In this document: in pieces, positions 1-64,000 of the stretch | Layout: each line of letters opens with the position of its first letter | Position numbering within the stretch: the first letter of the stretch is position 1 | Source: Escherichia coli | GTDB taxonomy: Bacteria; Pseudomonadota; Gammaproteobacteria; Enterobacterales; Enterobacteriaceae | Reading direction: 5' to 3' (one strand) | Length of the DNA stretch: 64,000 nucleotides | NCBI RefSeq assembly: GCF_048403405.1 | Contig: NZ_CP183129.1 | The notes under the pieces: generated by a model | Seen by the model: the letters and a program-made list of their open reading frames with translations, nothing else | Databases searched by the model: none | What the model was told of the DNA's origin: nothing | Position numbers and translations under genes: made by a program

Positions 1-1145
1 TTGCGCTGGGGTCGGTTTATACCTGGAGCCTGTTTAACGGCGCGCTTTCTGCCAAGCTGGATGCGCCGGTAAGCCAGGTCGCTTTCTCTTTCGGCTTGTT
101 AAGTCTGGGGCTGGCAATTTCATCTTCTGTTGCGGGGAAATTACAGGAACGTTTTGGCGTTAAACGCGTCACTATGGCTTCCGGCATTTTGCTGGGATTA
201 GGCTTCTTCCTGACAGCGCATTCTGACAACCTGATGATGCTGTGGTTAAGCGCCGGTGTGCTGGTCGGTCTGGCGGATGGCGCGGGTTACCTGCTGACGC
301 TCTCTAACTGCGTGAAGTGGTTCCCGGAGCGTAAAGGTCTGATCTCCGCGTTCGCTATCGGTTCTTATGGTCTGGGTAGCCTGGGTTTCAAATTTATCGA
401 CACGCAGCTGCTCGAAACGGTGGGTCTGGAAAAAACTTTTGTGATTTGGGGAGCGATTGCGCTGGTGATGATTGTTTTCGGCGCAACGTTAATGAAAGAC
501 GCACCAAAACAGGAAGTGAAAACCAGCAATGGTGTGGTGGAGAAAGATTACACGCTGGCAGAGTCAATGCGTAAACCGCAGTACTGGATGTTAGCGGTAA
601 TGTTCCTGACTGCCTGCATGAGCGGCCTGTACGTGATTGGGGTAGCGAAAGATATCGCCCAAAGTCTGGCACACCTTGATGTGGTTTCCGCAGCCAATGC
701 AGTCACTGTTATTTCCATCGCCAACCTTTCAGGTCGTCTGGTTCTGGGGATACTGTCTGACAAAATCGCCCGAATCCGTGTTATCACCATTGGTCAGGTG
801 ATTTCGCTGGTGGGTATGGCGGCCCTGCTGTTTGCACCATTGAATGCAGTGACGTTCTTTGCAGCGATTGCCTGCGTGGCGTTTAACTTTGGCGGCACCA
901 TTACCGTTTTCCCGTCACTGGTCAGTGAGTTCTTCGGCCTCAATAACCTGGCGAAAAACTACGGTGTGATTTATCTCGGTTTCGGTATCGGCAGCATTTG
1001 TGGGTCGATTATCGCCTCACTGTTTGGCGGCTTCTATGTGACGTTCTATGTCATCTTTGCTCTGCTGATTCTGTCATTGGCGCTATCTACGACGATTCGC
1101 CAGCCAGAGCAGAAAGTATTGCGTGAGGCGCATGGCTCCCTTTAA
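1..1145 (+). CDS. yhjX: MFS transporter YhjX (oxalate/formate antiporter family), 5'-truncated by window start
   Basis: ORF in frame from position 3 to stop at 1145; multi-TM MFS-like translation; conserved position upstream of eptB. Confidence 0.85.
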   Translation, partial: ALGSVYTWSLFNGALSAKLDAPVSQVAFSFGLLSLGLAISSSVAGKLQERFGVKRVTMASGILLGLGFFLTAHSDNLMMLWLSAGVLVGLADGAGYLLTLSNCVKWFPERKGLISAFAIGSYGLGSLGFKFIDTQLLETVGLEKTFVIWGAIALVMIVFGATLMKDAPKQEVKTSNGVVEKDYTLAESMRKPQYWMLAVMFLTACMSGLYVIGVAKDIAQSLAHLDVVSAANAVTVISIANLSGRLVLGILSDKIARIRVITIGQVISLVGMAALLFAPLNAVTFFAAIACVAFNFGGTITVFPSLVSEFFGLNNLAKNYGVIYLGFGIGSICGSIIASLFGGFYVTFYVIFALLILSLALSTTIRQPEQKVLREAHGSL

Positions 1146-1468
1146 TCATCTGCCGCAAGCTACTGGGCTTTAGCCTTAGTGTGAATCAAACGCTTCAACG
1201 CAATATATAAACAATGACGCGTAAAATTTGGGCCAGTTAACTGGCCCTTTTTACTGCTTTTTGTAACGCTAAAGTCTCTTTTCAAACTTGCATTTTTGTA
1301 AATTTGTGCTTCATGCACATTCTTTCCCCACACTTTTTCCCTTTGCTGTGGTCTACTTATTCGCGCGTGTAGATTTTACTTATCTGACTACCTCCGCACT
1401 TTTCCCCTGCCGGGCCCGAAAAGCCGTTAAGCAGGGTGTTATCACCTGTTTGCCCAGGGTTTGTTTGC

Positions 1469-3160
1469 ATGAGATACATCAAATCGATTACACAGCAGAA
1501 GCTGAGCTTTTTGCTTGCAATCTATATTGGCCTTTTTATGAATGGCGCGGTTTTTTACCGCCGCTTCGGCAGCTATGCGCACGATTTTACCGTCTGGAAA
1601 GGCATTTCTGCTGTTGTTGAACTGGCCGCCACCGTACTGGTGACCTTCTTTTTACTACGTCTTCTTTCGCTGTTTGGCCGCCGTAGCTGGCGTATTCTGG
1701 CGTCGCTGGTGGTGCTCTTTTCCGCAGGTGCCAGCTATTACATGACCTTCCTTAATGTGGTCATTGGTTATGGCATCATCGCTTCCGTCATGACCACCGA
1801 TATCGACCTGTCAAAAGAAGTTGTTGGTCTGAACTTTATTCTCTGGTTAATCGCCGTTAGCGCATTGCCTCTTATCCTTATCTGGAATAACCGCTGTCGC
1901 TACACCTTGCTCCGACAACTGCGAACCCCAGGGCAGCGTATTCGCAGCCTGGCGGTCGTCGTACTGGCGGGTATTATGGTTTGGGCACCGATTCGTTTGC
2001 TGGATATCCAGCAGAAGAAAGTGGAGAGGGCGACCGGTGTTGATTTGCCCAGCTATGGCGGCGTCGTAGCGAACTCTTATCTGCCATCAAACTGGCTTTC
2101 GGCATTGGGGCTGTATGCCTGGGCGCGGGTCGATGAATCTTCCGATAATAATTCATTGCTTAACCCGGCGAAGAAATTCACTTATCAGGCACCGCAAAAC
2201 GTTGATGACACTTATGTCGTGTTTATCATCGGTGAAACCACGCGTTGGGACCATATGGGCATTTTCGGCTATGAGCGTAATACCACGCCGAAGCTGGCCC
2301 AGGAGAAAAATCTGGCGGCGTTCCGTGGCTATTCTTGTGACACGGCGACCAAACTTTCTCTGCGTTGCATGTTTGTACGAGAGGGTGGGGCGGAAGATAA
2401 TCCGCAGCGCACATTAAAAGAACAGAACATTTTCGCGGTATTGAAGCAGTTAGGATTCAGTTCTGATCTCTACGCTATGCAAAGCGAAATGTGGTTCTAC
2501 AGCAACACGATGGCAGACAACATTGCTTATCGTGAGCAGATTGGTGCGGAGCCACGTAACCGTGGCAAGCCGGTAGATGATATGTTGCTGGTAGACGAAA
2601 TGCAGCAATCGCTGGGGCGCAACCCGGATGGTAAGCATCTGATCATTCTGCATACCAAAGGTTCGCACTTTAACTACACCCAGCGTTACCCGCGCAGCTT
2701 TGCGCAGTGGAAGCCGGAATGTATTGGTGTTGATAGCGGCTGTACCAAAGCGCAGATGATCAACTCCTATGACAACTCGGTGACCTATGTGGATCACTTT
2801 ATCTCCAGCGTGATTGATCAGGTTCGCGATAAGAAAGCGATTGTGTTCTACGCAGCTGACCACGGTGAGTCAATTAATGAACGCGAGCACCTGCACGGCA
2901 CGCCGCGTGAACTGGCACCGCCGGAGCAGTTCCGTGTGCCGATGATGGTCTGGATGTCAGATAAATATCTGGAAAATCCGGTCAATGCGCAAGCATTTGC
3001 GCAGCTGAAAAAAGAAGCCGACATGAAAGTGCCACGCCGTCACGTAGAGCTGTACGACACCATCATGGGTTGTCTTGGCTATACTTCACCGGATGGTGGA
3101 ATTAACGAAAACAACAACTGGTGCCACATCCCGCAGGCAAGAGAGGCGGCGGCTAACTAA
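1469..3160 (+). CDS. eptB: Kdo2-lipid A phosphoethanolamine transferase EptB
   Basis: 563-aa ORF from ATG 1469 ([10 protein letters not shown]...); sulfatase/PEA-transferase family; length matches K-12 EptB. Confidence 0.93.
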
Positions 3161-3251
3161 GCGGCCTGCTGACTTTCTCGCCGATCAAAAGGCATTTTGC
3201 TATTAAGGGATTGACGAGGGCGTATCTGCGCAGTAAGATGCGCCCCGCATT

Positions 3252-3672
<421 letters not shown>

Positions 3673-4292
3673 ACCGCACTCATTGTGGGATACAGCGTAT
3701 CCGTCTTATCCGATCTAAACGGCAACACACCACACATTTCCCTGCCAAATTTGCGCCCCATATCTCACTATCCATTAATGGATTTGTGACAGAAACCATT
3801 GTCTTTTTTTATATTTGCTTAAATCTTTTTTTGCGTTACTTATGACTGGCGCTGGCATTTTCCGCTGTGCGTTTTAGCGTTCATGGTATTAATCGCTCAG
3901 ATATCCACCTTTTCCTCAGATTTTTTTCACTAAATGCATAAAACTTAATCACCAAATGTTGCTAAATATTAAGCTGATTGTTCTGGTCATGTTGGAGTAG
4001 CACAAATTTCTCTGCTGCAAATAGCGGTTTGAAGTTTTTTTAATCTTTGTTTGTGGATTCTCACCGTTGGTGTAAATCCCGGTTGGCTGTATTGACGTTT
4101 TCACATTCTGTTGACAGATTGTAGGTCACGAGGGGCATTTTATGGAGGATCCGCACTGTTACACTGATGTTAATTAGTACGGCATCCCCACCTCATAACG
4201 TTGACCCGACCGGGCAAAAAACAAAAAAGGTCAGGCGGCGACAACCCACTGCAAAGGGTTAAAACAACAAACATCACAATTGGAGCAGAATA

Positions 4293-5900
4293 ATGCGTAT
4301 TTCCTTGAAAAAGTCAGGGATGCTGAAGCTTGGTCTCAGCCTGGTGGCTATGACCGTCGCAGCAAGTGTTCAGGCTAAAACTCTGGTTTATTGCTCAGAA
4401 GGATCTCCGGAAGGGTTTAACCCGCAGTTGTTTACCTCCGGTACTACCTATGACGCCTCTTCCGTGCCGCTTTATAACCGCCTGGTTGAATTTAAAATCG
4501 GCACCACCGAAGTGATCCCGGGCCTCGCTGAAAAGTGGGAAGTCAGCGAAGACGGTAAAACCTATACCTTCCATCTGCGTAAAGGTGTGAAGTGGCACGA
4601 CAATAAAGAATTCAAACCGACGCGCGAACTGAACGCCGATGACGTGGTGTTCTCGTTCGATCGTCAGAAAAACGCGCAAAACCCGTACCATAAAGTTTCT
4701 GGCGGTAGCTACGAATACTTTGAAGGCATGGGCTTGCCGGAGCTGATCAGCGAAGTGAAAAAGGTGGACGACAACACCGTTCAGTTTGTGCTGACTCGAC
4801 CGGAAGCGCCGTTCCTCGCTGACCTGGCAATGGACTTCGCCTCTATTCTGTCAAAAGAATATGCTGACGCGATGATGAAAGCCGGTACACCGGAAAAACT
4901 GGACCTCAACCCAATCGGCACCGGTCCGTTCCAGTTACAGCAGTACCAAAAAGATTCCCGTATCCGCTACAAAGCGTTTGATGGCTACTGGGGCACCAAA
5001 CCGCAGATCGATACGCTGGTTTTCTCTATTACCCCTGATGCTTCCGTGCGTTACGCGAAATTGCAGAAGAATGAATGCCAGGTGATGCCGTACCCGAACC
5101 CGGCAGACATCGCTCGCATGAAGCAGGATAAATCCATCAACCTGATGGAAATGCCGGGGCTGAACGTCGGCTATCTTTCATATAACGTGCAGAAAAAACC
5201 ACTCGATGATGTGAAAGTTCGCCAGGCTCTGACCTACGCGGTGAACAAAGACGCGATCATCAAAGCGGTTTATCAGGGCGCGGGCGTGGCAGCGAAAAAC
5301 CTGATCCCGCCAACCATGTGGGGCTATAACGACGACGTTCAGGACTACACCTACGATCCCGAAAAAGCGAAAGCCTTGCTGAAAGAAGCGGGCCTGGAAA
5401 AAGGCTTCTCCATCGACCTGTGGGCAATGCCGGTACAACGTCCGTATAACCCGAACGCTCGCCGCATGGCGGAGATGATTCAGGCAGACTGGGCGAAAGT
5501 CGGCGTGCAGGCCAAAATTGTCACCTACGAATGGGGTGAGTACCTCAAGCGTGCGAAAGATGGCGAGCACCAGACGGTAATGATGGGCTGGACTGGCGAT
5601 AATGGGGATCCGGATAACTTCTTCGCCACCCTGTTCAGCTGCGCCGCCTCTGAACAAGGCTCCAACTACTCAAAATGGTGCTACAAACCGTTTGAAGATC
5701 TGATTCAACCGGCGCGTGCTACCGACGACCATAACAAACGCGTTGAACTGTACAAGCAAGCGCAGGTGGTGATGCACGATCAGGCTCCGGCACTGATCAT
5801 CGCTCACTCCACCGTGTTTGAACCGGTACGCAAAGAAGTTAAAGGCTATGTGGTTGATCCATTAGGCAAACATCACTTCGAAAACGTCTCTATCGAATAA
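4293..5900 (+). CDS. dppA: Dipeptide ABC transporter periplasmic binding protein DppA
   Basis: 535-aa ORF with signal peptide (MRISLKKSGMLKLGLSLVAMTVAASVQA), family 5 SBP; first gene of dppABCDF. Confidence 0.95.
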   Translation: MRISLKKSGMLKLGLSLVAMTVAASVQAKTLVYCSEGSPEGFNPQLFTSGTTYDASSVPLYNRLVEFKIGTTEVIPGLAEKWEVSEDGKTYTFHLRKGVKWHDNKEFKPTRELNADDVVFSFDRQKNAQNPYHKVSGGSYEYFEGMGLPELISEVKKVDDNTVQFVLTRPEAPFLADLAMDFASILSKEYADAMMKAGTPEKLDLNPIGTGPFQLQQYQKDSRIRYKAFDGYWGTKPQIDTLVFSITPDASVRYAKLQKNECQVMPYPNPADIARMKQDKSINLMEMPGLNVGYLSYNVQKKPLDDVKVRQALTYAVNKDAIIKAVYQGAGVAAKNLIPPTMWGYNDDVQDYTYDPEKAKALLKEAGLEKGFSIDLWAMPVQRPYNPNARRMAEMIQADWAKVGVQAKIVTYEWGEYLKRAKDGEHQTVMMGWTGDNGDPDNFFATLFSCAASEQGSNYSKWCYKPFEDLIQPARATDDHNKRVELYKQAQVVMHDQAPALIIAHSTVFEPVRKEVKGYVVDPLGKHHFENVSIE

Positions 5901-6050
5901 TTAAAAGCCATACCCGGTGGCGCTGTGCCTCTGCGTGCAGCGCCATCCGGCAGCAATACTTCATTCCCTGCCCGACCTGGGCGGGAATTGATTTGTGAGC
6001 AATACAGACACGCAGTTCCAGGCTGCGGGTCACTACAGAGAATCCGGGTT

Positions 6051-7070
6051 ATGTTGCAGTTTATTCTCCGACGTTTGGGACTCGTCATCCCCACGTTTAT
6101 CGGTATTACCCTTCTCACATTTGCCTTTGTCCACATGATCCCGGGCGATCCGGTGATGATCATGGCGGGCGAACGTGGGATCTCCCCAGAGCGTCACGCG
6201 CAGCTGCTGGCTGAACTCGGCTTAGATAAACCTATGTGGCAGCAGTATCTCCATTACATTTGGGGCGTAATGCACGGCGATTTAGGCATTTCGATGAAAA
6301 GCCGCATCCCGGTATGGGAAGAGTTCGTGCCGCGCTTTCAGGCCACGCTGGAACTTGGCGTCTGCGCGATGATTTTTGCTACGGCAGTCGGTATTCCGGT
6401 TGGTGTGCTGGCTGCGGTTAAACGCGGTTCCATTTTCGATCACACGGCGGTTGGCCTGGCGCTGACAGGTTATTCAATGCCTATCTTCTGGTGGGGCATG
6501 ATGCTGATCATGCTGGTTTCGGTGCACTGGAACCTGACGCCCGTCTCCGGTCGCGTGAGCGACATGGTGTTCCTCGATGATTCCAATCCGTTAACCGGTT
6601 TTATGCTGATCGACACCGCCATCTGGGGTGAAGACGGTAACTTTATCGATGCCGTCGCCCATATGATCTTGCCCGCCATTGTGCTGGGTACTATCCCGCT
6701 GGCGGTCATTGTGCGTATGACACGCTCCTCGATGCTGGAAGTGCTAGGTGAAGATTATATCCGCACCGCGCGCGCCAAAGGGCTGACCCGCATGCGGGTG
6801 ATTATCGTCCATGCGCTGCGTAACGCGATGCTGCCGGTAGTGACCGTTATCGGCCTCCAGGTGGGAACATTGCTGGCGGGGGCGATTCTGACCGAAACCA
6901 TCTTCTCGTGGCCCGGTCTGGGGCGCTGGTTGATTGACGCACTGCAACGCCGCGACTATCCGGTAGTGCAGGGCGGCGTATTGCTGGTGGCGACGATGAT
7001 TATCCTCGTCAACTTGCTGGTCGATCTGCTGTACGGCGTGGTGAACCCGCGTATTCGTCATAAGAAGTAA
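6051..7070 (+). CDS. dppB: Dipeptide ABC transporter permease DppB
   Basis: 339-aa ORF from ATG 6051 (MLQFILRRLGLV...); the longer upstream extension in the ORF track is not supported. Confidence 0.93.
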   Translation: MLQFILRRLGLVIPTFIGITLLTFAFVHMIPGDPVMIMAGERGISPERHAQLLAELGLDKPMWQQYLHYIWGVMHGDLGISMKSRIPVWEEFVPRFQATLELGVCAMIFATAVGIPVGVLAAVKRGSIFDHTAVGLALTGYSMPIFWWGMMLIMLVSVHWNLTPVSGRVSDMVFLDDSNPLTGFMLIDTAIWGEDGNFIDAVAHMILPAIVLGTIPLAVIVRMTRSSMLEVLGEDYIRTARAKGLTRMRVIIVHALRNAMLPVVTVIGLQVGTLLAGAILTETIFSWPGLGRWLIDALQRRDYPVVQGGVLLVATMIILVNLLVDLLYGVVNPRIRHKK

Positions 7071-7079
7071 GGGGACATC

Positions 7080-7982
7080 ATGTCACAGGTTACTGAAAAT
7101 AAAGTGATTAGCGCACCGGTGCCGATGACCCCGTTACAGGAGTTCTGGCACTATTTTAAACGCAACAAAGGCGCGGTCGTCGGGCTGGTTTACGTCGTCA
7201 TCGTGCTGTTTATCGCGATCTTTGCCAACTGGATTGCACCCTATAACCCGGCGGAACAGTTCCGCGATGCACTGCTCGCCCCGCCAGCCTGGCAGGAAGG
7301 CGGCAGCATGGCGCACTTGCTGGGCACCGATGACGTAGGCCGTGATGTGCTGTCGCGTCTGATGTACGGTGCGCGATTGTCACTGCTGGTTGGCTGTCTG
7401 GTAGTTGTGTTATCGCTGATTATGGGCGTTATTCTCGGCCTGATCGCCGGTTACTTCGGCGGCCTGGTCGATAACATCATCATGCGCGTGGTCGATATCA
7501 TGCTGGCGCTACCAAGTCTGCTGTTGGCACTGGTGCTGGTGGCGATTTTCGGCCCGTCGATTGGTAACGCCGCGCTGGCGCTGACCTTCGTTGCCTTGCC
7601 GCACTATGTGCGCTTAACACGCGCCGCCGTGCTGGTGGAGGTGAATCGCGATTACGTTACCGCGTCTCGCGTGGCAGGTGCCGGGGCGATGCGTCAGATG
7701 TTTATTAACATCTTCCCGAACTGCCTTGCGCCTCTGATTGTTCAGGCGTCGCTCGGTTTCTCTAACGCCATTCTCGATATGGCTGCTCTTGGTTTCCTCG
7801 GCATGGGGGCGCAGCCGCCAACGCCGGAGTGGGGCACCATGCTCTCCGACGTGTTGCAGTTCGCGCAAAGCGCCTGGTGGGTCGTGACCTTCCCGGGTCT
7901 GGCGATCCTGCTGACGGTGCTGGCATTTAACCTGATGGGTGACGGTCTGCGTGACGCGCTCGATCCCAAACTGAAGCAGTAA
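7080..7982 (+). CDS. dppC: Dipeptide ABC transporter permease DppC
   Basis: 300-aa membrane ORF, operon position. Confidence 0.93.
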
Positions 7983-7992
7983 GAGGTTCGAG

Positions 7993-8972
<980 letters not shown>

Positions 8973-8976
<4 letters not shown>

Positions 8977-9977
8977 GTACGCATGAGGCCACCTCGCAAC
9001 AACCGCTGTTGCAGGCTATCGACCTGAAAAAACATTATCCGGTGAAGAAAGGTATGTTCGCTCCGGAACGTCTGGTGAAGGCGCTGGATGGCGTTTCGTT
9101 TAACCTTGAACGTGGCAAAACGCTGGCGGTAGTAGGTGAATCCGGCTGCGGTAAATCTACCCTCGGTCGGTTGCTTACGATGATCGAAACGCCCACCGGC
9201 GGTGAGCTGTATTACCAGGGGCAGGATCTGCTCAAGCACGATCCGCAGGCGCAGAAGCTGCGTCGGCAGAAAATCCAGATCGTCTTCCAGAATCCCTATG
9301 GTTCGCTAAATCCGCGTAAAAAAGTTGGGCAAATTCTTGAAGAGCCGCTGCTTATTAATACCAGCTTAAGCAAAGAACAGCGTCGGGAAAAAGCCCTGTC
9401 GATGATGGCGAAAGTCGGCCTGAAAACCGAGCATTACGACCGCTATCCGCATATGTTCTCCGGCGGTCAGCGTCAGCGTATCGCCATTGCCCGTGGTCTG
9501 ATGCTCGACCCGGATGTGGTGATTGCCGATGAACCGGTTTCCGCGCTGGACGTTTCAGTGCGTGCGCAGGTGCTGAATCTGATGATGGATTTGCAGCAGG
9601 AGTTGGGGCTGTCTTATGTCTTTATCTCGCACGACCTGTCAGTGGTTGAGCACATTGCCGATGAAGTGATGGTGATGTACCTGGGCCGCTGCGTGGAGAA
9701 GGGAACGAAGGACCAAATCTTCAATAACCCGCGTCATCCGTACACTCAGGCGCTACTCTCCGCGACGCCGCGCCTGAACCCGGACGATCGCCGCGAGCGC
9801 ATCAAGCTCACCGGTGAACTGCCAAGCCCGCTCAATCCACCGCCGGGCTGCGCGTTTAACGCCCGCTGTCGTCGGCGCTTCGGCCCCTGCACCCAGTTGC
9901 AGCCGCAGCTAAAAGACTACGGCGGTCAACTGGTAGCTTGTTTTGCTGTTGATCAGGATGAAAATCCGCAGCGTTAA
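8973..9977 (+). CDS. dppF: Dipeptide ABC transporter ATP-binding protein DppF
   Basis: 334-aa ORF with Walker [14 protein letters not shown] overlap with dppD stop. Confidence 0.93.
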
Positions 9978-9983
9978 CTCACA

Positions 9984-10002
9984 AAACCGGGGCCGTGCGC
10001 TC
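9984..10002. terminator. Candidate bidirectional terminator between convergent dppF and yhjV
   Basis: Imperfect inverted repeat aaaccggggccgtgcgctccggttt in a 29-bp convergent gap. Confidence 0.4.
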
Positions 10003-10006
10003 CGGT

Positions 10007-11278
10007 TTACTCAATCAGCTTCAACAGTGGCGACAAGCATAGCAAAATGCCGTAAAGCAGAATCAGCCAGGCTTTAAATCCGCGAAGTTTTTCCAGTTGT
10101 GCGACTTTATAGATCAGGAAAAACGGAATGAGGCACGACACAATGCCATATAACGGGCTTCCCAACTGAAAGAACACCAGCACCGATACACGAAACGAAA
10201 CCCAAATCGTCAACGTAATGACGATAAAAGCGCAGATCGCCAGAGTCAGCACGCGTGAATTAATTTTCTTGGTATCAATAATTCGGCTTAACAGATTGAG
10301 AATAATGCCTTTAATGGCCTCGTGGAAACCGAGATAAATGCCAAAGAATGCGGTCAGTACGGCAAAGATATTCAGCACCGTAGAGGTGATATGAATGATA
10401 TGCCCAGGGATCACCTGCGCGGCCAGTGCCAGTGCCGAGATATTTTGTTCAAAGGCAGAAACGGCTTCTTCGTGGCTAATTGAGAAGGTAAACGAAAAGG
10501 CAAAAAACAGGATCACCGCAATGAGCGTGATATAACTAATTCGGTGGGTACGCAGCGCGAGCCGGGTTGCCAGTACTTTATCTGCTTCCCGTTTACGATA
10601 GGCAATATTCATTGGGTTAAGTACCTGAATAAATACTGCAGAAAAGAAGCAAAATGGAATGGTAAGCAGGACATCGCGGAAAAAGACGGAGGCTTGCGGG
10701 AAGGCGGTTATATTGGCGAAATTCCAGTGCGGGATCATCGCAAAACCGAACACGACAATAATCCCTACTTTGACCACCACCATTGGCCCGGAAATCTTAA
10801 ACAGTAATCGTTCACCACCAGACGCAATTGCCACCAGTACGGCGAAAATGGCGACTTTATAAAGTAGAGATTGTGAAAGATCGGCATCGGTTAAACCGAA
10901 GGTTTTCAGGTACGAGGCGCTGTCGAAAACCACGGAGAGAGAGTAGATAAAAATCCCGTGGATAATCATCAAAAAGTAGATAACCCCGAGGAAAATTCCC
11001 CAGTTCTTCCCCAGGTAATGACTGATAATATCGGTGTAGTCATTACAGGAATCGCTTTCAGAAAGGGTTTTTAAATAAATGTCCTGCACTACCCAGGTGG
11101 CAGGATAAGCAATGATCGCTGCGGTAATAAATACCCAAATTCCCTTCAAGCCAATTTGTACTGGCATCAGCACGGTTCCGGCACCAATCGCCATGCCTAT
11201 GCATAATAAAACCCAGCCGAAGTCGTAGCGTGTAAACGGCAATTTCTGATCGTGTTTCGGTAGTGTGTTGTGCTGCAT
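10007..11278 (-). CDS. yhjV: Amino acid / HAAAP-family transporter YhjV
   Basis: 423-aa polytopic membrane ORF from ATG at 11278 ([11 protein letters not shown]...). Confidence 0.88.
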
Positions 11279-11753
11279 AAAGTCCTGTCCAGAAAGAAGT
11301 CGGCCTCGCAAAAATGAATAAACCCAGTTTCTCTTGCGCAACAGGTGGAGAAGTCGAATACGCAGTATGTAAAAAATGAGGCAACAGATTCACTGGGGAG
11401 GTCGCGAGTAGGCGCAATTCTACAAAATTGCGCATTTCACTACCAGTCTGGAGTCAGCCCGGATATGAACTGCAACTATTGCAAATAAAGAAATTAAGCT
11501 GGAAGGCATCGCGCAATGAGGAAGATTGCCGGGTGCTGACGGTAAAAAGCAATCGTAGAATCAGCGGCAAGCCGGAAAGGTTCCGGTGAGGCGCAATGTT
11601 GCGGGGGCTTTATCCCTGGTGGCATTGGTTGCTGGAGAGAGAAAACCCCCGCACGTTGCAGGTATGCACCTGACAACATCACGGGGGCCATTCTTGAACC
11701 TACACAACTCAAGAATAGCCGCGAAACGTTGTCATTACAACAGAGGCGGCTAT

Positions 11754-11861
11754 ATGACGCTCGCAGAGCTGGGCATGGCCTTCTGGCACGATTTAGCGGC
11801 TCCGGTCATTGCTGGCATTCTTGCCAGCATGATCGTGAACTGGCTGAACAAGCAGAAGTAA
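11754..11861 (+). CDS. ldr: Ldr-family small toxic peptide (35 aa), copy 1
   Basis: MTLAELGMAFWHDLAAPVIAGILASMIVNWLNKQK; matches Ldr toxin family. Confidence 0.85.
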   Translation: MTLAELGMAFWHDLAAPVIAGILASMIVNWLNKQK

Positions 11862-11911
11862 CGTGTCAGACGGGCGTCAGGCTGCCGTAATGGCAATTTG
11901 CGCCCGGATCA

Positions 11912-11942
11912 GGCCGCAGGGATAAAACTCTGCGGCCTTTTT
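11912..11942 (+). terminator. Rho-independent terminator after ldr copy 1 (ggccgcag...ctgcggcc + T5); repeated after copies 2 and 3 at about 12395-12425 and 12878-12908
   Basis: Perfect 8-bp GC stem followed by T-run, present in every repeat unit. Confidence 0.8.
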
Positions 11943-12236
11943 CGTAAGAAAAATGCAACGGTTGCAAGCGGATAATATTCTGCGGAATGCGCAGCACAGA
12001 GTGAAGAAGTGACGGATTCCGGAACAGAAAAACAGTCGTAGAATCAGCGGCAAGCCGGAAGGGTTCCGGTGAGGCGCAATGTTGCGGGGGCTTAATCCCT
12101 GGTGGCATTGGTTGCTGGAGAGAGAAAACCCCCGCACGTTGCAGGTATGCACCTGACAACACCACGGGGGCCATTCTTGCATCCAAACAATACAAGAATA
12201 GCCGCGAAACGTTGTCATTACAACAGAGGCGGCTAT

Positions 12237-12344
12237 ATGACGCTCGCAGAGCTGGGCATGGCCTTCTGGCATGATTTAGCGGCTCCGGTCATTGCTGGCA
12301 TTCTTGCCAGCATGATCGTGAACTGGCTGAATAAGCGGAAGTAA
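12237..12344 (+). CDS. ldr: Ldr-family small toxic peptide (35 aa), copy 2
   Basis: MTLAELGMAFWHDLAAPVIAGILASMIVNWLNKRK. Confidence 0.85.
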   Translation: MTLAELGMAFWHDLAAPVIAGILASMIVNWLNKRK

Positions 12345-12719
12345 CGTGTCAGACGGGCGTCAGGCTGCCGTAATGGCAATTTGCGCCCGGACCAGGCCGC
12401 AGGGATAAAACTCTGCGGCCTTTTTCGTAAGAAAAATGCAACGGTTGCAAGCGGATAATATTCTGCGGAATGCGCAGCACAGAGTGAAGAAGTGATGGAT
12501 TCCGGAACAGAAAAACAGTCGTAGAATCAGCGGCAAGCCGGAAAGGTTCCGGTGAGGCGCAATGTTGCGGGGGCTTAATCCCTGGTGGCATTGGTTGCTG
12601 GAGAGAGAAAACCCCCGCACGTTGCAGGTATGCACCTGACAACACCACGGGGGCCATTCTTGCATCTAGACCATTCAAGAATAGCCGCGAAACGTTGTCA
12701 TTACAACAGAGGCGGCTAT

Positions 12720-12827
12720 ATGACGCTCGCAGAGCTGGGCATGGCCTTCTGGCATGATTTAGCGGCTCCGGTCATTGCTGGCATTCTTGCCAGCATGATC
12801 GTGAACTGGCTGAACAAGCGGAAGTAA
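12720..12827 (+). CDS. ldr: Ldr-family small toxic peptide (35 aa), copy 3
   Basis: MTLAELGMAFWHDLAAPVIAGILASMIVNWLNKRK. Confidence 0.85.
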   Translation: MTLAELGMAFWHDLAAPVIAGILASMIVNWLNKRK

Positions 12828-12913
12828 CGTGTCATGCGGGCGTCAGGCTGCCGTAATGGCAATTTGCGCCCGGACCAGGCCGCAGGGGTGAAACTCTGCG
12901 GCCTTTTTCGTTC

Positions 12914-23650: not shown

Positions 23651-26600
23651 ACATATTCACGCTTTCTCTCGGTCTGGCCGTCATGCCGATGGTCGAGGCA
23701 GCACCAACCGCTCAGCAACAGTTGCTGGAGCAAGTTCGGTTAGGCGAAGCGACCCATCGTGAAGACCTGGTGCAACAGTCGTTGTATCGTCTGGAACTTA
23801 TTGATCCGAATAACCCGGACGTCGTTGCCGCCCGTTTCCGTTCTCTGTTACGTCAGGGCGATATTGATGGCGCGCAAAAACAGCTCGATCGGCTGTCGCA
23901 GTTAGCGCCGAGTTCAAATGCGTATAAATCGTCGCGGACTACGATGCTGCTTTCCACGCCGGATGGTCGTCAGGCACTGCAACAGGCAAGATTGCAGGCG
24001 ACGACTGGTCATGCAGAAGAAGCTGTGGCGAGTTACAACAAACTGTTCAACGGTGCGCCGCCGGAAGGTGACATTGCCGTCGAGTACTGGAGTACGGTGG
24101 CGAAAATTCCGGCTCGCCGTGGCGAAGCGATTAATCAGCTAAAACGCATTAATGCGGATACGCCGGGCAATACGGGCCTACAAAACAATCTGGCGCTATT
24201 GCTGTTTAGTAGCGATCGCCGTGACGAAGGTTTTGCCGTCCTGGAACAGATGGCGAAATCAAACGCCGGGCGCGAAGGGGCCTCTAAAATCTGGTACGGG
24301 CAGATTAAAGACATGCCCGTCAGCGATGCCAGTGTGTCGGCGCTGAAAAAATATCTCTCGATCTTTAGTGATGGCGATAGCGTAGCTGCGGCGCAATCGC
24401 AACTGGCAGAACAGCAAAAACAGCTGGCCGACCCTGCTTTCCGCGCTCGTGCGCAAGGTTTAGCGGCGGTGGACTCTGGTATGGCGGGTAAAGCCATTCC
24501 CGAACTACAACAGGCAGTGCGGGCGAACCCGAAAGACAGTGAGGCTCTGGGGGCGCTGGGCCAGGCGTATTCTCAGAAAGGCGATCGCGCCAATGCGGTG
24601 GCGAATCTGGAAAAAGCCCTCGCCCTGGATCCGCACAGCAGCAACAACGACAAATGGAACAGTCTCCTGAAAGTAAACCGCTACTGGCTGGCGATCCAGC
24701 AGGGCGATGCTGCGCTGAAAGCCAATAATCCTGACCGGGCAGAACGCCTGTTCCAGCAGGCGCGTAATGTCGATAACACCGACAGCTATGCAGTGCTGGG
24801 GCTGGGCGATGTGGCGATGGCGCGAAAAGATTATCCCGCCGCCGAACGTTATTATCAGCAGACCTTGCGTATGGACAGCGGCAACACTAACGCCGTGCGC
24901 GGGCTGGCAAATATTTACCGCCAGCAATCACCAGAAAAAGCTGAAGCGTTTATCGCCTCGCTCTCTGCCAGTCAGCGGCGTAGCATTGATGATATCGAAC
25001 GCAGCCTACAAAACGACCGTCTGGCACAGCAGGCAGAGGCACTGGAAAACCAGGGCAAATGGGCGCAGGCGGCAGCACTTCAGCGGCAACGACTGGCGCT
25101 GGATCCCGGCAGCGTATGGATTACTTACCGACTTTCGCAGGATCTCTGGCAGGCCGGACAACGCAGCCAGGCTGATACATTAATGCGCAATCTGGCACAG
25201 CAGAAGCCAAACGACCCGGAGCAGGTTTACGCTTACGGGCTGTATCTCTCTGGTCATGACCAGGACAGAGCGGCGCTGGCGCATATCAACAGCCTGCCGC
25301 GCGCGCAGTGGAGCAGCAATATTCAGGAGCTGGTTAATCGACTGCAAAGCGATCAGGTACTGGAAACCGCTAATCGCCTGCGAGAAAGCGGCAAAGAAGC
25401 TGAAGCGGAAGCGATGCTGCGCCAGCAACCACCTTCCACGCGCATAGACCTCACGCTGGCTGACTGGGCGCAACAACGACGTGATTACACCGCCGCTCGC
25501 GCTGCATATAAGAATGTCCTGACGCGGGAGCCAACTAACGCCGATGCCATTCTTGGTCTGACGGAAGTGGATATTGCTGCCGGTGACAAAGCTGCGGCAC
25601 GTAGCCAGCTGGCGAAACTGCCCGCTACCGATAACGCCTCGCTGAACACACAGCGGCGCGTGGCGCTGGCGCAGGCGCAGCTTGGAGATACCGCAGCGGC
25701 GCAGCAGACGTTTAATAAGTTGATCCCGCAGGCAAAATCTCAGCCGCCGTCGATGGAAAGTGCGATGGTGCTGCGCGACGGTGCGAAGTTTGAAGCGCAG
25801 GCGGGCGATCCAACGCAGGCGCTGGAAACCTACAAAGACGCCATGGTTGCATCCGGTGTGACCACGATGCGTCCACAGGATAACGACACCTTTACCCGAC
25901 TGACCCGCAATGACGAGAAAGATGACTGGCTGAAACGCGGCGTGCGCAGCGATGCGGCGGACCTCTATCGTCAGCAGGATCTTAATGTCACCCTCGAGCA
26001 CGATTACTGGGGTTCGAGCGGCACCGGTGGTTACTCCGATCTGAAAGCGCACACCACTATGTTGCAGGTGGATGCGCCGTATTCTGACGGGCGGATGTTC
26101 TTTCGTAGTGATTTCGTCAATATGAACGTCGGCAGTTTTTCCACTAATGCCGATGGCAAATGGGATGACAACTGGGGCACCTGTACATTACAAGACTGTA
26201 GCGGCAACCGCAGCCAGTCGGATTCCGGTGCCAGCGTGGCGGTCGGCTGGCGAAATGACGTCTGGAGCTGGGATATCGGCACCACGCCGATGGGCTTCAA
26301 TGTGGTGGATGTGGTCGGCGGCATCAGTTACAGCGATGATATCGGGCCGCTGGGTTACACCGTTAACGCCCATCGTCGGCCCATCTCCAGTTCTTTGCTG
26401 GCCTTTGGCGGGCAAAAAGACTCCCCGAGCAATACCGGGAAAAAATGGGGCGGCGTGCGTGCCGACGGCGTGGGGCTAAGCCTGAGCTACGATAAAGGTG
26501 AAGCAAACGGCGTCTGGGCATCGCTTAGCGGTGATCAGTTAACCGGTAAAAATGTCGAAGATAACTGGCGCGTGCGCTGGATGACGGGCTATTACTATAA

Positions 26601-27105
26601 GGTCATTAACCAGAACAATCGCCGTGTGACCATTGGTCTTAACAATATGATCTGGCATTACGACAAAGACCTGAGTGGCTACTCACTTGGTCAGGGCGGT
26701 TACTACAGCCCGCAGGAATACCTGTCGTTTGCCATACCGGTGATGTGGCGGGAGCGCACGGAAAACTGGTCGTGGGAGCTGGGGGCGTCTGGCTCGTGGT
26801 CGCATTCACGCACCAAAACCATGCCGCGTTATCCGCTGATGAATCTGATCCCGACCGACTGGCAGGAAGAAGCTGCGCGGCAATCGAACGATGGCGGCAG
26901 CAGTCAGGGCTTTGGCTACACGGCGCGGGCATTACTTGAACGACGTGTTACTTCCAACTGGTTTGTCGGCACGGCAATTGATATCCAGCAGGCGAAAGAT
27001 TACGCACCCAGCCATTTCCTGCTCTACGTACGTTATTCCGCCGCCGGATGGCAGGGTGACATGGATTTACCGCCGCAGCCGCTGATACCTTACGCCGACT
27101 GGTAA
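23632..27105 (+). CDS. bcsC: Cellulose synthase outer-membrane/TPR subunit BcsC
   Basis: 1157-aa ORF with signal peptide, TPR-rich region and C-terminal beta-barrel-like domain. Confidence 0.93.
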
Positions 27106-27186
27106 GTTTTCAGATAGCGCCTCTCTTAATGCCGCTGCGATCGGGTATACTCGGGCGGCAATCTGGGATTTCCGGGGGGAGACAAT

Positions 27187-29175
27187 TTGCGCGTAAGTCG
27201 CTCGTTAACAATCAAGCAGATGGCAATGGTGGCAGCCGTTGTCCTGGTGTTCGTTTTTATTTTTTGCACCGTTTTGCTGTTCCATCTGGTCCAGCAGAAT
27301 CGCTATAACACGGCTACGCAACTGGAAAGCATTGCTCGCTCTGTCCGCGAACCCTTATCTTCAGCTATTTTGAAAGGCGATATTCCCGAAGCGGAAGCTA
27401 TTCTTGCCAGCATTAAACCGGCAGGCGTGGTCAGCCGTGCCGATGTAGTGCTGCCTAACCAGTTCCAGGCGCTGCGTAAAAGTTTTATTCCAGAGCGTCC
27501 GGTGCCGGTAATGGTTACTCGCCTGTTTGAGCTACCGGTGCAAATCTCGCTGGGCGTCTACTCGCTCGAACGTCCGGCAAATCCGCAGCCAATTGCCTAT
27601 CTGGTGCTACAGGCGGATTCCTTCCGTATGTATAAGTTCGTGATGAGCACCCTCTCAACGTTAGTGACCATTTACTTACTTTTGTCGTTAATATTGACGG
27701 TGGCGATTAGCTGGTGCATTAACCGCCTGATTTTGCATCCGTTACGCAATATTGCTCGCGAACTTAACGCCATCCCTGCCCAGGAGCTTGTTGGTCACCA
27801 ACTGGCATTACCACGTCTGCATCAGGACGATGAAATCGGTATGCTGGTGCGCAGTTACAACCTCAACCAGCAATTGCTGCAGCGCCATTATGAAGAACAG
27901 AACGAAAACGCGATGCGCTTCCCGGTGTCGGATTTGCCGAACAAAGCCTTGCTGATGGAGATGCTGGAGCAGGTTGTCGCGCGTAAACAAACCACCGCGC
28001 TGATGATCATCACCTGTGAAACCCTGCGTGATACTGCGGGCGTGCTGAAAGAGGCGCAACGAGAAATTCTGCTGCTGACGCTGGTGGAAAAACTCAAATC
28101 GGTACTGTCGCCACGTATGATCCTCGCGCAGATTAGCGGTTATGACTTTGCTGTCATTGCCAACGGGGTACAGGAACCGTGGCACGCAATCACTTTAGGT
28201 CAGCAAGTGCTCACTATCATGAGCGAGCGCCTGCCGATTGAACGTATTCAACTCCGTCCGCACTGTAGCATTGGCGTGGCGATGTTCTACGGCGATCTCA
28301 CCGCCGAACAGCTTTATAGTCGCGCTATTTCTGCGGCATTTACCGCTCGCCATAAAGGCAAGAATCAGATTCAGTTCTTTGATCCGCAGCAGATGGAAGC
28401 CGCCCAACAGCGGTTGACGGAAGAGAGCGATATCCTTAATGCACTGGAAAATCATCAGTTTGCGATTTGGTTACAGCCACAGGTCGAGATGACCAGCGGT
28501 AAACTGGTCAGTGCGGAAGTGTTACTGCGTATCCAGCAACCGGATGGCAGTTGGGATCTGCCGGATGGCTTAATCGATCGCATTGAATGCTGTGGGCTGA
28601 TGGTTACCGTTGGTCACTGGGTGCTGGAAGAGTCCTGTCGACTGCTTGCTGCCTGGCAAGAGCGCGGCATTATGCTGCCCTTGTCGGTAAACCTCTCAGC
28701 GCTGCAACTGATGCACCCGAATATGGTGGCGGATATGCTGGAACTGTTAACCCGCTATCGCATTCAGCCGGGAACACTGATTCTGGAAGTGACAGAAAGC
28801 CGACGTATTGACGACCCTCATGCTGCGGTGGCAATCCTCCGTCCGTTGCGTAATGCCGGAGTTCGGGTGGCGCTGGATGATTTCGGCATGGGCTATGCGG
28901 GGCTGCGTCAGCTGCAGCATATGAAATCGTTGCCAATCGACGTGTTAAAAATCGACAAAATGTTTGTTGAAGGCTTGCCGGAAGATAGCAGCATGATTGC
29001 TGCAATTATCATGTTGGCGCAAAGCCTGAACTTACAAATGATTGCCGAAGGCGTGGAGACTGAAGCACAACGCGACTGGCTGGCAAAAGCGGGCGTTGGT
29101 ATTGCCCAGGGCTTCCTTTTTGCTCGCCCACTCCCTATTGAAATCTTCGAAGAGAGTTACCTGGAAGAAAAGTAG
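27187..29175 (+). CDS. pdeK: c-di-GMP phosphodiesterase PdeK (YhjK/HmsP-like; HAMP-GGDEF-EAL)
   Basis: ORF to stop 29175 with EAL motifs; start uncertain (TTG 27187 versus ATG 27220/27226). Confidence 0.88.
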
Positions 29176-29321
29176 CTACCCCAAACTGATTACAAAACTT
29201 TAAAAAGTGCTGGTTTGTGCGAGCCAGCTCAAACTTTTTAACCTTTTTGTTTCAATTATGATCCAGGTACATTTCTGTGATGTTGTCTGGGTGTTATTTT
29301 AAGGCCGCAGGTACCCCATAA

Positions 29322-30644
<1,323 letters not shown>

Positions 30645-30657
30645 TCTCACCACTTAT

Positions 30658-30690
30658 GCCCGCACTCCCTTCCCCGAGTGCGGGTGTTTG
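30658..30690 (+). terminator. Rho-independent terminator after dctA (gcccgcactc...gagtgcggg + T-rich)
   Basis: 9-bp GC-rich stem followed by tgtttg. Confidence 0.7.
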
Positions 30691-30863
30691 CGCATAATTG
30701 ACCCCTGTGCCTGAACTTACCACCTGGGTGAGTTCAGGTTTATTTCACTTCTTCCGTGACATTTTCATGTTCTTGCGGTCTAACACGAAGTGTTTTTAAC
30801 GTCATTTAGACTGACCGACAACGGGCAGTTTTTTATTACCAGGATAGTTGATCAGGGGTTCAC

Positions 30864-32360
30864 ATGCAGGGCACAAAAATTCGACTTTTAGCGGGCGGTT
30901 TGCTGATGATGGCCACTGCTGGCTATGTGCAGGCAGATGCGCTCCAGCCTGATCCAGCATGGCAACAGGGGACGCTTTCCAACGGTTTACAGTGGCAAGT
31001 GCTGACCACGCCCCAGCGTCCCAGCGATCGTGTTGAAATTCGCCTGCTGGTTAATACCGGTTCGCTCGCCGAAAGTACACAACAGAGCGGTTACAGCCAC
31101 GCCATCCCTCGTATTGCGTTAACGCAAAGCGGTGGCCTTGAAGCAGCACAGGCGCGTTCATTGTGGCAGCAGGGGATCGACCCTAAACGCCCGATGCCGC
31201 CGGTAATTGTCTCTTATGACACCACGCTGTTTAATCTGAGTTTGCCCAATAACCGTAACGACTTGCTGAAAGAAGCGCTCTCTTATCTGGCAAATGCCAC
31301 TGGCAAACTGACTATCACGCCAGAAACCATCAACCACGCGCTGCAAAGTCAGGACATGGTGGCAACCTGGCCTGCCGATACTAAAGAGGGCTGGTGGCGC
31401 TATCGTCTGAAAGGATCAACCTTGTTAGGTCACGATCCTGCCGATCCGCTGAAACAACCCGTTGAAGCGGAAAAGATTAAAGATTTCTATCAGAAATGGT
31501 ACACCCCGGATGCAATGACGCTGCTGGTGGTGGGAAACGTGGATGCGCGCTCGGTCGTCGACCAAATCAATAAAACGTTTGGCGAACTGAAAGGCAAACG
31601 TGAAACACCGGCTCCGGTGCCGACGCTTTCTCCGCTGCGTGCGGAAGCGGTGAGTATTATGACTGACGCGGTGCGTCAGGACCGATTATCTATTATGTGG
31701 GATACGCCGTGGCAGCCGATTCGTGAATCAGCCGCACTGCTGCGCTACTGGCGTGCGGACCTGGCCCGTGAGGCGCTGTTCTGGCATGTTCAGCAAGCGT
31801 TAAGCGCCAATAACAGCAAAGACATCGGTCTTGGATTTGACTGCCGTGTGCTGTATCTGCGTGCGCAGTGTGCCATCAACATCGAATCACCAAACGACAA
31901 GCTGAACAGCAACCTTAATCTGGTGGCGCGTGAGCTGGCGAAGGTTCGCGATAAAGGTCTGCCGGAAGAGGAGTTCAATGCGTTAGTGGCGCAAAAGAAA
32001 CTGGAGCTGCAGAAACTGTTTGCCGCCTATGCGCGAGCTGATACCGATATTCTGATGGGGCAGCGGATGCGTTCGTTGCAAAATCAGGTTGTCGATATCG
32101 CGCCGGAGCAATATCAGAAACTGCGCCAGGACTTCCTTAACAGCCTGACGGTGGAGATGTTAAATCAGGATCTGCGTCAGCAGTTATCGAACGATATGGC
32201 GTTAATACTGCTGCAGCCGAAAGGCGAGCCGGAATTTAACATGAAAGCGTTGCAGGCGGCCTGGGATCAAATCATGACCCCATCTACTGCCGCTGCGACC
32301 ACCTCTGTCGCCACGGATGACGTACATCCTGAAGTGACGGATATTTCACCTGCACAGTAA
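30864..32360 (+). CDS. yhjJ: Periplasmic M16-family zinc-protease-like protein YhjJ
   Basis: 498-aa ORF with signal peptide; length matches K-12 YhjJ. Confidence 0.9.
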   Translation: MQGTKIRLLAGGLLMMATAGYVQADALQPDPAWQQGTLSNGLQWQVLTTPQRPSDRVEIRLLVNTGSLAESTQQSGYSHAIPRIALTQSGGLEAAQARSLWQQGIDPKRPMPPVIVSYDTTLFNLSLPNNRNDLLKEALSYLANATGKLTITPETINHALQSQDMVATWPADTKEGWWRYRLKGSTLLGHDPADPLKQPVEAEKIKDFYQKWYTPDAMTLLVVGNVDARSVVDQINKTFGELKGKRETPAPVPTLSPLRAEAVSIMTDAVRQDRLSIMWDTPWQPIRESAALLRYWRADLAREALFWHVQQALSANNSKDIGLGFDCRVLYLRAQCAINIESPNDKLNSNLNLVARELAKVRDKGLPEEEFNALVAQKKLELQKLFAAYARADTDILMGQRMRSLQNQVVDIAPEQYQKLRQDFLNSLTVEMLNQDLRQQLSNDMALILLQPKGEPEFNMKALQAAWDQIMTPSTAAATTSVATDDVHPEVTDISPAQ

Positions 32361-32362
32361 TG

Positions 32363-32393
32363 CCTGATGGTGATGAGTTAGCACAACCATCAG
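32363..32393. terminator. Bidirectional terminator between convergent yhjJ and kdgK
   Basis: Inverted repeat cctgatggt...accatcagg followed by T-rich tract. Confidence 0.6.
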
Positions 32394-32455
32394 GTATTTA
32401 TGGATGAGCTGGATAGAGGGGTAACACTTTATCCAGCCTTTTGCATATGCTGCTT

Positions 32456-33385
32456 TTACGCCGGCATCGCCTCACGCGGGATAATCGCGCCGCGATACTG
32501 AATAACGGTACTTGCGGTCAGGTGCCCGCGTTTCGCCGCGTTTTCCGCACTGCCGCCCGTCAAACGTACCGCCAGATAACCGGCACTGAAAGAGTCGCCA
32601 GCTGCGGTGGTATCGATCACTTTTTCTTTCGGCAGTTTCACCGCCGGAACATCCACTAACCCTTCGCCAGCAATGGACACCAGGCAAGAATCCGCCCCGC
32701 GTTTCACCACCACTTCTTTCACGCCCGCGTTATGGGTGCGCGCAATGACGTCTTCCACCGGCTGTTGACCCCACAGCGCGTCTTCGTCGTCCAGCGTCAG
32801 GAAGGCGATATCCGTGCATTCCAGCATTTGCTGGTACACCTGCTGTGTCTCTTCTTTGCTGGCCCACAGGCGCGGACGATAGTTATTGTCGAAAATTACT
32901 TTTCCGCCGTTGGCGCGGCATTCGCGCAACAAAGAAAGCAGTTTCTCGCGGCTGGTCGGGCTTAAGATCGCCAGGCTAATCCCGCTCAGGTAGAGATAAT
33001 CGAAATTCGCCAGCTCTTCGCAAATCGCCGCAGACTGCTCGCTCTCCAGCCAGAATTTGGCGGCGGCTTCGTTACGCCAGTAGTAGAACGTACGTTCGCC
33101 GGTGCTGTCGGTTTCAATGTAGTAAAGGCCCGGCAGACGGTTTTCCATCCGTTGGGTCAGGGAAGTATCAACGTTCTCGCCGTGCCAGGCGTCCAGCATT
33201 TGCTGGCTAAAACTGTCCGTTCCCAGCGCCGTTACGTAATGAACGGTTAATGCCGCAGGATCGACCTGACGGGCGATATAGACGGAAGTGTTCAGGGTAT
33301 CGCCGCCGAAACCGCGCTTAACGTCCGCGCCTTTCTCGGAAAGCTCAATCATGCATTCGCCAATCACGGCAATCTTTTTGGACAT
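32456..33385 (-). CDS. kdgK: 2-dehydro-3-deoxygluconokinase KdgK
   Basis: 309-aa ORF from ATG at 33385 (MSKKIAVIGECMIELSEKG...); PfkB family; upstream extension in the ORF track is spurious. Confidence 0.92.
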   Translation of the reverse strand: MSKKIAVIGECMIELSEKGADVKRGFGGDTLNTSVYIARQVDPAALTVHYVTALGTDSFSQQMLDAWHGENVDTSLTQRMENRLPGLYYIETDSTGERTFYYWRNEAAAKFWLESEQSAAICEELANFDYLYLSGISLAILSPTSREKLLSLLRECRANGGKVIFDNNYRPRLWASKEETQQVYQQMLECTDIAFLTLDDEDALWGQQPVEDVIARTHNAGVKEVVVKRGADSCLVSIAGEGLVDVPAVKLPKEKVIDTTAAGDSFSAGYLAVRLTGGSAENAAKRGHLTASTVIQYRGAIIPREAMPA

Positions 33386-33616
33386 AGTCGTGAACCTGAT
33401 CTGTAAAAAATTAGCGTTAGTTTGCGCTGTGGTGGTTTGCTGGTCAACCATATTAAAACAGTGTTCCATTATTTTTTTGAGCCAGAACGTATTCCTGAAA
33501 GATTCAGTTGTGGAGTGGGGAAATTTACCCCGGCCAGGCGGTAAAGTTCTGCCCTTGTGCGCCGATAATCTTTGTCGAGTCCGGGCAGCATCACTTTTAA
33601 ACACAGGACATCTTTG

Positions 33617-34384
33617 ATGATAAGGCAGGTTATCCAGCGAATAAGCAACCCTGAAGCAAGCATCGAGAGCTTGCAGGAACGGCGTTTTTGGTTGCAGTGT
33701 GAGCGTGCTTACACCTGGCAGCCGATCTATCAAACATGCGGACGGTTAATGGCCGTGGAGCTATTAACGGTGGTCACGCATCCCTTGAACCCTTCGCAAC
33801 GCCTGCCGCCGGATCGCTATTTTACTGAAATCACCGTCAGCCATCGGATGGAGGTTGTGAAAGAGCAGATTGATTTGCTGGCGAAAAAAGCCGACTTCTT
33901 TGTAGAGCACGACCTGCTGGCATCGGTCAATATTGATGGCCCTACGCTCATCACCCTGCGTCAGCAACCAAAAATCCTGCGCCAGATTGAGCGTCTTCCC
34001 TGGCTGCGTTTCGAACTGGTGGAGCATATCCGTCTGCCGAAAGATTCAACCTTTGCCTCGATGTGTGAATTTGGCCCGCTGTGGCTGGATGATTTTGGCA
34101 CCGGGATGGCAAATTTCTCTGCGCTAAGTGAAGTGCGTTATGACTACATCAAAATCGCGCGAGAACTGTTTGTGATGCTGCGTCAGTCGCCGGAAGGCCG
34201 CACGCTCTTTTCTCAGCTTTTACATCTCATGAATCGCTATTGTCGTGGGGTGATCGTCGAGGGCGTAGAAACGCCGGAAGAGTGGCGCGATGTACAGAAC
34301 TCGCCCGCAATCGCCGCACAAGGCTGGTTTCTTTCACGCCCGGCACCGATAGAAACGCTGAATACGGCGGTTTTGGCGCTATAA
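33617..34384 (+). CDS. pdeH: c-di-GMP phosphodiesterase PdeH (YhjH), EAL domain
   Basis: 255-aa ORF from ATG 33617 (MIRQVIQRISNPEA...), EAL-only protein. Confidence 0.92.
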   Translation: MIRQVIQRISNPEASIESLQERRFWLQCERAYTWQPIYQTCGRLMAVELLTVVTHPLNPSQRLPPDRYFTEITVSHRMEVVKEQIDLLAKKADFFVEHDLLASVNIDGPTLITLRQQPKILRQIERLPWLRFELVEHIRLPKDSTFASMCEFGPLWLDDFGTGMANFSALSEVRYDYIKIARELFVMLRQSPEGRTLFSQLLHLMNRYCRGVIVEGVETPEEWRDVQNSPAIAAQGWFLSRPAPIETLNTAVLAL

Positions 34385-34453
34385 GCTGCCTCATTTTCCG
34401 CCTGGCTGGACTATCTTTAGGACTGGCACAGGAAGAATATGAGGAAGCGAACG

Positions 34454-36514
34454 ATGAGCAAGGCAGGCAAAATAACCGCTGCGATTTCAGGGGCTTTCTT
34501 GTTGTTGATTGTCGTGGCGATCATTTTGATTGCAACTTTTGACTGGAATCGACTCAAACCGACCATCAACCAGAAAGTCTCTGCGGAGTTGAATCGTCCG
34601 TTCGCTATCCGTGGCGATCTGGGCGTGGTGTGGGAGCGGCAAAAACAAGAAACTGGCTGGCGCAGCTGGGTGCCGTGGCCCCATGTACACGCGGAAGACA
34701 TCATTCTTGGCAATCCACCGGATATTCCCGAAGTCACAATGGTGCATTTGCCGCGAGTAGAAGCGACGCTGGCCCCGCTGGCGCTGCTGACCAAAACGGT
34801 CTGGTTGCCGTGGATCAAGCTCGAAAAGCCCGACGCGCGCCTGATTCGCCTCTCCGAAAAGAACAATAACTGGACCTTTAATCTCGCCAACGATGACAAC
34901 AAAGACGCGAATGCAAAGCCGTCGGCGTGGTCGTTTCGGCTGGATAATATTCTGTTCGATCAAGGGCGGATCGCCATTGATGACAAAGTAAGCAAAGCGG
35001 ATCTGGAAATTTTTGTCGATCCGTTAGGCAAGCCGCTGCCGTTCAGCGAAGTTACTGGATCGAAAGGTGAAGCGGATAAAGAAAAGGTCGGCGATTACGT
35101 TTTTGGCCTGAAGGCGCAGGGACGTTATAACGGTGAACCGCTCGCGGGTAAGGGGAAAATTGGCGGTATGCTGGCGCTGCGTGGCGAAGGGACGCCATTT
35201 CCTGTACAGGCTGATTTTCGCTCTGGTAACACCCGTGTTGCTTTTGATGGCGTTGTGAATGACCCAATGAAGATGGGTGGTGTCGATTTACGGCTTAAAT
35301 TTTCTGGCGATTCGCTGGGTGATCTCTATGAACTGACGGGCGTTCTGCTGCCCGATACCCCGCCGTTTGAAACGGATGGTCGGCTGGTAGCGAAAATCGA
35401 CACTGAAAAATCGTCGGTCTTTGATTATCGCGGTTTTAATGGGCGAATTGGCGATAGCGATATCCACGGTTCTCTGGTCTACACCGCCGGCAAGCCACGA
35501 CCAAAACTGGAAGGTGATGTTGAGTCGCGGCAATTGCGGCTGGCAGATTTAGGGCCGTTAATTGGCGTTGATTCCGGGAAAGGAGCTGAAAAGTCGAAAC
35601 GGTCTGAACAGAAGAAGGGTGAAAAAAGCGTTCAGCCTGCGGGCAAAGTGCTGCCTTATGACCGCTTCGAAACCGATAAATGGGACGTCATGGATGCCGA
35701 TGTTCGCTTCAAAGGGCGGCGCATTGAGCATGGCAGTAGCCTGCCGATTAGCGATCTTTCTACTCATATCATCCTCAAAAATGCTGACCTGCGCCTGCAA
35801 CCGCTGAAATTTGGCATGGCAGGCGGCAGCATTGCGGCGAATATTCATCTGGAAGGTGATAAAAAACCGATGCAAGGGCGGGCAGATATTCAGGCTCGTC
35901 GGCTGAAACTGAAAGAACTGATGCCCGATGTGGAACTGATGCAGAAGACGCTGGGGGAAATGAACGGTGACGCGGAACTACGCGGTAGCGGTAACTCGGT
36001 GGCGGCGCTTTTAGGCAACAGTAACGGCAACCTGAAACTGTTGATGAATGACGGGCTGGTGAGCCGCAACCTGATGGAGATTGTCGGGCTGAATGTCGGT
36101 AACTACATTGTCGGTGCGATATTTGGTGACGATGAGGTGCGGGTGAACTGTGCGGCGGCGAATCTGGATATTGCCAACGGCGTGGCGCGCCCGCAGATTT
36201 TTGCTTTCGATACTGAGAACGCGTTGATTAACGTTACCGGCACGGCAAGTTTTGCTTCGGAACAGCTGGATTTGACTATTGATCCGGAGAGTAAAGGAAT
36301 TCGGATTATCACACTGCGTTCGCCGCTGTATGTGCGTGGGACGTTTAAAAATCCGCAGGCTGGGGTGAAAGCCGGGCCGTTGATTGCTCGCGGAGCCGTT
36401 GCGGCGGCACTGGCAACGCTGGTAACACCGGCGGCGGCGTTATTGGCACTGATCTCACCTTCCGAAGGGGATGCTAATCAGTGTCGGACGATTTTGTCGC
36501 AGATGAAGAAGTGA
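34454..36514 (+). CDS. yhjG: AsmA-family protein YhjG
   Basis: 686-aa ORF from MSKAGKITAAISGAFLLLIVV..., N-terminal TM anchor. Confidence 0.9.
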   Translation: MSKAGKITAAISGAFLLLIVVAIILIATFDWNRLKPTINQKVSAELNRPFAIRGDLGVVWERQKQETGWRSWVPWPHVHAEDIILGNPPDIPEVTMVHLPRVEATLAPLALLTKTVWLPWIKLEKPDARLIRLSEKNNNWTFNLANDDNKDANAKPSAWSFRLDNILFDQGRIAIDDKVSKADLEIFVDPLGKPLPFSEVTGSKGEADKEKVGDYVFGLKAQGRYNGEPLAGKGKIGGMLALRGEGTPFPVQADFRSGNTRVAFDGVVNDPMKMGGVDLRLKFSGDSLGDLYELTGVLLPDTPPFETDGRLVAKIDTEKSSVFDYRGFNGRIGDSDIHGSLVYTAGKPRPKLEGDVESRQLRLADLGPLIGVDSGKGAEKSKRSEQKKGEKSVQPAGKVLPYDRFETDKWDVMDADVRFKGRRIEHGSSLPISDLSTHIILKNADLRLQPLKFGMAGGSIAANIHLEGDKKPMQGRADIQARRLKLKELMPDVELMQKTLGEMNGDAELRGSGNSVAALLGNSNGNLKLLMNDGLVSRNLMEIVGLNVGNYIVGAIFGDDEVRVNCAAANLDIANGVARPQIFAFDTENALINVTGTASFASEQLDLTIDPESKGIRIITLRSPLYVRGTFKNPQAGVKAGPLIARGAVAAALATLVTPAAALLALISPSEGDANQCRTILSQMKK

Positions 36515-36540
36515 TGAGGTTGGATTGTGTTTGCTGGTGA

Positions 36541-36672
36541 GTTCGGGAGCAGCGTGCTCCCCTCCCCCTAACCCTCTCCCCAAAGGGGCGAGGGGACTGT
36601 TTTGTGCGTGTTGAAACAACGAGTACCGCTTTTCCGTTCACTTTCTGGGGAGAGGGCCGGGGTGAGGGTGGC
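36541..36672. repeat. GC-rich palindromic intergenic repeat element (family not assigned)
   Basis: Motif ccctaaccctctccccaaaggggcgagggga with inverted partner ggggagagggccggggtgagggtgg; related copy at 38324-38374. Confidence 0.6.
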
Positions 36673-36686
36673 AGCCCGCACGATAC

Positions 36687-64000: not shown

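What the first reader, a model, noticed from the sequence alone, without database searches (positions are those of the whole stretch)
5901..6050. Structured dppA-dppB intergenic region
The 150-nt gap between dppA and dppB contains a GC-rich hairpin (tggcgctgtgcctctgcgtgcagcgcca, about 5917-5945), unlike the tight or overlapping junctions of dppB-C-D-F. This is consistent with a partial terminator or mRNA-stabilising element giving higher expression of the binding protein than of the membrane components.
Basis: inference. Interest (0 to 1): 0.2.

Follow-up and report, generated by a model that had tools for sequence, protein, structure and literature searches.

The report
dppA-dppB spacer: hairpin plus RyhB site
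The hairpin after the E. coli dipeptide-binding-protein gene dppA is real and marks the main end of the dppA message, and the same spacer holds a conserved probable docking site for the iron-starvation RNA RyhB, which may let the cell shut off the iron-sulfur transporter genes without losing dppA.

Summary
The window is E. coli eptB-proK-dppABCDF, and the dppA-dppB gap is 5901-6050 (150 nt). The quoted hairpin (H1, core 5918-5945, full stem 5914-5950) folds at -27.3 kcal/mol, z = -5.

H1 is single-copy in E. coli. It aligns with the outer arms of a REP doublet that other genera carry at this spot, so it looks like a REP relic. Published K-12 Term-seq places the only dominant 3' end of this gap 2 nt after H1 (window 5952). 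H1 has no U-tract. A Rho-dependent region lies early in dppB. H1 therefore looks like an exonuclease barrier that stabilises dppA mRNA, not an intrinsic terminator.

- H2 (5961-5991), a weak terminator-like hairpin.
- UGUGAGCAAU (5994-6003), conserved across Enterobacterales, accessible, and perfectly complementary to the conserved RyhB core.
- H3 (6007-6031), a leader hairpin with strong covariation.

Published data list dppBCDF, not dppA, as RyhB-repressed, and DppD and DppF carry [4Fe-4S] clusters.

The best reading is iscRSUA-like differential decay of a polycistronic mRNA. This is a new member of a known kind. RyhB pairing is inferred, not demonstrated.

The parts
4293..5900 (+). dppA (periplasmic dipeptide-binding protein), the upstream cistron
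   Evidence: ORF list. RefSeq annotation of a 100% identical E. coli record.
5908..5913 (+). Empty insertion site (CCATAC). K-12-type alleles carry a 157-bp RIP/BIME (REP - IHF-site-like spacer - REP) here, flanked by an ATAC/CATAC direct repeat.
   Evidence: Alignment of the window with K-12 and with other strains. The long allele is present in 3249 of 5426 complete E. coli genomes.
5914..5950 (+).
   Evidence: Folds at -27.3 kcal/mol, z = -5.0. One copy per genome, in 5421 of 5426 E. coli genomes. Aligns to the outer arms of REP pairs (GGCCTAC...GTAGGCC) in Leclercia, Superficieibacter, RIT691 and Citrobacter.
5952..5952 (+). Position equivalent to the dominant RNA 3' end mapped in K-12 (3705889, minus strand)
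   Evidence: Adams 2021 Term-seq supplement. The file gives 50 nt + 3' end + 10 nt of sequence, and the K-12-to-window mapping was checked with a second 3' end.
5961..5991 (+). H2, a terminator-like hairpin with an interrupted U-rich tail (AAUUGAUUUG). Possibly a weak terminator or an Hfq-binding module.
   Evidence: Terminator scan, top hit. Fold -16.4 kcal/mol, z = -3.6. A hairpin of differing sequence ends 3-17 nt upstream of the conserved motif in about 14 of 16 Enterobacteriaceae. No 3' end is mapped here in K-12.
5994..6003 (+). UGUGAGCAAU, perfectly complementary to RyhB nt 41-50 (AUUGCUCACA); a putative RyhB pairing site within the conserved block 5991-6008
   Evidence: RyhB sequence from K-12. 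The Rfam RF00057 consensus shows this core in upper case, which marks well-conserved positions. TGAGC is invariant in 24 Enterobacterales gaps. Perfect complements of 7-12 nt occur at a similar distance from the dppB ATG in 28 of 33 gaps, against 7 nt or less with no fixed position in 40 non-Enterobacterales gaps. Opening energy is 3.4 kcal/mol. Duplex energy is -14.9 kcal/mol.
6007..6031 (+). H3, a conserved dppB-leader hairpin (GAC...GUC stem, loop containing CCAGG)
   Evidence: Covariance-model alignment of 24 distinct sequences: 90.6% of cells paired, 8 of 9 pairs with changes on both sides, covariation score 0.473 against 0.142 for shuffles (0 of 500 reach it) and 0.07-0.11 for slid controls.
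6034..6053 (+). Conserved dppB translation-initiation region (ACAGAGAAUCCGGGUU-AUG) with a weak Shine-Dalgarno sequence
   Evidence: The columns A..GAGA.U and ATG are invariant across 24 Enterobacterales.
6051..7070 (+). dppB, the first of the dppBCDF translocator genes (dppC 7080-7982, dppD 7993-8976, dppF 8973-9977)
   Evidence: ORF list and RefSeq annotation.
6081..6140 (+). C-rich, G-poor tract in early dppB (C/G 2.6-3.75); a rut-like region upstream of the published Rho termination region (about window 6174)
   Evidence: Composition count. Adams 2021 Supplementary file 2 lists 3705667(-) inside dppB with Rho score 2.06, p = 3.6e-5.

Best explanation
The gap is a composite post-transcriptional control region that uncouples dppA from dppBCDF. 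It works like the RyhB-controlled iscRSUA operon.

(1) H1 (5914-5950) is a very stable hairpin derived from a REP doublet. It acts as a 3'->5' exonuclease barrier. Transcripts that end downstream are trimmed back to its foot, leaving a stable monocistronic dppA mRNA that ends at about 5952. The downstream ends could come from Rho-dependent termination in poorly translated early dppB or from endonucleolytic cleavage in the gap.

(2) The accessible, conserved block UGUGAGCAAU (5994-6003) lies between H2 and H3. It is a pairing site for the core of the iron-starvation sRNA RyhB.

(3) With Hfq, RyhB binding lowers dppB translation and/or recruits RNase E. The dppBCDF part of the message is then lost, and H1 protects dppA. 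DppD and DppF each carry a [4Fe-4S] cluster, so this fits RyhB's iron-sparing role.

Shown (published data re-read here): the 3' end at H1, the Rho-dependent region in dppB, and the listing of dppBCDF as a candidate RyhB-repressed operon. Shown here: the structures, H3 covariation, conservation and accessibility of the complementary block, and the REP ancestry of H1. Inferred: that H1 causes the 3' end, that RyhB pairs directly at 5994-6003, and the order of events.
For: - H1 stability: -27.3 kcal/mol, z = -5.
- The only curated 3' end in the K-12 gap is 2 nt after H1, with 46,345 and 209,104 reads in two growth-condition tabs. None maps at the upstream RIP REPs or at H2.
- A Rho termination region lies inside early dppB, downstream of a C-rich tract.
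- RyhB nt 41-50 are exactly complementary to 5994-6003, within the conserved core of the Rfam RyhB family.
- The site is the most accessible stretch between the hairpins, with an opening energy of 3.4 kcal/mol against 10-18 inside the stems.
- Complements of 7-12 nt occur at similar positions in 28 of 33 Enterobacterales gaps. The complementarity extends on different sides in different lineages but always along RyhB: AUGUGAGCAAUG in Erwinia, UGAGCAAUGU in Pantoea, AAUGUGAGC in Rahnella. Forty non-Enterobacterales gaps show only 7 nt or less, with no fixed position.
- Beauchene et al. 2015 (PMC4676285) list dppBCDF, without dppA, among new candidate RyhB-repressed operons. [quoted passage not shown]
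- DppD and DppF each bind a [4Fe-4S] cluster (PMC12136057).
- In iron-restricted egg white, Salmonella dppB, dppD and dppF fall at the first time point while dppA does not yet (PMC5428311).
- H3 covariation shows the dppB leader is under RNA-level selection.
Against: - No experiment I could read shows direct RyhB-dppB pairing. The RIL-seq supplements that could show it are not held. An EPEC RIL-seq data set, with no dppB entries at all and one file truncated, shows only GcvB-dppA chimeras.
- A 10-nt complement to the RyhB core is not rare in itself: 4 sites occur in this 64-kb window against 3.3 expected. The case therefore rests on location, conservation and the expression data.
- The site is 48-57 nt upstream of the AUG, too far for simple ribosome-binding-site occlusion.
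- Five of 33 Enterobacterales gaps lack the motif.
- H1 is confined to Escherichia. Other genera have different palindromes at this spot, and at least two (Pluralibacter, Enterobacter sp. Bisph1) have nothing between the dppA stop and H2. Within E. coli H1 barely varies, so there is no covariation test for it.
- RyhB sequences of the other species were not retrieved. Their core was assumed from the Rfam consensus.
Confidence: 0.55

Rival explanations
1. H1 is a partial intrinsic (Rho-independent) terminator. RNA polymerase stops at the hairpin in a fraction of rounds, and that alone sets the DppA:DppBCDF ratio.
For: H1 is a strong GC-rich stem-loop, and an abundant RNA 3' end maps next to it.
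Against: No U-tract follows H1; the next bases are GCAGCAAUACUUC. The terminator scan does not pick H1; its top hit is H2. The 3' end is 2 nt from the stem. In the same data file, a canonical terminator (rdlD) ends 6 nt past its stem, within its U-tract. A Rho-dependent region lies downstream in dppB.
Confidence: 0.1
2. H1 is a neutral relic of mobile REP elements in an insertion hot spot. The 3' end there is an incidental decay intermediate with no effect on expression. Differential Dpp expression is set only by translation efficiency.
For: H1 aligns to the arms of REP doublets present in other genera. A separate 157-bp RIP/BIME comes and goes in the same gap within E. coli. H1 is absent outside Escherichia. 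The whole E. coli gap is 97-100% conserved, so H1's conservation is not specific to it.
Against: The 3' end at H1 is among the curated dominant 3' ends, with 46,345 and 209,104 reads in two growth-condition tabs. Most Enterobacterales gaps contain stable palindromes of some kind between dppA and the conserved leader. REP stem-loops are established stabilisers of upstream mRNA in the malEFG and hisJQMP operons (my own knowledge: Newbury et al. 1987; Stern et al. 1988).
Confidence: 0.2
3. The conserved block is not a RyhB site. Either it is the start of a short upstream ORF (GUG at 5995) whose translation is coupled to dppB, or it is a site for another factor such as another sRNA, Hfq alone or RNase E.
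For: A start codon is kept at this position in all 26 sequences examined: GUG in most, UUG in Pluralibacter and AUG in Pantoea stewartii. In six Enterobacteriaceae the ORF ends 14-15 nt before the dppB AUG (five at 13 codons, Mangrovibacter at 12). The G-rich 3' arm of H2 lies 8-11 nt upstream, like a Shine-Dalgarno sequence. A table in PMC3318445 lists dppB and dppF as OmrA targets.
Against: The ORF length ranges from 3 to 72 codons, and in two species it runs on in frame into dppB. No peptide is conserved beyond the motif itself. Substitutions in H3 are compensatory at the RNA level, not codon-like. The lineage-specific extensions of the motif follow the RyhB sequence. This rival is not exclusive: RyhB blocking a uORF start is how it controls fur through uof (my own knowledge: Vecerek et al. 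2007).
Confidence: 0.2
4. The conserved block and H3 belong to an internal promoter or operator that drives dppBCDF independently of dppA.
For: The sequence is strongly conserved just upstream of dppB. TGTGAGC resembles a LacI-type half-operator (my own recollection).
Against: No sigma-70-like promoter is found in the gap; the only hit in 3800-10400 is at 4471. The block has no dyad symmetry. Compensatory changes in H3 point to RNA-level, not DNA-level, selection.
Confidence: 0.05

Closest known systems
[quoted passage not shown] 2009, EMBO J 28:1551; the reference is seen, the details are from my own knowledge)
   Same: RyhB pairs downstream of the first cistron of an operon. The downstream Fe-S-related cistrons are lost, and the first cistron survives because a strong REP-like hairpin in the intercistronic gap blocks decay. 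The dpp gap has the same layout: a REP-derived H1 followed by a RyhB-complementary site, with Fe-S proteins (DppD, DppF) encoded downstream.
   Different: In isc the pairing site overlaps the iscS ribosome-binding site. Here it lies 48-57 nt upstream of the dppB AUG, between two hairpins. Pairing and regulation at dpp have not been demonstrated.
REP stem-loops as 3' stabilisers in binding-protein-first ABC operons (malE-malF, hisJ-hisQ; my own knowledge: Newbury et al. 1987, Stern et al. 1988)
   Same: A stable palindrome lies directly after the periplasmic binding-protein gene. The upstream mRNA accumulates with its 3' end at the hairpin, giving more binding protein than membrane components.
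   Different: H1 is not a canonical REP: it is single-copy and lacks the GTAG/CTAC end. It appears to be what remains of a REP pair after its centre was lost. In K-12 a full RIP/BIME sits upstream of H1 but is not where the 3' end maps.
Trimming of Rho-terminated transcripts back to stable stem-loops (Dar & Sorek 2018, as cited and discussed in PMC7815308)
   Same: The 3' end lies at the foot of a hairpin without a U-tract, and a Rho-dependent region lies downstream.
   Different: It has not been shown for this locus that the H1 end derives from the Rho event in dppB.
Intrinsic terminators / operon-internal attenuators
   Same: H2 (5961-5991) is a GC-rich stem with a U-rich tail. In Pectobacterium and Brenneria the equivalent hairpin has a clean U6 tract.
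   Different: In E. coli the U-tract is interrupted, and no 3' end is mapped at H2 in K-12.

Membership tests
REP / BIME elements | Imperfect palindrome of about 35-40 nt in an extragenic position, often after a gene inside an operon | tested here: met
   H1 spans 37 nt (5914-5950) with 15 pairs and one bulge, 14 nt after the dppA stop.
REP / BIME elements | Conserved GTAG/CTAC tetranucleotide at one end of the element | tested here: not met
   H1's flanks are CATAC and GCAGC. The GGCCTAC...GTAGGCC hallmark is present in the orthologous elements of Leclercia, RIT691 and Citrobacter but falls in the segment missing from E. coli.
REP / BIME elements | Many copies per genome | tested here: not met
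   The 49-nt H1 query finds a median of one place per genome in 5421 genomes. The K-12 RIP segment finds a median of 7 places per genome.
REP / BIME elements | Sequence homology to bona fide REPs | tested here: met
   H1's arms align with the outer halves of the two inverted REPs at the same site in four other genera. Invariant columns include GCGCTG on the left arm and CCGGC on the right arm.
Intrinsic (Rho-independent) terminator | GC-rich stem-loop followed immediately by a U-tract | tested here: not met
   H1 is followed by GCAGCAAUAC and is not reported by the terminator scan. H2 meets the scan's loose rule (5 T in 8), but its tract is interrupted.
Intrinsic (Rho-independent) terminator | RNA 3' end within the U-tract a few nt after the stem, independent of Rho | tested here: not met
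   The published 3' end is 2 nt after H1. None is mapped at H2. A Rho-dependent region lies in early dppB.
3' stem-loop mRNA stabiliser (exonuclease barrier) | An accumulating RNA species has its 3' end at the foot of a stable hairpin downstream of the protected cistron | tested here: met
   Published Term-seq, re-read here: the only curated 3' end of the gap, with 46,345 and 209,104 reads. H1 folds at -27.3 kcal/mol.
3' stem-loop mRNA stabiliser (exonuclease barrier) | Removing the hairpin shortens the half-life of the upstream mRNA and lowers its product | not testable with these tools
   This needs an H1 deletion, followed by rifampicin chase and Northern blot.
RyhB target | Complementarity to the conserved single-stranded core of RyhB, in an accessible part of the mRNA | tested here: met
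   Ten contiguous Watson-Crick pairs with RyhB nt 41-50. The core is in upper case (well conserved) in the RF00057 consensus. Opening energy is 3.4 kcal/mol. Duplex energy is -14.9 kcal/mol.
RyhB target | Conservation of the complementarity in species that have RyhB | tested here: met
   28 of 33 Enterobacterales gaps have a 7-12-nt complement at a similar distance from the ATG. None of 40 non-Enterobacterales gaps does. The RyhB genes of those species were not fetched.
RyhB target | RyhB-dependent change in mRNA or protein level | tested here: inconclusive
   The literature lists dppBCDF only as a candidate operon decreased by RyhB. The supplementary values were not available.
RyhB target | Direct pairing shown by compensatory mutations or by chimeric reads with Hfq | not testable with these tools
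   The RIL-seq supplements are not held. An EPEC data set, with no dppB entries and one file truncated, shows no RyhB-dpp chimera.
Any described Rfam family | Match to a curated covariance model | tested here: not met
   There is no hit in 3500-10500 at E <= 1 other than RtT. No hit in the gap reaches gathering score across the whole window.

The most novel reading that the evidence does not exclude
RyhB pairs directly with the conserved UGUGAGCAAU block in the dppA-dppB spacer, and by a similar logic at the oppB start. It selectively removes the mRNAs for the [4Fe-4S]-containing peptide-transporter ATPases and their permeases during iron starvation. The REP-derived H1 hairpin preserves dppA mRNA. 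This would extend iron sparing to ABC peptide importers and give a second, widely conserved example of sRNA-driven differential decay within an operon. It would link a 2015 transcriptomic candidate to the 2025 discovery of Fe-S clusters in DppD and DppF.
Probability: 0.5. Interest if true: 0.5.

Novelty: new member of a known kind. Interest (0 to 1): 0.35.

Why it matters
Taken alone, the hairpin is an ordinary example of a well-known device: a stem-loop after a binding-protein gene that stabilises the upstream message.

Read as a whole, the spacer gives a concrete and cheap hypothesis. It names a specific 10-nt site through which RyhB could uncouple dppBCDF from dppA. That would explain why transcriptomics flagged dppBCDF but not dppA as RyhB-repressed. 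It would also give a physiological reason, iron sparing, now that DppD and DppF are known to hold [4Fe-4S] clusters.

The analysis also documents an undescribed conserved RNA hairpin (H3) in the dppB leader across Enterobacterales. It shows that a REP doublet can decay into a single-copy, functional-looking hairpin.

Tried and rejected
- RNAduplex of full-length RyhB against the gap, and a sliding 30-nt hybrid-energy scan. Neither was discriminating, because GC-rich hairpin arms score as well as the seed, and about 1% of random windows reach -20 kcal/mol. I relied instead on contiguous complementarity, accessibility and conservation.
- RNAalifold on the MAFFT alignment of 24 leaders gave no structure, because bulges put the stems out of register. 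I replaced it with a covariance-model alignment.
- Per-sequence z-scores of the 63-nt leader against mononucleotide shuffles were unremarkable in Enterobacteriaceae. The evidence for H3 is covariation, not stability.
- I searched for an intramolecular partner of the motif (ATTGCTCACA on the + strand). Only chance-level matches were found.
- A conserved leader peptide starting at GUG5995 is rejected as a conserved protein: its length is 3-72 codons.
- An internal sigma-70 promoter is rejected: no hit in the gap.
- I looked for direct RyhB-dppB evidence in RIL-seq supplements. Three are not held, and one EPEC set is uninformative. TERMITe supplements have no dpp entries.
- Within-E. coli variation of H1 is too small for a covariation test. 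The variants seen are a C->U change giving a G-U pair, loop changes, and one A-C mismatch in E. albertii.

Full report
**What the window is.** The region is E. coli eptB - tRNA-Pro(CGG) - two RtT repeats - dppABCDF. A 550-nt query across the junction is 100% identical to strain TUM14771 and matches 5422 of 5426 complete E. coli genomes. dppA is 4293-5900 and dppB starts at 6051, so the gap is 5901-6050, 150 nt. The dppB-C, C-D and D-F junctions are 9 nt, 10 nt and a 4-nt overlap.

**The observation.** The quoted hairpin is at 5918-5945. With the outer CCGG/CCGG pairing it spans 5914-5950: 15 pairs, one bulge, a 6-nt loop. It folds at -27.3 kcal/mol against -16.0 +/- 2.3 for dinucleotide shuffles (z = -5.0, 0 of 200 as good). 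The gap holds two further hairpins. H2 is 5961-5991 (-16.4 kcal/mol, z = -3.6) and is the top hit of the terminator scan, with tail AATTGATTTG. H3 is 6007-6031 (-12.7 kcal/mol, z = -3.7).

**Allelic state.** K-12 has a 307-nt gap. The alignment shows the same sequence plus a 157-bp insertion right after GCCATAC (window 5913). The insertion consists of two inverted REPs around an AT-rich spacer, that is, a RIP/BIME, and is flanked by an ATAC/CATAC direct repeat. The long allele covers at least 80% of the query in 3249 of 5426 genomes, so the window carries the less common short allele. H1 lies outside the insertion and is present in both alleles.

**What H1 is.** H1 is single-copy: a median of one place per genome, in 5421 of 5426 genomes, and 4783 of those are at least 99% identical. 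It therefore fails two defining features of REPs, copy number and the GTAG/CTAC end. At the same position, Leclercia, Superficieibacter, strain RIT691 and, in part, Citrobacter carry a doublet of inverted REPs (…GGCCTAC…GTAGGCCGG…). H1's left and right arms align with the outer halves of that doublet, and about 27 nt of the centre are missing in Escherichia. H1 is best described as a REP-doublet relic whose two outer half-arms now pair with each other. The few variants within E. coli and E. albertii are a C->U change that keeps a G-U pair, loop changes and one A-C mismatch. This is too little variation for a covariation test.

**What H1 does: published evidence.** Supplementary file 1 of Adams et al. 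2021 (PMC7815308; Term-seq of MG1655 in LB at OD 0.4, LB at OD 2.0 and M63) lists a 3' end at 3705889(-), classed 'orphan'.
- It has 46,345 reads in one growth-condition tab and 209,104 in another.
- A search for all coordinates beginning 37057, 37058, 37059 or 37060 finds only this position, three times in the three-tab file.
- It is therefore the only curated 3' end in the whole K-12 gap. None maps at the RIP REPs or at H2.
- The printed sequence is 50 nt + 3' end + 10 nt. With dppB's A of ATG at 3705790 equal to window 6051, the end maps to window 5952, i.e. …GCGCCAUCCGGCA-3', 2 nt past the stem.
- The mapping was cross-checked with a second 3' end (3707800 = window 4198).

H1 has no U-tract. 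In the same file, a canonical terminator (rdlD) ends 6 nt past its stem, inside its U-run. Supplementary file 2 of that paper lists a Rho termination region inside early dppB (3705667, about window 6174; Rho score 2.06, p = 3.6e-5). It lies just downstream of a C-rich, G-poor tract at 6081-6140 (C/G 2.6-3.75). The authors note that such positions reflect processed ends, because Rho-terminated RNAs are trimmed by 3'->5' exonucleases.

The most economical reading is as follows. Transcripts that end downstream, by Rho in poorly translated dppB or by cleavage in the gap, are trimmed through the weaker H3 and H2 and stop at H1. That leaves a stable dppA mRNA.

**The conserved part of the gap.** I retrieved dppA-dppB junctions from 80 species with DppB as query and extracted the gaps. 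Enterobacterales gaps are 109-458 nt. Pseudomonas and most other non-Enterobacterales gaps are 60-90 nt. H1 is not conserved beyond Escherichia, but the 3' third of the gap is.
- A block (U)UGUGAGCAAU is conserved, with TGAGC invariant in 24 sequences.
- It is followed by a hairpin of variable sequence.
- Then comes an invariant A..GAGA.U…AUG initiation region.

A covariance model built on six sequences and searched over 33 loci gave an alignment of 24 distinct sequences. In it, H3 pairs in 90.6% of cells, and 8 of 9 pairs show changes on both sides. The covariation score is 0.473, against 0.142 +/- 0.024 for shuffles (0 of 500 reach it) and 0.07-0.11 for slid controls. The alignment is fitted to the model, which favours the structure, but the contrast is large.

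In about 14 of 16 Enterobacteriaceae, a hairpin of differing sequence (-7.7 to -23.3 kcal/mol) ends 3-17 nt before the block. In Pectobacterium and Brenneria it is a clean U6 terminator. No Rfam family matches the gap.

**The RyhB link.** The block UGUGAGCAAU (5994-6003) is the exact reverse complement of RyhB nt 41-50, AUUGCUCACA. I took the RyhB sequence from the K-12 record. That stretch lies in the upper-case (well-conserved) core of the Rfam RF00057 consensus.
- The site is in the most accessible part of the gap between H2 and H3. Its 10-nt opening energy is 3.4 kcal/mol, against 10-18 kcal/mol inside the hairpins.
- The duplex energy is -14.9 kcal/mol in E. coli. It is -17.8 to -19.9 kcal/mol for the 11-12-nt versions in Pectobacterium and Erwinia.
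- Across 33 Enterobacterales gaps, 28 have a 7-12-nt perfect complement to the RyhB core at a similar distance from the dppB ATG, mostly -54 to -71.
- Where the flanks differ, the complementarity slides along RyhB rather than being lost: AUGUGAGCAAUG in Erwinia endophytica, UGAGCAAUGU in Pantoea stewartii, AAUGUGAGC in Rahnella bruchi.
- Forty non-Enterobacterales gaps show only 7 nt or less, with no fixed position.

One caution applies. A 10-nt complement to the 36-nt core is not rare in itself. The 64-kb window has 4 such sites against 3.3 expected, one of them inside hdeA. The expectation for one 150-nt gap is 0.004, but the argument rests on location, conservation and independent expression data.

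**Independent expression and biochemical data.**
- Beauchene et al. 2015 (PMC4676285) list dppBCDF, without dppA, among new candidate operons whose RNA is decreased by RyhB. [quoted passage not shown] They mention oppBCDF in a related group. The supplementary numbers were not available.
- The 2025 cryo-EM study of E. coli DppABCDF shows a [4Fe-4S] cluster in each of DppD and DppF, required for assembly (PMC12136057). That fits RyhB's iron-sparing logic and explains why dppA should be spared.
- In Salmonella exposed to iron-restricted egg white, dppB, dppD and dppF are already at 0.37-0.44 at the first time point, when dppA is unchanged (PMC5428311). This is circumstantial.
- In K-12, the oppB start (GCAAUGU, spanning the AUG) is complementary to RyhB nt 48-54, and CUGGAAGC at +28 is complementary to nt 53-60.

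**Mechanism proposed.** The layout is a strong REP-like hairpin after cistron 1, then a RyhB site, then Fe-S-related cistrons. This matches RyhB-induced differential degradation of iscRSUA (Desnoyers et al. 2009; the reference is seen, the details are from my own knowledge). The dpp site is 48-57 nt upstream of the AUG, so direct occlusion of the ribosome-binding site is unlikely. Plausible routes are:
- RNase E recruitment;
- Hfq recruitment next to the H2/U-rich module;
- blocking of a standby or enhancer element;
- reduced translation that exposes the C-rich tract to Rho;
- blocking of the GUG5995 upstream ORF.

That upstream ORF keeps a start codon in all 26 sequences examined. However, its length is 3-72 codons and it has no conserved peptide. 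I therefore treat it as a minor variant of the model, not as a gene.

**Rivals considered.** The rivals are an intrinsic terminator at H1, a neutral REP relic, a non-RyhB function of the block, and an internal promoter. No sigma-70-like site lies in the gap. No intramolecular partner for the block was found.

**Verdict.** The finding is real. The hairpin itself is an ordinary member of a known class. The more interesting content of the interval is the conserved dppB leader (H3) and the probable RyhB site. These are not described in any paper I could search and are directly testable.

Noticed in passing
window 4198 (K-12 3707800, minus strand): Published Term-seq shows a very abundant RNA 3' end (804,330 and 3,491,085 reads) 95 nt upstream of the dppA ATG, inside the dppA 5' UTR (…CCCCACCUCAUAA). 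No obvious hairpin or U-tract precedes it. It could be a stable 5'-UTR fragment or a processing product.
   Followed up: partly
L084 2097-2134 (K-12 oppA-oppB junction): GCAAUGU spanning the oppB start codon is complementary to RyhB nt 48-54. CUGGAAGC at +28..+35 is complementary to RyhB nt 53-60. The literature mentions oppBCDF as possibly RyhB/Fur-regulated, a parallel to dpp.
   Followed up: partly
window 56854-56864: A second, 11-nt perfect complement to the RyhB core (TGTGAGCAATG) lies inside the signal-peptide codons of hdeA (ORF 56804-57136). This is at the chance level for a 64-kb window.
   Followed up: partly
window 5913/5914; L001 1292-1598: There is a presence/absence polymorphism of a 157-bp RIP/BIME (REP - spacer - REP) flanked by an ATAC/CATAC direct repeat. 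It is present in 3249 of 5426 complete E. coli genomes and in E. albertii, and absent in this window and in O157:H7.
   Followed up: yes
window 3363-3496 and 3529-3664: Two tandem RtT RNA repeats (Rfam RF00391) lie downstream of the tRNA-Pro(CGG) gene (3252-3328), between eptB and dppA.
   Followed up: no
window 11640-11705, 12123-12188, 12606-12671 (minus strand): Three copies of the rdlD antitoxin RNA (RF01813) are spaced about 480 bp apart, which implies a tandem ldr/rdl toxin-antitoxin array downstream of the dpp operon.
   Followed up: no
window 5995-6138: A GUG-initiated ORF overlaps the RyhB-complementary block and runs out of frame into dppB (47 codons here). The start codon is kept as GUG, UUG or AUG in all 26 sequences examined, but the length is 3-72 codons. 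In six Enterobacteriaceae it stops 14-15 nt before the dppB AUG.
   Followed up: partly
window 6021-6025 (H3 loop): The H3 loop keeps CCAGG, a Dcm CCWGG site at the DNA level, in nearly all Enterobacteriaceae, although the stem sequence varies. The reason is unknown.
   Followed up: no
window 5952-5959 and 5998-6005: AGCAAUAC occurs twice in the gap, once right at the mapped 3' end after H1 and once in the conserved block. RyhB likewise has two CAUUGCU repeats. The first copy is not conserved outside Escherichia.
   Followed up: partly
E. coli RefSeq records H8, H11, H43 and others (dppA-dppB gap): Some PGAP annotations place a 'hypothetical protein' inside the dppA-dppB gap. It is probably a spurious ORF over the REP/hairpin region.
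   Followed up: no
window 48571-48684 and 54462-54533 (minus strand): The GadY sRNA (RF00122) and the ES205 sRNA (RF02754) are present, so the far end of the window is the gad/hde acid-fitness island.
   Followed up: no

Follow-up and report, generated by a model that had tools for sequence, protein, structure and literature searches.

The stretch of Escherichia coli DNA analysed here (the window, 64,000 nt) carries, between yhjV on one side and bcsG on the other, a single array at 11545-12911 in which Tandem Repeats Finder counted 2.8 copies of a 483-nt period, with 97% matches and 0 indels (Table 1). Repeat searches of the window likewise returned three direct 300-nt copies, starting at 11545, 12028 and 12511 and 96-97% identical to one another, in agreement with the preliminary description of three near-identical 483-bp units. 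That description had also assigned to each unit a 35-aa Ldr-type toxin ending in NKQK in copy 1 and in NKRK in copies 2 and 3, and all three ORFs are indeed intact; the copy 1 peptide reads MTLAELGMAFWHDLAAPVIAGILASMIVNWLNKQK. Pfam PF13940 (Ldr_toxin) covers residues 1-35 of the 35 (E=1.3e-25). A search of NCBIfam with the 35-aa peptides matched no Ldr model and gave only a weak Fst match for the NKRK form (E=0.039), so that the family is assigned through Pfam Ldr_toxin. The features that define Ldr/Rdl modules are present in each unit: a hydrophobic 35-aa Ldr peptide whose Trp is conserved and whose C-terminus is basic, long direct repeats of ~0.5 kb (period 483) each with its own terminator, and a cis-encoded antisense RNA of ~60-66 nt directed against the 5' UTR rather than the toxin ORF. 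The position between yhjV and bcsG and the toxins themselves, which are 94-97% identical to LdrD-type peptides versus 60% to LdrA, place the units in the LDR-D subgroup. By all of these marks, the region is identified as an array of three ldr/rdl type I toxin-antitoxin modules of the LDR-D type.

Table 1. Features of the ldr/rdl array, in window coordinates
Feature	Position	Strand	Remarks
LDR-D unit 1	11545..12027	+	transcribed core and the spacer 3' of the core
LDR-D unit 2	12028..12510	+	
LDR-D unit 3	12511..12911	+	ends with its terminator; the bcsG stop codon follows at 12914
Inter-unit spacer (90 nt)	11946..12035, 12429-12518	+	two copies; lacking in K-12
ldr toxin CDS 1	11754..11861	+	35 aa, C-terminal NKQK, WP_000170743.1
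ldr toxin CDS 2	12237..12344	+	35 aa, C-terminal NKRK, WP_001295224.1
ldr toxin CDS 3	12720..12827	+	35 aa, C-terminal NKRK, WP_001295224.1
Rdl antisense RNA 1	11640..11705	-	Rfam RF01813, 83.8 bits
Rdl antisense RNA 2	12123..12188	-	Rfam RF01813, 81.7 bits
Rdl antisense RNA 3	12606..12671	-	Rfam RF01813, 81.8 bits
ldr -10 box TAGAAT (putative)	11556..11561, 12039-12044, 12522-12527	+	conserved, left edge of every unit
Candidate leader ORF, 25 aa	11596..11673, 12079-12156, 12562-12639	+	Shine-Dalgarno GGUGAGG at 11585-11591 (unit 1)
ldr mRNA 5' UTR hairpin	11690..11716, 12173-12199, 12656-12682	+	stem AUUCUUG/CAAGAAU
rdl promoter (putative)	11712..11740	-	hexamers read from sequence
Local hairpin (UAGCCGCG...GCGGCUA), predicted	11716..11752	+	encloses ldr Shine-Dalgarno GAGG (11743-11746)
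Intrinsic terminators of ldr mRNAs 1/2/3	11911..11943, 12394-12426, 12877-12909	+	terminator scan

Each unit would be transcribed into an ldr mRNA of ~380 nt that extends from the TAGAAT -10 box (TAAAAT for unit 1 in many strains) to a strong terminator and includes a long, structured 5' UTR. The terminator scan found three terminators in the region against 2.1 expected by chance. These had been described as identical, which holds for the stem (GGCCGCAG/CUGCGGCC in all three copies) and fails for the loop, where copy 3 has GGUGAAA versus GAUAAAA; one base just 5' of the terminator also differs in copy 1. On the opposite strand, a putative rdl promoter consisting of a -35 hexamer TTGTAA (11740-11735), a 17-nt spacer and a -10 hexamer TATTCT (11717-11712) would start transcription at 11705. 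Because a strict sigma-70 consensus scan of 11300-13000 returned no promoter at its threshold, both sets of promoters are proposed from conserved hexamers. The sole conserved upstream ORF is the candidate 25-aa leader, whose start falls outside the Rdl target by 44 nt and whose stop lies 80 nt ahead of the ldr ATG; its counterparts in other genera span 11-80 aa, and the frame is not kept in Klebsiella. A leader ORF overlapping the ldr start, which would allow hok/sok-like control as in the ldrX model, was not found in any unit of the array. Also considered was an N-terminally extended toxin that would start at 11664, from an in-frame ATG lying within the Rdl target; it was rejected, as LDR-A/B/C and some E. 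coli units lack this ATG.

All three Rdl RNAs match the Rfam rdlD model (RF01813) over its full length, with scores above the gathering score of 50. Each is 66 nt long and lies opposite the 5' UTR, 49-114 nt 5' of the ldr start codon, leaving the toxin ORF clear. Rdl 1 is predicted to fold with an energy of -32.3 kcal/mol (z -4.5) and a free 5' tail of 11 nt; complementary to this tail is the 13-nt loop of the 5' UTR hairpin (11697-11709 in unit 1), a hypervariable patch that is discussed below. We note that RefSeq records carry no Rdl RNA annotation. That the extra units might be decaying, non-functional relics beside one active module could be argued from the frequent degeneration of chromosomal type I loci and from frameshifted or degenerate units in other strains (O104 unit 1; EC20); the R33Q change at the charged C-terminus of copy 1 could be read in the same way. 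We nonetheless regard it as improbable, since all three units keep a start codon, a Shine-Dalgarno sequence, a full ORF, the Rdl hairpin, the putative promoters and a terminator, and since only 3% of the columns vary in the transcribed cores outside the patch.

The preliminary description had stated that K-12 has one ldrD/rdlD unit at this site and its three-copy array elsewhere, and this proved correct: a single unit lies between yhjV and bcsG, and ldrABC lie between kdsA and chaA. The units of the window align with K-12 LDR-D at 82-90% identity, a figure taken over aligned windows that include the non-shared flank of each unit, and with LDR-A/B/C at ~68-71%. K-12 LDR-D resembles the array in its site, outer flanks, Rdl hairpin, leader ORF and terminator; its left flank is that of unit 1, in keeping with the unit 1-specific, promoter-proximal DNA 5' of 11545, which matches K-12, and its right flank is that of unit 3. 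The toxins differ from K-12 LdrD at one or two residues, F3L being the only change apart from R33Q in copy 1. Where K-12 has one unit and no 90-nt spacer, the array has three spacer-joined units, and the 13-nt loop cassette of K-12 (d) differs from those of the array units (a, b and c), d being the cassette of the last unit in b-c-d arrays elsewhere. The LDR-A/B/C array is likewise made of three tandem ldr/rdl units and has the same ultra-conserved 5' UTR stretch of ~75 nt, but it differs in its locus, its period of 535 bp, its toxins (60% identical) and its unrelated spacer.

The spacer of the type found at 11946..12035 can be taken as diagnostic of multi-copy LDR-D arrays, and it was used to follow the locus across the species. 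Among 5426 complete E. coli genomes, 3304 (61%) carry it, at 6994 sites in total and at 1-4 sites per genome (median 2); the three-copy query is covered to 80% or more in 4470 genomes. The corresponding estimates of one unit in ~39% of E. coli genomes, two in 10%, three in 33% and four or more in 18% were solved from summary counts rather than from a per-genome census, and two systematic samples, one of 29 records and one of 60, agree with them. In the E. coli type strain the number of units is three, and annotated E. coli examples with 1, 2, 3 and 4 Ldr CDSs were found, all at yhjV-bcsG. Two to four ldrD-type units at this site are the state of most E. coli. A bcsG-adjacent ldr unit also occurs in Salmonella, Citrobacter and Pseudocitrobacter, and bcsG-proximal arrays of 2-3 units occur both in Klebsiella and in Kluyvera. 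Five of the 51 contig-search matches came from non-enterobacterial metagenome-assembled genomes with no Ldr ORF and were treated as chance matches to a GC-rich 19-mer.

The suggestion that the array may be a local amplification is not borne out by this distribution. A recent amplification, in this strain, of a K-12-like single ldrD/rdlD unit would account for the single unit of K-12 and for the 96-97% mutual identity of the unit cores. It is nevertheless very unlikely: the spacer has no counterpart in K-12 and shares only 50% identity with the DNA 5' of unit 1, each of the three units has a different cassette and every one of these cassettes recurs in hundreds to thousands of further genomes, two or more units are the state of the 61% of complete genomes noted above, the type strain likewise has three, and other genera have arrays at the same site. 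About one third of the complete E. coli genomes have three copies here, the very state of affairs that the preliminary description had named as one that would refute its suggestion. The combination of identical or near-identical units, a junction built from sequences of the single-copy state and confinement to a single lineage, by which a recent tandem amplification would be recognised, was not found. Rather, the three-unit array reads as one common natural allele of an old locus that ranges from 1 to 5 units across E. coli, with the single unit of K-12 as one allele among several, and its units read as old, diverged paralogues rather than as fresh copies of each other. The cassettes a, b and c are each found in other strains at other positions of the array. 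Because the allele series is nested, unequal crossover between units is the likely source of the variation, and the nested alleles point to copy number shifting through unequal homologous recombination. Unit 2 of an O111 strain is the same as unit 2 of UTAK18 save for the terminator loop of unit 4, and in OHT76 the third unit is a unit 3/unit 4 hybrid. The array is, on this showing, ordinary strain-to-strain variation at an already known toxin-antitoxin locus. K-12 is unrepresentative at yhjV-bcsG, which calls for caution in annotation (affected in addition because RefSeq records lack the Rdl RNAs), in studies that delete type I toxins, and in read mapping.

An assembly artefact, i.e. a collapsed or expanded repeat, is a scarcely credible source of the copy number even though tandem repeats of ~0.5 kb are prone to error in short-read assemblies: over 3.5 kb, the region matches the complete E. 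coli TUM14771 genome at 100% identity, and PGAP calls three Ldr CDSs there, so that the copy number is no assembly peculiarity of this window; the unit cores differ at 11-19 positions, so that the units assemble unambiguously; and the same 483-bp spacing recurs in the arrays of thousands of complete genomes.

The minus-strand ORFs (72-131 aa; given as 72-109 aa in the preliminary description) had been called most likely artefacts of the antisense RNA region, and we concur that they are artefacts. That they are genuine protein genes is very unlikely, for all that open frames of such length are found in all three units, since Pfam and NCBIfam searches of these ORFs gave no match and PGAP calls none of them, their frames begin with TTG and cross terminators and spacers, the length of the equivalent ORFs varies from 49 to 179 aa across units and genera, and the region is already accounted for by one conserved RNA per strand.

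The differences between the units of this window are concentrated about ten-fold in a 22-nt patch (7 of 22 columns versus 11 of 350 elsewhere; Fisher 2e-5), which forms the free 5' tail of Rdl on one strand and the mRNA hairpin loop on the other. The enrichment is similar in six E. coli arrays, in independent arrays from Klebsiella and Kluyvera, and in K-12 LDR-A and LDR-B, whose mutual differences fall mainly within the patch (5 of 22 columns versus 7 of 347 others). The stem enclosing the 13-nt loop covaries, identical 13-mers are common to different genera, and the same cassette is rarely found twice in one genome. Predicted tail-loop duplexes are strong between cognate partners (-17.4 to -17.9 kcal/mol) and mostly weak between non-cognate ones (-2.5 to -7.7 kcal/mol), with the exception of Rdl-2 on ldr-3 (-14.5 kcal/mol), which suggests that each unit may be insulated from the others. 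It is tempting, if still somewhat doubtful, to see in the cassette an address label, such that each Rdl would act mainly on its own mRNA, insulated paralogues would persist, and selection would maintain a small set of old cassette types in Escherichia, Klebsiella, Citrobacter and Kluyvera as homogenisation acts on the remainder of each unit. We found no description of such a role in the searchable literature, a scope that leaves out the original LDR papers.

In K-12, LdrD is toxic on overexpression and is counteracted by RdlD; a leader ORF, ldrX, has been proposed and is unconfirmed (PMC4147584). The K-12 ldrD-rdlD duplex is cleaved by RNase III in vivo (PMC7373196), and LdrA is a toxin that forms pores in the membrane (PMC12643268). 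Judging from the work on K-12 and from predicted structures, first contact in the array would be made by the free 11-nt 5' tail of Rdl on the complementary 13-nt mRNA hairpin loop; the Rdl-mRNA duplex would then lengthen and be cut by RNase III, leaving the toxin untranslated. The local hairpin holding the ldr Shine-Dalgarno sequence may provide an additional lock. A switch triggered by Rdl, in which the freed 3' half of the patch hairpin would form an anti-Shine-Dalgarno stem, received no support from folding of 11567-11800: the unpaired probability of the Shine-Dalgarno sequence is 0.37 in all three units and does not change when the Rdl target is forced open. The idea was dropped because the hairpin enclosing this sequence is predicted under both folding conditions. 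As a whole, we hold with high confidence to an LDR-D three-unit array that is an old and common allele, shaped by unequal recombination, whose mRNAs are most likely controlled through Rdl tail-loop contacts.

Ldr/Rdl modules have been classed as hok/sok-like in reviews (PMC4147584, PMC8594479). Like hok/sok (plasmid R1 and chromosomal), they combine a small membrane toxin with a long structured 5' UTR and an antisense RNA whose 5' tail lies opposite a target loop, and the antisense RNA aims at the UTR rather than at the toxin ribosome binding site. They differ in that the toxins are unrelated and that, in the array, a leader ORF reaching over the ldr start was not found; the Rfam sok model scores 29-31 bits on the ldr 5' UTR, below its threshold of 59. 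With ibs/sib and zor/orz the array shares the arrangement of paralogous toxin/antisense pairs in tandem within one intergenic region, although the toxin families and the overlap geometry are different. In those systems, experiments showed that short variable antisense regions confine an antitoxin to the mRNA of its own pair (PMC2943612, PMC3919570), whereas for Ldr/Rdl discrimination is predicted. If confirmed, the patch would give Ldr/Rdl a cognate discrimination akin to that of Sib/Ibs and Orz/Zor, show which element serves for recognition in a system with a mechanism that is still called unconfirmed, and make available a set of orthogonal antisense/target pairs of natural origin.

A tandem repeat search of the window returned a single array at 11545-12911 (period 483 bp, 2.8 copies, 97% matches, no indels), within which a repeat search placed three 300-nt copies starting at 11545, 12028 and 12511. 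Each unit encodes a peptide, MTLAELGMAFWHDLAAPVIAGILASMIVNWLNK(Q/R)K with Q in copy 1 only, that gave a full-length Pfam Ldr_toxin match (E=1.3e-25), and RdlD was matched 49-114 nt upstream of each ldr start codon at Rfam scores of 81.7-83.8 bits (gathering score 50; Table). The repeat searches and ORFs confirm the three tandem 483-bp units with 35-aa toxins of the preliminary description, and the Pfam and Rfam matches its ldr/rdl family assignment. Its "identical terminator" was slightly too strong, since the 11-bp GC-rich stem that precedes a T run 3' of each toxin ORF is the same in all three units but copy 3 has two base differences in the loop. What the sequence itself shows is an intact toxin ORF, an antisense RNA gene, conserved -10-like hexamers and terminators. 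A 3.5-kb region spanning the array has a 100% identical counterpart in the complete E. coli TUM14771 genome, where the PGAP annotation has three Ldr-family CDSs and no minus-strand feature.

Features of the ldr/rdl array and its flanks
Feature	Coordinates	Strand	Remarks
yhjV	end near 11278	minus	flanking gene
ldr -10-like hexamer TAGAAT	11556-11561	plus	conserved hexamer
Candidate leader ORF	11596-11673		predicted; 25 aa; good Shine-Dalgarno; equivalents in all three units
RdlD antitoxin RNA	11640-11705, 12123-12188, 12606-12671	opposite to ldr	Rfam, full length
rdl promoter-like TTGTAA-17-TATTCT		minus	conserved hexamers
Ldr ORFs	11754-11861, 12237-12344, 12720-12827		35 aa; one per unit
bcsG	12914-14593	minus	flanking gene

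As the preliminary description stated for K-12, MG1655 and DH5alpha carry one ldrD/rdlD unit at the yhjV-bcsG site and ldrA-C/rdlA-C between kdsA and chaA. The three units of the window are all of the D type: K-12 LDR-D is 82-90% identical to them in aligned windows that include each unit's non-shared flank, compared with about 68-71% for LDR-A/B/C. The outer flanks, to the left of unit 1 and to the right of unit 3, match K-12. The 90-nt inter-unit spacer (11946-12035 and 12429-12518) is missing from K-12 and shares only 50% identity with the sequence that precedes unit 1. The K-12 unit combines the unit-1 promoter region with variant d of a short variable cassette (see below), which occupies the final unit of b-c-d arrays in other strains.

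The preliminary description had raised the possibility of a local amplification. A 101-nt spacer query found the spacer in 3304 of 5426 complete E. coli genomes (6994 places, 1-4 per genome, median 2), between yhjV and bcsG in every sampled match inspected, and a three-copy query was at least 80% covered in 4470 genomes, four-unit arrays scoring 70%. The copy-number distribution solved from the summary counts of both searches gives one unit in about 2120 genomes (39%), two in 570 (10%), three in 1780 (33%) and four or more in 955 (18%). Two systematic samples agree with it, one of 29 chromosomal records from the three-copy search (1, 2, 3 and 4 units in 11, 4, 10 and 4) and one of 60 records from the spacer search (1, 2 and 3 spacers in 7, 31 and 22). 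Annotated genomes with one, two, three and four Ldr CDSs were retrieved, and the type strain ATCC 11775 has three. Since population counts and annotated examples alike show three copies to be a common state, local amplification is ruled out, and the array represents a common allele of an element of known type.

The site itself is old. A scan for a 19-nt core motif, with each bacterial species represented by one genome, and subsequent tblastn searches with YhjV, BcsG, KdsA, ChaA and Ldr found ldr directly adjoining bcsG as one unit in Escherichia whittamii, Salmonella enterica subsp. arizonae and diarizonae, several Citrobacter and Pseudocitrobacter, as two in Escherichia sp. E1V33, Klebsiella oxytoca and Kluyvera ascorbata, and as three in Klebsiella michiganensis, K. 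spallanzanii and Kluyvera sichuanensis. Arrays have therefore formed or persisted there in several genera, which fits the earlier inference that the LdrD and LdrB groups go back to an enterobacterial ancestor, with later lineage-specific duplications (PMC2887945). Enterobacterial LDR sequences on contigs labelled Bacillus sp. EB106-08-02-XG196 (503 bp, coverage 0.66, 94% LdrD-like peptide) and Chryseobacterium sp. 18061 are probably contamination or mis-binning. An alignment of 42 units from 17 E. coli genomes revealed nested arrays in phylogroup-related strains, with four units in UTAK18 and O104:H4, three in OHT76-1 and two in O111. O111 unit 2 equals UTAK18 unit 2 except at two terminator-loop sites, which equal unit 4, and OHT76-1 unit 3 matches unit 3 over its 5' portion and unit 4 over the 3' portion; these hybrids are what unequal homologous crossover between units is expected to produce.

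Within arrays the transcribed core varies hardly at all outside a 22-nt hot spot (11688-11709 in unit 1), where 7 of 22 columns vary among the window's units compared with 11 of 350 in the remainder (Fisher p=2e-5). The enrichment recurs in five other E. coli arrays, in K-12 LDR-A/B, in K. michiganensis (p=1.4e-5), K. spallanzanii (9e-4) and Kluyvera sichuanensis (2e-10), and in one further enterobacterial array (p=3e-5); two arrays with identical patches are exceptions. The variation takes the form of discrete 13-nt cassettes (11697-11709 in unit 1), of which the window carries a = AACCTACACAACT, b = CATCCAAACAATA and c = CATCTAGACCATT, found across the 5426 genomes in 294 (317 places), 1717 (1735) and 1359 (1383), respectively; others are d in K-12, e in O157, and f, g and h. 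No cassette is repeated within an array in the 13 of 13 multi-unit E. coli arrays examined, and duplicates exist but are rare among the 5426 genomes. Units 2 and 3 differ at 11 of 483 positions, four of them in the patch and one in the 90-nt spacer, so that divergence in the patch far exceeds that of adjacent non-coding DNA. Escherichia and Klebsiella have identical 13-mers in common, as do Escherichia and Citrobacter, which argues against simple neutral drift.

The patch covers Rdl nt 1-9 and the 4 nt that precede the Rdl start. The predicted Rdl fold begins with a free 11-nt 5' tail that leads into a long hairpin (-30 to -32 kcal/mol, z -3.2 to -4.5), and on the mRNA strand the patch is predicted to form the loop of a hairpin with stem AUUCUUG/CAAGAAU and a GGC/GCC extension. 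In 54 distinct sequences from several genera, 90% of stem cells pair, and 20 cells carry double changes, compared with 5.1 after shuffling; a value as high as that observed was obtained in 0 of 500 shuffles. Predicted tail-loop duplexes reach -17.4 to -17.9 kcal/mol for cognate pairs against -2.5 to -7.7 kcal/mol for non-cognate ones, except for the Rdl of unit 2 on the ldr mRNA of unit 3 (-14.5 kcal/mol, requiring two G·U pairs). By analogy with Sok, Sib/Ibs and Orz/Zor, in the latter two of which antitoxin discrimination was demonstrated experimentally (PMC2943612, PMC3919570), the cassette may make each antitoxin specific to its own unit; this hypervariable tail/loop is the one feature here that could reward experiments.

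In K-12, LdrD overexpression is lethal and counteracted by RdlD, with control thought to be hok/sok-like via a proposed leader ORF, ldrX (PMC4147584, PMC8167048); the ldrD-rdlD duplex is an in vivo RNase III substrate (PMC7373196), and LdrA is a membrane pore-forming toxin (PMC12643268). The candidate leader ORF of the window ends 80 nt before the ldr start and is kept throughout Escherichia, its frame not being conserved in Klebsiella. A structural switch triggered by Rdl is unsupported, as a local hairpin is predicted to enclose the ldr Shine-Dalgarno both when the Rdl target is blocked and when it is free. The ldr 5' UTRs (11603-11756, 12086-12239 and 12569-12722, plus strand) match Rfam sok (RF01794) over its full length at a sub-threshold 29-31 bits (gathering score 59, E about 1e-3), in line with the T1TAdb database paper, which notes that RNA features place some Ldr loci in the Hok/Sok class (PMC8594479). 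Some 75 nt of 5' UTR (11584-11660 and equivalents), GGTGAGGCGCAATGTTGCGGGGGCTT...GAAAACCCCCGCACGTTG, are almost identical in LDR-D and LDR-A/B, better conserved than the toxin ORF, with whole units only about 68-71% identical. A CCCCCGC run can base-pair there with GCGGGGG on its upstream side or with CGGGGG on its downstream side. In the Klebsiella arrays the upstream GCGGGGG/CCCCCGC hairpin, invariant in E. coli, harbours another variable site in its loop: an insertion of about 8 nt, e.g. GAGATGAATT, TAGA-GAGAT or TCGATGGATG, aligned to 11625-11640.

The minus-strand ORFs, already suspected to be artefacts, matched nothing in Pfam or NCBIfam and were not called by PGAP. They extend through terminators and spacers, with equivalent frames of inconstant length (49 to 179 aa across units and genera); they are a by-product of the conservation of this region for the RNAs that each strand encodes.

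Individual genomes show further variation. The 1.1-kb yhjV-bcsG region of E. coli EC20 (NZ_CM169481.1, locus 1969-3073) lacks an annotated Ldr CDS and holds one LDR core with cassette c, then unrelated or degenerate sequence. The first ldr of O104:H4 C227-11 is frameshifted, as is bcsE in UTAK-18, and the array-adjacent bcsG of WP8-S17-ESBL-08 and EC32 carries an internal stop and is annotated as a pseudogene. The number of places with LDR-like DNA per E. coli genome is 1-13 (median 5), and 28 such places are on plasmids, among them the 195-kb NZ_CP195449.1 with an annotated Ldr-family toxin (82% identity). A whole-window Rfam scan also identified the sRNAs GadY (48571-48684, minus strand, 150 bits) and ES205 (54462-54533, minus strand, 105 bits), and a tRNA (3252-3325, plus strand) followed by two tandem RtT elements (3363-3496 and 3529-3664, plus strand, 101 and 99 bits).
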